DNA of 64,000 bases from a virus (Duplodnaviria; Caudoviricetes). The DNA lies in the IMG/VR virus record IMGVR_UViG_2595698755_000001, positions 104,877-168,876 of that record; one strand, 5' to 3'. Positions 1 to 64,000 of the stretch are shown here, piece after piece; the first letter of the stretch is position 1, and the number at the start of each line of letters is the position of its first letter. A program made the translations under genes and the position numbers. The notes under the pieces were generated by a model. It did no database searches and had not been told where the DNA came from. It saw nothing but the letters and a program-made list of their open reading frames with translations.

Positions 1-28
1 AAGAGAGGTTGCGACTGCAACCCCTAAA

Positions 29-703
29 TTATACAGACCATGTTCCTGCACTATTTTTTATGAATACTTTGATAATTTTATTTCCATCACCGCTAGATGC
101 AAGTTCTAAGTCTTGTCCAGTAATTGTTACAGTGATTGGATTTGTGTATCCTCCTGTATTACCTGCAATGTTTGAACTTCCATTTATAGTACCGATAGTA
201 ACTCCAGAACTTTCAACTGCTCCTGTAGAAGTAACAACCTTAACTTTGTATTCTTCAAATTGCTCTGGTGAAGAGAATGTGAATGAAACAACGTTCTTTT
301 GCTCTTTCTTAGAGATTTTGTATTTGTCTGGTGCTCCAACATTAACTGTAGGAATAGCAGTATTTAAGCTGATATTATCTTGTGCAACGCTAGATTCATT
401 GTATACATCATCTCTGATTCTAACTGATACTTGTTTATTTCCATCACCACTAGAAAGCTGAATTTGCTTTGAATCAGTGTATGAAATCCAAGTAGACGTA
501 GCTTCTGTTGTTTGGATGTTTGTATCATATGCAGGGTCTACTGTACCCCAAATTTTCATTTGGTAGCCTGTTGTATCCTCATCTGTAGTTCCTATAGCAA
601 TCGAAACTACTTGACTATTAGAATATGTAGCACCTCCATTGATGTTGACATATGGATTACTTGGCGCTGTTGTATCTAATATAATATTAATAAAATTTGC
701 CAT
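29..703 (-). CDS. Virion-associated beta-rich (Ig-like) protein, 224 aa
   Basis: ORF with GAGGTG RBS; Thr/Ser/Gly-rich, beta-strand-like sequence with internal repeat (LSSGDGNKQV / ASSGDGNKII). Confidence 0.55.
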   Translation of the reverse strand: MANFINIILDTTAPSNPYVNINGGATYSNSQVVSIAIGTTDEDTTGYQMKIWGTVDPAYDTNIQTTEATSTWISYTDSKQIQLSSGDGNKQVSVRIRDDVYNESSVAQDNISLNTAIPTVNVGAPDKYKISKKEQKNVVSFTFSSPEQFEEYKVKVVTSTGAVESSGVTIGTINGSSNIAGNTGGYTNPITVTITGQDLELASSGDGNKIIKVFIKNSAGTWSV

Positions 704-716
704 TAAATTTCACCTC

Positions 717-905
717 TTAATCTCGTTCTGAGATTCTATTTCTTACTGGACTGCAATACTTCATGTCTACAACCATTTGTCCGTTATCATCTAAAAGCAA
801 TAACAATTTCTTGGAAGAATCATAGATTTTAAGAACCTTTCCCATATAAGTAATACCGCCTTGATTAACTAGTACATATTGACCAACTGTGTACATGAAC
901 ATCAT
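717..905 (-). CDS. Hypothetical protein, 62 aa
   Basis: ORF with GAAGGA RBS, packed between neighbours on the same strand. Confidence 0.6.
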   Translation of the reverse strand: MMFMYTVGQYVLVNQGGITYMGKVLKIYDSSKKLLLLLDDNGQMVVDMKYCSPVRNRISERD

Positions 906-913
906 TCCTTCTA

Positions 914-1252
914 TTATTTTTTATTTAATTCTGATTTAGCTGATTCTTTCATTTCTTTAACCATTGCTTCAATCATTAAGTCGATTTCTTTTTCAGTCAT
1001 CTTGATTTTCTTTTGTTGCATTAATTTAAGTAATTCCATTTTAGCTACGTTTAATTTTTCGTCACCTTTAAGTTGTCCGTACATCTGCTCAACAGCAGTA
1101 ACAACAATCTTAACTACTTCTTTATTGTTTTCTACTTGTGCAACAAGACCTTTTTTCTTTAAGAAACTCATCAATGATTTAGTTGCTAAACCGACACATG
1201 CAGTTAATACTGCTACAATAAGATTTACTAATTCCATTTGGATATTTTCCAT
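914..1252 (-). CDS. Holin (LL-H-like)
   Basis: N-terminal hydrophobic helix; VTAVEQMY...GDEKL...IEAMVKEM pattern typical of LL-H-type holins; lies in the lysis cassette. Confidence 0.7.
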   Translation of the reverse strand: MENIQMELVNLIVAVLTACVGLATKSLMSFLKKKGLVAQVENNKEVVKIVVTAVEQMYGQLKGDEKLNVAKMELLKLMQQKKIKMTEKEIDLMIEAMVKEMKESAKSELNKK

Positions 1253-1287
1253 TTGTCATTCTCCTTTTTAAAAATCAACCATACCTG

Positions 1288-1316
1288 TTGACAATATCAG
1301 ACAGGCATGGTATAAT
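1288..1316 (+). promoter_or_regulatory. Consensus sigma-A promoter, antisense to lysis genes
   Basis: TTGACA(1288-1293)-17 bp-TATAAT(1311-1316) with TG extension. Confidence 0.7.
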
Positions 1317-1324
1317 TAAGTTAA

Positions 1325-1645
1325 TTAAAATTTACCGTCTAAACGTTGGTTTAGTTCAGTAATTTTTTCTTGCAGTTGTTTATTCTCTAATGTTAGGTTG
1401 ATGTTAACAGCTTGAAGCTGTTTGATTTCCTCACGCAAGTTTTCAATTTCTTCTCTTTGTTCTTGCATCATCTGACGTAATTCAGCGATTAATTGGTATT
1501 GGTCTTTTGAGAGTTGCATTCTGTCATTAATTGCCAGTTCTTTTTTGTTTGTGTTTTTGGTTACAAAATATGTAATACCAGAACCGAGAAGGGTTGAGAG
1601 TGCTGTTAACAATCCTGCATCTGTGAATAATTGTAAGAAATCCAT
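1325..1645 (-). CDS. Holin-like/lysis accessory membrane protein with coiled coil
   Basis: One N-terminal TM segment, then a heptad coiled coil; between endolysin and holin. Confidence 0.55.
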   Translation of the reverse strand: MDFLQLFTDAGLLTALSTLLGSGITYFVTKNTNKKELAINDRMQLSKDQYQLIAELRQMMQEQREEIENLREEIKQLQAVNINLTLENKQLQEKITELNQRLDGKF

Positions 1646-1714
1646 AATTGACTTCCTCCCCTATCTTTTTATGCAACCCCTTTTAATCAAGCCCTTTAAC
1701 TCCATGACTAACTA

Positions 1715-2656
1715 TTAGTCTTGTACGAAACGCACGAATGAAGAGTCGTTTTTAATCCATTGGTCGCCACCAAGATTTAACCAACCATCTTTCAATGCCC
1801 ATACTTTATATGATTCTGGTGCATTCAATTGACGGATTACTGAGTAACCTGTCCCTGCTCCAGAACGTAGGTTGACATTATATCCAGTGATATAAGCTGT
1901 ACCTGTAACTGGTTTTGGTTGTGGTGCAGGTGTTGGAGCAATGCTTCCTCCACTAATAACTTGTAGATAGTTACCATTGTCACCATAAGCCCATTGGTCA
2001 CCACCTAAGTTGTACCATCCGTTAGAAATTGCCCAAAACTCATATGTTTCACCATAACCTAGTTGACGGATGATTGGAGCACTTGCACTTGGTTGTGTAC
2101 GTAGATTCAAACCTGTTGTAACTACTTTTACAACGCCTGTTGTGCTAGTTGGTGGTTGAGTTGTACCTCCACCATTTAACTCTGTTTGTACAGCGTTAAG
2201 GAATGATTGCCATCTTCCTTCTGCAAGGATACGGTGTGGGCAATATTTCCCACTCCAATCTTGGTGCTTTTTAACTCGACTGATACCCCATCCACGCTCT
2301 CTTAAAAGTTGTGCTGTGAACTTAACTGCTAAAGCTTCTGCTTTACGATATCTGTCTCCACCACTTAGAGAGTAGCAGATTTCAATTCCGATAGACTTCA
2401 TATTACCGTTTCCAGTTCCATCTCCACAATGCCAAGCATTACGGTTTGTAGGGATACCTTGAACAACTTCGAAATCATCAACTGCAAAATGGAATGAAGT
2501 AGCATTACTGTTTGTAATCATGTACTGCACCTCGTTATTCGCACTTGCATCATTGTAAGTATTGTGGATAGTAATGTATTCTGCTGTCATAGTGTTAGGA
2601 CACTTTAAGCTGTACTTACTTGAATCCACCAATTTTTGTCTTACTGAAATAGCCAT
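1715..2656 (-). CDS. Endolysin: N-acetylmuramoyl-L-alanine amidase (Amidase_2) with two SH3b domains
   Basis: ITIHNT, SFHFAVDD, AWHCGDG, SIGIEIC, HQDWSGKYCP motifs; two C-terminal LNLR...GWYNLGGDQW / GWLNLGGDQW repeats. Confidence 0.95.
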   Translation of the reverse strand: MAISVRQKLVDSSKYSLKCPNTMTAEYITIHNTYNDASANNEVQYMITNSNATSFHFAVDDFEVVQGIPTNRNAWHCGDGTGNGNMKSIGIEICYSLSGGDRYRKAEALAVKFTAQLLRERGWGISRVKKHQDWSGKYCPHRILAEGRWQSFLNAVQTELNGGGTTQPPTSTTGVVKVVTTGLNLRTQPSASAPIIRQLGYGETYEFWAISNGWYNLGGDQWAYGDNGNYLQVISGGSIAPTPAPQPKPVTGTAYITGYNVNLRSGAGTGYSVIRQLNAPESYKVWALKDGWLNLGGDQWIKNDSSFVRFVQD

Positions 2657-2730
2657 GTAAAATTCCTCCTAATATTTAATAGACCTGCTAGGTTAGACTC
2701 TCGCCTAGCAGGATTTTATATCATTATTTT

Positions 2731-2883
2731 TTATTCTTTGTCAGTTTTAGATTCTGCATCTTCTAGAATCTGTTTCTCTAACTGTTTGATATAAGCAGAC
2801 TTCATGATTAACTCATTCGTTAATTCTGCCACCTTATCTTGATATTCTTTAATTACGATATTAATATCTAATTTTCCTTGCAT
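2731..2883 (-). CDS. Small coiled-coil protein, 50 aa (not in ORF track)
   Basis: ATG at 2883 with AGGAGG RBS; MQGKLDINIVIKEYQDKVAELTNELIMKSAYIKQLEKQILEDAESKTDKE*. Confidence 0.65.
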   Translation of the reverse strand: MQGKLDINIVIKEYQDKVAELTNELIMKSAYIKQLEKQILEDAESKTDKE

Positions 2884-2905
2884 TTCCTTTTCCTCCTAAT
2901 ATTTT

Positions 2906-3403
2906 CTATTCCCACTTAACAGCAACAATTGTTGCATGGTCTGTGGCATTCTTAACAATATTTGTTTTTTCATTGTATTTCATTAGTTGACTGAATTTGT
3001 GGTCAAATGCTTCATCTTGTACTGCTAACCATTCGGCTCTAGTATGTTCTAAATAATTCTCTAAATCTTCGACTCTCCATTGAACAGTTGTGATATCTGG
3101 CTTTCTAGATAATCTCTCTGCCATCCCTAAAAAGTTGATTTGGTCTGCATCATTCAAACGATAGTGATGTCCATTTGTTGATGTGAATCCATTTTTGATT
3201 CCTAAATCACAAGATTCATCTAGTATTCTAAATTTAATATCTTTGTGATATTTAAGGATTTGTGTAGGAGACACTTGCCAAACCGCACAATTCAATTTTG
3301 ATGCTATTGCATTAACTAATGCATTCTGATTTGTTAGAGTCATATTTTCTAACCCTACTAAAATTAATTCCTTCTCATAAATTGTCAAAGTATCAAATAC
3401 CAT
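2906..3403 (-). CDS. Tail-fibre-associated protein (DUF4376-like)
   Basis: GHHYRLNDADQINF...VQW...terminal AVKW pattern; immediately follows the fibre gene. Confidence 0.55.
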   Translation of the reverse strand: MVFDTLTIYEKELILVGLENMTLTNQNALVNAIASKLNCAVWQVSPTQILKYHKDIKFRILDESCDLGIKNGFTSTNGHHYRLNDADQINFLGMAERLSRKPDITTVQWRVEDLENYLEHTRAEWLAVQDEAFDHKFSQLMKYNEKTNIVKNATDHATIVAVKWE

Positions 3404-3405
3404 AA

Positions 3406-6123
3406 TTATATTTCCCCTTTATTTGTTTTTAAAATTTGAATTTCCTTTTTAAGTTCTGCGATTTCTTGGTGAAAATATCTGATATCAATATCATGCTCTT
3501 GTAAACCTTTAAATGCTAGAGTAGACATACCGTATGCATCAACTGTGTCCCCATTTGCCCCAACAAGAATTTTTGGTGCTTCTTCTGCAATAAGACCAAT
3601 TTTAACTGTTCCATGTTCGTCTTCTTTATATGTATATGTTTTTGCTACTGTTGAGTTTATGACTTCCATTGCACTTTCTTCAAAGATTTCAATGTTATCT
3701 TTAAACTCTCTTGAGGATGCATTGTTTAAGTTTCCTGCAAGTTCACACCAGTTTGTGTTTCCAGAGTTTCTTGCTTCTAATCGTCCTGCTCCTGTGTACC
3801 ATTTAAGGATACCTCCATCATTACCAAACTGGATACATCTTCCTGTGTAATTCTCATGTGTATAAAATGAGATAAACTTATGACCATCATGATAAAAATC
3901 ATGACCATTAGTATAAGAACGATATTCTGTTGGCATAGTCGCTCCTTTGCCAATTGGAGTGATAAATCTAGTTCTACCATCTGCATCAAGAACACCCCAA
4001 GTATTACCACTACCTGCACCAGATTGACCCCTAATATTTCCATAGCTATCGAAGTAAACTCCACCACTACTCAATGAGTATAAATCCCCTCCAAGTCGCA
4101 AGTTTGCTGTGCCTGTGAACTGATAGAAGATATTGTAGTCATTCATTCTCATTGCGTAATCTAAAATACCAAAAGTGCTATAGTCGGCACTGTTTGTAGA
4201 ACCTGCTGTTTTATTTGTTCGTAAGAAGTTTAATCCTTGACCTACTGATTGCACTGGACTGCTAAAGTAGATAGAGTTAACTCCCATGAAATCTGAACCA
4301 CCTGCATGTAATCCCCATTTACCTTGTGCTATCCATTGGCTTCCTTTAAGTTTAACAACACCATCAACATCTAAATCTCCTGCAATCTCTAAAGCGTTGT
4401 TTGCAGATGTTGGGAACTTGTTAATACCAAGCGTTTTCTTCTCCCAGTCAATGAAGAAGATTGGAGAACCTGCACTTACTGTTCTAGTAATTGTTGTCGT
4501 TCCTAGTTTATCAGTTACTTTAATTTCTAATGTCCAAGCTTTAGTATTGTCTAAGTTCTTTGTCAATGTTGTACATGCATATGTAGGAACTGTATTAGCA
4601 AATACAAAGTTTTCCCATGCTGTAAATGTTCCACCGATTGTCTCTTTATATCTCAACTGAACTGATGATACAGCGTTCTTTCCATTTAGACTTGACATTG
4701 CACCACTACAAGGAATCGTAGTTGATGTTTCAAAGTTGTTTCTACGAACAACATCTGATGTTACTGTTGGAAGTGAATATGGAAGAACTGTTACAGTCTT
4801 GGAAATTGACGTTGAAAGACCACGACTATCAACTGCCTTTACAGTTAAAGTAGAATTTGCACCTGCACTTACTGTTCCAAAATCAAGTGTCATTGTTGCT
4901 GTGGCTGAGTGAGCAACCCTTTTCTCCACACCGTTTAATGTTGCTACATATTCAACCATACTTGAATAATCTTGTGCTGTTGCTTTGTTTCCTGTTAGGA
5001 TTTCAACTTGAACTGTAGACTTTCCTTGAATAACATGTTGATTGTTAGTTGTAATAGCTACTGTTGTTGCATTCGTATCTTTATATGTATAGTTGCCTGC
5101 AAACACTGGTGGTCTTGCCTTAGCACCTGCGTATGCAGTATACCCAGAAGCGATGTCTGCCCAAACCTGTGTGTTACCCCAGTATGATGTAACATATGCT
5201 TCACCATAACCAGATGTAGCATTTGGAATTTTTGCAAGCATTGCATTTACTTCTGCATCTGTCCAAGTAACAGTAGATGCACCTGCACTTACATTTGTTA
5301 ATGTTTTAATTAGCGTACCGCCAAAGTAAAACTTAACTGTGTGTTTTAATTTGCCAAGATTACTAATATTAATCGGCAAGTTAGCACCAAAGGTGAAACT
5401 ATTAAAGGTAATTACTCCACCACCGACATTGTAACAAGTTCCATAGTAATCCTTTTCACCAATGTATTGACCATACTTAAATGTCTGAACATTGATTCTT
5501 GTTTGTTTTGTTCCTGCTTTATTCAACTTCTGGAATATTAATTCAATCTCTCCATCTGTGAAGTCGAATCTACCACCTGTTGTGATACCGTTCAACTCTT
5601 TGATTTGTGTGCCATCAACCCAGAGTCTAACCTTATGGTCAAACTCTGATGATGCTCTTGCAATCGCAAAATCATGTGAATATCCAACTGTGAAATCTGG
5701 TGCAGTCGTTAATGATGATGCACGTGGAATTGTATCTAGAGTCACTGTTTGACTTGTGTTTACTGATGCTACGTAAGAGCCATTCAGAGTAACCGCAATG
5801 TCAAATACACCTCTAATATCTAACGATTTCGTACCATCCGAATTATGAGGAACTACAACCTCATGCCAAAAGATAAATTTCTTTTGGTTACCACTAAGTG
5901 AAGCAAGACCTGCACCACTACCACCAGAGAACGCTCCATTAATCGTTAGTGAAACGTTTTTAGTTGCACTAGAGTTAATAGTCCAAGACGAACCTTTACT
6001 GATTAAGTAAAGGTCTGCCCGAACTGTGCTTGTATTATTGGCAATATTTTGTGATGCCCACCAATCAACTTGTAAGCGATATCCACCACTAAAATCTGTA
6101 CCAAAACTTCCGCTTAAAGCCAT
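3406..6123 (-). CDS. Tail fibre/receptor-binding protein, DUF859-like N-terminus with C-terminal intramolecular chaperone (peptidase S74-like)
   Basis: N-terminal SQNIANNTSTV...TLDTIPRAS siphovirus motif; C-terminal SSREFKDNI...IGLIAEE plus coiled coil. Confidence 0.8.
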   Translation of the reverse strand: MALSGSFGTDFSGGYRLQVDWWASQNIANNTSTVRADLYLISKGSSWTINSSATKNVSLTINGAFSGGSGAGLASLSGNQKKFIFWHEVVVPHNSDGTKSLDIRGVFDIAVTLNGSYVASVNTSQTVTLDTIPRASSLTTAPDFTVGYSHDFAIARASSEFDHKVRLWVDGTQIKELNGITTGGRFDFTDGEIELIFQKLNKAGTKQTRINVQTFKYGQYIGEKDYYGTCYNVGGGVITFNSFTFGANLPINISNLGKLKHTVKFYFGGTLIKTLTNVSAGASTVTWTDAEVNAMLAKIPNATSGYGEAYVTSYWGNTQVWADIASGYTAYAGAKARPPVFAGNYTYKDTNATTVAITTNNQHVIQGKSTVQVEILTGNKATAQDYSSMVEYVATLNGVEKRVAHSATATMTLDFGTVSAGANSTLTVKAVDSRGLSTSISKTVTVLPYSLPTVTSDVVRRNNFETSTTIPCSGAMSSLNGKNAVSSVQLRYKETIGGTFTAWENFVFANTVPTYACTTLTKNLDNTKAWTLEIKVTDKLGTTTITRTVSAGSPIFFIDWEKKTLGINKFPTSANNALEIAGDLDVDGVVKLKGSQWIAQGKWGLHAGGSDFMGVNSIYFSSPVQSVGQGLNFLRTNKTAGSTNSADYSTFGILDYAMRMNDYNIFYQFTGTANLRLGGDLYSLSSGGVYFDSYGNIRGQSGAGSGNTWGVLDADGRTRFITPIGKGATMPTEYRSYTNGHDFYHDGHKFISFYTHENYTGRCIQFGNDGGILKWYTGAGRLEARNSGNTNWCELAGNLNNASSREFKDNIEIFEESAMEVINSTVAKTYTYKEDEHGTVKIGLIAEEAPKILVGANGDTVDAYGMSTLAFKGLQEHDIDIRYFHQEIAELKKEIQILKTNKGEI

Positions 6124-6146
6124 TTATATCTTCTCCTTTTTCTCTA

Positions 6147-9100
6147 TTAATCTAGATTTTGAACGAATGCCCAACCTTTATTTGAAGTGGATTCAATTTT
6201 AATAATCTTAATTCCACCCATCGTAAATTCATCTTTTGCTCTGAATTTTTTAGAAACTGTTTCATCTTCTTGAAGATAGAATACTTTTTCATATGTTCCG
6301 TCACCATCTAAATCATAGTAACCTGCAAATTCTTGAGGTGTGATTTGTGTATAACCTCTATCTACTCCATTAACAATCTGAGAAACTTTAATACCGTTCA
6401 TATCCATACGAATATTAGTATTGTATATTTCACCCGTAGCCATTGACCATTGAAGAGGTACGTCACCAATATTGAACATCAATCCAGAAACAGTTGCATC
6501 TGCTAATTTTTCTGCGTAAATTCGAATCGTTACTACGTTGGATTTAGGTGTATAAACATAGCTATTCTTTTCAAATCCTTTTGTTGTAAATTCACTATTA
6601 TACTTATAGCTTGCTAAAGTTGTAGCACCTTCCAAAATTTGCACCCACATTACACCATCATTGTTTGTTGATGGAGATGCATTTGTTTTATTCATATACC
6701 ATGATAATGTATATGGTTGACCTGCTGTTACATAAACATCTTGCTTAATATGACTAGCACCTGCTGATGGGAAGAAGTAGAATCCTTTACCAAACCCTAA
6801 AGAATCTAGTGCATTATTCCCTACAGTTTTCATGTATGTTGGTGAAACCTGTGACCAAAAACTAAAGTCTGCATATCCAACAGAGTTTTTAATTAAGTTT
6901 ACTCCACCTCCTGCTTGGAATTTCGTAGTAATGTCATTGATGGTTTGTGTCATTTCTGATTTCACTACGAATGGTGTAAAGTCAATACTACCAACTTTTT
7001 CATCTGCATATTTATTAGCATCTTGTTTTGCTTGGTCTAGCTGTCCAGTTGTTGCATATCCCTTTAAGTCTTCTGAGTTAGCTTTAGCGCCTAAATCATT
7101 CTTGTAAGAAGTAGATTGTGTAACTGTGTTGATAATGGCATTATCTGTAATCTTCTCTTCTGCTGATGAAACTCTGTCTGCAAGATTGTACAAGAATGAA
7201 TCTGTATCCTCTGGAGCAGGTGTCCAATCTGTGTATCGTGTTCCTTCTTCAATCTTTACATTTCTAACCCACATTGAACCTTCCATCGTGCTGAAATATC
7301 CATATACATATAATGATAACGCTTTTGTTAAATCCCATTTATTGTTAATTGTAAATGTATGATATTTTCTTTCCCATACATTAGCAATCGTACAAGGCTG
7401 TAAATTCCATTGATATCCAAAGAATCCTTGTGTTGCGTTTCCTGTCTCATAGTGATGGAATCCAACGTTTACGACCATTCCTACTGTGTCTGCCATTGCT
7501 TCAAGACTAATAGTGTAAGTTTTCCCAACTGCTAAACTCTGACAGAATGGGTCTGTTAACAGTATACTGTTAGACATCCCTAACCATCTGTGAAGACCAC
7601 TGACATTAGGAGTTACAGATGTATCAACTAAATTGCTATTTCTATCTATAAGTTCTAACACAGGATATCCAAATTTATCAACATTTAGATGAGCATGATA
7701 TCCTTGTGTTGGGAATGGTTTAACTCCTGCGTTATATCCATTACTCCACCATCCATCGGGTACGATGTTACCGTTTAAATCTTTATCCCATCCTAAAGTA
7801 TCATTTGTTTTATATTTAGCAAAATTTGAATTTCTTAAAAGATTTCTCATACCGAACTGTACAGCATTTAAAATTGCTCTCTCTAAGATTACTTTTTTAT
7901 CATTATAGTCTTTAAAATAACTACGCATGATAGTTGTAGTCTTAGGTTCAATAGATGCTGTTAATGTTGTTGTCGTTGTTAAGTCTGACAAGTGAGGTGT
8001 TAAAGATGATGTTAATTTATTATATGCAGTGATATATGCATCTTTTTCTGTAGTCACACCATACTCATTTGCTTTTGCTTCATATGTTGCTTTTTCTGCA
8101 ATAATCATATCAATTTCAGTTTTAAGAGTTTTCTTTTCTACTGGTGTAATCTTATCATCTGCAACAATGTTGTCAAATGATACTTGTGATTCATAAGCTT
8201 TGATTTCTTCTGATGTTGCAGGTCTTGAAATTACAGAATCAATATAAATTGTCTTTGCAGGTTTAGTTGCATCAAATGCACCATAACTACCCATAGCATA
8301 CAATCTATATCCACCAAAGTCTGACAATGCACCAACTTTGAACACTGTAGAAACTGTGTACCACTTATTCAATGTTGGACTTGCTACTGCATCTGAAAAC
8401 TTGAATCTACCTTCGAATGCACTTTGTGCTCCATCGGCTTTTAAGTATCTAAATAGAATACCTGCACCATTGATAGAACCACTTTCTAATTTGAATGTTG
8501 ACTCGACATACATATACTGGTAATATGGTTTATTTAAGTATCCGTCACCGCTTAAATAGCTTTCTGCTCCTAGAGCATTTGTATATTTAACTGATTTACC
8601 ATTACCATTTTCTGATGCCACTTTTACGACTGCTGTTCCGACATTACCATTGAATCCAACAGGATATGTTCCTGTCCAATCAGCAAAGTTGTAGTTTTTA
8701 TTAATATATGCAGATTCACTAGAAGTTGCTTTGTCAATACTTTCTCCAACTTTACTTGTAAATGTTTGATGACTCGTTACTGTAGATGTGATATTATCTG
8801 GTTGAACTGCAAATTCAGTTTTATAGATTTTCTGTTCTAAATCGAATGGTGAAACAGACCAATCACTTGCTCTATTACCAAATTCAATTTTAATACCTGT
8901 AGTCCAGAACTCACCTGTACATCCTTCTAATCCATGTTTAAATGAAATCTTAGTAAGTTTTGTTGCATTTGAAGGTAGTGACAGTTTAACTGTTGCACTG
9001 TATTTCACCCATGTCATATTAGTTCCTGTAATGTATGTGCTTTCACCAATTGTATTTGATGCAGTGAATCTAGGATATCTATAAAATTTTTGAGCACTAG

Positions 9101-10577
9101 CATTTTCACCTTCAATGATTAACTCGCCAAATCTACCTGCTTGATAACTGTTAGCACCTTGTACAATATTCTGATATTTTAACCAGAATTGAATAGTTAC
9201 TTCTCTGTCTACTAACTCTTCACAAGCTTTTCCACTCCATAATTGAGGGCTGAAAATACCACCGTTAGCCCCTACAGGTGTATTGTTTTTTACATGATAT
9301 GCAAACTTAAAAGGTGGGGCTTCTGCTGAGATATCAACAATTTCTTTAACACTACCTGAACTACTATTAGAAGAATACGAATCTTTCCATAATCCTTCTG
9401 TCAAAGGAATTTCAAAATTACCATTACTAGCATGATTCATTTTTACTGGATTATAACTTTCATCACTTGTTACCTGTGATGTATAAGTAGCTAAATCATT
9501 TAATGCATTATACAGATTCAACCAGTTAGTTCTAAATGTTGCTTTTGCAACTGTAATAACTTTATCTTTATTTCCTATAGAGACATCCCAAGGTCTTAAA
9601 GTAGCATTTGATGCATCCTTTAATCCTTCAAGATAATTCTTTAAAGTTGTATATGTACTTTCTACTGTTGTATATTTTATGTGAGTCGAAGGAATACCTA
9701 CTTGGATTGCTTGTCTTCGAACAGTGAAAACTAAACCCTTACCACTTGAATCTAAAGTTCCAATTGCAGGTAAAGTTCCTGTGTCTGTAGTTGAAATTCC
9801 GATAAGACCTTCAACTTTCTCTTTAATTACTTGTCTCTCATTGTAATCAAGTAAGTTGTCGTTCGCCATGTTCCCTAAAGTTTCAGTGATATCTACAATA
9901 ACTTCATGAGCATCTTCTGGTGCAGGTTGCCAATCTAAAGGAATATTTCCCTCTGTTAACTGGATGTTTTTCATCCACCATGTTTCGGGCATTGGACTTT
10001 TATAAATGAATGGTGTGAATAAATATGAAACTCCATCATTCTTTACTTTGAATCTTAAAATAATCTTGTGCCATTTATTAGCAACAAGTGTTCTTTGACC
10101 ACCATCTACAGATATAAATCCATCAATACCTGTTTGACCAGTTAACCCAGAAACAGCAACCCATTCATGTAGTGGTGTACTTGAACTTAATACCATATCT
10201 GTATCAAACATAATTTCCGTACTATATACATATTCCTTGCCATTATTAACAGGAACACTTACAGTACCTTTTACCGAACCTGTAGCGGATAAACAAGGGA
10301 ATCCATCCTTGTTAACAACGTTAAGATTCGTACCGCCATTGTTTGTAGTCCAACCATTTGTAGTAACGAATAGACCACTATATCTTAGTAAGTTTCTTCC
10401 ACCCACTAAAACATTTGATGATTTTTGCCAATCACCATTTTGATAGACATACAATTGCGCTTCTGTTGTACTCCACCATAATTGACCCTCTACTGGGTTT
10501 GATGGTTTAGTTGCAGAAACAAGAACATCGTTCATATCTACTAAGGTCATCTGACCTGTACCAACAATATTTGGCAT
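6147..10577 (-). CDS. Large tail/baseplate protein with repeated carbohydrate-binding-like modules, 1476 aa
   Basis: Repeated G.RNLL.NS...K.EEG...DW.PAPED modules typical of Firmicutes phage minor tail proteins. Confidence 0.75.
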   Translation of the reverse strand: MPNIVGTGQMTLVDMNDVLVSATKPSNPVEGQLWWSTTEAQLYVYQNGDWQKSSNVLVGGRNLLRYSGLFVTTNGWTTNNGGTNLNVVNKDGFPCLSATGSVKGTVSVPVNNGKEYVYSTEIMFDTDMVLSSSTPLHEWVAVSGLTGQTGIDGFISVDGGQRTLVANKWHKIILRFKVKNDGVSYLFTPFIYKSPMPETWWMKNIQLTEGNIPLDWQPAPEDAHEVIVDITETLGNMANDNLLDYNERQVIKEKVEGLIGISTTDTGTLPAIGTLDSSGKGLVFTVRRQAIQVGIPSTHIKYTTVESTYTTLKNYLEGLKDASNATLRPWDVSIGNKDKVITVAKATFRTNWLNLYNALNDLATYTSQVTSDESYNPVKMNHASNGNFEIPLTEGLWKDSYSSNSSSGSVKEIVDISAEAPPFKFAYHVKNNTPVGANGGIFSPQLWSGKACEELVDREVTIQFWLKYQNIVQGANSYQAGRFGELIIEGENASAQKFYRYPRFTASNTIGESTYITGTNMTWVKYSATVKLSLPSNATKLTKISFKHGLEGCTGEFWTTGIKIEFGNRASDWSVSPFDLEQKIYKTEFAVQPDNITSTVTSHQTFTSKVGESIDKATSSESAYINKNYNFADWTGTYPVGFNGNVGTAVVKVASENGNGKSVKYTNALGAESYLSGDGYLNKPYYQYMYVESTFKLESGSINGAGILFRYLKADGAQSAFEGRFKFSDAVASPTLNKWYTVSTVFKVGALSDFGGYRLYAMGSYGAFDATKPAKTIYIDSVISRPATSEEIKAYESQVSFDNIVADDKITPVEKKTLKTEIDMIIAEKATYEAKANEYGVTTEKDAYITAYNKLTSSLTPHLSDLTTTTTLTASIEPKTTTIMRSYFKDYNDKKVILERAILNAVQFGMRNLLRNSNFAKYKTNDTLGWDKDLNGNIVPDGWWSNGYNAGVKPFPTQGYHAHLNVDKFGYPVLELIDRNSNLVDTSVTPNVSGLHRWLGMSNSILLTDPFCQSLAVGKTYTISLEAMADTVGMVVNVGFHHYETGNATQGFFGYQWNLQPCTIANVWERKYHTFTINNKWDLTKALSLYVYGYFSTMEGSMWVRNVKIEEGTRYTDWTPAPEDTDSFLYNLADRVSSAEEKITDNAIINTVTQSTSYKNDLGAKANSEDLKGYATTGQLDQAKQDANKYADEKVGSIDFTPFVVKSEMTQTINDITTKFQAGGGVNLIKNSVGYADFSFWSQVSPTYMKTVGNNALDSLGFGKGFYFFPSAGASHIKQDVYVTAGQPYTLSWYMNKTNASPSTNNDGVMWVQILEGATTLASYKYNSEFTTKGFEKNSYVYTPKSNVVTIRIYAEKLADATVSGLMFNIGDVPLQWSMATGEIYNTNIRMDMNGIKVSQIVNGVDRGYTQITPQEFAGYYDLDGDGTYEKVFYLQEDETVSKKFRAKDEFTMGGIKIIKIESTSNKGWAFVQNLD

Positions 10578-10655
10578 TTAAATCCACTCCTAATTTCCTT
10601 TTATCCAAACAAAGAGTCTTACTAAACGCAAGACTCTTAAACTTTCCATATTTTT

Positions 10656-10684
10656 ATTATACCATTATTTTTGATTTTTGTCAA
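10656..10684 (-). promoter_or_regulatory. Sigma-A consensus promoter
   Basis: TTGACA-17-TATAAT with TG extension on the minus strand. Confidence 0.75.
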
Positions 10685-10697
10685 ATAATATGTTATA

Positions 10698-11792
10698 TTA
10701 TTTAGAAACTTCGCAAATAATATTTCCACGAACTGTAACATCTGCTCCATCAACAGTAATTGTTTTTCCTGTCTTGCTTCCAGTAGTATTCCAGTTTGCG
10801 ATTTTGACATTATTATTGTCATATAGATACCATGTGTATGTATATCCACCTGTACCTGCTGAGTCAATTTCTGCCCCACCTTGATAGATTTTAGCAGTTA
10901 GACTTGTAGTACCTACTCCATTTTTGAATGTGTTAATACCAACGATAGTAACCATGAATGGGTCTGATACGTCAATCACTGTACAAACATCTGCATATTT
11001 TTTAGTGCTGTAAGTCGCTACACATTTGAATGATTCAACGTTTATGATTGCAGAAGCAGGAATTGTAATTGTTGCAGTTGTATAGCCAGTAACACCGTTA
11101 GCTGTCGCTGTATCCTTCATCAACTTCCATCCGTTACCTCCATCTGCATCTCCACCAACAGTAGTTGTAGCTGTTGGGTCTTGGAAGTACCATTTGTATG
11201 TAACACCTGCTGATTGAACTGCTGAACCAACATATAAGTCACATGTTGCCTTTAAAGTACCATTAGCATTTTTAATAGTATTACCATCTGGTGTCCATAC
11301 TGTAGCACGAATAGCATCTTGACCATTTGTACCGTTAGTACCATTTGTACCATTCGTAATCTTAACAATCTCATATTCCGCTTTACTTGTTACTGTGAAT
11401 CCTGTATCAGTATCTAAGAATTGCATTTCACAAATATAAGTCATAGAGTTGTTGGATGCTAGAACGTTCCCTTTAATTGTAAGAGTTTTAGGTGTCCCAG
11501 TTCCTAAAGTGTAGTCTGTTGTACTTGCTGTGATTTCAGTTGGTGTCCCAGTTGAATTAGTTTGTACGAACCATTTTGTAGAAGTAGCTTGGTTTGCCAC
11601 ATCTGTATTTGTTCCTGCTACGAATAATTGCGGTGTCAAAACGTTATTCGCTGTTGTATAGTTAGGAACATATGTTGCTCCATTTGGATTATAAATTACT
11701 TGTCTTTGTTGCGATGAACCAATGAACATAATCAACTGCTTACTATCATTTAAATCCACCAATGTAAGTTGTCCACTTGCAACTATTGCCAT
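10698..11792 (-). CDS. Tail/baseplate structural protein, 364 aa
   Basis: N-terminus (GQLTLVDLND) parallels the next gene (GQMTLVDMND); short NGT repeats; beta-rich. Confidence 0.65.
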   Translation of the reverse strand: MAIVASGQLTLVDLNDSKQLIMFIGSSQQRQVIYNPNGATYVPNYTTANNVLTPQLFVAGTNTDVANQATSTKWFVQTNSTGTPTEITASTTDYTLGTGTPKTLTIKGNVLASNNSMTYICEMQFLDTDTGFTVTSKAEYEIVKITNGTNGTNGTNGQDAIRATVWTPDGNTIKNANGTLKATCDLYVGSAVQSAGVTYKWYFQDPTATTTVGGDADGGNGWKLMKDTATANGVTGYTTATITIPASAIINVESFKCVATYSTKKYADVCTVIDVSDPFMVTIVGINTFKNGVGTTSLTAKIYQGGAEIDSAGTGGYTYTWYLYDNNNVKIANWNTTGSKTGKTITVDGADVTVRGNIICEVSK

Positions 11793-11811
11793 TTCAAATC
11801 ATTCCTTTTTC

Positions 11812-14475
11812 TCAATCTTTATTAATCTCGCACTTGAAAATAGCTTTCTGATTAACATCTACTGCTGTAACGCTAATCTTATTACCTACTCCTACATGTG
11901 CATTTGTCCATGCAGTATCAAGCACTCCATCTTTGTCATATTTTGTCCAGATAAATCCAGAAGGTAGAATTGTGTCAGTGATTTCAGATTGTCCTCTAAA
12001 TACTCTAGCTGTAATATCTGTATCAATTTGACCATTCTTGAACGTAAAACCTTTTGTCGAATGAAACTCAATTTTGTAAACAACATCGTTTTTAACTTCT
12101 TCAATATCAGTCTGGATTCCTTCTGCGATAGTTTTTGCATCTTTTGCAATCTGAGAAACCATAATGTCAATTTGCTTTTGAAGTTCTTCTTGAGCAGTGG
12201 AATAATTTTTCCATCTAGCATCAAACATAGTTCTATCAATTCGTGTTGTAAATGCCATATTGGTAGGGTCTAATAATGGCTTGTCTCCATGTAATTGAAC
12301 GAATAAATAGTCATACAATTCTGTATATCTTGTATGGAAATCTGTAACGAATTGTAGTCCTTCTCCATCATTAGGGAATAGGTTATGAATTTTTTCTGTG
12401 TTTTTGTTATATGCTACTTCATATTTGTCCCATTCAAGTTTTAACATCTTCTTCTCATATGCTGTAATCATGTTGTCATCTTTAAACTCATCAACAAAGT
12501 TAGATGAATCAATGAATTTGTTTCCATCAAATCTTCCACTAGATGATTCTAGAATAAACGCACTTGCATCAATTCTTACACCGTTTTTATCGAATGTGAA
12601 TGTTCCTGCACTGTTTGTTAGAATTAGATTTTCACCTGCGATGATTTGACCAATTAATCTTTCTGCAACGATTCCATCTGGCTTAATTGCTGTTTTCCAT
12701 GTTTCACCTTTGTCTTGTGATAAGGCGATTACACCACTCTGGATAATAACTACTTCATTTGGATTATCGGGACTTGTAACAATCATCCCACGATTACCAA
12801 TTTCGATAGAGTTATTAACCCCTGCGATGATTTTGTTTTTTGTTGCATCCCATTCACTAGTAACAATGTTACTAACTACATCTTCAATTTTGTTTACTTT
12901 GTCCCACTTATACTTATTAGCTTGAACAAGTGAAGATGCACTGGAATTGCTATATAATAATTGAACAAGTTTATCTGTGTCACTTAAAATATCTTTTGTG
13001 TTTGCCACTGTAATACTTGCTTCATTATTTTCTAAGTCATATTTGATTTCAATAATCTTAGCCATATATTCAATCTTCATTTGTGGATATTTAACTTTAA
13101 TTAAATCTCCTAATATCAATTTATCCCAGTAATACTGTTCTTCAATGATATTCATAAGATTGTCAATAGTCACATCTATTACGACTTTTGGTTGTCTTAG
13201 TTCTTCAAATTTCTTGAGTCCATCTTGATATAATTCTTTTGCATCTATATATTTATCATCTACCCATTTTTTCTCAATGATGAATAGATTCAGTTCATCA
13301 AGAAGTTCTGGTGTGAATCCACTACCTGTAGCAATTTGAGTTTGCAATGCATCAATCTGACTCTTATATGATTCTACTTTATTTTTGATGATATCATTTG
13401 CTTGTCGTTTTGCAGTAATCTGTGCTTCTTTATCACTCAACTCTAATTGACGTTGAGAAATTAGTGTCGCATTTTCTGTAGCTTTTGCAGTATCTAACAA
13501 TCCCTGTATTGTTTTAAGTTGACCTTCTAGTTCTCGAAGTTCTGTTTCTCCTGTCAATAATAGAGTTTGTTGTGCTAACATATCATCTGTTAAACTTTTG
13601 ATTTGTGGTGCTTTATCTGCAATCAGTATTTGTTGATTCAAGATAGCATGGCACAATTCATTAGACATAAAATAAGACTCTTTAATAACGTTCTTATTTA
13701 CATCTCTTTCAAATGGATAAAGGAAGTAACTAAAGTCTTCAATGTAAGCTTGACCAGTAGGATTAACTCCATGAATACTTAATTCCTCACTACCATAAAT
13801 ATACAGTCTAGTTGTTAATTCATCTGTTGTTCTTGTTCTTTTGATAGACTGTAAAAATCTACCATAGTTTACTGTCATACCTTTAAATACACCATTCTTG
13901 GACATATCCTTAAATGATACTTTTCTAGTTACAGTATCCCAAACAATCAATGCACCGAATGTTTCTCCTGCTTGAATAATACAATCTAGAACGTTTGAAT
14001 CTGTTCCAGAATCGAATGAACGAAACATGACATCAAACATTGCATCCACTGTTCCAATCTTCCAAACTGTATTCTCAAGTAAATTGGTTAGTAGGTCTGT
14101 AGCATTAATTGCATCCTCTACATAATCACTTACCTGTTTCCCCTTCAACTCATAACCCAAAGAAAAAGCCTTTACATTAAAAATATCTGAATCGTCACCG
14201 TCTTCTTCAATCTCATTAACAACATACCATTCTATGTATGCTCCCATCGTTACTCTAATCAACATCATTTCCTTGATAGAATCAACGTGTGGGTTTGGCT
14301 CTTGGTCTTCAATGAAATGAGGAATAGAGAAGCTTAATTCATTGATGTTTCCTAATTTAACAGACATCTCGCCACCGATTCTCTCATGAATGTGAGAAAT
14401 GATTTGTTTATTAGGTTTTGCTAAATGAAATTTAGCTTCTTGCAACCGTTTATTATAATCAATATCAATAAACAA
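11812..14475 (-). CDS. Tail-associated hub / Tal-like (prophage endopeptidase tail family) protein, 887 aa
   Basis: Position after Dit; INELSFSIP, TRLYIYG...NPTGQAYIEDFSYF, LGDLIKV motifs; central coiled coil. Confidence 0.75.
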   Translation of the reverse strand: MFIDIDYNKRLQEAKFHLAKPNKQIISHIHERIGGEMSVKLGNINELSFSIPHFIEDQEPNPHVDSIKEMMLIRVTMGAYIEWYVVNEIEEDGDDSDIFNVKAFSLGYELKGKQVSDYVEDAINATDLLTNLLENTVWKIGTVDAMFDVMFRSFDSGTDSNVLDCIIQAGETFGALIVWDTVTRKVSFKDMSKNGVFKGMTVNYGRFLQSIKRTRTTDELTTRLYIYGSEELSIHGVNPTGQAYIEDFSYFLYPFERDVNKNVIKESYFMSNELCHAILNQQILIADKAPQIKSLTDDMLAQQTLLLTGETELRELEGQLKTIQGLLDTAKATENATLISQRQLELSDKEAQITAKRQANDIIKNKVESYKSQIDALQTQIATGSGFTPELLDELNLFIIEKKWVDDKYIDAKELYQDGLKKFEELRQPKVVIDVTIDNLMNIIEEQYYWDKLILGDLIKVKYPQMKIEYMAKIIEIKYDLENNEASITVANTKDILSDTDKLVQLLYSNSSASSLVQANKYKWDKVNKIEDVVSNIVTSEWDATKNKIIAGVNNSIEIGNRGMIVTSPDNPNEVVIIQSGVIALSQDKGETWKTAIKPDGIVAERLIGQIIAGENLILTNSAGTFTFDKNGVRIDASAFILESSSGRFDGNKFIDSSNFVDEFKDDNMITAYEKKMLKLEWDKYEVAYNKNTEKIHNLFPNDGEGLQFVTDFHTRYTELYDYLFVQLHGDKPLLDPTNMAFTTRIDRTMFDARWKNYSTAQEELQKQIDIMVSQIAKDAKTIAEGIQTDIEEVKNDVVYKIEFHSTKGFTFKNGQIDTDITARVFRGQSEITDTILPSGFIWTKYDKDGVLDTAWTNAHVGVGNKISVTAVDVNQKAIFKCEINKD

Positions 14476-14491
14476 TCTCTATACCCCTCTC

Positions 14492-14986
14492 TTATATTTC
14501 TTTTAAATCGTACACCTCAAATAATTCTTGTGGTGTTATATTTCCTAAATTATCGTTCGTCTTACGCTTTACACCAGAAGTGTAATAAGCTAAATCAACA
14601 AGTTCTGAACAAATCAATTTGTTCGCACTGTTGAAGAATAAATTTCTTTTTCTCTTTAATGCTAAAGACAAGAATAAACCAAGAAGCTGAGAATAATCAT
14701 ATCTCTTACCTATATTCTTATAAGCATAAGCAACAATCTTATCTGTCACTTCTTTTGGTTGATTTCCAGTAGTGTAAATTACATGTCGTTCATTTAACTC
14801 CAGTCTCGCAACTCTTGTTTTAATGAATCTATTAGACTCAATTATTGTGATTACCTTTGTTGATTCATCGTATCCAACAACTAATCCAACATGAGTAAAC
14901 TCACTATTTGTAACTTTAGCAATTAACTTAGATATAAAAGAATTTGTTTTCTTGAAAAATACTAAATTTCCAATCATAAATCTCAC
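14492..14986 (-). CDS. Permuted papain-like NlpC/P60 amidase (YiiX/YebB family)
   Basis: FTHVGLV (His), GKRYDY, LICSELV (Cys), ITPQEL motifs in permuted order. Confidence 0.8.
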   Translation of the reverse strand: MRFMIGNLVFFKKTNSFISKLIAKVTNSEFTHVGLVVGYDESTKVITIIESNRFIKTRVARLELNERHVIYTTGNQPKEVTDKIVAYAYKNIGKRYDYSQLLGLFLSLALKRKRNLFFNSANKLICSELVDLAYYTSGVKRKTNDNLGNITPQELFEVYDLKEI

Positions 14987-14998
14987 CTTAATAAATAT

Positions 14999-15027
14999 AT
15001 TATACCATAATTATTTGTGCCTGTCAA
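14999..15027 (-). promoter_or_regulatory. Sigma-A consensus promoter
   Basis: TTGACA-17-TATAAT directly upstream of the YiiX-like gene. Confidence 0.7.
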
Positions 15028-15054
15028 ATAATATAGTACATTATTTGGAAAATT

Positions 15055-15834
15055 CTAGAATCTATATTTGTTCTTATATCTAAACTGAATCGTACAACTA
15101 CCTGTAATCTTGATTCTATTTTGTCCATAAACTAATCGAGGGAAGTTACCCACGATTTTGTCATATCTATACATACCAATAATGTCAGTCTGAATAATTT
15201 CTTTCTCACAATTGATATAAATATCTTCTGCATTTGTTAAATCTCTTACTTCAAAGATATTGCCACCATCATCTAAAAATTCTAATGTAACTGTTCCTGC
15301 ACCAGATTTCTTAATTGAAATTTCTGGATACACATCAAAATGACTATCACTACTAATAGTGATTGTTTGAGGTGTAGTAGTTACAGTTGTGCTAGAAGTT
15401 GTAAGAGTTGGTGAATATACTTGAGATGAATCACATCTCATAGTGATTGTAAAGTATCCTTGCTTAATACCATTATGTACAATCTGTGCATCACTAATAG
15501 GCATACAGTAATACACTCTATTTTCTGCTCCTGCAAAGTATAAGGGTTTATGATAGTCAACCCACAACCATCTGATAATGTTTGAAATTTGGTCATCTGT
15601 ATAAGTCCCATTGATTGCTATGTTCATTTCAAATTCAAGTGGAGAATCTTCTACACTATGTAACAAAGGTTTACTATTACCTCTAACTTTTGTCTCATTT
15701 AAATCCCTTGAAGCCACGAAAACTTCTTCATACATTCCAGAATCTAGAACGACATTCATAACATTATGTGTATCAGACCATACACCATTGAAATTAAATC
15801 GAACTTTGTCTTTAATAGTTGGCATCCTTTTCAC
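15055..15834 (-). CDS. Distal tail protein (Dit)
   Basis: Follows tape measure; FNFNG, WL...KPLYF, YYC, GYFTITMRC, FPRLVYGQNRI motifs. Confidence 0.8.
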   Translation of the reverse strand: MKRMPTIKDKVRFNFNGVWSDTHNVMNVVLDSGMYEEVFVASRDLNETKVRGNSKPLLHSVEDSPLEFEMNIAINGTYTDDQISNIIRWLWVDYHKPLYFAGAENRVYYCMPISDAQIVHNGIKQGYFTITMRCDSSQVYSPTLTTSSTTVTTTPQTITISSDSHFDVYPEISIKKSGAGTVTLEFLDDGGNIFEVRDLTNAEDIYINCEKEIIQTDIIGMYRYDKIVGNFPRLVYGQNRIKITGSCTIQFRYKNKYRF

Positions 15835-15863
15835 TCCTAAAAAAATAGGAAAGAGAGGATGGG

Positions 15864-18800
15864 TTATTTACCCATCTTCTTCAATCCTTTAATGATTTCA
15901 CTAGTTACTGATTTAGCTTGGTCTTTAGTACCGTTCATACTTTCAATGTTGACATCTAAATAGTAATTGTTTTCTACGTTCATTCCGCTTACTCCACCTT
16001 CACCAACGAATTGACGAGCCATGTTGTTAGCTTGAATGTTTGGCAAGTAGTCTTTCACTTTATCAACAAGCTTGACAGTATCGAATAAATTCTTTGTGTC
16101 GTTTGCGTTTAATACTTGTTCTTTCTTGTGAAGCATTGCCATCTTTCCACCATTGCCACTCCAATCACCAGTATAACCGCCAGTGTCGAATGCTTTGATG
16201 TATTTCTTGTTTGCATACCCAGTGCTTGCTCCTCTATTGTTAGAGAACTTAACTTTCCACCAATCTCCTTCTTCTCCAAGGATTTGTACGTTTGCACCAT
16301 TTAAGATACGTCTAATTACTCCACCTTGCATGTTTGGTGCGTTACGAATGTTTAGATAACTATCTGATGTTACACCAGTTACGTTACCCTTCGTAGGCAT
16401 TTGTTGTGGTGGGATAGGTGGCTTCTGTTGAGCAGGTGGCGTAGGTGGTGGTTCTGGAGCAGGTTTCATAGGTCTAGCAGGGTCATCTGGACGAATTACT
16501 TCGTTTTCGAATGTGTTATATCCTTTAGCCTTGATTAACTCTTCTACGTCACTCTTAGGGTCTTGTAGGTTGAAATCCATATTGTCAACAACCATGTCAT
16601 TTGCATCTTGAACTTGTTTCTTAGTTTCATCTGAGAAGTCTTTGAAACTTGGTGTTAATCCATCGAATACTCCGTTGTTCATGTTGTTAATTTGCTGTTG
16701 CATTTTTTGTAATTCATCGTTTAATGTTTGGAAGTTTCCTTTGATGAATTGGTCACGCATATCAGCCCAACGTTTTTCATTGTCGATAAGGTCATCGTAT
16801 TTTGTACTTACGTTATCTTTTTCTTTGTCTAGTTCTTCAACTTTTCCGTTTAATACTTCTTCTTCTGCTTTTTTCTTATCTTCAATTTCTTTTAATTGCT
16901 GTTCTTTTTGGTCTTCTAACGCTTGTCGCATTAGTTCATCTTGACGTTCTTGTTGGAACTTAGCAATCTCTTTATCCATTTCAGCAAGTTCTTTTTTCAT
17001 TTCCTCTAGTTTTTTCTTACCAGAAAGGCTAGTATCTTTGGATAAAATACTGATTTTATTCTGTAAGTCAGCACGTTCTTTGTTCTTGTTAGACAATTCT
17101 TCTTGATAGTTTGCTTCGTCTTTGTCTTTGTCCATTTGTTTTAGCTTCGCATCATATACTCCATTAATCTTTTCGATTTCTTTGTCGTATAATTTCATCT
17201 TAGCATCATGTGCTTTTTTCAAGTTCTCTTGTTCTTTATCAATAGCATCAATTGCCATATCTTTCATGTTCTTATAGTAGTTCTTTAATTGGTCAATGCC
17301 TTTGTCTGCTACATCTCCACGAGCATCTTTAATTTCTTTTTCAGCTTGTAATACAGCTAATGCTGAATCTTCCCAAGCTTCTTTTACTTTATCAATCTCT
17401 GCTTTGATTTCTGTAGCTACTTTGCTATCCTTACCAAATTTATCTTCCGCTTCGTAAAGTTTTAGAGTTAAATCACGTTGTTGGTCTTCTAGCTTTTTCT
17501 TTTCAAGTTTTAATTGTTGTGCTTTCTCAATATAAAGATTCATCATCTTTGTCATGTTGTTAGGGTCTGTCAATTCCGCTACTGAGATATTGAAATCAAT
17601 ATCATCAACTTTGCCCTTGATTTCCTCTAATCCTTTTGTATAAGCTTCAACAATAGCATCTACGTGTGCTTTCAGAATGTCTGCATAACGTTGTTCCCAG
17701 TTGTCTAAGAACTCTTGCCATTCTGCTCTCATTGAAGTAATAGAACTTAAATTACTTTCGTATTCTGACCATAGTTTGTTGTATTGGTCACGTTGTTCTT
17801 TTGTATGACTATTAATGTTTTTCAGACCTTCTAGTTCACGCTTGATTTGTTCATTTCTACGTTCTTTATCCCATAGGTCATGATTTAAAAGTTCCCAACG
17901 TTTGATTTCAACTTGATACACATCATGCATCATCTTGCGATATTCTGCTGTGCTCTTATTCATGGATTTCATCTTAGCTTCCATCCACTTTAATGTTACG
18001 TCTAATTCTTTCATGCTACGTTCATAGCTACTCCAAACAGTAGGGTCTGCTAGTTTATCTGCTTCTGAATCTGTACTACTTGCTTTTGCAGAATAGAATG
18101 ATTCTTTAACCCAACTTCCGTCTTCTGTTTGAACGTATCCTTTTTTACGTCTGTTAGGGTCATTTCTATCGTTGTCTTCAAAGCTATCACTGTATCCAGA
18201 TAATGCTCCAAATAATCCATAAGAATTATATCCTGTATAGATTGATGGTTGGATTGTACCAGAAGTACCTCCACCTCCACCGATAGAACCAGAGTCTCCA
18301 CTACTTGCAGAGAATGAACCTAAAGCACTTGACATTGCTGAACCGAAGTTCGTTACTGCACTTGCTACTTCTCCGTTACCAGTATCAGCAAGAACATTTG
18401 TAATAGAACTCATTGTCCATGTTGCACCTGTTGGTAATGGTGGTAATGATGGTGCTTTAACTTGTACGTTAGAAGCTTGTTGAGCCTTTGCAATATAATT
18501 GTTTAAATTAGTCATTGCACCAGAGATTGTGCTATTTAAACCTTGTACAGCAGATTTAGCTTGGTTAGCTGAATCTCTTACTTTGTTTAATGCACTAGCT
18601 TGTGAGTTGTGAGCACTATTCATAGCACCTGTACTTCCAACAACAGTTCCTACCATTGAACTGAAAGCACCTTTGATAGCACTACTTGCTTGCATAGTTC
18701 CAGAAGCCATTGCGAATACTGCCATCATGTAACTTGAGATTGCTCCCACGATAGATGAAATAGAACTGATTCCTGCTTGAGCCATTGCTGAATATGCTTG

Positions 18801-21800
18801 TGCCATATTTTGCGTTGCTGAGATTGCACTCATAATTGCGCTTGCTTCTGATTGTTTAGCGTTTGCTACATTGAATGATGCTGTAGCTGAGTTTTGTGAA
18901 GCATTAGCTTCTGCGTTTTTAGCCTGTGCGTTGTTTTGTGATGCGTTTGCACTTGCTTGAGATGCTTGAGTTGCGCTTGCTAATCCGCTTGATGCTGTCG
19001 CACTTGCAGAACCCATGTTTGCCATAGATTGAGATGCTAATGAACATGATGCACCGACACCATTCATTGCTCCTACAAAGCTACTTGCGCTACCGCTTGC
19101 GTTTGCCATTGAATCTCCAATGCCTTGTAAGCTTTGTGCTGTTCCGCTTGCTTGAGATACTACGTTAGACATTTCACCTCTAACACCACTCATAGATGTT
19201 TGGAATCCACTCATCGCTTGACCTGCACCTGCAAATGCCATACCGAATTGACTTAATCCTGTAGCTGTTCCCGTTACTTCTGTTGCCATTCCGTTCATTG
19301 AAGTTTTAACGTTGTCTACTGCAATCTTATATTGGTCTAATGCGTTTTTAGCGTTTCCAATTGTTGTAACGTGTCCTTGGATTTCTTGTGCACTTGTACC
19401 AGATTGTCTTGACATTCCTTGAAGTTGTTCTGTAAACAATTGTGCACTTGTTTTAAATGGTTGGAATCCTTGGTTGATACCAGTACCTAAGTTGCTGAAT
19501 GCAGTGTTAATACCACCAACGTTTGTTTCAACAGCAGTTTTCGTGTTGCTCATTTCTGTTCCAATGTTTTTAACATTTTCTTTTAATGGTGCTAAACTAT
19601 TTCCAGAGTTGCCGATTTGAGACATTCCAGATTGGAATCCTCCAACTGTTCCTCCTAGTTGTGTGTTCATGTCAATAAGTTTTCGACCTACTGCATCTGC
19701 TTCTGTTTTAAGAGGACTCATGTTTCCACCAGAGTTACCAATTGCAGTTGTATCAGATGATACTTTACTACTCGCTTCACCAGATTTTGTTGTTAGTTCA
19801 TCGAAACCTAAGTCTCTCATCTTTTGTTCTAGTAATGATAATGGTGCACCAGAATTACCTGCACGTTGCATGTCTGCTTCGACTTTACCTGCTGTTTCAC
19901 TAGATTTCGCTGTGAACTCATCAAAGCCTAAGTCTTTCATTTTGTTTTCTAGTAATGATAGTTTTTCACCAGAGTTTCCAATCTTAGCCATTTCTTCTGG
20001 AGTAATTGCTCCTGCTTTTTTAGCGTATTCAATTACACCTTCCATTGTAAGACCCAGTTCATCACCTTTTGCCTTAACTTGACTAAAATCTGCAAGGTTG
20101 ATTTTTTGTAATCCTTCGATTACTTGCTGACCAGTTTGACCACTCAATTGTCCAAGTTTTTCCATTTCTTGAATAAATGGTTGGAACTTGCTTCCAGATG
20201 AACCTACTTTATCACCTGCTTCATTGAATTTGTCTCCTGCTTCGTTGGCTTTGTCGCCACCTTCTTTAGCCTTATCACCTGCTTCGTTAAACTTCTCTCC
20301 ACCGCTTTTAGCTTTGTCTCCTGCTTGGTCAATACGGTTTCCGTTCTCATCTAGGATTTGACCTTGTTCTTTGATACCATGACCAAATGTACGTGCCTTA
20401 CCTGTTAACAAGTCTACGTCTAAACCATATTTAGCAACTGACTCTCTGAATCTATTGATTTGACCTTCTGTTGCGCTACCCCAGTCTAATGCTAGCTTTC
20501 CACTTTCATCATACTTAACGCCAATTTCTTGCATTACAGAAATAGTTTCATGTAATCCATCAATGTTTTCATAAACTTGGTCTTTAGAGATTCCTAAGAA
20601 CTCTGAAAGTTTTGCTCCAGATTCAGCCCAAAGTTGTGTTCCTTTTGCGTTTTCACCATATAATAGTTGAGCAGTTTTAAGTGCTTCTAGGTGACCTTGC
20701 ATGTTTCCTAGTTCTTCATTTTTATATCCGAATAATTCTTTTTGAGCATCTATTGCATCAATAACTGCTTCTTTGTAATCTTTAAGTGCACCTGTAGCTT
20801 CATCAACAGAACCGCCTGTTCCTTCCATTGCAGATGAAACACCGTTCTGAGATTCTTCTAGTGCTCTATTTCTAAGTTCTGCGTTAGCACTTTCCATACC
20901 AAGTTTCATAACAAACTCTCTAGCTTGCTCTGCACTTAATCCGTATTTCTCTGCTTCTTTAGCAAGTTCATCAAATGTTCCACCATTAGATGATTTAACC
21001 TTCATACCAACGTCAATTAATTTTTCCATGTTCTCTTTTGCTTTATCTAAATCATCAAGATTTTTGATATCAAAGAAATCGTCTGGGATTGCTTTACCAA
21101 TACTACCAAGTTGCTGTTTGATTTGTTCGATTTTTTGAGAACCTTTTAGAGTACCAGAGTCAATACCTTGAGTCATTTTGTCGAATGCTTTTGCAAAGAC
21201 ATCACCCATTTGGTTACCGCCCTCGGTAATCTTTCTAATCATTGAATCAATTTGCGCTTGAGATTTTCCATCTTCTACTAGCTTCTTGATTTTATCACTG
21301 TTCATAGTAGCGAATTTCTCTACTACTTGTTGAGCACCTTCACCCATTTTAGCTAGGCTACCTTTTGCTTCTAGATATGCTCTAGATTGCTCTTGGATTT
21401 TTGCAGTTGTTTTTTGTGTTGCATCTAAACGTTTGTAAACTAGGTCTGCCATACCTTTTTCGTATTTCATTTGCGCTTCTGCACGTTCTTCTTTAGAAGC
21501 ACCACCTGTACCTGCTTTCCAATCAACCGAACCAGTTTTAATCTTGTCACGTTCTGCTTTAAGCTTTTTCTCTTCCTCTACTAATTCTCTAAGTGCTTCG
21601 GCTTCTTTCTTAACGTTTTCATCGAATCTCTTATTAGTAGCATCTGCTTTAGCTTGTGATAATTCTTTTGTTAATTTTAAATGTTCTCTAAGTTCCTTAG
21701 AACTCTTCATCCATGCTTGACCTTGTGAGTCAATTGTTTTAACCATGTTTGGCATAGCTTGTGATAGTTTAGTTTGTACAAGCATGAACTCATCGTACTC

Positions 21801-24800
21801 TTTAGTACCTTTCTTGATGCTGTCTCCTGCTCTTTCGAATGCTTCATACTTAGCAAGTAATCCTTCTAAACCATCTGCACTCTTACGATAAGCGTTAACA
21901 GTTTGGTTGATACTCTTGTCAAGTGCTTCTTGTTCTTGTTTAGCTTTTTGATATTTCCCGATAAGGAACTCAATAGCCATACCAATACCCATGAAGACTG
22001 CACCCATACCAAGCATACCCATTAAAGACCTACCGAATCCTGCAAGTGCACCACCAAGTGATTTCATAACACCTACTCCACCAGTTGACGTTGTGATAAC
22101 TCCCTGCATACCGCCTTTGAACTTATCTAATGCAGTTGCTTGAGCACCCATTGTACGAGTTGTTTCAGCCATACCTTGTTTGAATACTCCAACAGTTGCG
22201 CCCATTCTACCAAATAGACCTTGGAATGCACCCATTTTAGCCATTACTGCTCCAAGGATTAACCCTACACCAGATAACGCTCCAAATGATTGTGCTACGT
22301 TTGTGATACCTTTTGCTACCGCACCTAGACCATTGATAGCCATTAAGATTCCACCACTTAGGAATGCTTTACCGATAGCCAATGACATTTCAGTGAAACC
22401 ATTTTTAAGTTTGTTAATCTTAGCTTCGAATGATTGTAGATACTTTTCATTCTCACGCATTGCAGAACCTTGTGATTGGTAAGCAGTGTTTGTCGCTTTA
22501 ACAGCCATATCGTAATTGTTCATTACAGCTAGGAAACGTGTTAATTGGTTACGACCTGCGATTTTAACTGCGATGTTTTGTTGTTCTTCTTTTGTTAAAG
22601 TTTTCCATCTTTCACCAAGTTCGTTCATGATTTGAGATACTGGTTTAACAGATTTTACACCATTTTCACCAATCTCATACATTGCAATACCGACATTTCT
22701 AAGTGTCTGTTCTGAGTCTTTCATTGTTGTCATACGAGAATAGATTGTTTTCAATGAGTTACCAATGATAGCACCAGACTCCATTGTTACCGCACCAATC
22801 GCTGTGATATGACCAATGTTTTCTTCTAGACCTACACCGAATGTTTTACCTGCTGATGCAGATTTTTGTAAACCTTCTGCTAACTGTTTCGTACTGATAG
22901 CATAGTTGTTATCTACTTCGTTCAGTGCATCTACGATTCTGATAGAATCAGAAGCTTCAATGTTGAATGCGTTCATAGTACCTACTAGAGATTTCTGTGC
23001 TTCTTCAACTGATAAGTCAGATACGTTTGACATTAGTGTTGCTGTTTCTGTGATAGATGTTAATTGTCGTTCATTGAAGTCACCAAATGTACGAGCAAAC
23101 TCATTCATACCTTTCATAATATCATGGATATTATTACCAAGTTTACCAGATAATTCTACAGCGTTTCCGAATAGAATATCAACGTTTTGGTCTGCACTCG
23201 CTACTCTTCGTAATTCAGTCATAGCTTTATCTACTTCTAGAATCTCTCTAGTCATAGCTTGTAAGCCTTGAATTGGAGCAGTCATCATTTGTTGTGAAAT
23301 CATCCATACTGGAGCACTTTGCATGAAGACTTTAAACTTCTCCCATGCACCTAAGTTACGGTTAACGTTACGAACCATTTCGTCAGAAACTTGTCGCATT
23401 TGACTAGAGCCTTGTGTCATACTATATGTAACTTTACGAACGTGTTCTCCTGTTCCTTGGAATACAACAGACATATTTTTAACTGAACGACCCATTGAGT
23501 CAATTCCGTCACGACCAAATGAGATAGAAGCTACTCGTGCTCTCTCAACTGTTCCAATATATCTCTGTAAGTCAGCAATTGCCTTGTTACTCATTGTTCC
23601 AGAACCAAAGATTTGTGATTCGATGTTTTTAACTTTCGCTTCTCCACCGAATTTAGCAGTGATGTCTTGACCTAATCTGATTGCTTTTTCTTTCTCTTTG
23701 ATTTTTCGTTGTTCTTCCGCTAACATTCTTTGGTATTTGCCTAATTCATTTCTAATATCTTGTGTTGCGACAGATACACCTTGACCCATTTTGTTCTTAA
23801 TTCCACTTAGGAAACCATCTAATTTAGGTTGTGTCTTACCAATAGCTTCAAATTGACGTTGTACTGCTTTCAAGTTTTCAACTAATGCTCTTGCTCTAGT
23901 TTGGTCTGAATCAATCCATTGCTTATCATTAATGCTTTGTAATCTTTTCTTTGCATCTGCAAGTTGTTTATATGTATTGATGGCATGTGTTGCTTGAATA
24001 GCTTCTGTGACCATACTACGTTGTAATTTGTTTTGTGGGTCATCACTTGGCATAGAACGTAGAATATTTTTAAGTTGTTGTCTTAATTGAATAGTTTGTT
24101 TAAGTACCGCTTGTGACTCTTTATCTTTAGCAATTAATTTATTTTGAGCATCTACTAGACTTTGTGCTTCAAGTCTGATACGCTTCATTTCAGCAGAAGG
24201 GTCACTTGCTTTAGCTGAAACCTTCGATTGTTGTAATAACCTATCGAACTCTGATTTGAAATCTGTTTCTTTATCAGTTTTAGGTTTTCTAGCTGTCGCT
24301 CTTAGTTTTTCCATATCTGCTTCTAATTTAGCTTGTTTAGCCAATTCAGCATTTCTTGCTTTAGTTGCTTGTGCTAATTGTTTTTCTGCATTAACTGCAT
24401 TTTGAAGGTCAACGACCATTTGTTTAGTAAAGCCTTTACCATTCTCTTCTGCTAAAACTTTCTTGATGTCTTTAAATTGATTTAATAAAGCAGTTTTATC
24501 TGAACCTTTACCAAGATTGTTGATTTCATTCTTCAATGTTTTCAACGTGTTTTGAATCGACTGAGCGTTCTTTTGTGTGTTATCTACGGTTTGTCTATTG
24601 ATAATTTCAAAAGCACCTTTATTAGCATTCCAAGAATATTTCATTTTCTCAACAATACCATTTGCTTTTTGCAATTCTGCTACGAACCCTGTAAGATTAC
24701 CTTTAGCATCTTTAAATTGAGTAGCTTTAAAAATACCGTCACCAAATTTACCGTTTAAGATAGATTTAGCTTTCTCAATTTCTGCTGTGTATTGTTTGAT

Positions 24801-25235
24801 ATTATTAAAGTTTTGAACCAGTGAACCTGTTGGAATATTTCCTCCAGATTGTGCTTTCCCCTTGATAGAAGAAGCTTGATTCATTTGTTGTTGCATTTGT
24901 TTTACTTGTTGACCATATTTTCTATTAAAATCTTCAACAGTTTTATATACATCTTTAAGTTGTTGCTTGATATTCTTTGTTGAACCTGCAACATCAATTT
25001 CTACTTTCAGCTTCATAGGTTTTGCCTGTAAAGACGTACTAATAGTTTTCATTTGTTTAGTTAAATCGCCAAGTTTAGCTTCAAGTTTAACTTTAAGCTT
25101 TACAGGATTATTTGCTAACATCTTAGAAATATTATTTACCTGTTGTGGTAACTTACTTCCCTTTGCATCCAATTCTACCTTTAATTTTACAACTTGTGCT
25201 TTTAGCGATATATTTAAATCATTACTACCTGCCAA
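15864..25235 (-). CDS. Tape measure protein (TP901-type core) with C-terminal SH3b domain, 3123 aa
   Basis: Very long helical ORF; DALNEVDNNYAIST..., IGNSLKTIYSR core; hydrophobic segments; YLNIRNAP...GDWWKV...GYANKKYI and AFDTGGYTG at the C-terminus. Confidence 0.92.
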   Translation of the reverse strand: MAGSNDLNISLKAQVVKLKVELDAKGSKLPQQVNNISKMLANNPVKLKVKLEAKLGDLTKQMKTISTSLQAKPMKLKVEIDVAGSTKNIKQQLKDVYKTVEDFNRKYGQQVKQMQQQMNQASSIKGKAQSGGNIPTGSLVQNFNNIKQYTAEIEKAKSILNGKFGDGIFKATQFKDAKGNLTGFVAELQKANGIVEKMKYSWNANKGAFEIINRQTVDNTQKNAQSIQNTLKTLKNEINNLGKGSDKTALLNQFKDIKKVLAEENGKGFTKQMVVDLQNAVNAEKQLAQATKARNAELAKQAKLEADMEKLRATARKPKTDKETDFKSEFDRLLQQSKVSAKASDPSAEMKRIRLEAQSLVDAQNKLIAKDKESQAVLKQTIQLRQQLKNILRSMPSDDPQNKLQRSMVTEAIQATHAINTYKQLADAKKRLQSINDKQWIDSDQTRARALVENLKAVQRQFEAIGKTQPKLDGFLSGIKNKMGQGVSVATQDIRNELGKYQRMLAEEQRKIKEKEKAIRLGQDITAKFGGEAKVKNIESQIFGSGTMSNKAIADLQRYIGTVERARVASISFGRDGIDSMGRSVKNMSVVFQGTGEHVRKVTYSMTQGSSQMRQVSDEMVRNVNRNLGAWEKFKVFMQSAPVWMISQQMMTAPIQGLQAMTREILEVDKAMTELRRVASADQNVDILFGNAVELSGKLGNNIHDIMKGMNEFARTFGDFNERQLTSITETATLMSNVSDLSVEEAQKSLVGTMNAFNIEASDSIRIVDALNEVDNNYAISTKQLAEGLQKSASAGKTFGVGLEENIGHITAIGAVTMESGAIIGNSLKTIYSRMTTMKDSEQTLRNVGIAMYEIGENGVKSVKPVSQIMNELGERWKTLTKEEQQNIAVKIAGRNQLTRFLAVMNNYDMAVKATNTAYQSQGSAMRENEKYLQSFEAKINKLKNGFTEMSLAIGKAFLSGGILMAINGLGAVAKGITNVAQSFGALSGVGLILGAVMAKMGAFQGLFGRMGATVGVFKQGMAETTRTMGAQATALDKFKGGMQGVITTSTGGVGVMKSLGGALAGFGRSLMGMLGMGAVFMGIGMAIEFLIGKYQKAKQEQEALDKSINQTVNAYRKSADGLEGLLAKYEAFERAGDSIKKGTKEYDEFMLVQTKLSQAMPNMVKTIDSQGQAWMKSSKELREHLKLTKELSQAKADATNKRFDENVKKEAEALRELVEEEKKLKAERDKIKTGSVDWKAGTGGASKEERAEAQMKYEKGMADLVYKRLDATQKTTAKIQEQSRAYLEAKGSLAKMGEGAQQVVEKFATMNSDKIKKLVEDGKSQAQIDSMIRKITEGGNQMGDVFAKAFDKMTQGIDSGTLKGSQKIEQIKQQLGSIGKAIPDDFFDIKNLDDLDKAKENMEKLIDVGMKVKSSNGGTFDELAKEAEKYGLSAEQAREFVMKLGMESANAELRNRALEESQNGVSSAMEGTGGSVDEATGALKDYKEAVIDAIDAQKELFGYKNEELGNMQGHLEALKTAQLLYGENAKGTQLWAESGAKLSEFLGISKDQVYENIDGLHETISVMQEIGVKYDESGKLALDWGSATEGQINRFRESVAKYGLDVDLLTGKARTFGHGIKEQGQILDENGNRIDQAGDKAKSGGEKFNEAGDKAKEGGDKANEAGDKFNEAGDKVGSSGSKFQPFIQEMEKLGQLSGQTGQQVIEGLQKINLADFSQVKAKGDELGLTMEGVIEYAKKAGAITPEEMAKIGNSGEKLSLLENKMKDLGFDEFTAKSSETAGKVEADMQRAGNSGAPLSLLEQKMRDLGFDELTTKSGEASSKVSSDTTAIGNSGGNMSPLKTEADAVGRKLIDMNTQLGGTVGGFQSGMSQIGNSGNSLAPLKENVKNIGTEMSNTKTAVETNVGGINTAFSNLGTGINQGFQPFKTSAQLFTEQLQGMSRQSGTSAQEIQGHVTTIGNAKNALDQYKIAVDNVKTSMNGMATEVTGTATGLSQFGMAFAGAGQAMSGFQTSMSGVRGEMSNVVSQASGTAQSLQGIGDSMANASGSASSFVGAMNGVGASCSLASQSMANMGSASATASSGLASATQASQASANASQNNAQAKNAEANASQNSATASFNVANAKQSEASAIMSAISATQNMAQAYSAMAQAGISSISSIVGAISSYMMAVFAMASGTMQASSAIKGAFSSMVGTVVGSTGAMNSAHNSQASALNKVRDSANQAKSAVQGLNSTISGAMTNLNNYIAKAQQASNVQVKAPSLPPLPTGATWTMSSITNVLADTGNGEVASAVTNFGSAMSSALGSFSASSGDSGSIGGGGGTSGTIQPSIYTGYNSYGLFGALSGYSDSFEDNDRNDPNRRKKGYVQTEDGSWVKESFYSAKASSTDSEADKLADPTVWSSYERSMKELDVTLKWMEAKMKSMNKSTAEYRKMMHDVYQVEIKRWELLNHDLWDKERRNEQIKRELEGLKNINSHTKEQRDQYNKLWSEYESNLSSITSMRAEWQEFLDNWEQRYADILKAHVDAIVEAYTKGLEEIKGKVDDIDFNISVAELTDPNNMTKMMNLYIEKAQQLKLEKKKLEDQQRDLTLKLYEAEDKFGKDSKVATEIKAEIDKVKEAWEDSALAVLQAEKEIKDARGDVADKGIDQLKNYYKNMKDMAIDAIDKEQENLKKAHDAKMKLYDKEIEKINGVYDAKLKQMDKDKDEANYQEELSNKNKERADLQNKISILSKDTSLSGKKKLEEMKKELAEMDKEIAKFQQERQDELMRQALEDQKEQQLKEIEDKKKAEEEVLNGKVEELDKEKDNVSTKYDDLIDNEKRWADMRDQFIKGNFQTLNDELQKMQQQINNMNNGVFDGLTPSFKDFSDETKKQVQDANDMVVDNMDFNLQDPKSDVEELIKAKGYNTFENEVIRPDDPARPMKPAPEPPPTPPAQQKPPIPPQQMPTKGNVTGVTSDSYLNIRNAPNMQGGVIRRILNGANVQILGEEGDWWKVKFSNNRGASTGYANKKYIKAFDTGGYTGDWSGNGGKMAMLHKKEQVLNANDTKNLFDTVKLVDKVKDYLPNIQANNMARQFVGEGGVSGMNVENNYYLDVNIESMNGTKDQAKSVTSEIIKGLKKMGK

Positions 25236-25314
25236 ATTAATTCACCCCTTTAAAATCTAAAGGATGTATGTAACATCCTAATCTAAGAAGATTAAGATGT
25301 TACTCTTAAACTTC

Positions 25315-26301
25315 TTAGTCATATAATTCATCTATGTCAGAAGACTTATCTCTCACTACATAGATTTGTGTAGTTTCACTACTGTTATGTCCTAATAATC
25401 CTTGTACGGATTCTATACTCTTTCCTTCTTCTACAATCGCAATCGTTGCACGACTCGAACGTAATAAGTGAGGATGTACTTTTTTACCTAAAATTTCAGA
25501 GAAATCTTCACACCATAGATTGAAAGAGTTTGCTGAAATCTGTCGATATCCGTCTTTTGTTTTACTAACGAATAAGTGTGGACAATCATCTTCTCCACGA
25601 ACCTCTACCCATTTCTTAATTGCAGTCATTGTTTCATCGTTAAATGAGAAGTCTCTCATCTTACCAACCTTTCCTGCACCCTTTGCTCTAATCTTATGTG
25701 TCAAGTAATATTTCTTAACATTACCTTTTGAATCAACGTAATAGTCATATGTAGCAACTTCTTTAAGAAGCTGTCTTGATTCTTCTCTTCGGCAACCTGT
25801 ATCAAATGAGAATAATAGATATGCTAGTTTTTGCCATTCATTTCTCTTCTTTAATTCTTTTTTTAACTTTTCAATTTCTGCACTCGTTAAAGGAATTTTT
25901 TCCTTAACGTTTGCTTTAGCTACATTTTTTACTGCTTTTGTAAATATGTTTCTAAAATTCGGATGGTCATCTGAAAAGAATACTTCAATGTATCCACACA
26001 AACTTGAAACAGCCGAACGTTTAAATTTGATAGCATTAGGACTCAACCCTTTGCCCTCTAACCAGTTTTGATACTTCATAGCATCACGTGGTTTTAAATC
26101 TGGGATATCTTTATTTCTAGCATGGTCATGAACCCACTTTGCAAATATCTTTAATCCCGATTCATATTGTTTAAGAGTAGCAGGAGATAAACGACCTTGT
26201 GCTAAGAACTCTTCTATCAGTTCTTTGTTATAGTCATTTACCTCATCTTTCCAAAACTGCTCACTTACTTCTTCTATTTTTTTATATGCCATTTCAATCA
26301 C
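25315..26301 (-). CDS. Tyrosine recombinase (XerC/D-like)
   Basis: TGCRREE, KG..K, HPHLLRSS, LLGH, TQIY catalytic residues intact. Confidence 0.9.
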   Translation of the reverse strand: MIEMAYKKIEEVSEQFWKDEVNDYNKELIEEFLAQGRLSPATLKQYESGLKIFAKWVHDHARNKDIPDLKPRDAMKYQNWLEGKGLSPNAIKFKRSAVSSLCGYIEVFFSDDHPNFRNIFTKAVKNVAKANVKEKIPLTSAEIEKLKKELKKRNEWQKLAYLLFSFDTGCRREESRQLLKEVATYDYYVDSKGNVKKYYLTHKIRAKGAGKVGKMRDFSFNDETMTAIKKWVEVRGEDDCPHLFVSKTKDGYRQISANSFNLWCEDFSEILGKKVHPHLLRSSRATIAIVEEGKSIESVQGLLGHNSSETTQIYVVRDKSSDIDELYD

Positions 26302-26802
26302 CTACTTAATGAATGCTCCACTCCATTGTACTTCTACCATGATTCTTTTGTCTGCTACAGCTTTATACTGACTAACAACAGTATCAAGGTAACTTCCACC
26401 GCCACCATTCCAAGCCCAATATGTATGTCTATAAATTTGCTTTCTGTAAATAGCTTCTAGTTTCTTAGAATGCCATCTAGTACCGATAAGCATTATAGCG
26501 TGACCTTTCTTATTGGTTGATGTTTTTCCTTCGGTGTATAGCCAAGAATCATGATAGGCTAGGCTGTTTTCCCATGTAAGTTCGATACTATACATGCCAA
26601 ATCCATGACTCTTGATACCTTTAAGTTTAATGGCTCTTAGAGACTTTCCTGTTCTTCTATACTCTTTAGGAGAATAGCTTCCCATGTATTGTTGCCAAAC
26701 TCGCTTGGCTATTCTCTCTATTTTCTTACCTTCTTTTGTTAAAGCCTTGATTGCTTCTATGTCGGTCTGGAAATATAAACCGTTATTCTTTTGCTTTACC
26801 AT
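26302..26802 (-). CDS. Hypothetical protein in tail module, 166 aa
   Basis: ORF overlapping the upstream gene; RRTGK motif loosely like neck/HK97 gp10-type proteins. Confidence 0.55.
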   Translation of the reverse strand: MVKQKNNGLYFQTDIEAIKALTKEGKKIERIAKRVWQQYMGSYSPKEYRRTGKSLRAIKLKGIKSHGFGMYSIELTWENSLAYHDSWLYTEGKTSTNKKGHAIMLIGTRWHSKKLEAIYRKQIYRHTYWAWNGGGGSYLDTVVSQYKAVADKRIMVEVQWSGAFIK

Positions 26803-27298
26803 TTTCCATCAATGCTCTCACTTCTGGATTTTCAATGCTATCAAGAATCTCATTTGCTTCGGCTACTGACTTAGACATATTCTCTGAAATCTCATTGATA
26901 GTTTCTGTTAATTTTTCATATAAATCAACGATTTGGTCATCTGGCATTGCGTTAACAATTGTACCTAAAACTCCTAAGTCTAGTAAAACTTGTAGATAGT
27001 CTAATGCTTCCTCGATGTCATCTGGTACATCTAAACTAGTGAAGTGCTTAACCATCAATAGAGATGTGTAAGGCGTTGCGATAGAATATAACTTCTCATC
27101 GTTACGACCTGCTTCAAAGAATTTGATTAAATCATCCAGAACCTTATTTCTTTTTGATTGTCGGAAATGCACATCAATTTCAACTTTGTAAACTGTATCA
27201 TTGATTGTAATAAATTCCTCTTTTGTTTCACTCAATACTTTATCTTGCTTCTTCATCTCAGCAAGTGTAAGATGTTTGATTTTTTTCTCTTTAGCCAT
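26783..27298 (-). CDS. Putative tail assembly chaperone, 171 aa
   Basis: Acidic helical protein directly after the major tail gene; function inferred from position. Confidence 0.5.
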   Translation of the reverse strand: MAKEKKIKHLTLAEMKKQDKVLSETKEEFITINDTVYKVEIDVHFRQSKRNKVLDDLIKFFEAGRNDEKLYSIATPYTSLLMVKHFTSLDVPDDIEEALDYLQVLLDLGVLGTIVNAMPDDQIVDLYEKLTETINEISENMSKSVAEANEILDSIENPEVRALMENGKAKE

Positions 27299-27378
27299 TT
27301 TTAAAAACTCCTTTTATATACTTTTATACCATTATATTTAGCGCTTGTCTGCAAAGAGCAGTATAAGTCTATAATACT

Positions 27379-27407
27379 ATTATACCACAAACTTGATAAA
27401 ATTTCAA
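27379..27407 (-). promoter_or_regulatory. Sigma-A-like promoter
   Basis: TTGAAA-17-TATAAT with TG extension, just past a terminator. Confidence 0.6.
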
Positions 27408-27427
27408 TTTTATCTAGTACATTATTT

Positions 27428-27467
27428 CAAAAAAAATAGGGTAGAGAAACTTTATGTTCTCTACCCT
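27428..27467 (-). terminator. Rho-independent terminator after major tail gene
   Basis: AGGGTAGAGAA/TTCTCTACCCT stem followed by A and a T9 tract on the minus strand. Confidence 0.8.
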
Positions 27468-27481
27468 TAATGAAACAACTA

Positions 27482-28225
27482 TTATAGACGGATGATGTCG
27501 TATAATTTGTTTGTTTCTGCATCTACTAATACGTCTAGTGTGAAGTCGAATGTAGATACGTTTTCTGCATCCATTGTTAAGTTGAATGTAGATTGTAATT
27601 TCGCTTTTGGTACAACGAATTGCATTTTACGGTCAACACCGTCTTGTCCACGAACTACTGTGTCACCTACAACACGATATGTAGCAGGGAAGTTAGCACC
27701 GTTGAATGTTACTTGTGTAGCACCAGTTGGAGCAACGTAAGTATAGAATACCATTACATTTGAACCTACTGCTACGCCAGTTGCGATTGTAACCTCTTTT
27801 TCATTTACAGTGATTCCTGCAACTTCTTCTGTCATAAGACCTTTTTCTACTTTGTAAACTGTTACTGAACCATCTTTTGGAGTTTGTGCAAGTGTAACTT
27901 TAACTGCTGGGTCTGTACCTGCAACCGCTGTTAATACTTCACGACCTACTACCTCGATGTTAGTTGTTTTTACTGCTGTACCTGCTAGTAAGCTAAGTGA
28001 TACGTCAGATAGTAATGCATCTTGAAGTGTTAATGTAGCTGTACGTCCAAAGTCCCAAGTCATTAAACGACCGTTACCTTGTCCACCACGTGCTTCTGCA
28101 CTTTCAGATTCGTTTTCGATTGTTGACACCTTTAAAGTATCAAAGAATAAAACTGGTTTGTTTGTTGCAACGTCAAAGAAGATAACGTTTGCAACCTCTT
28201 TTAAGCCATAACGAGTATTTGCCAT
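27482..28225 (-). CDS. Major tail protein
   Basis: YGLKEVANV, DTLKVSTIE, ARGGQGN.RL..WD motifs; strong GGAGG RBS; followed by a terminator. Confidence 0.8.
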   Translation of the reverse strand: MANTRYGLKEVANVIFFDVATNKPVLFFDTLKVSTIENESESAEARGGQGNGRLMTWDFGRTATLTLQDALLSDVSLSLLAGTAVKTTNIEVVGREVLTAVAGTDPAVKVTLAQTPKDGSVTVYKVEKGLMTEEVAGITVNEKEVTIATGVAVGSNVMVFYTYVAPTGATQVTFNGANFPATYRVVGDTVVRGQDGVDRKMQFVVPKAKLQSTFNLTMDAENVSTFDFTLDVLVDAETNKLYDIIRL

Positions 28226-28275
28226 TATAATTTTCCTCCTATAATTTTGAAAAAATTCTATGTATCAAGCAAGTT

Positions 28276-29124
28276 TTATAACTTACTAGACCAATGCTTT
28301 AAATCTACTTTTTCTGCCCCTGCCATTATAGCCTTGACACTGAAATCGTAGTTGTCGATTAACTCCAATCTTGCGTATTCATCGTACATTTGATATAAAG
28401 TTAAATCCCAAATATTGAACTTATTGATTGAACTACTTTTAGAACTAACTGCACTAATAATATCTGCGATGTCAATTCCATCACCGTCATCACCTTGTTC
28501 GTTCTGTTTTAATTTATTAACTTTCTCTCTATTCTCTTTCATTTGCGCCATTAGTTTTCTTGTTTCTTCGTCTACTGGATTTTCTTCTTCAACCTTGACT
28601 TTAGTTAGTCCATTCTGTAGTTTTACTACTTGGATAATCTCATCGAAATTATCTCTATGAACAACTTTAAAATCTTCTTCTGGAATACTATCAAGCTTTT
28701 CACTATTAATTTGAAAGTGACCATCTTCATCTCTATAGAAGATTCCTAATTTGAAGAAGTCAAAAACTACTATTCCTTGGTCTTCCAAATATCTAATATC
28801 ATTGTTTTGGAATATCATAGCTAGAGACATAAGCATAACTTGTGTCAACTCTGCTCCACCAAGCTTTGAGAAAAAGTCAAATGATTTCAAACTGTTTCGT
28901 TCAGCCATCAATATCATTTTCTTTTCAATATCTGTTGTTGATGCAATGAAATCTTCAACAGATGGTAAAATCCATTGTAGATTCTGCATATATTTTGTAT
29001 AACCATAATCTCTAACTTGTGCTAGAGTGTATGGTGTTAACTCTAAATTATCTACCTTTATCCCTTGTCCTCCAAGCAATAACAACTTTAAGTCGATACT
29101 ACTTAATTCTTTGAAGTTGTGCAT
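28276..29124 (-). CDS. Conserved phage protein, 282 aa
   Basis: ORF in head-tail region; C-terminal NIWDLTLYQ...MAGA...KHW motif. Confidence 0.6.
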   Translation of the reverse strand: MHNFKELSSIDLKLLLLGGQGIKVDNLELTPYTLAQVRDYGYTKYMQNLQWILPSVEDFIASTTDIEKKMILMAERNSLKSFDFFSKLGGAELTQVMLMSLAMIFQNNDIRYLEDQGIVVFDFFKLGIFYRDEDGHFQINSEKLDSIPEEDFKVVHRDNFDEIIQVVKLQNGLTKVKVEEENPVDEETRKLMAQMKENREKVNKLKQNEQGDDGDGIDIADIISAVSSKSSSINKFNIWDLTLYQMYDEYARLELIDNYDFSVKAIMAGAEKVDLKHWSSKL

Positions 29125-29624
29125 TAAACTTCAACCGTCATGTATTCGCTAGTAATACGAACTGCATCGAATTTAGTATTTACTGCCAAATGTTGGAATC
29201 CACTCATTTTCAGTTTAATACCATTTCCTACTGCTCTCTTACCTACCATGTCTATTACTCTAGCCATAATCTCGTATGGTCTAATCATTTCTCCTTTGAT
29301 AAGCCAAAGTTCTTTTGCCACAACAATATCAATATGTAAAGTTGTTTCAGAGATAACTTCGCTCTCATCTAAGTCTCCATAATTGTAATAAACACGAATG
29401 AACGAACCATTGGTTTCAGTTGCTTCAACATCGAAAGGATAAGGTTTAATACGACAGAGTTGATGCTTCGGATTGATAACATTAGCAGGGTTAATTACAG
29501 GTAAGTTTGGGTCAAAAGGATTGTCCACATCATTTACCAATAATTGTAATAGCCCTTGATTGTTCGATAAAGTCTTCATAACATTAACTACATTTTTTGA
29601 TAGTGAATCAAATCTCATTACCAA
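29124..29624 (-). CDS. Putative tail completion/neck protein (start may be 29618)
   Basis: Position between head closure and tail genes. Confidence 0.55.
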   Translation of the reverse strand: MVMRFDSLSKNVVNVMKTLSNNQGLLQLLVNDVDNPFDPNLPVINPANVINPKHQLCRIKPYPFDVEATETNGSFIRVYYNYGDLDESEVISETTLHIDIVVAKELWLIKGEMIRPYEIMARVIDMVGKRAVGNGIKLKMSGFQHLAVNTKFDAVRITSEYMTVEV

Positions 29625-30388
29625 ATGTCACCTCCGTCATCAGTTCCTTCACCTGTTGGTGGTTTAGGATTAACTCCTGTCTCTTTATATTCGTTTACTG
29701 CAATATTGTTTTCAAAATCATCATTTGCTTGTTTAGTTGTAATCTTGATTGTTAACTGGATTATTCCATTACCATTTTTTGTGATACCTGTTACATCATC
29801 TCGACCTACTACTTCAAAAACATTATTTCCAAATATGAATCTCTGATTTAAATCAATACTTTTTGTTTCTTGGTTTGCTTCAACGAATACAAATAATTGA
29901 CCTACTGGAAGTCGAACGTCATATTTATTCCATTCGATTTCTACTCGGTTTTGTTTAGCTTTAGAACCTAAATCTGTAGAACCTGCAATACAATCCCACT
30001 CTCGAATAACACCATCTTTATCTTTCCACTTTAAAGTACGGTTACATTTCTCAGCTAGCATCTTTACACTAGTTGAACCTGTCCCACCATACTTATCAAA
30101 TAGAAGCCAAGTGTCTCCATCGAATTTGACATAAGTTCCTGTTTCTAAACTTTGATTTGGTCTGAAAATAACTTCTCTTAGAGAACCCATTCTCTCAACC
30201 TCTACAACCCTTGCATCCATCTGTTTTATTTCTGGGAACTGTGAACTCACAACTTCCAATACTCTAAAAGTAGGGGATGTATGGAATGTAGCTTCTATAA
30301 AAGCAATGGTGTTGTTCTTATATGCATCACCAACATCATTACCGCTACGTCTTAATCGTCTTTTGTATTTTCCAATATAATCACTCAT
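29618..30388 (-). CDS. Putative head closure/neck protein, 256 aa
   Basis: Position; CNRTLKW motif; beta-rich. Confidence 0.55.
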   Translation of the reverse strand: MSDYIGKYKRRLRRSGNDVGDAYKNNTIAFIEATFHTSPTFRVLEVVSSQFPEIKQMDARVVEVERMGSLREVIFRPNQSLETGTYVKFDGDTWLLFDKYGGTGSTSVKMLAEKCNRTLKWKDKDGVIREWDCIAGSTDLGSKAKQNRVEIEWNKYDVRLPVGQLFVFVEANQETKSIDLNQRFIFGNNVFEVVGRDDVTGITKNGNGIIQLTIKITTKQANDDFENNIAVNEYKETGVNPKPPTGEGTDDGGDIW

Positions 30389-30390
30389 GG

Positions 30391-30711
30391 TTACTCACCT
30401 ACTTCTTCAAGTTTTCCTACCATGTTTTTGATAATATTAATACATTTAAAGATTTCTCTTTTTACAGTAGCTTTTCTACTGTTTTCTTTGCTAATTTCTG
30501 CTCTAACTGATTCCAATGTTGACAACAATGAAATGTACTCATAACTGTGTTCCACATTAACTGCTTCGTTTAATCCGTATAATTCAAATAGTAAAGATTC
30601 GATATATGTATCGACTCCAACATTCTTTTCCTCGAATAGAGGTAGAATCTTGAAGACACTGTTTACTACTGAATTTAGATAAACTACTAGTTTGGAATTA
30701 TCATTTATCAT
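30391..30711 (-). CDS. Hypothetical protein, 106 aa
   Basis: Translationally coupled ORF (ATGA overlap); FKILPLFEE motif. Confidence 0.6.
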   Translation of the reverse strand: MINDNSKLVVYLNSVVNSVFKILPLFEEKNVGVDTYIESLLFELYGLNEAVNVEHSYEYISLLSTLESVRAEISKENSRKATVKREIFKCINIIKNMVGKLEEVGE

Positions 30712-31172
30712 TTGTAATTCTCCTTATCTAACTTAAAGTAAGTATAAGTAGAAATCATTTTATTTGCTTCTTTTTTCAGTTCCTTAGACAGTAATCTTAA
30801 TTCTCTTAACTGATTTGCTTGTGAATAAATCTTGAAGTCTTTATCACTTAAAGATTGTTTATTAACCTCTGTTGATACCATTAGTGGTTTCATATATTCA
30901 ACCAACATTAATGCAATTAAAATTTCAACTTCATATTCTGTCAATTCAACTTCGAAAGAAGTAAATTCCTCTTGAACACCGTCAACCATTTCCGTTGCTA
31001 TTACTGTTTTCAAACTTTGTCTACATCTAAAAAACTTGGCACGTGCAGATTTGAAATATGAGAATAATTCTTCGTCAATATCCATATCTGTGATTGTGTT
31101 TGCAAGCAATGTATAATCTGATATCTTACTTAAAAATCCATCATAAACTTCTGCAAGGCGTGTATTTGTCAT
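30708..31172 (-). CDS. Putative head-tail adaptor, 154 aa
   Basis: VYDGFLSKISDY...DFKIYSQAN.L helical adaptor-like pattern; position after capsid genes. Confidence 0.55.
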   Translation of the reverse strand: MTNTRLAEVYDGFLSKISDYTLLANTITDMDIDEELFSYFKSARAKFFRCRQSLKTVIATEMVDGVQEEFTSFEVELTEYEVEILIALMLVEYMKPLMVSTEVNKQSLSDKDFKIYSQANQLRELRLLSKELKKEANKMISTYTYFKLDKENYK

Positions 31173-31187
31173 CTATCTCACCTCACA

Positions 31188-31898
31188 TTATCTTTTTTCT
31201 ACAATTATCGCTTTCTTTAAACCCATTTGAACTGTTGGTACTGTGCTTACTACATCTTCTAGAGGTGCTGAATCTTCAAGTGAAAATCCAAATTTCTTTT
31301 CGATATATTTAATAAGTTTCATACTATCTAGTTCACCTTTGTTGAACTTTTCTTGTGCTTTATTAACGAACGTTTTTTGTGTACCTTTTGGCATTACGTC
31401 AATTAGATTAACAATTTCTTCATATGGTTTTTCGAATACTAAGTCAATATTTTCTTTTGTTAAGATATTTTCATATGAATCAACTAATCCAAATTCTTTT
31501 TGAACTTCTTCATCTAAAACAATTAACATACATTCTGTAAGCATACGTGGAGATTTGTTACGTAAAGTTAGTAATTCACCATATTCAATAGTATCTTCTT
31601 GACCAAAATCTTTAAATTCCCAAGACCTGTTAGTACGTTCGGAATGATAATATAGTCCACCCATTAATCCATTCATTACAGGGATTAGGTCACTATCATT
31701 AATTTTTTTATTTTTTTCTCGTACAATACGTTTTGATTTAGATTGTAAAACTTCTGCATCTTCTTTTTCTGCATCAATTAAAGCTTGTAATTTTGCATTT
31801 GTGTAAGGTTTACCTTGTGCATCAAATTTTAAATCTGCTTTTTCATAACCATATTCATCTACTAAAATTTTAATTAAATCTGATTTTTTTAAACTCAT
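31188..31898 (-). CDS. Hypothetical protein, 236 aa
   Basis: ORF with AGGAG RBS following the capsid gene. Confidence 0.6.
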   Translation of the reverse strand: MSLKKSDLIKILVDEYGYEKADLKFDAQGKPYTNAKLQALIDAEKEDAEVLQSKSKRIVREKNKKINDSDLIPVMNGLMGGLYYHSERTNRSWEFKDFGQEDTIEYGELLTLRNKSPRMLTECMLIVLDEEVQKEFGLVDSYENILTKENIDLVFEKPYEEIVNLIDVMPKGTQKTFVNKAQEKFNKGELDSMKLIKYIEKKFGFSLEDSAPLEDVVSTVPTVQMGLKKAIIVEKR

Positions 31899-31981
31899 TT
31901 TAATTGTCTCCTTTTATCCTTTTATTCTAAAAGATAACTAGAGGAATAAATCCCCTAGTTATACTATTATTTTTGACTCTA

Positions 31982-32977
31982 TTAAGTTAACTTAACGAAT
32001 CCGAACACTTTAGAAGTGATTACCGCAATACCGAAACGGTTAGCGATGAAGTATTCTTGCATCATGTCAGCAGAGATACCGCCCGCTTGGTCTTGGATAA
32101 TTGCATCTCCTTCGTTGATGATTTTAATCATCTTGTCATGATTTTGAGGTAGAATTAGTAACATGTTGTTGTCGATTGCGAACGTGTCAGTACCGTAGTT
32201 GTGAGCCTGTTCGATTTCACGTAATTCTACTCCTGCGATTTCACCGTAGTAACCTACTTTGTTACGGTAGTTACGCATTTCGTCAGTAATCATACCTGCG
32301 CTTGGAGCAAGTCTACGAAGTGCTAATTTAGTACCGTAGATTGCTACATCTTCACCTGTACGGATTTTGATGTGCATTGCAGTTTCTACAATCTTTTCTT
32401 CGTCTAAAGTTCCAGTCCAGTGATATGTACTGTTGTACTCACCGTAAGATGCTAATAGAGCATCGTAGATACGTAGAGTTAAGTCACGCTTGAATGACTC
32501 AGCGATAAGACCCATTAAGTCAGACCATTGTACACGACCTGCTAAGAAACGGTGGAAGTCTTCACCAATTTTGATTGCGTATGTATCAACATTAACCGCA
32601 AACTCTTGGTCGTCACGTAAACGCTGTCTACGGATATTACCGTTACCATCAGATACTAAAGCCACTCGGAAGATGTCTTTAACAGGTACTTTGAATACGT
32701 TTGTGTCTCCCCATTTAAGGTTACGGTATTCAGCGAATCCGTCAAATTGATTTCCTAAACCTTCGTGTAAAGTTTCGTTGATGATTTCTTCTAAGATTTC
32801 GAAAATCTCTGCTCTGTGTTTACGGAACGTTTGACGAGAAATTTCACCACTCTCTGTTGAAAACTCCATTAAGTCAGCGAATGCGCTACGTAAAGTTTCG
32901 TTTTGTTCTTGTTTTGAATAATTTGTAACTCTGCCTAGAGTGATATCTACAGCTAATTTAACAATATCTTTATGCAT
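31982..32977 (-). CDS. Major capsid protein
   Basis: 331 aa; position after scaffold and decoration genes; IFEILEE, FLAGRVQW, IYGTKLAL motifs; strong RBS and downstream hairpin (31934-31962). Confidence 0.8.
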   Translation of the reverse strand: MHKDIVKLAVDITLGRVTNYSKQEQNETLRSAFADLMEFSTESGEISRQTFRKHRAEIFEILEEIINETLHEGLGNQFDGFAEYRNLKWGDTNVFKVPVKDIFRVALVSDGNGNIRRQRLRDDQEFAVNVDTYAIKIGEDFHRFLAGRVQWSDLMGLIAESFKRDLTLRIYDALLASYGEYNSTYHWTGTLDEEKIVETAMHIKIRTGEDVAIYGTKLALRRLAPSAGMITDEMRNYRNKVGYYGEIAGVELREIEQAHNYGTDTFAIDNNMLLILPQNHDKMIKIINEGDAIIQDQAGGISADMMQEYFIANRFGIAVITSKVFGFVKLT

Positions 32978-33008
32978 TATTTTTTCCTCCTTGGATATAC
33001 CTTTTTAA

Positions 33009-33533
33009 TTATTTACGCACAATTTTTAATGCGAAAGCTTTTGCTTTTTGGTGTAATTCATAACCAGAATCTTCGATTACATTGAATACGATTTTAGCTT
33101 CTGCGCCTGTTGTAGCATCAGCTTTAACTAAAAGACCGTTAGCACCTGCGATAAGTTTGTCGCCTACTACTGGAGCAGTTCCGAAGTAGTCTGCTGTTAA
33201 AGTGATGATATCACCTGTAGCTAATGCGTAAGCACGAGCAACTTTACCTGCTTCGATACGGAAGTCCTCTAATTTGTATTTCTTTTCGTCATACATTACT
33301 TCTGAATTGTGAATGAAATAGATTTCCTCTGTGTGGTCACCAACTTCTGTTAATGTAGCTTTGTGAACCTCACGTGGATTACGAACGTTCATTAACTCTC
33401 CAAGTGTAACGAATACACCGTTTTGAGTTTCTACTGCAACTCCTGCACCGTTATGTACGATTACTGATTCTAAGTTACCGTTGTAACCAGATAATAGAAT
33501 ATCTTTTCTTGTAACATAAATTTTATCTGCCAT
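33009..33533 (-). CDS. Putative capsid decoration/minor head protein, 174 aa
   Basis: Between scaffold and capsid; NGVFV.LG, GK.ARAY.L..GD motifs. Confidence 0.6.
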   Translation of the reverse strand: MADKIYVTRKDILLSGYNGNLESVIVHNGAGVAVETQNGVFVTLGELMNVRNPREVHKATLTEVGDHTEEIYFIHNSEVMYDEKKYKLEDFRIEAGKVARAYALATGDIITLTADYFGTAPVVGDKLIAGANGLLVKADATTGAEAKIVFNVIEDSGYELHQKAKAFALKIVRK

Positions 33534-33561
33534 TATTTTTTCCTCCTAGTAATTTTACAAA

Positions 33562-34992
33562 CTATTGTTTGTTTCCATATTTCTCGAATAATCCGCCATA
33601 TTGCTTTGGCTTTTCTTCGTTTTTATCATTACCTAATGGTAATCGAATGCTAGTATTCTCTTTCTTATGAGAGAAGTTTTGCTTGTTAGCGAATGCTTTA
33701 CGTCCTAAGATGCTGTAGCATTTTTCTTGAACTTGCTCTAATGTAAATTCATTAGCACTTGCTAAGATTTCTGATACACCTTCATCTTCCTCAGTTAAGC
33801 CTAACTCAGCGATTGTGTCTGCAATTTTAGTTTCATGCTCTGCATCTTCTACAGCTTTCTTGAAAGCTTTTAATTGCTTGTTTTCTGCAACGATAGAATT
33901 GTAAGAAGCTAAAAGTTCGTCATAGTCAGCTTGGTCTTCTTCATTAGAGAATTTACCTTTTTCTTTCTTAGCTTTCTTTTTCTTCTTTTCTTCTTCTTCG
34001 TCTACTGGTTTCTCGTCAGCAGGTTTCTTTTCATCAGCAGGAACTTTTTCTTTGTCCTCTGGTTTCTTTTCATCCTCTGGCTTAGAATCCTTTTTGTCTT
34101 CTGGTTTCTGTTCCTTATCGTCAGCAGGTTTTTGTTCGCCACCATCTTTGTTATCTTCTGGTTTTTTGTCTTTTTCTTCATCGTCTTTCTTCTTTTTCTT
34201 AGCGAAATCAGAAATAACTGTTTCTAAAGACTCACCTTCTAGACCTTCAATAGCAACTCCTGCTTCTGTTAAGTCCTCAACTGAAACTGAATACTTTTCT
34301 AGTAATTGTTCTAAAGTCAAATTAATAACCTCCTTGTTTGTATTTAGAGAATTTTTCAACTCATTCATCATTTGTGCGAACTCTTCTTTCATTTGAGCGA
34401 ACTCGCTTTTGAATGAATCTTTATCTTCAAATGAATAAGCTGTAATATTAGCATCTTCAAATGCAGGTTCAGTCTCGTCACCTAAGATGCATAGTGCAGA
34501 GAAAATAAAATCATCTATACGATAACTATTATCTTTTTCTACCCATTCACCATCAACGACTTCAATTTCCATTGATTGACCTTTGCCTTTTTCTACTACG
34601 CTAAAAGCTTCTTCATATCTACCTGTCCATAAATAACAACCGTTAATAACTAGATATTCACGAGTTGTTCCATCTGCACCCTCAACCGTTTCCCAACTAA
34701 AAGTAGCTGATTCTGGTACGACACCATAAGGTTTAGTAGTGTGAACATATTTATATGTATCTAAATCTATCTTTCCACCATGACCTTTATAGTCTTTAGC
34801 TTCCATTGAAAACTCACCAACAATAGGAATGTTGTAAATAGTTGGTAGTGCTTTTTCAACTGCATCTCTTGTGATATTCGACATATTACGATTTTGACCA
34901 GTATAAAGTGTTCTTACTTTACAGGTGGAGAAAAGAGGGTGGACTTTTTTGACATCACTAATACTAGCTTGGAAGTCTAATCTTTTACCCAT
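33562..34992 (-). CDS. Prohead protease/scaffold fusion
   Basis: N-terminal NRNMS, PIVG, LWTGRY, QSMEI, FSALCILG..EPAF protease-like domain; acidic, low-complexity scaffold C-terminus. Confidence 0.75.
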   Translation of the reverse strand: MGKRLDFQASISDVKKVHPLFSTCKVRTLYTGQNRNMSNITRDAVEKALPTIYNIPIVGEFSMEAKDYKGHGGKIDLDTYKYVHTTKPYGVVPESATFSWETVEGADGTTREYLVINGCYLWTGRYEEAFSVVEKGKGQSMEIEVVDGEWVEKDNSYRIDDFIFSALCILGDETEPAFEDANITAYSFEDKDSFKSEFAQMKEEFAQMMNELKNSLNTNKEVINLTLEQLLEKYSVSVEDLTEAGVAIEGLEGESLETVISDFAKKKKKDDEEKDKKPEDNKDGGEQKPADDKEQKPEDKKDSKPEDEKKPEDKEKVPADEKKPADEKPVDEEEEKKKKKAKKEKGKFSNEEDQADYDELLASYNSIVAENKQLKAFKKAVEDAEHETKIADTIAELGLTEEDEGVSEILASANEFTLEQVQEKCYSILGRKAFANKQNFSHKKENTSIRLPLGNDKNEEKPKQYGGLFEKYGNKQ

Positions 34993-35019
34993 TTCCTTTC
35001 ACCTCCTTTAAAGATTTGT

Positions 35020-36528
35020 TTATTTAGTAGTTGGTTTCGCATTCGGTTTATCTTGACCTCTTGCAGTCTCATCAGAAACGTCTTTGGCATCCTTCTTAGG
35101 TCTACCATCTTCTGCTCCTGCTAATCCTTCTGCACCCATTGTGTGGGACGACATCATAGGAATAAACTTGTCATGCATCTCTAGTAAGTCATTCTCTAAG
35201 TAAGCCATATTCATTGTTTCAATTGGGTCTAAACCTACAACTGCACAAACATGACTCTTAACTGGAACGCCAAACTGACCTGCTTCTAAGTACATCTTGA
35301 ATACTTCTTGCTTGTTGTATTCTGTTACGTGAAGCAGATTTATATTAAACATTAAATCTTTAAATTCATTTTTTAAATATCTATTAATCCATCGTTGAAT
35401 TTGAGTCAATACTGCAAAGACAATTTCTTCATCTGTTTTAATAGACATTAGTAAGCCTTGTGATGTTGACTTGTCAGCACCGAATAATAGGCTTGAAACA
35501 CCTAAACCGTCCCAAAGGTCACGTTGTGCCTTTTGAACTCCATCGCTATCTGCTCTGTCTCTATCAAACTTAACTGGCTCAATTTTCATTGGAGATGTAA
35601 TAATACCGACATTATCTGGTACAGTATTACTTGCCATTTCATGGAAGAATCTCATTGTTTCTTCGTCAATTGCGAAGTCATTGTTATCTTCACTATCTGG
35701 GCGCATTGGCAATTGTTGTGTAAGAATCATATAGTTTCCTAGTTCTTCTTTATCTTTACGAAGTTGTTTAAATCCTTCGATATCAAACATTGCATCAAAT
35801 GACCCTGCGAATGGTGGGAAAATATCTAACATATGTTCGTTAATCTTAATACAGATTGTGTTCTCTGCACTAAGTTCTACATATGATTCCAATTTAGAAT
35901 TAGTATTTTTTACTCTTTTCCAAACTGCATATTTTTCTTGAACTTCTTTTCCATATAATAGAAGTCTTTCTTCATCTTTTTCAAAGTATCTCATGTCAAT
36001 ACTAAAGTTATAAACTCCATCTTCTACAGATGTGATTTGACAGATATCACCTTGAATATGCTGAATGTAAAATGATTTTTTATCTCTATGTACATATCCA
36101 TAAAAAACATCTTCTTTAAAAGCTGTTGATAGAACTTTTGACATCTCATGACGTAATTCCATGAGTTTCATCAATTCACCAATCTCAGTATATTGTTTTA
36201 ATACTTTACTTTTGTTTAATTTTTTGATATCCTTAATAGGAGTGATAACATGTGAGAATAACGCCATGTTAGAAAGATACCATAATAGACGTTGATATTG
36301 TGGACTCTTTGCAAATAAGATGTTGGAAATCTCAACTAGTTTCTTTTGATTTCGTTGGTCTTTATAATTTTCAACAATCTCTCGAACTTCACTTTGTTTA
36401 TACTTCTTTAAGAATTGACGACCATCTCTGCTCTTTCTTAAATCATTAACGATAAGTCTTTGAAAAGCCATTCTATCAAACTGCATTCGGCTAATTCTTT
36501 CTTTACTTTCTTGATTTTGCTCTGACAT
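35020..36528 (-). CDS. Portal protein
   Basis: 502 aa directly after the terminase; C-terminal SSHT...GRPKK tail. Confidence 0.75.
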   Translation of the reverse strand: MSEQNQESKERISRMQFDRMAFQRLIVNDLRKSRDGRQFLKKYKQSEVREIVENYKDQRNQKKLVEISNILFAKSPQYQRLLWYLSNMALFSHVITPIKDIKKLNKSKVLKQYTEIGELMKLMELRHEMSKVLSTAFKEDVFYGYVHRDKKSFYIQHIQGDICQITSVEDGVYNFSIDMRYFEKDEERLLLYGKEVQEKYAVWKRVKNTNSKLESYVELSAENTICIKINEHMLDIFPPFAGSFDAMFDIEGFKQLRKDKEELGNYMILTQQLPMRPDSEDNNDFAIDEETMRFFHEMASNTVPDNVGIITSPMKIEPVKFDRDRADSDGVQKAQRDLWDGLGVSSLLFGADKSTSQGLLMSIKTDEEIVFAVLTQIQRWINRYLKNEFKDLMFNINLLHVTEYNKQEVFKMYLEAGQFGVPVKSHVCAVVGLDPIETMNMAYLENDLLEMHDKFIPMMSSHTMGAEGLAGAEDGRPKKDAKDVSDETARGQDKPNAKPTTK

Positions 36529-36542
36529 ATTTCAACCTCCTT

Positions 36543-38252
36543 TTAATTCCAAATTTTGTATTTTGCTTCTTTGACTGCAAAGAAACTTGATGCATCGAAA
36601 GTTTGTCTCTTTCTTTGCTTATTTTTTTGTTCTAATTGATACATATAGAAGATACCGTATGCTAAAGCCGAGTATCTATCTTTCTCAATACTTCTAGAAA
36701 TCTGTTTAACATTTGTTGTGTTACCAGTTTGTACATACTCCAAGTTCATGATTTCATCAATCATTCTGTCCACTTGAATGTGTGGCATAAGCTTTTCAGC
36801 TAATCTATTACCATCTTTATCTCTGATAATACCACGCATATTTGCTTCTGATTTCAACATAAAGATATCACCATTCTGAATCGTTGACATGAATACGTTA
36901 ACGATATCAGTATTCTTAGATTCTTTAGATTGTGAAGAAATCAAGTGTAACATTGGAATACTATTTGCTTTCTTGTATTTGTCATATCTGTCATCATTGA
37001 CAACAGCATATGGAGGATTTGCATCAATCTCTGTTACTAGAATATCTGTAACCCCACGACCAATACCGTTGTGGTCAAGAACTAATATACTTGCATTATA
37101 TTCTACGACTTTCTTTTTCAAGAACAACGCTTGCTCATGGAAGTGAGTACCTTCTTTTGTAAACATGTTTACTAAGAATTTCTGGTATGTACCATCACCA
37201 CGAGGAACTGCTTTGATAACAGCTAAAGACGAGTTAGCAGTTTGTTTACCTTCTGCACGAGCGATGTCGTAAGCAAGAACATAAATTGCATCCTTATCTT
37301 TCTTTTTAGTTGAATTAGGGTCTACTCTGAACTCTGCTTCCTCGACAGTTCTACATCTAGTAATCTCTTCAACAGTTACTAGTGAACGTTCATTTGAACC
37401 TGTAAAAATACTTCCATACTCTCTATCGAATGATAAAGGAGAATATGTAGCTGAATTTTTCTTTTCAATAACATCGGCATAATCTAATGTACCGAATCGA
37501 GTACCCATTTCGTAAGAACTACCTAATACGATAGTAGGCTCTCCACGAACCATTTCTCCAAACAATTCCATATACTTTTCATAACAGTATGATTGTTTGT
37601 GTGAAGCAGTTGTGATATATGCTTGTGTCTTAGAATACTCATTTGGGTCAGCCCCATGTTTTGTCATACGTGGTTGTGCTAGAATTGGAAGGATAACGTT
37701 GTTTATCGTATCTCTATCCATCTTCTCATCTACAATCTCTTCTAGTGCAATACCATTAGCACGAAGACCACGAGATGATTCTCCAACTGTTAGTGTATCT
37801 AGTGATGCACCATTACGGAATCTTAAACTCACATAGTCCTTTTGAAACTTGAAATCAATTAATTCATTTTTTAAAATAGGATAGTCACGCCATAGTTCTT
37901 CTACTTTCTCTTGAACTACTTTCGCACTTTGAGTTTTCGTAGGCATCGCTAAACAGATACTAGCATCTGGATACATAACACATTTTAAGTAATGTGCCAT
38001 TACATCTATGTATGTCTTGGAAATACCACGACTTGCAACAATTCCAACCTTTTTCTTTCTAAAGAATGCTCTTAAAAACACTCGTTGGAATGGTGTCAAA
38101 TCAAATCGGGTAACATCCGTTTTAATATAATCTATAAAATAATCTGGATACTCTCTGAAAAAAGATAACATTTTTGCGAAGTCATCTTTAACAGCATCAA
38201 AAGTACCGCTTTTATTATTCTTCTTCTTCTGGCTCATATTCCATAACCTCAT
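36543..38252 (-). CDS. terL: Terminase large subunit (start probably 38237)
   Basis: ASRGISKT Walker A, RGLRANGIALEE Walker B, ITTA coupling motif, LAYDIAR / LDHNGIG / KDRYSA nuclease motifs. Confidence 0.9.
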   Translation of the reverse strand: MRLWNMSQKKKNNKSGTFDAVKDDFAKMLSFFREYPDYFIDYIKTDVTRFDLTPFQRVFLRAFFRKKKVGIVASRGISKTYIDVMAHYLKCVMYPDASICLAMPTKTQSAKVVQEKVEELWRDYPILKNELIDFKFQKDYVSLRFRNGASLDTLTVGESSRGLRANGIALEEIVDEKMDRDTINNVILPILAQPRMTKHGADPNEYSKTQAYITTASHKQSYCYEKYMELFGEMVRGEPTIVLGSSYEMGTRFGTLDYADVIEKKNSATYSPLSFDREYGSIFTGSNERSLVTVEEITRCRTVEEAEFRVDPNSTKKKDKDAIYVLAYDIARAEGKQTANSSLAVIKAVPRGDGTYQKFLVNMFTKEGTHFHEQALFLKKKVVEYNASILVLDHNGIGRGVTDILVTEIDANPPYAVVNDDRYDKYKKANSIPMLHLISSQSKESKNTDIVNVFMSTIQNGDIFMLKSEANMRGIIRDKDGNRLAEKLMPHIQVDRMIDEIMNLEYVQTGNTTNVKQISRSIEKDRYSALAYGIFYMYQLEQKNKQRKRQTFDASSFFAVKEAKYKIWN

Positions 38253-39135
38253 CTCGCCACTCTGTATCTGGCTCTGTGGTCACTGGCTTATCAACTAATC
38301 TTTCTACGAATTGTTGGTAATACATTAACATGTAATCAATATCGTCTTTCTTGAACTCTACTAGTTTAGGAGGAATGAATCCTTCTTTCTCAATCTCAGC
38401 CCATACTTGAGAGAATGAGAAAAGACCAGTTGCTTCTGACCCACTCTTCTTATCTACAGGGCGCATACCTGCTGATTTAAGGAGGATATCATATTCTTTA
38501 TTAATCTTCCCATATTGTGTGAAGTCTTTTCTTGCTAGTGCGTTGTCGGCTTCTACAGATAATTTTGCTAATTGCTTTAACATGTGTTTGTGATTCGTTT
38601 CTTTTACTTCGTAACTCATCATCATATCTTGGTAGTATTTTTCTAATCGTAAGTATTCGTGCTTTTGATAACCAATGCCCCAACGAGACACTAGAGAATC
38701 TGAATACTCGATTATTTCACCGTCTTCTCTTTCAATCTTTTCTGAAAGTTGTGAAGCTTGTACATCAAGTGCAGTACCAATACCAACAGCTTGACTGTCA
38801 TCGAAACTTTTATTTTTTACTTGGTTAAGAGAATTTATTTTTCTAATATATTCTCCTAATGGATGATTTTTTGATTTTGTTGCTTCATCCCAATACTTCT
38901 GATTGAAAGGTTTATCAATCTGTCTTAGGAAACTAATTACTTGTTCCATATCATTAACATCGACTTGTGCACGAACACAATCACGACATGTGTTTATCAT
39001 TCCATCTGGAAATAACGGACTATCAACTTTAAAAAAGAAAGTAGTCGCTTTATCCTTACCACAAGATGAACATTGTTTCTTTGGTGTAGGCTCTTTTTTC
39101 TTCCTTGTACTCATTAACTTCACTCCTTTTCTCAA
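38215..39135 (-). CDS. Putative terminase small subunit with N-terminal Zn-finger
   Basis: CSSC...CRDC motifs; directly upstream of terL. Confidence 0.55.
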   Translation of the reverse strand: MRKGVKLMSTRKKKEPTPKKQCSSCGKDKATTFFFKVDSPLFPDGMINTCRDCVRAQVDVNDMEQVISFLRQIDKPFNQKYWDEATKSKNHPLGEYIRKINSLNQVKNKSFDDSQAVGIGTALDVQASQLSEKIEREDGEIIEYSDSLVSRWGIGYQKHEYLRLEKYYQDMMMSYEVKETNHKHMLKQLAKLSVEADNALARKDFTQYGKINKEYDILLKSAGMRPVDKKSGSEATGLFSFSQVWAEIEKEGFIPPKLVEFKKDDIDYMLMYYQQFVERLVDKPVTTEPDTEWRDEVMEYEPEEEE

Positions 39136-39270
39136 TATAAAAAAGAGTATTTAGAGAACGTCCCAACCGCAAGGGAGAGTTAGCGATTGAGACATTATAA
39201 AATACCCCTCATTAATAATGCCTTTAACTAAGGCACTTTGTGACCATTTTGATAAAATTCCTCTTTTATC

Positions 39271-39834
39271 TTAAATAAAATCTCTATCATGATGGAATCC
39301 ACCACGAATATGTTTGTACTTTCTGATTTCTTTGTAGTCTTCGTATCTTACACTGCAATCTACTAAAATACCATTAGGGAATTTGCGACCCATAACTTCA
39401 TGATATTTACCTACCATTACAGAAAGGTTTTCTCCACGTGCACCAAACTCTTTAACAGCAAGTTCTTTTGCATGTTCTACTAAACCACTATGACCTACTA
39501 AAATAGGTATATTAAAATCTAAAGACAGACCAATTAGTAAAGTTGTTTTCCCAACTTGTCTATCTGCTTCGGTTACTCTAATCAACTTTCCTTGATTTGC
39601 TATACCATCTTTTAATCTTGAATTGAAAACTTGTTCCTGCAATAATTTGTTAAGTTCTAAACGTCTGAAAGATGCTTGAATCTTACCATCAAATCCAAAT
39701 TCTTTTTCATGTACGATTTCTAAAACTTCTCTAATTTCCTTTTCACAACGGAATCCATTAGAGTTTAACCCCGACAAAATTCTTAAATAATCCAACATTT
39801 CTTCTCTTTCAATATTACTCATCATCATCATCAA
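39271..39834 (-). CDS. Hypothetical protein with P-loop-like RQVGKTT motif
   Basis: ORF 187 aa; RQVGKTT and ILVD motifs. Confidence 0.55.
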   Translation of the reverse strand: MMMMMSNIEREEMLDYLRILSGLNSNGFRCEKEIREVLEIVHEKEFGFDGKIQASFRRLELNKLLQEQVFNSRLKDGIANQGKLIRVTEADRQVGKTTLLIGLSLDFNIPILVGHSGLVEHAKELAVKEFGARGENLSVMVGKYHEVMGRKFPNGILVDCSVRYEDYKEIRKYKHIRGGFHHDRDFI

Positions 39835-39853
39835 TCTTCTTTCTTTGAAAAAT

Positions 39854-41095
39854 TTATTTAAAAGTTACCCAACGCACTTCAATCTCGCCATCTTCATGAA
39901 TGATATGATAGCTTTGTGAAGGAGAGGACACCTTTCTTAACTTGTTTAAAACAAAATCATCTGCACCCTTTAAACTTCCACTTACTGAAATAAACTTGTT
40001 ATCATGTACCTCTTTTAAATAACGTGTGTGAGTGTGTCCCATCAACACTAGGTCATAATCTATCTTGTCAATTTCAGAGTGTCGTGCTAGTAAACCTGCA
40101 TCATTCTGGTTGTCTAGGTCACCATGTAATGCCAAAATACTCTTACCATTTACAACGAATGAGTGCTTATAGTCTTCTGCTTGCTCATATGTAATTCTAT
40201 CAATCTTTGCATTAGTGATAAATTGTTCAATTGCATAGTTGATAGCTTTTACTGCATGGTCACCATCAATGCCTTTGTTCTTATCTCCATCTACTCTATC
40301 GTGATTACCTGCGATACCTGCATAGGTTACCTTGACATGCTGTGATAATCCGATTAGGAATTTCTGGATTAAGTCAGATGCTCTTACAATCTGTTCTGAA
40401 TATGAAAACTCTACTCCAAATCCTTGTGCAAATCGCATTGAAGAATGTTCTACAGTGTCTCCAAGGTTAATTACGTATACGTCTGTAATACCATTAGTTT
40501 TAGCTTCTGCTACGATTTTATTTAAGTATTTTTGCATTCTTTCTTGTGCGATGAAATAATTATATGTATTAACTTTGTTGTCAACGATTGCTCCAATATG
40601 TAAATCTGATAAACTAACAACCATTTTTGAGTTACCTTCAAATTTAATATCTTCTGCTTCTAACTTAAACTCACTGAAATCATGAGCCTTAAATGCATTT
40701 CCAATTTGCTCTGCTGTCAAAGCAAAATCAATAACATCTCGTTTTACTTTATTTAGTTCTTTTAACACATGTTGATTCTCACGCTTCTCATAAGCCATCT
40801 CGCCAACGATTTCTTTAATAGACTCTAGTTTACTATCGGCTACCATATCAGCGTACTTAGGCGCTTCTGGAAGTTCTCCGATGGACTTCTGATAAGCTTT
40901 AATCATGCAACGATATGATTCATTGTTATCTGCATCAAAATAGCCTTCTCGCTCCATCATTTTAACTAACAATGACCATGAGCATTTTCTAGATGGTGAA
41001 GCTTTTTGTAATTCTTGTTTAATTCTTACAGCAGTGTTTAAGTGGCTTTCAGAAACTTTTACAAGTTCTCCACTCTTATTAGTATATGACCGCAT
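39854..41095 (-). CDS. Calcineurin-like metallophosphoesterase, 413 aa
   Basis: SDLH, LGD, GNHDR, HGD, GHTH motifs. Confidence 0.85.
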   Translation of the reverse strand: MRSYTNKSGELVKVSESHLNTAVRIKQELQKASPSRKCSWSLLVKMMEREGYFDADNNESYRCMIKAYQKSIGELPEAPKYADMVADSKLESIKEIVGEMAYEKRENQHVLKELNKVKRDVIDFALTAEQIGNAFKAHDFSEFKLEAEDIKFEGNSKMVVSLSDLHIGAIVDNKVNTYNYFIAQERMQKYLNKIVAEAKTNGITDVYVINLGDTVEHSSMRFAQGFGVEFSYSEQIVRASDLIQKFLIGLSQHVKVTYAGIAGNHDRVDGDKNKGIDGDHAVKAINYAIEQFITNAKIDRITYEQAEDYKHSFVVNGKSILALHGDLDNQNDAGLLARHSEIDKIDYDLVLMGHTHTRYLKEVHDNKFISVSGSLKGADDFVLNKLRKVSSPSQSYHIIHEDGEIEVRWVTFK

Positions 41096-41114
41096 TACTC
41101 AATCACTCCAGTTC

Positions 41115-41318
41115 TTATTCTTCGTCTTCTTCTTCTGCTTCTACACCCATAACTTCGATATCTTCTACAATAGAAATCTTAACTGTCTTACCATCAAACT
41201 CTTTTAAATACTCGAAAAATTCAATTGTTTCTACTGATTCTTTCTTAACTTCGTAAACTACACCTTCTGCCATGTTTAGTTCACCTTTAACACTAAAACT
41301 ATTTGTACGCTTTGCCAT
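41115..41318 (-). CDS. YonK-like small protein
   Basis: SVKG...E..KE...F...L.EFDGK.V.ISI pattern recalls SPbeta YonK; same gene context. Confidence 0.6.
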   Translation of the reverse strand: MAKRTNSFSVKGELNMAEGVVYEVKKESVETIEFFEYLKEFDGKTVKISIVEDIEVMGVEAEEEDEE

Positions 41319-41425
41319 TTCATATTACCCCTTTAATATTTTTGATTTATACTAGAATAAGCCAAGAACACAAGGCTCTTGACTTTATCTATTTCTCTTC
41401 CCGACCACTTGCATTATGCAAGAAA

Positions 41426-41644
41426 TTATTCAGTTGTAGTTGTTTCTGTATCAGTTCCAAACACTTCATTGTAAGGACGAGGTTCGCCACCTACGAATAC
41501 TTCTTGTTCTTCTACTGTTGTATATGTACCATCTTCGTTCTGCTTCACATGAGCAGGAATACGTCTAATTGCTGATTTGTATTGCGGTTCAAACTTTGTT
41601 TTATTCTTACGTGCTTCTTCTCTACGCTCTCTACGATTCTTCAT
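41426..41644 (-). CDS. Hypothetical protein, 72 aa
   Basis: ORF with AGGGG RBS; basic N-terminus. Confidence 0.6.
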   Translation of the reverse strand: MKNRRERREEARKNKTKFEPQYKSAIRRIPAHVKQNEDGTYTTVEEQEVFVGGEPRPYNEVFGTDTETTTTE

Positions 41645-41685
41645 ATTATTATCCCCTTTTTCTCATAATATGGAAGATACGGTTT

Positions 41686-43128
41686 TTAAACCGTAACCTT
41701 CGCATATCTTTCAGTCTCTAAAACATCTAACATAAACTCGTATGGAGTCTTGCCATTGGAATCTAGTAATTGTTGTAGAATACTTGGTGAGTAACCACTT
41801 ACTAGCTGTACGCCTTGTGCGTTCATCGTCATTGGTGTATTGCCGACAGCACGTACATTCCAGAATACGATATTAGGGAAGTCATATCCTGCTTCTTCAA
41901 AACGCTCACGCATCTTGTTGAAGATATCAACGCTATTTCCTTTGATACAGTATTCGTCAAACTGCATATCAGAGATTATGTATAACTTCTTGACTACATC
42001 ATCATTTGACACGTTATTCTCAATAGCTACATCTAACACTTTTTGCAAAGCAAGTTGGATGTTTGTGCTATAGCCTTTACGTGCATTGATGTTTCTTACC
42101 TTCTCTACGATGTCGCTACCTTTAATCTCTACGAATGAAGGACGGTCTGTGAAAGTTAAGAAGTGGTTATGGTAAATACCTTTGTTGCGTTCTGCAATAT
42201 ACATTGCTAGTGCAATAGATACTTCCATTGGTGTTCCATTCATACTTTCACTCACATCAGCCATAACTAAAGCATTATCAGTTTTGTCACCGATGAAGTT
42301 TGGTAAGTTTTCCCATTGACCTTCAAACAACTTAATATCTTGTGGAGATACATAGCGATGAAGAATTTTACCTACGATGTCGTTTGGATATAATGTTTTC
42401 GCATTAACCTTCACTTCACCTTTAGATAAACTGTCAAGGAAACCTTTGTAACGTTCTTCGTCATTTCGGAAGAATGCTCCACGATAAACCATTCCTGCAC
42501 GTGATGGAAGTTTGTCATACTGGATGTCTCCATAACGCTTTTCTGAAAGCTTTGTCTCAACTAGGTTAAGCTTCGCTCTCAATTCAGATAACAGTTTACG
42601 ATACTGTTTTGGTTTTACACCAAAATGTTCTCGCATAAGTTTTGCATACTTCTTTGTAACATGACTAGAAGCATTTTCAGATGGCATCCACTTAGCTAGT
42701 AAGGATGGACGGTCTGTTTGCTTGTCTGCTACTAACTGACGTTTAACAAACGCTAAAACATCTGCTTTCAAGTCTGTTTCTAATAATACCCATAAATCAT
42801 CCCAACGACCAAATGCAGGTACAAGTTCAATGTTATTACGTAAAGCTTCCTTGTGATGTAAAGCTAAGTGTTGCATAGCTAAACGGAAGAAACGTCTTTC
42901 CCCTTGTCCTTGTTCAATGTCACGTAAGTAGAAGATTGCTTTCAATGTCAACAATTGATTTTCACCAAATGCCTTAGACACGATTGCTTTAATATCAGCT
43001 TCACTACGTTGTCTCATTGCACCGCCTTGAGAGAATAAATCTAAAACATCAGATTTTGTACTCTTATAAGCGATAGCACCATTTTCAGTTGTTGTTTTAT
43101 TAAATTCATTTTTTAAGTGATTCAACAT
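41686..43128 (-). CDS. DUF2828-family protein (Ro60/TROVE-like helical domain plus C-terminal vWA), 480 aa
   Basis: TENGA..ST...LDLF, RD...GQGER, FGRWDDL, SLLAKWMPSE, YRK.L, LYP.DIV; vWA MIDAS-like DVSES, TN, IISDMQFD, IVFWN, LVSGYSP. Confidence 0.85.
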   Translation of the reverse strand: MLNHLKNEFNKTTTENGAIAYKSTKSDVLDLFSQGGAMRQRSEADIKAIVSKAFGENQLLTLKAIFYLRDIEQGQGERRFFRLAMQHLALHHKEALRNNIELVPAFGRWDDLWVLLETDLKADVLAFVKRQLVADKQTDRPSLLAKWMPSENASSHVTKKYAKLMREHFGVKPKQYRKLLSELRAKLNLVETKLSEKRYGDIQYDKLPSRAGMVYRGAFFRNDEERYKGFLDSLSKGEVKVNAKTLYPNDIVGKILHRYVSPQDIKLFEGQWENLPNFIGDKTDNALVMADVSESMNGTPMEVSIALAMYIAERNKGIYHNHFLTFTDRPSFVEIKGSDIVEKVRNINARKGYSTNIQLALQKVLDVAIENNVSNDDVVKKLYIISDMQFDEYCIKGNSVDIFNKMRERFEEAGYDFPNIVFWNVRAVGNTPMTMNAQGVQLVSGYSPSILQQLLDSNGKTPYEFMLDVLETERYAKVTV

Positions 43129-43220
43129 AATATCACTACTCCTTTTTATCTTTTATTAAACACTTTCTTAAACTCTAAATCTACGTTTCTAATTTAAAAT
43201 GCAAGAAACTGCTTAATAAC

Positions 43221-43281
43221 AAGACACTCCTATTTTTCATCGCATATGATATAAAATTTAGGTATTTGCTGTATGTGTCTT
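43221..43281 (-). ncRNA. ACAGC-module small RNA copy 1 (Y-RNA-like), 61 nt
   Basis: AAGACAC-ATACAGC-AAATA-[CCTA...TAGG stem-loop]-A-GTGTCTT. Confidence 0.7.
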
Positions 43282-43294
43282 TAAGCAATTTTGC

Positions 43295-43423
43295 TAGGCT
43301 CTACCTCTAATCCTGCATCGGCTGTGACCCCTAATGCAAGACGACCTTTCGGAAGGGTCTTTCATCGCTTTGGATATCTTTTAATTGTTCTTATGTATTT
43401 TAAGATTCGCTGTGATGAGCCTA
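43295..43423 (-). ncRNA. ACAGC-module small RNA copy 2, 129 nt
   Basis: TAGGCTC-ATCACAGC-GAAT-[two internal hairpins]-A-GAGCCTA. Confidence 0.6.
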
Positions 43424-43427
43424 ATTT

Positions 43428-43602
43428 GGGTGTTCCTCCCTCGATGTGGACTCTTAGGAAGAACGGGTTGTGAGAGTAAGACATTGCGAACTCTTAGTTT
43501 TTGCCAAGAGTTATTAGGTGAGGTATCTGGGATTACTTAACCCACTATGGGCTTCTCTGCCCTGTGAGCCTTTCATTCCTACCTCGTTCCCCTTACGGGT
43601 TA
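43428..43602 (-). ncRNA. Putative structured RNA of unknown class
   Basis: GC-richer than flanks, no credible ORF, several nested stems (GAGGTA/TACCTC, GGGC/GCCC, TGGG/CCCA, AACTCTTGG/CTAAGAGTT). Confidence 0.45.
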
Positions 43603-43610
43603 TAATTAAC

Positions 43611-43670
43611 TAGACACTATACTTTTATCACCATTGATTGTCGTAAGTATGTATTTGCTGTGTGTGTCTA
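43611..43670 (-). ncRNA. ACAGC-module small RNA copy 3, 60 nt
   Basis: TAGACAC-ACACAGC-AAATA-C-[ATACTT...AAGTAT]-A-GTGTCTA; begins about 8 nt downstream of a consensus -10. Confidence 0.75.
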
Positions 43671-43678
43671 CATTTATT

Positions 43679-43707
43679 ATTATACCATTATCTTTTACTT
43701 TTGTCAA
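43679..43707 (-). promoter_or_regulatory. Sigma-A consensus promoter for small RNAs and DUF2828 gene
   Basis: TTGACA-17-TATAAT with TG extension. Confidence 0.8.
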
Positions 43708-43740
43708 CAATTTCTGTTACATTCTATAAAAGATTTTTGA

Positions 43741-43813
43741 CACCCCAGAAAGGATTCGAACCTTCAACCTTGTGGGTAGAAACCACCTGCACATCCAATT
43801 GTGCTTCTGAGGT
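43741..43813 (-). tRNA. tRNA-Arg(TCT)
   Basis: Cloverleaf; acceptor ACCTCAG/CTGGGGT, loop TTTCTAC, TTCGAAT T-loop; A at position 8. Confidence 0.8.
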
Positions 43814-43818
43814 ATGAA

Positions 43819-43891
43819 CATCCCTATCTGGATTCGAACCAGAATTAAAAGCTTCGTAGGCTTTCGTGTTAATCCATTACACTATAGAGAT
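43819..43891 (-). tRNA. tRNA-Arg(ACG)
   Basis: AAAGC-CTACGAA-GCTTT anticodon arm; TTCGAAT T-loop. Confidence 0.85.
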
Positions 43892-43897
43892 AAAGAG

Positions 43898-43969
43898 TGT
43901 GGTATATCGGATTCGAACCGATGTCTCATGGTTGGAAGCCACAAATCATAACCCCTAGACCAATACCAC
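43898..43969 (-). tRNA. tRNA-Gly(TCC)
   Basis: TGTGG-CTTCCAA-CCATG arm; acceptor GTGGTAT/ATACCAC. Confidence 0.8.
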
Positions 43970-43977
43970 ATAATATA

Positions 43978-44062
43978 AGGAGAGTAAGGGATTCGAACCC
44001 TTGGAAGTTTTACCTCCACTTGGTTAGCAACCAAGCACAATAAGCCACTCTGACAACTCTCC
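43978..44062 (-). tRNA. tRNA-Ser(GCT)
   Basis: CTTGG-TTGCTAA-CCAAG arm; long variable arm. Confidence 0.85.
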
Positions 44063-44070
44063 ATAAAATA

Positions 44071-44156
44071 AGGAAGGTAGCGGACTCGAACCCCTAGACC
44101 ATTGCTGACCACTAGTTTTCAAGACTAGCTAGCACTACCGATATGCAAGACCTTCC
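44071..44156 (-). tRNA. tRNA-Ser(TGA)
   Basis: CTAGT-CTTGAAA-ACTAG arm; long variable arm. Confidence 0.85.
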
Positions 44157-44163
44157 ATAAAAC

Positions 44164-44248
44164 TAGGCACTTTGTAGGGAATTGAACCCTTTATACATTC
44201 TTCTGAGTGATTGTATTCATACCAAAGTATATTAGCTGTGTGTGCCTA
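44164..44248 (-). ncRNA. ACAGC-module small RNA copy 4 with T-arm-like hairpin, 85 nt
   Basis: TAGGCAC-ACACAGC-TAATA-...AGGG-TTCAATT-CCCT-ACAAA-GTGCCTA. Confidence 0.7.
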
Positions 44249-44251
44249 AAA

Positions 44252-44323
44252 TGCAGGTTGAGGGAATCGAACCCCCGATTATCGCTTACAAGGCGATTGT
44301 TATAGCCCCTTAACTAAACCTGC
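44252..44323 (-). tRNA. tRNA-Thr(TGT)
   Basis: ATCGC-CTTGTAA-GCGAT arm. Confidence 0.88.
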
Positions 44324-44324
44324 G

Positions 44325-44398
44325 TGGTGGAGGATAAGGGAGTCGAACCCTTGACTATGGCTTGCAAAGCCATTGTTTTCCCACTAAACTAATCCCCC
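44325..44398 (-). tRNA. tRNA-Ala(TGC)
   Basis: ATGGC-TTTGCAA-GCCAT arm; G3:U70; encoded CCA. Confidence 0.9.
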
Positions 44399-44403
44399 GA
44401 AAG

Positions 44404-44476
44404 TGCGGGTAGCAGGACTCGAACCTGCGACATCTAGCTTCCAAAGCCAGTAGGCTACCAACTGCCCCATACCCAC
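44404..44476 (-). tRNA. tRNA-Pro(TGG)
   Basis: CTGGC-TTTGGAA-GCTAG arm. Confidence 0.85.
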
Positions 44477-44488
44477 ATATTAAGATGA

Positions 44489-44571
44489 TACAGAAGGAGG
44501 GACTCGAACCCTCACGCCACTAGGACAGCAGATTCTAAATCTGCCAAGTCTACCAATTCCATCACTCCTGC
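44489..44571 (-). tRNA. tRNA-Leu(TAG)
   Basis: GCAGA-TTTAGAA-TCTGC arm; long variable arm. Confidence 0.85.
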
Positions 44572-44575
44572 ATAA

Positions 44576-44661
44576 TGGTGGGGCAGATAGGATTCGAACC
44601 TACTAAGCCGATGGCAGTGGATTTACAGTCCACCGTAACTCTCCAACGTTACCGCTACCCC
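44576..44661 (-). tRNA. tRNA-Tyr(GTA)
   Basis: GTGGA-CTGTAAA-TCCAC arm; long variable arm; encoded CCA. Confidence 0.88.
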
Positions 44662-44670
44662 ATATTTAGA

Positions 44671-44741
44671 TGGTGGATGGAAGAATCGAACTTCCGTTTA
44701 TCGGTTATCAGCCGATTGTATTACCTCTATACGAATCCACC
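44671..44741 (-). tRNA. tRNA-Ile(GAT)
   Basis: ATCGG-CTGATAA-CCGAT arm. Confidence 0.88.
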
Positions 44742-44767
44742 AGATTGAGAGATGACCAGTCTCTCAC

Positions 44768-44890
44768 AAGACACAAACTTTTGTGCTCCCACTACACCAC
44801 ATCCCTTAGGTCTTAGGATGGTGAGGAATCGAACCTCACGCCACTACATTGATTGGTTAGTTAGTTGTATGTATTTGCTGTACGTGTCTT
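44768..44890 (-). ncRNA. ACAGC-module RNA copy 5: YrlA-like permuted tRNA mimic, 123 nt
   Basis: AAGACAC-GTACAGC-AAATA...GTGAGG-TTCGATT-CCTCAC (T arm), CATCCT-loop-GGGATG (closed acceptor), TG-GTGT-AGTGGGA-GCAC (D arm)...GTGTCTT. Confidence 0.8.
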
Positions 44891-44896
44891 TATTAA

Positions 44897-44968
44897 TAGC
44901 GCATACGGGACTCGAACCCGTTACTGTAGCGTGAAAGGCTACCGTCTTAACCCATTGACCAATGCGCC
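44897..44968 (-). tRNA. tRNA-Glu(TTC)
   Basis: GTAGC-CTTTCAC-GCTAC arm. Confidence 0.88.
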
Positions 44969-44977
44969 ATGATATTT

Positions 44978-45054
44978 TGGAAGGACTAACCAGATTCGAA
45001 CTGGCGATTGTCTGGGTTGCAACCAGATGTGTTTGTCCACTTCACCATAGCCCT
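44978..45054 (-). tRNA. tRNA-Cys(GCA)
   Basis: TCTGG-TTGCAAC-CCAGA arm; U73; encoded CCA. Confidence 0.88.
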
Positions 45055-45061
45055 TATAATA

Positions 45062-45133
45062 TGGCTCCCGTTGGTATCGAACCAACCTCCAAGGATTTTC
45101 AGTCCTTTGCTAATCCATCTCAGCTAGAGAGCC
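45062..45133 (-). tRNA. tRNA-Phe(GAA)
   Basis: AAGGA-CTGAAAA-TCCTT arm. Confidence 0.88.
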
Positions 45134-45137
45134 ATGA

Positions 45138-45210
45138 TTACGGTGGTGGGAATCGAACCCACTATCTCTTGGTTATGAGCCAAGCAACTTAGCCGTTTGT
45201 CCTCACCGCA
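45138..45210 (-). tRNA. tRNA-Met(CAT) (Met vs Ile2 identity uncertain)
   Basis: CTTGG-CTCATAA-CCAAG arm; acceptor TGCGGTG/CACCGTA. Confidence 0.8.
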
Positions 45211-45261
45211 TTAATATGAATGAAAGCTTCTTTTAGAGTTGAAACTGACCAACATTCTCTA

Positions 45262-45334
45262 TCAGCATGGAGGGAATCGAACCCTCATTCGTGGATTCAC
45301 AGTCCACTGCGTTAAGCCATTACGCCACACACTG
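45262..45334 (-). tRNA. tRNA-His(GTG)
   Basis: GTGGA-CTGTGAA-TCCAC arm; lacks G-1:C73. Confidence 0.8.
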
Positions 45335-45375
45335 GAAACTAAATACTAATATCTAAGACTAATATTTAGTTTCCA
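45333..45375. repeat. 13-bp perfect inverted repeat between tRNA-Gln and tRNA-His
   Basis: TGGAAACTAAATA...TATTTAGTTTCCA. Confidence 0.7.
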
Positions 45376-45394
45376 AAGAATGGAATAAAGATGA

Positions 45395-45468
45395 CTTCCG
45401 AGGAAGGCTTCGAACCTCCAAACCCTAGCTTCAAAGGCTAGTGACTTTACCAGTTTGTCTACTCGGAA
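45395..45468 (-). tRNA. tRNA-Gln(TTG)
   Basis: CTAGC-CTTTGAA-GCTAG arm; U1:A72. Confidence 0.88.
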
Positions 45469-45479
45469 ATAATAGGATA

Positions 45480-45550
45480 TGTGGAATAAGGGAATCGAAC
45501 CCTTGACCTCTGAATGGCAATCAGAAATTTTACCTCTAAACTAATTCCAC
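45480..45550 (-). tRNA. tRNA-Gly(GCC)
   Basis: TCTGA-TTGCCAT-TCAGA arm. Confidence 0.85.
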
Positions 45551-45551
45551 A

Positions 45552-45625
45552 TGGCATACCCTCTAGGATTTGAACCCAGACTAGAAGTTTTGGAGACTCC
45601 TGTGCTACCATTACACTAAGGGTAT
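45552..45625 (-). tRNA. tRNA-Trp(CCA)
   Basis: GGAGT-CTCCAAA-ACTTC arm; G73; encoded CCA. Confidence 0.88.
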
Positions 45626-45626
45626 A

Positions 45627-45700
45627 TGGCGACCCGTAGGGGAATCGAACCCCTAACTCTGCATAGACAGTGCAGTATTTTTCCTTTAAACTAACGAGCC
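45627..45700 (-). tRNA. tRNA-Asp(GTC)
   Basis: CTGCA-CTGTCTA-TGCAG arm (pyrimidine at 37); G73; encoded CCA. Confidence 0.82.
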
Positions 45701-45702
45701 AT

Positions 45703-45777
45703 TGGCTGGGGTGATAGGAATTGAACCTACACTCTTTCGGTTAACAGCCGACTGCTTTACCTTTAAGCTACACCCCA
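45703..45777 (-). tRNA. tRNA-Asn(GTT)
   Basis: GTCGG-CTGTTAA-CCGAA arm; G73; encoded CCA. Confidence 0.88.
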
Positions 45778-45783
45778 ATATTC

Positions 45784-45832
45784 TAGACACTCAACTTTAT
45801 TATCCAAAAGTTGTAATCGCTGTATGTGTCTA
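45784..45832 (-). ncRNA. ACAGC-module small RNA copy 6 (minimal, 49 nt)
   Basis: TAGACAC-ATACAGC-GATTA-CAACTTT-TGGATAAT-AAAGTTG-A-GTGTCTA; first module of the tRNA operon. Confidence 0.75.
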
Positions 45833-45858
45833 AGTAGGTTTCTCAACCTTATAATACT

Positions 45859-45887
45859 ATTATATCATAATCTTTTGTGTTTGTCAA
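45859..45887 (-). promoter_or_regulatory. Sigma-A consensus promoter of tRNA operon
   Basis: TTGACA-17-TATAAT with TG extension. Confidence 0.8.
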
Positions 45888-45968
45888 GTAAATATGTTAC
45901 ATACTTGAAAACTTTTTTTTGAAGTTAAGTGGCGGTTTGATTACAACGTCACCACTTAACTTATACTA

Positions 45969-45997
45969 AGTATACCATTATCTCTGATGTTTGTCAA
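45969..45997 (-). promoter_or_regulatory. Second, tandem sigma-A promoter
   Basis: TTGACA-17-TATACT with TG extension. Confidence 0.7.
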
Positions 45998-46025
45998 CAA
46001 TATATCTTAGATTATTTAAAACTTT

Positions 46026-47261
46026 TTACATTAGGTCAGCAATGTCTGCTACACGACTTCTATGTACTCGTTGAAGTTCAACTTCTCCGAATAGGTCTAG
46101 ACCTCGGAATACCTCTGACATACGCTTCATACCATTGTTAGAAGAATATGCATCTCGGTCAACCTGTGCGAAGTAATCACCGTCTACAACAACCTTAGTA
46201 TTCTCTGAGATACGTTGTAGTCCCAGTTTCATTAGGTCTGCTGTTAAGTTCTGTGCTTCTAGAATCCATACGATTGTTTTGTTATCGCCTGTGTCGAAAC
46301 CACGTAGGTCTACGAATGGAAGGATGTCTAGTTTTTGGTCAAAGATTTGCGCTAAGATTTCTTCCTCGCCACCAAACTTAGATTTAAGCATTGTACCAAC
46401 TGCTGACTGCATTAACTTCTCCATACGGTCACCTTTGTAGAATCCAAGTTCTTGTGCTTCACGTAGAGGTGTTGGGTTAACAAACATTACTAGTTTGTAT
46501 CCTTCTTCTTCAACCATTCTCCAAGCAGTGTTCAGAGTGATTAATGATTTACCACTACCTGCACGACCACGAAGGATTGTTAACTGGTTACTTCTGATTG
46601 AATCAATTGCCATGATTTGATGCTCATCGAATGGCTTGAATTTACCGAATTGATTTGTTCTAAATTCAGCACCTAGTTTGCCTTGTACATCACGTAATGA
46701 TTTTGTAGTTGTCCCAGTCCATTTTACGATGTCAAGTAACTCATCATCCACACGATTATTTACGATAGCGTATTCATTAATCATTAAACCAAAATGGTTG
46801 TGCTCTGGAGTTTCCATCATTCTATTATATCCTGTCTCTGACATTGCAAATTCTTGGAATCCCTTATTGTCAACGAAATTACTGTCATCCATTTTCTGGA
46901 TAGTGATATTGTATAACTTACATTTCTCTTTTAGTAAACGGTCATTAGTAATCATTCCATAACCATTATCTACAGCTACTTGAAGCAGGATGTTGTCTAC
47001 ATATTGTGAGTCAAATCCATCTTCTTCTTTTTCTAAAGAAAACTTGTAATCTTTAATGTCAATGTATACATGAGGGTTGTCTTCATTTTCATCAAGGAAT
47101 TTTTTAAGTCTACGAATCTCAAATTGTAAAGTTCTGTCACTCTTACGTTTAAGTTCAAGTTGTTCAATCTCTCTTAACACATGTGAAGGAATCACACAAT
47201 CAAAATCGAAAACAACTTCTGGTTTTCTTAGTAATGCATTTGTATCTACAACAAATTTCAT
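46026..47261 (-). CDS. phoH: PIN-PhoH (PhoH2/YlaK-like) protein
   Basis: N-terminal PIN VVDTNALL, VDNILL, ITNDRLL; GRAGSGKS Walker A, LGFYKG, LRG, EAQNLT, GDYFAQVD, HRSRVA. Confidence 0.88.
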   Translation of the reverse strand: MKFVVDTNALLRKPEVVFDFDCVIPSHVLREIEQLELKRKSDRTLQFEIRRLKKFLDENEDNPHVYIDIKDYKFSLEKEEDGFDSQYVDNILLQVAVDNGYGMITNDRLLKEKCKLYNITIQKMDDSNFVDNKGFQEFAMSETGYNRMMETPEHNHFGLMINEYAIVNNRVDDELLDIVKWTGTTTKSLRDVQGKLGAEFRTNQFGKFKPFDEHQIMAIDSIRSNQLTILRGRAGSGKSLITLNTAWRMVEEEGYKLVMFVNPTPLREAQELGFYKGDRMEKLMQSAVGTMLKSKFGGEEEILAQIFDQKLDILPFVDLRGFDTGDNKTIVWILEAQNLTADLMKLGLQRISENTKVVVDGDYFAQVDRDAYSSNNGMKRMSEVFRGLDLFGEVELQRVHRSRVADIADLM

Positions 47262-47281
47262 ATTAATCTCTCCCTAGATTA

Positions 47282-47632
47282 TCATTTGATTTTTTTTAAT
47301 CCATCTTTAAGTTTTTTTGAAGGTTCTAGTCCGACTTTGTGATAGTCCTTACTGTGCATAATTTCACCAGTTTGAGGATGTCTCATTCGTCTTCCTTTTG
47401 CTTTGCGGATATCCAAAGTGAATAACCCCATAACTTTCAACTTACCATATTGTAGTAATCCTTTTACCATATGGTCTACTGCAACTTTTACAATTACTTT
47501 TACTTCACTTTTTCTTATCTTCAACTCTCGTACACGTTCGTCCTTCCAGACTTCATGAATTAATTCTGTTAAGTTCAATACTTTCACCCCTTCAAACTCT
47601 GATATTAATAAATTGTGGTTCAATATAATCAT
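47282..47632 (-). CDS. HU-like DNA-binding protein (true start probably TTG near 47578)
   Basis: LNLTELI, GLFTL..RKAKGR..RHPQTGE, PSKKLKD motifs. Confidence 0.8.
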   Translation of the reverse strand: MIILNHNLLISEFEGVKVLNLTELIHEVWKDERVRELKIRKSEVKVIVKVAVDHMVKGLLQYGKLKVMGLFTLDIRKAKGRRMRHPQTGEIMHSKDYHKVGLEPSKKLKDGLKKIK

Positions 47633-47888
47633 AATTTTGATTATAGAATTTCAAGTCACCAGTCTTAGCAACCACTACCAATACTTGTTCCATGTAAGCT
47701 TCATTAGTGTATTCATCAACCGTACCTGCTTTGTTATAAACCTTGTATTCATCAACACTATCATGGATGACTAATTTCAGATTCATAAACGTAAATTCAT
47801 TATCTGTATTAACGTATCGCCATTCGGATTTGATTGAGTTTGAGATAATGGCTGTGCTTCTTTCTAATCGTGTAAGCTTTTTACCCAT
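47592..47888 (-). CDS. Hypothetical protein, 98 aa
   Basis: Coupled ORF (TAATG overlap) with GAGGTG RBS. Confidence 0.55.
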   Translation of the reverse strand: MGKKLTRLERSTAIISNSIKSEWRYVNTDNEFTFMNLKLVIHDSVDEYKVYNKAGTVDEYTNEAYMEQVLVVVAKTGDLKFYNQNYDYIEPQFINIRV

Positions 47889-48244
47889 TACTCTGCACCT
47901 CTCTCACCAAATAATAATTCATGCTGTTCTTTTGATAAATCTGAAAAGTTAATTTGCTTACTTGTCTTTTTCATTTTAGACATTTTTTCTAATTTCTTAC
48001 GGGATAGAATCTCTTTATCTTCCAAACCCTTTTGGTCTTCTTCTTTATGCCAGACTAGATAATTAGCTAACGAGTCTAAAAAATACTTTACCGAATTACT
48101 GTGCCAATTGAGCCTAAGTACGTGCATCCACGTTTCGGTCAAATCTTCAACAATTTTCTTTTTCTCTTCAATGGAGATATTCTCATCGAGCGTTTTCTGT
48201 TTCCCATCGGGTAGCTGAATCTTCATTGTTGCCATTCCCTTCAC
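47888..48244 (-). CDS. Hypothetical protein, 118 aa
   Basis: ORF; VKYFLDSLANYL motif. Confidence 0.6.
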   Translation of the reverse strand: MKGMATMKIQLPDGKQKTLDENISIEEKKKIVEDLTETWMHVLRLNWHSNSVKYFLDSLANYLVWHKEEDQKGLEDKEILSRKKLEKMSKMKKTSKQINFSDLSKEQHELLFGERGAE

Positions 48245-48300
48245 TATATCGCTCCATTAACTTTGTATGTATTGTCTTCATCCGTACAACCTTCTTTCTT

Positions 48301-48729
48301 TTATTTTAATATTAATCCGTTGTTCCCAACTGTATAGTACCAAAGTTCATTATTTGCATTTACTACTCGTTCTACGATTCTTTCAAACATTCTATGTACT
48401 ACTCTACGATGTTGTCCTAGCATTTCTGACACATCGACTAATGAATTTCCTTCATACAACAAATGTAAAAGATTCAATTGCTTCTTAGTAAGGGAAGCTT
48501 CCTCTGTAGTTTTGTCCAATGATGCATATAACACTATTAACTCTTGATTAAAGTCAAAGGTGTCACCTGCTTGATTCATTTGAATGTTTGTATTTGCACC
48601 ATAGGTCTTATCAACTTTGCTTCTATACAGGATAAGGTATTTTACTACATTCTCATCGGAAAGAGTTAGATGTTCAAACTCTCGTTCCTTCTTTTTTGTA
48701 TCTATTGCTACAGACCCCAACCCATTCAC
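48301..48729 (-). CDS. Sigma-region-4-like HTH DNA-binding protein
   Basis: LTKKQLNLLHLLYEGNSLVDVSEMLG...VHRMFERIV HTH pattern. Confidence 0.65.
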   Translation of the reverse strand: MNGLGSVAIDTKKKEREFEHLTLSDENVVKYLILYRSKVDKTYGANTNIQMNQAGDTFDFNQELIVLYASLDKTTEEASLTKKQLNLLHLLYEGNSLVDVSEMLGQHRRVVHRMFERIVERVVNANNELWYYTVGNNGLILK

Positions 48730-48771
48730 CGCCTATCCTATATGTAAGGTAACGTATTACCTTATAATATT

Positions 48772-48800
48772 ATTATACCATTATTTTTTGCATTTGTCAA
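48772..48800 (-). promoter_or_regulatory. Sigma-A consensus promoter (leftward)
   Basis: TTGACA-17-TATAAT with TG extension. Confidence 0.75.
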
Positions 48801-48841
48801 AAAAGTATGCTATATACAGATAAAGAATATGAGAGATTTCA

Positions 48842-48870
48842 TTGACAAGCACGAGAAATTATGATATCCT
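48842..48870 (+). promoter_or_regulatory. Divergent sigma-A promoter for the Rep-like gene
   Basis: TTGACA-17-TATCCT with TG extension. Confidence 0.65.
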
Positions 48871-48916
48871 ATACTTTAAGCAGGTTGCTTAACCGAATAA
48901 CGAGGGAGATGATAAT

Positions 48917-49753
48917 GTGTATATGATTGAGAACTTTAACAACATTCAGAAGTTATATAGTAAACCTTCTGTACAAATCCCAAACTGGATTTTCAGAAGA
49001 TTAGCAGAAAGCACTAAAGGGAAGGTGCAAAGAACAAATGTAAAACAATCTTCATTTGCTTATGCTTATGTAGTCACGATTGCGTTTTTATATAAATATA
49101 CTCACTTTGTGGATTTAGACAATGGTACATATATCCAGAACAAGGACATTAAACAGATACTTGGATATGACCCATCGACTAAGACAATTGATAAGGTGAT
49201 TAAAAAAAATGGCATACTCGATGAAATAGGACTCACGTGTACAACTAAAAATTATCCTGTAACTTTCGAGTATACCACAGAAGAGATTAACGGATTTCCC
49301 ATTAGAGAGTTTACAACAATTAACATGTTAACTGTTGATGACGTTAATTATAGCAAATACAAAGAAATTGTCAAGAACAGAAACTATACAGTAAAAGAGC
49401 CTACGTTCTTCTTCAACAATGATGGAGATGTAGGAACACTATATAACTACAACAACACCCATACAATAACGTTAGAAGAATTTATGGAGTTTGTCTATAA
49501 CGATGACCTCAACAATGTAGATTTCTTCTTGTATGGATTCTTCAAAAGTAAATGTCTAGGTTTGAACAATGATGAACGAGGTATCAGTCAAGCGTTAATC
49601 ATTTCCGAAATTGGATTATCAACAGAAACCTTCCACAATCACATAAAGGTATTGGAGAAGAAAGATTACTTGTCAGTCGAAAGAAAAAGGTGGAGATACG
49701 ATGTAGGAGAAATATTAGAGCCGAATATTTATGTCTTTAAAGGTGTTCATTAG
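48917..49753 (+). CDS. Putative replication initiator / winged-helix DNA-binding protein, 278 aa
   Basis: Two wHTH-like segments (QNKDIKQILGY; ISQALIISEIGLSTETFHNHIKVLEKKDYL); followed by an origin-like region. Confidence 0.55.
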   Translation: MYMIENFNNIQKLYSKPSVQIPNWIFRRLAESTKGKVQRTNVKQSSFAYAYVVTIAFLYKYTHFVDLDNGTYIQNKDIKQILGYDPSTKTIDKVIKKNGILDEIGLTCTTKNYPVTFEYTTEEINGFPIREFTTINMLTVDDVNYSKYKEIVKNRNYTVKEPTFFFNNDGDVGTLYNYNNTHTITLEEFMEFVYNDDLNNVDFFLYGFFKSKCLGLNNDERGISQALIISEIGLSTETFHNHIKVLEKKDYLSVERKRWRYDVGEILEPNIYVFKGVH

Positions 49754-49768
49754 GAGCACCTTTTTTTC
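49739..49768 (+). terminator. Rho-independent terminator
   Basis: AAAGGTGTTC/GAGCACCTTT stem with T tract. Confidence 0.75.
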
Positions 49769-49793
49769 TTTTGTTTCGATAGGAATTTTAGCA

Positions 49794-49928
49794 GGTTGCT
49801 TTATCGAACTAATAGCTATATTATTATATTTATTATTATTATATTTATTATTTATATATATATAATATACACTTATATTATATATATTAAATTATATTAT
49901 ATATAGTAATTAGTTCGATAAAGCAACC
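49794..49928. other. Origin-like element: 20-bp perfect inverted repeat flanking about 95 bp of near-pure AT
   Basis: GGTTGCTTTATCGAACTAAT (49794-49813) and its reverse complement (49909-49928). Confidence 0.65.
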
Positions 49929-49988
49929 ACCTAAAAATGCTATCAAAAATGCAAATAAAAAAACCCTCTCATTTGAGAGGGCAATCCA

Positions 49989-50219
49989 TTAACATACTGT
50001 TGCTAACTTCGGAAACATGATTGGTTCGTGGCTACCTTCTACTATGGCAAACACTGTACCTTCCTCGTCAACGATTAATTCGATAATTGCTTCGTGTCTC
50101 AACTTTGCGTTTGAGATTTTGCTTGGGAAGATGTGGTTTAAGTTTCTTAGATTCATATTCTCAACGATACCTTTTAATTCCGAAAAACTTACACCTTTAG
50201 CAATTGTCATTGTTGTCAT
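49989..50219 (-). CDS. Hypothetical protein, 76 aa
   Basis: ORF with GGAGAGG RBS; terminator CCCTCTC/GAGAGGG plus T tract at 49957-49981. Confidence 0.6.
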   Translation of the reverse strand: MTTMTIAKGVSFSELKGIVENMNLRNLNHIFPSKISNAKLRHEAIIELIVDEEGTVFAIVEGSHEPIMFPKLATVC

Positions 50220-50329
50220 TTAAAACCCTCTCCTTTTGGTTGTTGTTTTTGTTTTGCTTTATATTGTATTCTATGCAGGTGTTCTAGGAATGTTGCCTAA
50301 TAAATTAAAAAATAATAAAAAAAGATGGG

Positions 50330-51346
50330 TTACATTTTACCCATCTGTCTCAATAACTTTATTTGTGTGTTTCGGTCTGTATTCATTAGTAGTTCCAGTA
50401 AATCATCTCGTGTTAATGTTTCAAACTCTTCAACAGGCACATGTGCATTTACATCTACTGTTACTAGGTCTTCTAGCTTCTTGTTAGCAAGGTAATTATT
50501 AACTGTTGTTGTTGGGTCAGAGTGGTCACCATGTGCTTGCATTGCCTTTAGGTCACCACCAGTAATTACGTTAACTTCTTCAATTGATGCTTTCTTGAAA
50601 CTATGGAATACGATTCTTCTGTCACCAAAATCAATCTTCTCACGAATAAGATTCATCATTTTGTTTACAGTTTTTGTTGTTAAAGTAAAAATTTTCTCTC
50701 TTTTTACTTCTGCTTTGAAATCCATAATTTCTTGGTATAAGTCATCAGTTAATTTTTTGTGCGACCATTTGTTCCCTTTACCTAAAGTTTTGATGTACCA
50801 AATTCCATTAATGTCAACCACATCGGTAAATTTCAAATCCAATAACGATTGCTTACGGAAAGCAGTTGCATATGCTAAACGTACAAGTAAAGCTTTTTGA
50901 CGACCTGCTCTCGTTGCTGATACAAGATTTATAATTTCAACAACCTCATCATGAGTGAATGCATCCCAACTTTCAGAATCGTGCTCATCATATCTATCCA
51001 GATTAAACCATGAAGCATTAACATCAAACCCTTCATCTTCCAATTGGTCATAGCATTCTTTTAATGCACTAATAGCATTGTTTACTGTGCTACCCTTATA
51101 TTGCTCTTTTAAAGCTACTTGATACGTCTTAATTTGATTCTTGTTAAAGATTAAGTCAGATTCAATTAATGTTTCCAGTTCTTTGTTTCTCATTGTTCTA
51201 AAGAAATCTCGAATATGTCTTTGGTAAGTATCCTTTGTATTTGCACTGTCTTGACCTTTGCGTGTTAAAAACGTAAGAATCGTTGAATATGGATTTCTAT
51301 TTTCACCTTTATTGTTTAAATGAAATACATTTCCTAATTTTGCCAT
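50330..51346 (-). CDS. Second tyrosine recombinase (divergent)
   Basis: TAFRK, GKGNK, FHSFKK, HGDHSD, NNY; SAM-like N-terminal domain; own promoter at 51386-51414. Confidence 0.8.
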   Translation of the reverse strand: MAKLGNVFHLNNKGENRNPYSTILTFLTRKGQDSANTKDTYQRHIRDFFRTMRNKELETLIESDLIFNKNQIKTYQVALKEQYKGSTVNNAISALKECYDQLEDEGFDVNASWFNLDRYDEHDSESWDAFTHDEVVEIINLVSATRAGRQKALLVRLAYATAFRKQSLLDLKFTDVVDINGIWYIKTLGKGNKWSHKKLTDDLYQEIMDFKAEVKREKIFTLTTKTVNKMMNLIREKIDFGDRRIVFHSFKKASIEEVNVITGGDLKAMQAHGDHSDPTTTVNNYLANKKLEDLVTVDVNAHVPVEEFETLTRDDLLELLMNTDRNTQIKLLRQMGKM

Positions 51347-51566
51347 AATATCATCCTCCTAATTTGTAAGTGACCCTATAATCATATTATATGCTACTTG
51401 CATAAATTTGTCAACACTTTATCTCACATTATCTAATTATTTTTTATGTATTACACCTTGGCTACGTTAAAATCAATTTTAAAGCCCCTAGAATCCCCGT
51501 AGAGCATTTTTAATTTGATTCTGGTGCAATGACATTCAAACCCTCCAGAATGCAAAAGAAAAGCAT

Positions 51567-52433
51567 CTAAACCATTTTGGCAAGATGCTCTAAAAATCTG
51601 GTATAATTTTTGTGATAAACTCCAAACCCCTGCAATTCATTTTTCTTACATTTCTTATTAAAGTATCCAATTCGCTTATCATCTTCTGTAACTAGAAGTA
51701 CAATTGGAAAGTGGTCTGAATGGTTTTGCCATAGTTTGGACTTCTTATATTGTCGATACTTTACAACCTTGTCATATATAACAGGAAACTTGTTCTTATT
51801 TCTGAAATTCTCTTGACCTGTATCATATTCTAAAAACAAGTCAACAACCTTTTCACCGACTTTCAATCTGAAAAATACATCGGGAATAAATGCAACATCT
51901 TCATTGTTGAATCTGAATATTGAAGTTTTCTCATGTTCCCATATTTCAATCTCATATCCATTTGCTTCACAAAACAGTATAGTATCGACTTCCATTTGGT
52001 TAATCCCATTGGTGTGTCTGTATATTAATGGCACATGTCGTTCAATGACAACCTCTCCATTGACAAGCGATTTTTTCTGTGGTATCCTACGTTTGTGAGG
52101 AATGCCAAGCAGGATAGAACCACCCCTCTCTAGAGCGAGGATAGCAGGGGTGTTTCCTTTTCCTAGTTCCTGTTTCTCATGCACCTTATCTAGACACATC
52201 GAGTCGAATAACTTCCTAATAGTTCGATTAATGAGCCTTGTTCTGTTGTTAGTTAGGTGTCGAAATGATGGTGCGATGATTTCCAAATGTGACCTGTTAA
52301 CCAACTTACGCTTACTCACTATCTCCAAAAGTTCCATATCTCTGTCTGTTGGTTTAACGTTAGATTTTAACCAGTCTAAGGTCACTTTTTGGATTTCTTC
52401 TCTTTTGTACCAAGGTCTTCTAAAGTTTGCCAA
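51567..52433 (-). CDS. Replication-relaxation (Replic_Relax) family protein
   Basis: N-terminal wHTH (TDRD.ELL), HTNGIN, IPD, LEYDTGQE, K...Y, FP.VLLVT motifs. Confidence 0.8.
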   Translation of the reverse strand: MANFRRPWYKREEIQKVTLDWLKSNVKPTDRDMELLEIVSKRKLVNRSHLEIIAPSFRHLTNNRTRLINRTIRKLFDSMCLDKVHEKQELGKGNTPAILALERGGSILLGIPHKRRIPQKKSLVNGEVVIERHVPLIYRHTNGINQMEVDTILFCEANGYEIEIWEHEKTSIFRFNNEDVAFIPDVFFRLKVGEKVVDLFLEYDTGQENFRNKNKFPVIYDKVVKYRQYKKSKLWQNHSDHFPIVLLVTEDDKRIGYFNKKCKKNELQGFGVYHKNYTRFLEHLAKMV

Positions 52434-55171
52434 TCTTGCTCACCACCCTCAACAAAACCACTTAGAATCGACTGCTCAATCATCTGATAACTTCTATCAA
52501 GATTCTCATCACGTACTTCATCCTTGTCTCGACCAAATTCAGACCTGTAAGCTGTTAAGAAACTAGAATCAACTTCACTATATTTTTTAAAGTCTGGATT
52601 CATCCCTAATGGCAATCCCAACTTTGCTTGAAATACATGATTCTTGTCTTTCCAACGTATTGCAAATATTCCACAAAACTTCATATTCATTAAGTTGTTG
52701 AAGTCAGCGATTGTCATTGGATGTAAGAAGTCTCTTAAACTTTCAAAGGCTTCTCCACCACCTTTTAACATAACTAAGTTACATCCATTATCCATAATAG
52801 ATTGTTTAATATCACCTTCGATACCTCGACCTGCTTTTGCTAACGATGACCAACCATGCAGTGTTAACCAAAGTCGTAGTGAATATTTACGTGGCTCTTT
52901 AAACAAGTCAATGAATAATCGACCAATTAATGGTATATCTATAATTTGATGTATTTCATCAATTACAACTAATGTCTCTGGTCTATATTCACGACCTGCA
53001 AACCCAACTTCCCTAGACAATGCAACGTTCCAGATTTTTGTAAAGTAATGTGCAAATAAGAATTTTCTGTATAATTGAGATACACCAGATTTTGGGATAT
53101 ATACTAGAATCATATATGCCCCGTCCTCATCTCCATCCATCATTTGTCGGAAGTTTAATTTCACTTTACCTTCTTCATCTCGTAAAGGCTTTTGTGCGAT
53201 GCAGTCCCACAATTTTTGGTCACGTTCAAGTTGTGAGAATCTATTTTCGATTGTTTGAATGATTGTAGTTGTTTCTCCTGCCATAGCCATATTATGGTAA
53301 GTCTGCATTTCTAATTTCAAACGTCTGTTCTCTAAGAATGGTATAATTTCAGTTGCTCTAAAATCATCATCAATAAGTGCTCTCATTGCTTCAATATATC
53401 CATAATCCTTGTCAATAGTGTGTACTGCTTGCAATGCAGAAGTAAACCATCTATCCATAGCCATTGTTTTGTCAGACTTCAAAATTTCTAAAACTAACTT
53501 TGCTTCCATCTCTGCTAATGTGTAAGCATAATCATCATCTTGCATTATCTCTTCGTTGTATTCTTGAAGGTCAGCATTGTTAACTGCAATTGGATTCTTA
53601 AAGTTACTATGATTTAAAACTACAACCCTGTCTCTCAACCAATCTGGAATATGGTTATAGATGTTGTTAATCATTGCTCCATCTGCTACATCGAATACCA
53701 CAACCGACTTACTTTGCTTCTTCCATTCGTCCCTATCGTTTAAATGCGCTCCAAAGCTGTATAGCGCTTGTGTTTCACTCATGGTAGTCTTACCACTACC
53801 CATCGAGCCAAAGAGCATGGTGGCTGTGCTACGGTCATCTAAACGTGTCTTATCCTTAACGTATCTCCCTTTAGATGTCCACCAATCTCTCTTGTACCCT
53901 CCAAAGTATATTTTCCTAGATTCTTTCTCTAATGTGAAGCCCAGAGGAATTGCACCATGTTTATCTGAAAAGAAGTCAGCACTAATGTCAGTTCTTGTAA
54001 AGTTATCCTGCGTAATCACCTTATCATACTCTTTAAGTGTTTGTTTACTTGGGATTTTCAAAATATTCGTCATCTCCTTCTCAAAAAATATGTCAGTCGT
54101 CTTTCCAATTTGAGGGCGGTCATCTTCAACTGCTTTAATGATTGACTTGATACCTCGTTTTGTTTTTACATGACTAACTGTAAATTTGTTGTCACCATTT
54201 AATAGTGTGAAGGATGTCTCAATATTTTTAAAAGCATGTTTTACCTTCTTATCTTCTTCGGCTTCTCCTATGACCCTAATCTGCATTTTACATCCTTTGG
54301 AATTTGCATGTATCTTATTATCTGTATATTTCAACTCAAACAACTGTTCTGCTTTCTGGTCTTTCTTATTTTCTGCTCCCATCAGTCCTTCTATCATATT
54401 CACAAACTCATCGAATATGACATTAAACATGTCGAAGACTTTTCCTGCTACTCCATTTACAGTGAAAGTATCTTCTCTGTTTGGTATTTTACCATTCTTG
54501 AAATCTTTAATTTTCTTAGTTGCCTTTTCTTTCCAACCATTATTGACTGGTTCGATATTGTAGTCAATTAAAACTTTATCGCCTTTATCCATTGTTGAAG
54601 CAATAGAAGCTAATGCAGAATAGAAAGAATCGTTTTGTGTCTTGTCATGTTTCAAGGAAAGTGCATAATGATGTCTCAAATGCACCTCCATTGCTTTAGC
54701 CCTTGACGGATTAAAGTCTACGATTCTTTCAGATACCTCTGTAATATCCACCTGCCCCCAGTCTTTCTTAATTGCTCCTGTAAAGCTTTTAGCCCACTTT
54801 TTGGGTACAGTCAGATAAAATTTCATTTCCCCATCTACTAGTAAAACTTTGTAACTTACAACATCATTCATTTTAATTTTTACACCATTCTTTGAAAATC
54901 GTATTCTTTCTGGGGCATAAAACTTTGAAAACAATCCACTAATCGTATTTAATAGTAATTCAGATGTTTGCTTTTGGTTATAGACATCATCCTCAAAATC
55001 TATATATCTAGGTCTACGACTTCCACGACCTTCTCTTTCTACAACCTCTGGTGAATTATTTGGAGTTATCTGATAAGTTATAACAGGTTCACGATACAGG
55101 TTTACAAATTCCTTGAGGTTAAAAGTTTTCTTTTTCTTTTGAGGAATGACCATTGGTAATAAACTTTCCAT
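52382..55171 (-). CDS. VirB4/VirD4/HerA-like ATPase, 929 aa
   Basis: GSMGSGKT Walker A, VVFDVADG, VVIDEIHQ Walker B, EPRKYSL motif. Confidence 0.75.
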   Translation of the reverse strand: MESLLPMVIPQKKKKTFNLKEFVNLYREPVITYQITPNNSPEVVEREGRGSRRPRYIDFEDDVYNQKQTSELLLNTISGLFSKFYAPERIRFSKNGVKIKMNDVVSYKVLLVDGEMKFYLTVPKKWAKSFTGAIKKDWGQVDITEVSERIVDFNPSRAKAMEVHLRHHYALSLKHDKTQNDSFYSALASIASTMDKGDKVLIDYNIEPVNNGWKEKATKKIKDFKNGKIPNREDTFTVNGVAGKVFDMFNVIFDEFVNMIEGLMGAENKKDQKAEQLFELKYTDNKIHANSKGCKMQIRVIGEAEEDKKVKHAFKNIETSFTLLNGDNKFTVSHVKTKRGIKSIIKAVEDDRPQIGKTTDIFFEKEMTNILKIPSKQTLKEYDKVITQDNFTRTDISADFFSDKHGAIPLGFTLEKESRKIYFGGYKRDWWTSKGRYVKDKTRLDDRSTATMLFGSMGSGKTTMSETQALYSFGAHLNDRDEWKKQSKSVVVFDVADGAMINNIYNHIPDWLRDRVVVLNHSNFKNPIAVNNADLQEYNEEIMQDDDYAYTLAEMEAKLVLEILKSDKTMAMDRWFTSALQAVHTIDKDYGYIEAMRALIDDDFRATEIIPFLENRRLKLEMQTYHNMAMAGETTTIIQTIENRFSQLERDQKLWDCIAQKPLRDEEGKVKLNFRQMMDGDEDGAYMILVYIPKSGVSQLYRKFLFAHYFTKIWNVALSREVGFAGREYRPETLVVIDEIHQIIDIPLIGRLFIDLFKEPRKYSLRLWLTLHGWSSLAKAGRGIEGDIKQSIMDNGCNLVMLKGGGEAFESLRDFLHPMTIADFNNLMNMKFCGIFAIRWKDKNHVFQAKLGLPLGMNPDFKKYSEVDSSFLTAYRSEFGRDKDEVRDENLDRSYQMIEQSILSGFVEGGEQDWQTLEDLGTKEKKSKK

Positions 55172-55323
55172 TATTTCACCTCTTTCTCATTGGCAACAGA
55201 AGTTTTATAGTCCTCTACATATTGCCATCCAGTTTTTGCCATATAGCTAGTAGCGATTACATATCCAGTGTTCACGATAGCCTTTACAAAGAAACCAACT
55301 TTAGCCAAGATAATAAATTCCAT
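55171..55323 (-). CDS. Small hydrophobic protein, 50 aa (not in ORF track)
   Basis: GGAGAGG RBS; MEFIILAKVGFFVKAIVNTGYVIATSYMAKTGWQYVEDYKTSVANEKEVK*; TAATG overlap with the ATPase start. Confidence 0.65.
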   Translation of the reverse strand: MEFIILAKVGFFVKAIVNTGYVIATSYMAKTGWQYVEDYKTSVANEKEVK

Positions 55324-55347
55324 ATTAACCTCTCCCTTTGTTTTAGT

Positions 55348-56070
55348 TTACATATAAATTTTATGCAAGATTGTTGAAACAAAGTACCCCATCCATAACG
55401 GGACAATAAATTTTGTATATTTATTTCTTCCTACAAAGAATGTTCCAAACATTAACAATATTGCAGGTATTAAGAAAAACAAGTCTGCATTGTCAAGTAT
55501 GCACTGTCCTAAGTCTCTGAAAAATTCTATAAATGTATCTTTCATTACATCGAAGAAACTCTTTCCATATATAGCGTGGAAAAATCCTTCTTTCCTCCAA
55601 TCGTTTAAAAATTCTAAGAATCCCTTGTCTTCTATTGGATTCAATGACTCCCTGCTACTCAAAAACTTCTTATAATTATCATTCAATAAGCTTTCTGGAT
55701 TTTTGAAGTTGCCATTGATATCCTTTAACCCAACATGCAGATGCGCTCCTGTTGAATGTCCAGTGTTTCCAGATAATCCCACAAATTCACCTCTACTCAA
55801 TTCTTCCCCTATTTCTAATGTTGAAGTATCAGACATGTGACCCATAATGACAGTTTCCCCCTGTCTTGTTTTTATTATTACTCCTTTACCTATATTCTCC
55901 TTTCCATAATCCACAATCCTTTCAACAAATCCTTCTACTGGACTGTACAATTTTGTTCCTTCTTCCATTACTAAGTCAATTCCAGTGTGTGCAGTACGAT
56001 GTATCGAGTCCGTAACACCATATGGACTCGATACATGAAAGAAATCATTACCATTTAATTTAACCTTCAT
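55348..56070 (-). CDS. M23 peptidoglycan endopeptidase with C-terminal TM segments
   Basis: HTGID, GH, GNTGHSTGAHLH motifs; two hydrophobic C-terminal helices. Confidence 0.88.
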   Translation of the reverse strand: MKVKLNGNDFFHVSSPYGVTDSIHRTAHTGIDLVMEEGTKLYSPVEGFVERIVDYGKENIGKGVIIKTRQGETVIMGHMSDTSTLEIGEELSRGEFVGLSGNTGHSTGAHLHVGLKDINGNFKNPESLLNDNYKKFLSSRESLNPIEDKGFLEFLNDWRKEGFFHAIYGKSFFDVMKDTFIEFFRDLGQCILDNADLFFLIPAILLMFGTFFVGRNKYTKFIVPLWMGYFVSTILHKIYM

Positions 56071-56081
56071 ATGACCACCCC

Positions 56082-56588
56082 TTATTCCCCATAAGGTTTA
56101 AGTGTCGGTTTAGTTAAATCAATCTTATTGTTTCTTAATTCATTAAACATTGTTCCACCGATACCATCAATAAGTTCTGTAATCCAAGGGATACACCAGA
56201 ATACCAAGTACCACTTACCATACTGCACAACTGCTTGCATTCCTGTACCACCTTCTCGACCTCCACGCTTCTCTTCATAGAATGCTTGTGCTATTTTGAT
56301 TGCACAATACACTTTTGCAATATCTAACATCCAAGGGAAGATATAAGTTAAGAATGCTTTCCAGAAAACACCACTTCCACCTATTGCAACTGTCGCAAAC
56401 CTTCCATCTCCTAGACCTTTTCTTACATATCTATGGATTGATTCCTTAGTTCGAGGGATATCTACGATGAAAGCTGTAGAAGTTAGTGGTAAAAGTTCCT
56501 GCATTTGAGTAACTGCATCTTTCTCAACCAAAGTCCACTTCTTATCAACTAATCTATATCTCATAAACCGCACCTCCGCAATTTTCAT
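56082..56588 (-). CDS. Membrane protein (possibly pilin/VirB2-like)
   Basis: Two hydrophobic helices separated by a short charged loop. Confidence 0.5.
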   Translation of the reverse strand: MKIAEVRFMRYRLVDKKWTLVEKDAVTQMQELLPLTSTAFIVDIPRTKESIHRYVRKGLGDGRFATVAIGGSGVFWKAFLTYIFPWMLDIAKVYCAIKIAQAFYEEKRGGREGGTGMQAVVQYGKWYLVFWCIPWITELIDGIGGTMFNELRNNKIDLTKPTLKPYGE

Positions 56589-56888
56589 TTCAGCCCGATT
56601 CCTTTATATAATAAAGTCTGCAAATTTGGAATCTTTTCAAACACTTGATAACGTTGATGTCCTTTTCTGTCCAAAAGTACCAAATTATTATTAGGTACAC
56701 CCATTTGGTACTCATTTTTTAGTGAAAAGTTGAATAAAATCACATTTTTCGGACAAAAACTATACTTTTTACTAGTTTTTTAGTGTTTTTTACTACTTTT
56801 GTGCTATTTTTTAGTATTTTTAAAGTTTCTTTTAAACATTTCTCTTAATATCATATATATGCCCATAATCTTTAAAAGTTCCTTTAAA

Positions 56889-57185
56889 TTATAAGAAATT
56901 TCCAATATCTTTTGACTTTGTTTCTTTCTTTGTTGATTTTTGTTCAAAATTAGACATACCTTGTGAGTGTGTCCCATATACTAGACTAGATGATTCATTA
57001 AATCGCATTGCCAATGTCTCTTTTGCCAAACCACTGAATGATACTGACAACATTAGAGCCTTTTTAAGCAAAGCCATCTGACGAGGGCAAGTTTTATTGA
57101 AGGAAACACCTTGGGTAATATAATTACCCTTGGTGCGGTTAGTCATTTCAGCAATCATAGTATCTACCTCTTGTTCTGTTCTCAT
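56889..57185 (-). CDS. Putative ParR-like adaptor / small DNA-binding protein
   Basis: 98 aa directly after ParM; beta-strand (QGVSFN) then two helices (SFSGLAKE.L), RHH-like; disordered C-tail. Confidence 0.55.
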   Translation of the reverse strand: MRTEQEVDTMIAEMTNRTKGNYITQGVSFNKTCPRQMALLKKALMLSVSFSGLAKETLAMRFNESSSLVYGTHSQGMSNFEQKSTKKETKSKDIGNFL

Positions 57186-57196
57186 CAGTAACCCTC

Positions 57197-58045
57197 CTAT
57201 TCCATGTCGTAAGCTAATCGACCTAATTGATACATTGACAATGCGTTAACCATTTGTGGATTATCCATTACACTTGCTTTTGGAAAGTATCTTCTTATAT
57301 TATCAACTAATTCACCATCCATCGCTCCACCACCTAAAAGGAAGACTTTATCATTCTCCTTCCAGATTGCAGATAATTTACCACAAATATAATCCGCTAA
57401 TGATTCTTGGTCATAGTCATCACCTAATGCTTCCAATCCTTTATCCTTAATCGTGCCACTCTCTGTATCAATAAATCTATTTATTCCATCTTCTAAAATA
57501 GTTGTTGCGTATCCAATTGTCCGACTACCTAAATCAATGAATCTAGTTCTTCCTTGTGGCTCATCTAACCAATAAGCAACTGCTGTCTCTGGTGCAACTT
57601 TTACATCCATTATAGTGAAGGTTTTTTTATAACCATTAACTGTAATCGTGTGCTCACCAGTTAGTCGATGCATTCTTTCTGATTTCTCTGAATCTGTATG
57701 AGTGCTGATTGGTACAGATGTGATTAGATAGTTTACTGGATACCCATATTTGTGAATCGCAACTAATACTGATAAGTCGAAGAAGATGTGACACTTTGTA
57801 TTAATATGCATTTGTAATGGATATTTACAGTCGTACTTTGCAAGTGTTCCCATTACATACTTCTTATCTTTATACTCTACAATGAAGTCATGCTTCCCTG
57901 TTGTGTTGACTAAAGTTCTGTCACCGTATAAACCTTTAACACTTGGAAACTTCTCTTGAATGTGTTTCGTTACAATACAAGTGCTACTTCCACCATCATC
58001 AATCGCAATAATTCCACTTTGTATCATATTTAAAACCCCTTTCAA
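57197..58045 (-). CDS. parM: ParM/StbA-like actin ATPase
   Basis: IAIDDGGSST (phosphate 1), APETAVA, IDLGSRT (phosphate 2), LLGGGA (adenosine), PQMVNA. Confidence 0.85.
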   Translation of the reverse strand: MKGVLNMIQSGIIAIDDGGSSTCIVTKHIQEKFPSVKGLYGDRTLVNTTGKHDFIVEYKDKKYVMGTLAKYDCKYPLQMHINTKCHIFFDLSVLVAIHKYGYPVNYLITSVPISTHTDSEKSERMHRLTGEHTITVNGYKKTFTIMDVKVAPETAVAYWLDEPQGRTRFIDLGSRTIGYATTILEDGINRFIDTESGTIKDKGLEALGDDYDQESLADYICGKLSAIWKENDKVFLLGGGAMDGELVDNIRRYFPKASVMDNPQMVNALSMYQLGRLAYDME

Positions 58046-58122
58046 ATTTGTTTGTGCTTTTGCCTATACTTCACAATATGTTTAAAAGATGTTTTTGATA
58101 CTAAAAATTTTAAAAACTTTTA

Positions 58123-58225
58123 TTGACAAGCATTAATATTAATGATATACTATTGAAGTAGCGCAGAAAAATGTTGTTTGTATACAGCATATTTCCTTGA
58201 CAAGAACAAAAAATAATGATATAAT
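58123..58225 (+). promoter_or_regulatory. Two tandem sigma-A promoters for the early operon
   Basis: TTGACA-17-TATACT (58123-58151) and TTGACA-17-TATAAT (58197-58225). Confidence 0.75.
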
Positions 58226-58260
58226 AATAGTATGTTGATGAAACGAAGGGAGAGGATAAC

Positions 58261-60579
58261 ATGGAGAAAATTGAAATTAAAGTAATTCCTACTAAACAAT
58301 TGTTTTTTGATTCAGAATCATCATTCGGTATCTACGCATGTGAAGTAAATCCAGAACATATCAATAAGGTTGTAGTTAATAATTATGGTAACATCAGTTT
58401 TAAAGGTATCGCACCTAATCTAGATTTGGGAACGGAATATACAGCAATGGTTACACCAGATGAGAAATCTACATATCGAGGGTCTTACATCCTTGAAAGT
58501 ATTAAACAAGAACGTCCAACAACTGTAGCAGAACAAAAGAATTTCTTTAAAATGATTCTCACAGAAACACAAGTTGAAAACATCTTTGCAGTGTACGAAG
58601 GGCAAGATGTCATCGACATGATTCAAAATGATACATTCGATTATAGTAAAGTTAAAGGTCTTGGTGACAAGACTTATGATAAGATGAAAGAAAAAGTTTT
58701 AATGAATTTAGATATGAGTGAATTATTAGTATTCTTAGGTAAACATGGAATCAAGTACAACATGGTTTCTAAACTGTTAAAAGAATATAAGAATCCGCAA
58801 ATCGTTATGGAAAAGATTGAAGAAAATCCTTATGTACTATCTAAAGTGAAAGGTATCGGATTCAAAACATGTGATGCTATCGCTAAAGCAATGGGATACG
58901 ATATGAAATCTAAACATCGTATTCGTGCTTGCATCCTATTTGTAATCAATCAAGAGAACACAAATGGTCATTCTTGGATTGAACGCAAACAACTTTTAAA
59001 CAAGGCAATCGAACTTTTAAACATCAATAAAAGTTATATTGAAGATGTGTTAGATACGGGCTTTAAACACATTGTCAACATTGATTCACGATATGCTACT
59101 CGTAAAGTGTATGAAGCAGAAGCATTCGTCGCAATGAAAATGAGCCAATTCAAAACTCAATCTACAAAATTGTTTGAGACAAAGTTTCTTGATGAATTTT
59201 TAGATGACTATTGTAATAGAAATAGTGTTGAGTTAGAAGAAAACCAGAGACAGTTTTTCCATGATTGGAACGAAAACAACCTCTTACTATTAATTGGCGG
59301 AGGGGGCATGGGAAAAAGCTGGCTTCAACGAATCTTACTTGAACTCATTGACACCAAGTATTTAAAGACTGCACTACTTGCTCCAACAGGCAAGGCATCA
59401 AAAGTAATGACGGGATATACTGGCAAAGAAGCTAGTACCATCCATAGAAAGATTGGGTCATTCGATGAGGACAGAGAAGCAAACCTTACAATTGAAGAAG
59501 ATGTTATCATTGTCGATGAGTCTTCAATGTGTGATATTTCTATCCTATCTAAACTTTTCGGTGCAATCACAAATTACAACACTAGAATCCTATTTGTTGG
59601 AGATGATTTCCAGTTACCATCTGTAGGTGTGGGAAACTTCCTCTATGATGCTATCAATAGTGGTTGTGTAAAAGTGTCCCGTCTGAAAAAGGTATTCCGT
59701 CAAAAAGATGGTGGTATCCTAGATATCTCAACAGATGTACGTCATGGCAAGAAGAATTTTGATAATAGTCTGGAAGGACGTAAAGTATTCGGCAAGGATT
59801 GCGTATTCCATTTAGTAGACCAAGAGTATGTATTCGATGGTATTGTACATCACTACTCAAATGTTATCAAACGTTTTGACCCAGAAGAAGTTGTAATCCT
59901 GTCTCCAACTAAAAAGGGTAGACTAGGAACAATGAGAATTAACCGAGCAGTACAAGAAATTATCAACCCTGCTTCTCCTACAAAAAAAGAACATGAGTTT
60001 GGTAGTGAGGACAATAAGACTATCTTCCGAGTTGGCGATTCAGTTATGAACACTGTTAACATGTATAACATGACAACAGTTAACAGTCTCTTTGGAACTC
60101 TGGATGATATGTTTGAAGATGAGGGTGGAGGAACAGCAGATGTGTTTAATGGTGATACAGGTAAAATCGTTGCCATTAATGAAGAAGATAAAACTGTCAT
60201 TGTTGACTTTGAAGGTGTCGTAATTCGATTCAAGTTTGAAGATGCTAAGTCAACATTAATCCATTCGTGGGCTATGACAATCCATAAATCACAGGGGTCA
60301 CAGTACAAAGTAGTAATCGTTGTCCTTGACAAATCTATGAAATACCAATTAAATGCAAACTTAATCTATACTGGCTTATCTCGTGCTAAGAGTTTCTTGT
60401 TAGTGTTAGGTCAAGCAGAAGCATTTAATCATGGTGTTGGTAAATTTGCAAACATGGAACGTAGAAGTTTCCTCCAAGAGATGCTACATACATATGATGG
60501 TAATCCAAATGCAGGTGAATTACTTGAAGAGTTTAAAGAGAGTTATAACAAGAAATATGAAGGAGAAGATTTATTTTAA
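58261..60579 (+). CDS. recD2: RecD2-like SF1B helicase
   Basis: HhH motifs (VKGLGDKT, VKGIGFK), GGGGMGKS Walker A, LAPTGKA, STIHR, IVDESSM, GDDFQLPSVG, VFRQ, TIHKSQGS, YTGLSRA. Confidence 0.92.
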   Translation: MEKIEIKVIPTKQLFFDSESSFGIYACEVNPEHINKVVVNNYGNISFKGIAPNLDLGTEYTAMVTPDEKSTYRGSYILESIKQERPTTVAEQKNFFKMILTETQVENIFAVYEGQDVIDMIQNDTFDYSKVKGLGDKTYDKMKEKVLMNLDMSELLVFLGKHGIKYNMVSKLLKEYKNPQIVMEKIEENPYVLSKVKGIGFKTCDAIAKAMGYDMKSKHRIRACILFVINQENTNGHSWIERKQLLNKAIELLNINKSYIEDVLDTGFKHIVNIDSRYATRKVYEAEAFVAMKMSQFKTQSTKLFETKFLDEFLDDYCNRNSVELEENQRQFFHDWNENNLLLLIGGGGMGKSWLQRILLELIDTKYLKTALLAPTGKASKVMTGYTGKEASTIHRKIGSFDEDREANLTIEEDVIIVDESSMCDISILSKLFGAITNYNTRILFVGDDFQLPSVGVGNFLYDAINSGCVKVSRLKKVFRQKDGGILDISTDVRHGKKNFDNSLEGRKVFGKDCVFHLVDQEYVFDGIVHHYSNVIKRFDPEEVVILSPTKKGRLGTMRINRAVQEIINPASPTKKEHEFGSEDNKTIFRVGDSVMNTVNMYNMTTVNSLFGTLDDMFEDEGGGTADVFNGDTGKIVAINEEDKTVIVDFEGVVIRFKFEDAKSTLIHSWAMTIHKSQGSQYKVVIVVLDKSMKYQLNANLIYTGLSRAKSFLLVLGQAEAFNHGVGKFANMERRSFLQEMLHTYDGNPNAGELLEEFKESYNKKYEGEDLF

Positions 60580-60617
60580 ATCTTCTCTATAAACTATAAA
60601 TAATGTAACAGATATGC

Positions 60618-60646
60618 TTGACAGACATAAAAAATAATGGTATAAT
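60618..60646 (+). promoter_or_regulatory. Sigma-A consensus promoter
   Basis: TTGACA-17-TATAAT with TG extension. Confidence 0.75.
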
Positions 60647-60695
60647 AGTATTATAAGTTAGCAAGACCAAATAAACTAAAAGCGAGGATGATAAT

Positions 60696-61529
60696 ATGTC
60701 GAACTTATTCGAATCATTAGTATTTGATACACACAATAAAAAATTAGGTGGCATCGTAGAAGTTAGTTTCCTAAAGAATACATACACACTAGAAACAGAA
60801 CAAGATGGTAAAGTTGTTAATATTACAACAAAGATTGAGGATGCAATTATACTAAGTGAACTAGGTCATATGGGTGGAGAAGTTGTTTTCGAAGGTGATG
60901 TCTTCGTTTCAAATTCAACTGACTCTGTAAAATACGAGATTGAGAAATTAGAAGATGGTACGTTAGTATTACATAAACTGAATAAACGATTAGAACGAGA
61001 GAAACATGGTGAACCTTTTACACCAGAAAAGTTAACTGAGTTTGCACCGTATCTAGAATTATTCGGCAACATCTATGTATTAAAAGAACAACGTCCACAA
61101 GTGGATTTCAATATCCGAGTGGTACGACAAGTCATCAATGGAGAAGTTGCATATGCGTATGCTTGTAACAACAAACTAGAAGAATCAGTTGACTTAATCG
61201 CTGTAGTATTCGTTGGGCATCAATTGTTAGAAGAAGAAGATTATACTCGTATTACATTACCATACGAAGGCTACCTTGAGTCTATCGAACGTGGTGTAAT
61301 CAAAGAAGTTAATCCTCAAGAACTAGCAAACTACGTTACTGGCAAAGCAATGGGACGTAATCCAGAAATCAGTGTTGATGGTTTAATCATGGACAACGAA
61401 GGTTTACATATCCAAGAGGACGGAAAGAAAATTACTATTACAGCAAGTGAAACAGATAAAGTAGCGATTGACAAATGTAAATGCGGTGAAGACGTAAAAA
61501 TCTGTGACTGCAACCTATGGAAGTATTAA
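60696..61529 (+). CDS. Hypothetical protein with YopX-like N-terminal domain
   Basis: GEVVFEGDV and ELFGNIY motifs recall YopX; C-terminal CKC...CDC. Confidence 0.55.
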   Translation: MSNLFESLVFDTHNKKLGGIVEVSFLKNTYTLETEQDGKVVNITTKIEDAIILSELGHMGGEVVFEGDVFVSNSTDSVKYEIEKLEDGTLVLHKLNKRLEREKHGEPFTPEKLTEFAPYLELFGNIYVLKEQRPQVDFNIRVVRQVINGEVAYAYACNNKLEESVDLIAVVFVGHQLLEEEDYTRITLPYEGYLESIERGVIKEVNPQELANYVTGKAMGRNPEISVDGLIMDNEGLHIQEDGKKITITASETDKVAIDKCKCGEDVKICDCNLWKY

Positions 61530-61578
61530 TACATAAAACGGGGCGACCTAGCCCCTTAAACTTTTAAACTAATAAAAC

Positions 61579-61863
61579 TTGGAGGTTGATATTATGAAGT
61601 GGTTAGATAAATTGTTAAATAAGAAAGCACCAGTGGATTTAGACCGAGATGGACAAATTGAAACTATCGGGCAAGAGGTTGATGGATTAGTAGAAGGATT
61701 TAAACGTGTGTTTGATGGTATTGCAAGTAAGACGGATAAGTTACATGAAATCGTGAATGAAGCAGAAGAAGTTATTATCAAAGCAGAATCAGACATCGAA
61801 AAAGCAAAAGAACAAATCGAGAAGAACTTACGCATCAAGAAAAAGTTAGAGGATTTATTTTAG
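61579..61863 (+). CDS. Coiled-coil hypothetical protein (start likely ATG 61594)
   Basis: GGAGG RBS before MKWLDK; heptad pattern. Confidence 0.6.
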   Translation: MEVDIMKWLDKLLNKKAPVDLDRDGQIETIGQEVDGLVEGFKRVFDGIASKTDKLHEIVNEAEEVIIKAESDIEKAKEQIEKNLRIKKKLEDLF

Positions 61864-61892
61864 AAGGTAGGGGCTTATCCCCTGCCTTATTT

Positions 61893-62288
61893 GTGAATAA
61901 AGGAGAGATTCATATGAATTTAGAATTAAATGATTTCCAAACAAAATTGTTAAAAGAAAGTGTTAAACATGTTGAGTATTTAAAATTAGGTCAAAAGACG
62001 ACTGTTGCATTCGTTACTGCTGTTAATGGATTTGAAATTACTGGTACTTCTGGATGTGTTAACCCTACAGACTTCAACTTTGAAATTGGTAAACACTTTG
62101 CATTAGTTGATGCATTGAATCAGTTAGAGAAATTCCAAGGTTATTATAATCAACAAATGAATCATATGCTTGAAGCAATCACTCAACATGGATTCAAAAT
62201 TCCAGTCTTAGATGAAGAAGATAAAAAGAATGTCGCAAAAGAAATCTTAAAAGAGGTTAAAAAAGAAAATAGGAAGAAGGGATTCTAA
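61893..62288 (+). CDS. Phage Gp49/Gp66-family protein (start likely ATG 61914)
   Basis: TTVAFVTAVNGFEITGTSGCVNPTDFNFEIGK..A...A...L..FQGY motif. Confidence 0.7.
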   Translation: MNKGEIHMNLELNDFQTKLLKESVKHVEYLKLGQKTTVAFVTAVNGFEITGTSGCVNPTDFNFEIGKHFALVDALNQLEKFQGYYNQQMNHMLEAITQHGFKIPVLDEEDKKNVAKEILKEVKKENRKKGF

Positions 62289-62491
62289 TGTCATTCATAT
62301 TGTGGACTTTAGGATTGTACGTTACTTATGGTCTAGGAATGTACGCTTATGCTGTACTGAAAGCACATGAATGGACTGACCTTTGGGACTTTAGTATTAA
62401 GGATGGTTATATTGCAGGTTGGATTGAATACCCTAAATGGACACTATTCTGGTTAGAAGGATTAGTAAAATTATTTAAATCCAAGGAGTGA
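62288..62491 (+). CDS. Small membrane protein
   Basis: Coupled ORF with hydrophobic segments. Confidence 0.55.
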   Translation: MSFILWTLGLYVTYGLGMYAYAVLKAHEWTDLWDFSIKDGYIAGWIEYPKWTLFWLEGLVKLFKSKE

Positions 62492-62709
62492 TGTTTATGT
62501 TGAACGATATGATGAGAGTATTAATTGAAAGAAATTTTTCAGTACATATATATTCAAGTCTTGGTTATGGTGAGCAAAATGGAAGACTGTCAGTTATAAT
62601 AACTCATATGATTAAAGATAAATCAGCAATCGGATATGATGACTGTCCAGAGAAAGCATTGGCAAAAGCGATGCTGAATTATATAGAAGGTCATGGAAGG
62701 ATTGAGTAA
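62488..62709 (+). CDS. Hypothetical protein
   Basis: Coupled ORF with AAGGAG RBS. Confidence 0.55.
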   Translation: MMFMLNDMMRVLIERNFSVHIYSSLGYGEQNGRLSVIITHMIKDKSAIGYDDCPEKALAKAMLNYIEGHGRIE

Positions 62710-62905
62710 TATGACTAGAAAAACACTTCGTTTAGATATGATGTGTGATAAGTGCTTTAAACCTTTCAATACAAAAGAAGGAGAACATGGTGCAATACCT
62801 GTTGTAGATGATGTAGGTAACCAGAAAATGTTTAAAGGTCATATAATCTGTATGCAGTATTTAGCAAAAGAATTATCGGATATTTATAATGGAGATGATG
62901 AATAA
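62693..62905 (+). CDS. Hypothetical protein (CxxC...HxxC)
   Basis: Coupled ORF; possible Zn-binding motif. Confidence 0.55.
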   Translation: MEGLSNMTRKTLRLDMMCDKCFKPFNTKEGEHGAIPVVDDVGNQKMFKGHIICMQYLAKELSDIYNGDDE

Positions 62906-63156
62906 TGGAAGAATTTACTATTAAAGATGTCAAGTATAAAGAAGAATGTTGGTGTGAGCATTGTGGTGATTTAGAACCATTTACTGCTACATATGGTGAT
63001 GGTTGTGACTATTGTGTTGATTGTGGTCGTATGGGTGATTTAGCAATTAGTGATGAAGATTATGAAAAGATTGCAATCGAAGAAGCAAGACATAAAATCC
63101 AATACTTCGAGAAACGAGTAGAATCGTTACATAAATTTTTGATTACAAAGGAGTAG
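62905..63156 (+). CDS. Zn-ribbon hypothetical protein
   Basis: CEHC and CVDC motifs; TAATG coupling. Confidence 0.6.
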   Translation: MEEFTIKDVKYKEECWCEHCGDLEPFTATYGDGCDYCVDCGRMGDLAISDEDYEKIAIEEARHKIQYFEKRVESLHKFLITKE

Positions 63157-63160
63157 GAAA

Positions 63161-63358
63161 ATGAAAAAGATTAAAGTAATACAAATTGATAATTCTCGCT
63201 TCTATTATGAAATGGTTGAAGGTGGAGTTAAAACGACTAATCATATCAAGAATGCTACAGATGTATCAGAACTGAATTATCAAGTAATAAGTTGGATTAT
63301 GAAAGGCTTAAAAGATAAAGGTCATAAGGTTAAAGTCATGGATTACATAAAGAAATAA
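63161..63358 (+). CDS. Hypothetical protein, 65 aa
   Basis: AAGGAG RBS; last gene before a terminator. Confidence 0.55.
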   Translation: MKKIKVIQIDNSRFYYEMVEGGVKTTNHIKNATDVSELNYQVISWIMKGLKDKGHKVKVMDYIKK

Positions 63359-63380
63359 TCATACGGAATATTCGTACTGT

Positions 63381-63409
63381 AAAACACTCTTTGTTAAGGG
63401 TGTTTTTTT
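63381..63409 (+). terminator. Rho-independent terminator
   Basis: AAAACACTCTT/AAGGGTGTTTT stem plus T tract. Confidence 0.8.
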
Positions 63410-64000
63410 GTGTATTTACATATATATTAAAAGATAGCCCCATCTCTATATACCATAGAACCTCGTATATAAACGTTACTTTTCAATTGTTGAAAGTACA
63501 CCCCCTCCCTTTATCGTACTAAAATGAGGTGCGATTTATTCCCTTTATTAAGGATACTTTAACGTGTGAAAAATACTGTGTAAATAGACGTATTTTTGTG
63601 TTATATTCAAGAATGTAAATGTTATGATTTTCTTGGACGATTTTCACACGAAATGAGTAATTTCCGAACAATTGCACGTGCACGTTGGAAAATAATTTGA
63701 GTAGCTGTTAAGGAGTGCTATAAGGATTTTGATGAAGTTCGTCAAGTGTTTTGGTGAAAAGTACCCCCATAAGATTAATTATGTGATACTTAGAAACATT
63801 TAGGTATGTCATGTAGTTGGGCAGTTCATTTTCGTACTGTTTTTATATCGTTCCCCGAATACGAACATTTGCATGATTATTTTATATTAACGTTCGTCCC
63901 ACATTTCCTATTCAATATCCGTTTTTTGCGATTCCCTTTTTTGCATTCCCATGCGAACATATGCACGTAACATATCCTATAGTGAGCGCGGGAATTGCTG

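What the first reader, a model, noticed from the sequence alone, without database searches (positions are those of the whole stretch)
41686..45832. Candidate new RNP system: DUF2828 (Ro60-like) protein with six small RNAs sharing a helix plus ACAGC docking module
Seen: six minus-strand elements (43221-43281, 43295-43423, 43611-43670, 44164-44248, 44768-44890, 45784-45832). Each opens and closes with a 7-bp helix (AAGACAC/GTGTCTT, TAGGCTC/GAGCCTA, TAGACAC/GTGTCTA, TAGGCAC/GTGCCTA). The differences between copies are compensatory, so pairing is conserved rather than sequence. The helix is always followed 2-3 nt later by an unpaired ACAGC-NAWT(A), and five of six copies have an A just before the 3' strand. 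The enclosed cargo differs completely (total length 49-129 nt). All lie upstream of, and on the same strand as, a DUF2828/vWA gene; I noticed the module nowhere else in the window. Established: Ro60/Rsr (TROVE plus vWA ring) binds Y RNAs through a stem formed by their 5' and 3' ends, and bacterial Y RNA genes sit next to the Ro gene. Inference: DUF2828 is a Ro-like ring protein, and these are its own Y-like RNAs using an ACAGC loop instead of the canonical GGUCCGA bulged helix. They may tether it to different effectors or help protect or repair tRNA.
Basis: partly seen in the sequence, partly recalled or inferred. Interest (0 to 1): 0.95.

Follow-up and report, generated by a model that had tools for sequence, protein, structure and literature searches.

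The report
Phage Ro60-like protein, six handle RNAs
A Bacillus phage encodes a protein shaped like the RNA-binding ring Ro60, preceded by six small RNAs that share one conserved "handle"; the same pairing recurs in many unrelated phages and probably marks a second, undescribed kind of Ro/Y-RNA particle.

Summary
All six minus-strand elements sit at the stated coordinates. They are the only copies in the 168,876-bp phage genome.

Each has a 7-bp end-to-end helix, 2-3 nt, an unpaired ACAGC-NAWT and a G after the 3' strand. The cargo varies. el2 is a circularly permuted tRNA mimic with YrlA topology.

The DUF2828 protein is predicted to fold like Ro60 over its whole length (VIA Z 21.4; best non-Ro chain 10.9).

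The handle accompanies DUF2828 genes widely:
- 174 of 174 model hits lie on the gene's strand in 80 viral loci.
- My own scanner counts 211 same-strand against 21 opposite, and 267 against 28 in 80 genome-contig loci.
- Starting from the RNA, 13 of 16 near-complete records hold the gene, against 1 of 7 controls.
- Two tRNA-rich Bacillus phages without the gene have no handle. Kirov, which lost the gene, keeps one.

No Rfam family matches. Papers call such proteins Ro60-like and guess at Y RNAs, but none I found defines this RNA.

Binding is inferred, not shown. Earlier agents of this scan found the same pairing on other DNA.

The parts
41686..43128 (-). DUF2828/DUF7788 gene, 480 aa. Predicted Ro60-like ring plus vWA domain with the DxSxS, T, D residues of a metal site.
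   Evidence: Pfam PF11443 at 1.5e-37 and PF25043 at 1.5e-42. PHROG 850 'RNA-binding protein'. AlphaFold2 pLDDT 92, pTM 0.91. Top 12 Foldseek PDB hits are all Ro60/Rsr/TROVE. VIA Z 21.4, rmsd 3.8 over 417 residues to 1yvr. D291, S293, S295, T355 and D387 are invariant in 56 sequences.
43220..43281 (-). el6: handle RNA with short hairpin cargo. AAGACAC AT ACAGCAAATAC ... A GTGTCTT G. It ends 92 nt before the DUF2828 start codon.
   Evidence: R1 at 3.5e-11 and R2 at 2e-11. Counterparts with differing cargo in 8 relatives.
43295..43423 (-). el5: handle RNA, 129 nt, 3-nt spacer (TAGGCTC ATC ACAGCGAATC ... GAGCCTA G). Its cargo holds a conserved hairpin GACC-CTTCCGAAA-GGTC.
   Evidence: Counterparts carry TAGGCTC/GAGCCTA or TAGACTC/GAGTCTA. 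Izhevsk and Thrax4 read TCAGC instead of ACAGC. Not found by R1 or R2.
43610..43670 (-). el4: handle RNA, 60 nt. It starts 8 nt after the -10 box of a consensus promoter.
   Evidence: R1 at 5e-12.
43679..43707 (-). Consensus sigma-A-type promoter (TTGACA, 17 nt, TATAAT, preceded by TG) driving el4, the 187-nt stretch, el5, el6 and DUF2828.
   Evidence: 12 of 12 hexamer matches.
44163..44248 (-). el3: handle RNA, 85 nt. A second helix (ACTTTG/CAAAGT) abuts the handle. The cargo holds a hairpin and a T-arm-like hairpin (AGGG TTCAATT CCCT). It lies between tRNA-Thr and tRNA-Ser.
   Evidence: (fold z -3.5).
44767..44890 (-). el2: handle RNA, 123 nt, whose cargo is a circularly permuted tRNA mimic: T arm, acceptor-like stem closed by a loop, U8-like TG, then D arm. 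It lies between tRNA-Glu and tRNA-Ile.
   Evidence: Alignment of 11 counterparts. RNAalifold recovers T arm, acceptor-like stem and D arm; 13 of 21 predicted pairs show compensatory change.
45783..45832 (-). el1: handle RNA, 49 nt. It is the first element of the tRNA operon and starts 26 nt after the -10 box.
   Evidence: (z -2.8).
45859..45887 (-). Consensus sigma-A-type promoter of the el1/tRNA operon.
   Evidence: 12 of 12 hexamer matches, with TG.
43739..45777 (-). 21 tRNA genes in blocks of 10, 6 and 5, with el2 and el3 between the blocks.
   Evidence: ARAGORN and Rfam tRNA hits.

Best explanation
The six elements are small non-coding RNAs that work like Y RNAs for the phage's own Ro60-like protein, the DUF2828 product.

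The shared handle has four parts: a 7-bp helix joining the RNA's two ends, a 12-13-nt 5' bulge carrying ACAGCAA (here ACAGC-NAWT), an adjoining second helix, and a 3' G. I take it to be the docking site for the protein. The variable cargo would set what each particle does or recruits. Cargoes here are short hairpins, a T-arm module, and in el2 a permuted tRNA mimic of YrlA topology.

Two strong promoters make the RNAs. One heads the tRNA operon (el1, el2, el3). The other heads a transcript that runs through el4, el5 and el6 into the DUF2828 gene. So the protein and part of its RNAs are made together, and release needs processing.

Shown here: the RNA helix (by covariation), the motif, the predicted Ro60 fold, and co-occurrence in both directions.

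Inferred: binding, processing and function. The likely function is RNA surveillance or repair, or counter-defence, during infection. A preprint reports that a Ro60-like protein of phage Bas63, next to its tRNA genes, counters the ppl defence system.
For: Anatomy and local specificity. The handle occurs only here in the window and in the whole genome.

Helix covariation across Bacillus, Staphylococcus, Listeria, Enterococcus and Mycobacterium phages: 147 of 147 cells paired, and 6 of 7 pairs changed on both sides. These sequences were picked by tools that reward pairing, so the 100% is partly by construction.

Protein fold: pLDDT 92. The 12 best Foldseek hits are all Ro60/Rsr/TROVE. VIA Z is 21.4 over 417 residues, against at most 10.9 for vWA-only chains.

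Co-occurrence:
- The handle lies beside the gene in FADO, SEP9, Faith1, Enterococcus phage 113, Listeria LP-083-2 and Michonne, and about 7 kb upstream in KVP40.
- 174 of 174 R2 hits at E<=1 lie on the gene's strand in 80 IMG/VR loci.
- My scanner counts 211 same-strand against 21 opposite. 69 of 80 loci have a hit, and 104 hits lie within 500 nt upstream.
- In 80 genome-contig loci it counts 267 against 28, with 74 of 80 loci hit.

Reverse test:
- Of 111 loci fetched by a 16-mer of the handle, 73 form a full module. 18 of those 73 hold the gene within the locus, against 0 of the 38 loci whose 16-mer match lacks the closing helix.
- 50 of the remaining 55 were searched as whole records, and 48 were held. 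18 of 48 have the gene, and 13 of 16 that are at least 90% complete.
- Controls give 1 of 37, and 1 of 7.

Negative controls: tRNA-rich Bacillus phages CM1 and BCP78 lack both gene and handle.

tRNA-mimic cargo with YrlA order (stem, T arm, closed acceptor, D arm, stem). YrlA topology is taken from passages of PMC4201824.

Literature (passages read):
- Bas63 gp130 is Ro60-like, sits upstream of tRNA genes and counters ppl.
- Listeria phage CKA15_055 matches Rsr by HHpred, lies downstream of highly transcribed unannotated regions, and was detected in virions.
- The related LP-083-2 carries three handles just upstream of its DUF2828 gene.
Against: No experiment shows binding, discrete RNAs or their ends.

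Kirov, a syntenic relative without any DUF2828 gene, keeps one handle. The RNA can therefore persist, or act, without the protein.

11 of 80 viral loci and 6 of 80 genome loci show no handle with my scanner. 3 of 16 near-complete records with a handle lack the gene.

No TROVE Pfam match and no sequence-level match to Ro60 in the PDB. Kinship to Ro60 rests on a predicted fold.

The Ro-binding motifs of known Y RNAs (GNCGAAN0-1G, GGUCCGA, CGAA) are absent from the handle. Rfam YrlA does not hit the elements.

The loci are not independent samples. Several are near-duplicates.
Confidence: 0.7

Rival explanations
1. The modules are processing or stability signals of phage tRNA operons: cut sites or protective end-helices for a host or phage RNase. 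They travel with DUF2828 only because both belong to tRNA-rich phages.
For: el1, el2 and el3 punctuate the tRNA cluster. A PIN-PhoH ribonuclease-helicase gene lies just upstream. Kirov keeps one module at the head of its tRNA operon without DUF2828.
Against: tRNA-rich Bacillus phages CM1 and BCP78, with 18-21 annotated tRNA genes, have none in their whole genomes.

Faith1 carries arrays directly after the gene with no tRNA gene among the 25 features annotated in its 11.4-kb locus. SEP9 does too; its only annotated tRNA (tRNA-Pro) lies about 2.1 kb beyond the last handle.

Half of the same-strand hits lie within 500 nt of the gene. An invariant single-stranded heptamer with free-varying helix sequence suits a specific protein site better than an RNase III-type site.
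Confidence: 0.12
2. The copy or copies nearest the gene (el6, perhaps el5) are a cis-acting leader through which the protein controls its own mRNA. They would not be free RNAs.
For: el4, el5 and el6 lie between a consensus promoter and the start codon with no terminator-like site on the minus strand. About half of all hits in other loci lie within 500 nt upstream of the gene.
Against: This does not explain copies inside tRNA operons, copies downstream of the gene (Faith1, SEP9, Michonne), or tRNA-mimic cargo. It is compatible with the best explanation rather than opposed to it.
Confidence: 0.1
3. The elements are decayed or rearranged tRNA genes, or a small mobile repeat, without a function of their own.
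For: el2 and el3 carry tRNA parts. Homing endonuclease genes sit in the tRNA clusters of relatives. In PBC2 an annotated tRNA-Ile overlaps a handle element.
Against: The handle is conserved, with compensatory helix changes, from Bacillus to Mycobacterium, Staphylococcus and Citrobacter phages. It is strictly strand-specific. Counterparts keep the handle while the cargo diverges. The short copies hold no tRNA parts.
Confidence: 0.03

Closest known systems
Ro60/Rsr with Y RNAs, especially bacterial and mycobacteriophage YrlA (Chen et al. 2014, PMC4201824, passages read; Rfam RF02553)
   Same: The protein is a ring plus vWA by predicted fold. The RNA stem is formed by the 5' and 3' ends. A conserved unpaired or bulged motif sits next to that stem. 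The RNA genes lie beside the protein gene on the same strand, in several copies per genome. At least one RNA carries a tRNA-like domain in the order stem, T arm, closed acceptor, D arm, stem.
   Different: The protein belongs to Pfam DUF2828/DUF7788, not TROVE. It is 10-18% identical to the solved Ro60/Rsr/TROVE chains in the structural alignments. The RNA motif is ACAGCAA, not GNCGAAN0-1G or GGUCCGA. RF02553 does not hit the elements. Some RNAs are embedded in a tRNA operon.
phiRo60 with Yrl1 and Yrl2 of Thermus phage phiLo (PMC12135203, abstract and passages read; PDB 9l5y, 9kop)
   Same: A phage-encoded Ro60-type ring has its RNA genes just upstream. Binding and a complex with host PNPase are shown there, which gives a working model.
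   Different: The phiLo RNAs use the CGAA bulge. The phiLo protein aligns to the model at Z 15.2-15.9, lower than Xenopus Ro60.
Class I RNAs of Dictyostelium (PMC7919456 and PMC5054030, passages read; Rfam RF01414)
   Same: Both are 42-65 nt with a short, covarying stem joining the ends. Both have an unpaired conserved motif next to the 5' strand that ends in ACAGCAA: the published search pattern is GTTGRCCTTACAGCAA ... GTCAACTG. Both start AAG and carry a G just after the 3' strand. Both have variable interiors and many copies.
   Different: Class I RNAs are eukaryotic nuclear genes with their own promoter element. Their only confirmed direct binder is the RRM protein Rnp1A. RF01414 does not hit the phage elements at E<=1 (43100-46100) or E<=10 (43200-43700). 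The authors found the class only in dictyostelids. I could not test whether Dictyostelium has a DUF2828 protein.
Bas63 gp130 (preprint 10.1101/2024.10.10.617714) and Listeria phage CKA15_055 (PMC12282133), passages read
   Same: Both are Ro60-like phage proteins next to tRNA genes, for which the authors guessed at Y-RNA partners. They are probably the same protein family. Felix-like and P100-like phages hold DUF2828 homologues at 32-36% identity with handles beside them.
   Different: Neither paper defines an RNA motif. I did not confirm by sequence that gp130 and CKA15_055 are the DUF2828 homologues.

Membership tests
Ro60/Rsr protein family (TROVE + vWA) | Match to the Pfam TROVE domain, or sequence similarity to solved Ro60 | tested here: not met
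   Pfam gives only DUF2828, DUF7788 and a sub-threshold VWA_2. phmmer and a 56-sequence profile against PDB sequences find no Ro60.
Ro60/Rsr protein family (TROVE + vWA) | Ring of helical repeats closed by a C-terminal vWA domain | tested here: met
   This rests on a predicted model only. The top 12 Foldseek hits are all Ro60/Rsr/TROVE. VIA Z is 21.4, rmsd 3.8 A, 417 residues, model 6-461 on chain 10-537 of 1yvr. The next non-Ro chain scores Z 10.9.
Ro60/Rsr protein family (TROVE + vWA) | Metal-site (MIDAS) residues in the vWA domain | tested here: met
   D291, S293, S295, T355 and D387 are invariant in 56 sequences. Reading them as DxSxS...T...D is from recalled knowledge of the motif.
Ro60/Rsr protein family (TROVE + vWA) | Binds Y RNA and misfolded RNA | not testable with these tools
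   No protein-RNA test is available here.
Y RNA / YrlA (RF02553) | Match to the covariance model | tested here: not met
   At E<=1 over 43100-46100, RF02553 gives only two weak hits (21.5 and 20.8 bits, cut-off 69). Both lie on tRNA pairs and none on the elements.
Y RNA / YrlA (RF02553) | Conserved Ro-binding motif (GNCGAAN0-1G, GGUCCGA or CGAA) in the bulged stem | tested here: not met
   The handle carries ACAGC-NAWT instead. The known motifs are taken from PMC4201824 and PMC12135203.
Y RNA / YrlA (RF02553) | Stem formed by the RNA's two ends, encoded next to the Ro gene on the same strand | tested here: met
   Covarying helix. Same strand and adjacency. RNA ends were not measured.
Y RNA / YrlA (RF02553) | A tRNA-like domain in at least one RNA of the genome | tested here: met
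   el2 has a T arm, an acceptor-like stem closed by a loop and a D arm, all with compensatory changes among 11 counterparts.
Dictyostelium Class I RNA (RF01414) | Match to the covariance model | tested here: not met
   No RF01414 hit at E<=1 on 43100-46100 or at E<=10 on 43200-43700.
Dictyostelium Class I RNA (RF01414) | Short end-to-end stem plus adjacent unpaired motif ending in ACAGCAA, about 60 nt, variable interior | tested here: met
   el1, el4 and el6 (49-61 nt) fit the published description and pattern. el2, el3 and el5 are longer.
Dictyostelium Class I RNA (RF01414) | Dictyostelid nuclear gene with the DUSE promoter element | tested here: not met
   These are phage genes behind bacterial sigma-A-type promoters.

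The most novel reading that the evidence does not exclude
The phage handle RNAs and the Class I RNAs of Dictyostelium are one ancient RNA class whose true partner is the DUF2828 Ro-like ring. This particle would span phages, contigs labelled as giant viruses, and eukaryotes. It would serve in phages as a modular adaptor: one protein with many cargo RNAs, including tRNA mimics, that defeats host RNA-targeting or nucleic-acid-targeting defences. It would also give the long-unexplained Class I RNAs their missing protein.
Probability: 0.25. Interest if true: 0.92.

Novelty: new variant of a known kind. Interest (0 to 1): 0.85.

Why it matters
Ro60 and its Y RNAs are a classic ribonucleoprotein of animals and about 5% of bacteria. 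Their RNA side has been hard to find outside a few lineages.

Here a second, far larger phage-borne branch of Ro-like proteins gets a simple, searchable RNA signature. phmmer finds 6,912 protein clusters at E<=0.001, and tblastn finds homologues in 709 phage records.

That signature turns hundreds of 'hypothetical' intergenic stretches and odd 'pseudo-tRNAs' in phage tRNA clusters into candidate partner RNAs. It makes their cargo readable as a catalogue of what the ring is aimed at.

It also gives a concrete handle for experiments on a family already reported in a preprint to counter a bacterial defence system.

Finally, it offers a testable link to the unexplained Class I RNAs of social amoebae.

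Tried and rejected
Rfam at E<=1 on 43100-46100 and at E<=10 on 43200-43700 gave only tRNA hits and chance-level hits. YrlA hit tRNA pairs only, and RF01414 did not appear.

Sequence searches of the protein and of a 56-row profile against PDB sequences found no Ro60.

RNA evidence. No run held more than 0.11 of the sampled words. Contigs of two soil metatranscriptome runs (X2, X3), from relatives at 90-99% likeness, cover el2, el3 and part of el5. One loose end carries a further handle. Contigs cannot show transcription, ends or strand, and DNA may be present in these libraries. I count this as no evidence either way.

The Protein Atlas look-up returned only DUF2828 clusters, one with Nucleocytoviricota as its commonest phylum. 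It could not tell whether Dictyostelium has the protein.

Retron-like priming (a G in ACAGC next to an end helix) was considered and dropped, because no reverse transcriptase lies nearby. A self-cleaving ribozyme was dropped for lack of any Rfam hit.

RtcB is absent from the genome. Three RNA-ligase-domain frames lie about 20 kb outside the window, so there is no local repair operon, unlike Listeria phage LP-083-2.

An R2 hit at 45332-45375 (E 0.12) is a plain 12-bp hairpin without ACAGC, not a seventh element.

Literature searches for a prior description were 'DUF2828'; Y RNA/Rsr/bacteriophage/tRNA-like; Ro-like/phage/RNA binding protein; ACAGCAA motifs; and Ro60/phage/Y RNA from 2021. None gave a paper that defines this RNA. 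Supplements were closed, so the tables of Chen et al. 2014 and of the PhageMaP preprint may hold relevant lists that I could not see.

Full report
WHAT THE WINDOW IS

The window lies at 104877-168876 of a complete 168,876-bp phage genome with terminal repeats. The stretch is 93.9% identical to Bacillus phage vB_BanS-Thrax4 and about 89-93% to KoopaTroopa, Izhevsk, Skywalker and other Tsamsavirus phages.

On the minus strand the order is as follows:
- a PIN-PhoH gene (46026-47261);
- a near-consensus promoter (45997-45969) and a consensus promoter (45887-45859);
- el1;
- ten tRNA genes;
- el2;
- six tRNA genes;
- el3;
- five tRNA genes;
- a second consensus promoter (43707-43679);
- el4;
- a 187-nt stretch;
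- el5 and el6;
- the DUF2828 gene (43128-41686);
- two small frames and a metallophosphatase gene.

THE OBSERVATION

A loose version of the pattern occurs about six times in a shuffled window. The signal is therefore the shared helix consensus (WAGRCWC), one strand and a 2.6-kb span.

A covariance model built from short copies (R1) finds hits only in this stretch, both in the window and in the whole genome. It misses el5.

Each copy is followed by a G. In el1, el3, el4 and el6 a second helix begins after ACAGC-N6 and meets the 3' strand within 0-2 nt. The conserved motif therefore sits in a 12-13-nt bulge on the 5' side.

el4 begins 8 nt after the -10 box. Its 5' end is probably set by transcription initiation.

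RELATIVES AND COVARIATION

Eight related Bacillus phages carry 5-9 copies each in the same places. They show new compensatory helices: AAGACGC/GCGTCTT, TAGACTC/GAGTCTA and AAGGCAC/GTGCCTT. The cargo drifts or is replaced.

R1 was trained only on Bacillus copies. It then found the handle beside the DUF2828 gene in six more phages:
- B. subtilis phage FADO;
- Staphylococcus phage SEP9;
- Mycobacterium phage Faith1;
- Enterococcus phage 113;
- Listeria phage LP-083-2;
- Citrobacter phage Michonne.

Their helices are quite different (TGGTCAC, TGGACGC, AAGTCTC, AAGAACC, AGGAATC, AGAGAGC), but ACAGCAA and the 3' G are unchanged.

On 21 such sequences all 147 cells pair, and 6 of 7 pairs change on both sides. 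Slid controls pair in 12-48% of cells. The sequences were chosen by tools that favour pairing, so the figure is partly built in. The variety of helices next to the same gene is not.

THE PROTEIN

Pfam places it in DUF2828 plus DUF7788. PHROGs calls the family 'RNA-binding protein'. The family is large: 6,912 clusters at E<=0.001 and 709 phage records. In cluster L mycobacteriophages it is annotated 'Ro-like RNA binding protein'.

Sequence methods do not reach Ro60.

An AlphaFold2 model from 56 sequences has pLDDT 92. Its 12 best Foldseek hits in the PDB are all Ro60, Rsr or TROVE chains. VIA-align gives Z 21.4 (rmsd 3.8 A, 417 residues, nearly end to end) to Xenopus Ro60. It gives Z 15-16 to the Thermus phage Ro60 and at most 10.9 to any other chain; those others match the vWA domain only.

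The vWA metal-site residues are invariant.

CO-OCCURRENCE, FROM THE PROTEIN

A broader model (R2) was run on 80 IMG/VR loci chosen only for encoding a DUF2828 relative at 39-65% identity. It gave 174 hits at E<=1, all 174 on the gene's strand.

My own pattern scanner uses no model. It counts 211 same-strand hits against 21 on the other strand. 69 of 80 loci are hit, and 104 hits lie within 500 nt upstream of the gene.

In 80 loci from bacterial and archaeal genome bins the figures are 267 against 28, 74 of 80 loci, and 161 within 500 nt.

The loci include near-duplicates, so these are not independent trials.

CO-OCCURRENCE, FROM THE RNA

A 16-mer of the handle fetched 111 viral loci. 73 of them close into a full module. 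18 of those 73 hold the gene within the short locus, against 0 of the 38 that do not close.

50 of the remaining 55 were searched as whole records, and 48 were held. 18 of 48 hold the gene, and 13 of 16 that are at least 90% complete. The non-closing controls give 1 of 37, and 1 of 7.

NEGATIVE CONTROLS AND EXCEPTIONS

Two tRNA-rich Bacillus phages without the gene (CM1, BCP78) have no handle anywhere.

Kirov has the same gene order as the window but no DUF2828 gene. It keeps a single handle at the head of its shortened tRNA operon. This is the main exception.

KVP40 has one hit about 7 kb upstream on the gene's strand.

CARGO

el2 and ten counterparts align into a T arm (GTTCGAnTC loop), an acceptor-like stem closed by a 3-11-nt loop, a U8-like T and a D arm. 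13 of 21 predicted pairs show compensatory changes.

The order is stem, T arm, closed acceptor, D arm, stem. That is the order described for YrlA, though Rfam's YrlA model does not hit it.

In vB_BcoS-136 and PBC2 another copy encloses an unpermuted tRNA-Ile(GAT)-like body. PBC2's record annotates that stretch as tRNA-Ile.

el3 holds a T-arm-like hairpin. el5 holds a conserved GACC-CTTCCGAAA-GGTC hairpin. el1, el4 and el6 are simple hairpins.

WHAT IS IN PRINT

Chen et al. 2014 searched only genomes annotated with TROVE proteins.

The Thermus phage phiLo Ro60 binds two upstream Y-like RNAs through a CGAA bulge and joins host PNPase.

A 2025 study of Listeria phage CKA15 found that CKA15_055 matches Rsr by HHpred and lies downstream of the tRNA genes. 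It follows three very highly transcribed unannotated regions and was detected in purified virions. The authors offered Y RNAs as one explanation. In the related LP-083-2 I find three handles directly upstream of the DUF2828 gene, and RtcB and RNA ligase genes downstream.

A 2024 preprint reports that Bas63 gp130 is Ro60-like by structure and lies just upstream of the tRNA genes. It counters the ppl defence system, and the authors suggest that some 'tRNA genes' may be Y RNAs.

I did not confirm by sequence that these two proteins are DUF2828 members. Felix-like and P100-like phages do hold homologues.

None of my five literature searches found a paper that defines the handle. Supplements were closed.

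DICTYOSTELIUM

The RNAs are 42-65 nt. They have a 6-bp covarying stem joining the ends and an unpaired 11-nt motif next to the 5' strand. They start AAG, end CUGU and have a variable interior.

The published search pattern is GTTGRCCTTACAGCAA ... GTCAACTG.

This is the same layout and the same heptamer as the phage handle. RF01414 nevertheless does not hit the window's elements. Whether Dictyostelium has the protein could not be tested. I treat it as a resemblance, not membership.

VERDICT

The elements are real, conserved, strand-specific RNA genes tied to a Ro60-shaped protein. The most likely reading is a Y-RNA-like particle with its own handle (confidence about 0.7). Binding, RNA ends and function remain to be shown.

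The same pairing was reported by earlier agents of this scan on other genomes. What this window adds:
- a six-member set with three members inside a tRNA operon;
- a promoter-defined 5' end;
- a well-supported permuted tRNA mimic;
- the Kirov, CM1 and BCP78 controls.

Noticed in passing
window 43424-43610 (minus strand): A 187-nt stretch between el4 and el5 is more conserved than the neighbouring cargo across Izhevsk, Thrax4, Skywalker, MrDarsey, Thrax2 and PBC2. It folds well (-54.4 kcal/mol, z -3.1) and matches no Rfam family. It may be a further non-coding RNA on the same transcript. A 40-aa frame (43362-43484) overlaps it and el5, but I see no ribosome-binding site.
   Followed up: partly
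L098 1-1100 (contig named as a giant-virus bin): Three full handles (AAGACAC TA ACAGCAATT ... GTGTCTT G), each followed by tRNA genes, lie on a 15.6-kb contig whose name marks it as a giant-virus metagenome bin. No DUF2828 gene lies in the locus, and the record could not be searched.
   Followed up: partly
L287 (Bacillus phage Kirov), record 19452-19509: A syntenic relative has lost the DUF2828 gene and most tRNA genes, yet keeps one handle at the head of the operon (R2 at 1.3e-9).
   Followed up: yes
L009 (Listeria phage LP-083-2) 5653-5915 and 8845-12557: Three handles lie directly upstream of the DUF2828 gene. An RtcB-like ligase gene and a putative RNA ligase gene lie 1.3-5 kb downstream on the same strand. 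This is the Ro/RtcB neighbourhood known from bacterial RNA repair operons.
   Followed up: partly
window 45332-45375 (minus strand): A perfect 12-bp hairpin (GGAAACTAAATA ... TATTTAGTTTCC) lies between tRNA-Gln and tRNA-His. It has no ACAGC, and its role is unknown.
   Followed up: no
window 45905-45965 (minus strand): A near-consensus promoter (45997-45969) is followed by a 9-bp hairpin (GTTAAGTGG ... CCACTTAAC) and an A-run, just ahead of the consensus promoter of the tRNA operon. It may be a short transcript or a two-way terminator.
   Followed up: no
L007 5905-6028 and L008 7342-7464: In vB_BcoS-136 and PBC2 a handle encloses a complete D arm, a GAT anticodon arm and a T arm of a tRNA-Ile-like body, with the acceptor stem replaced. 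PBC2's record annotates it as tRNA-Ile.
   Followed up: partly
L001 and L002, aligned in A6: In Izhevsk and Thrax4 the el5 counterpart reads TCAGCAA instead of ACAGCAA, so the first A of the motif can vary.
   Followed up: no
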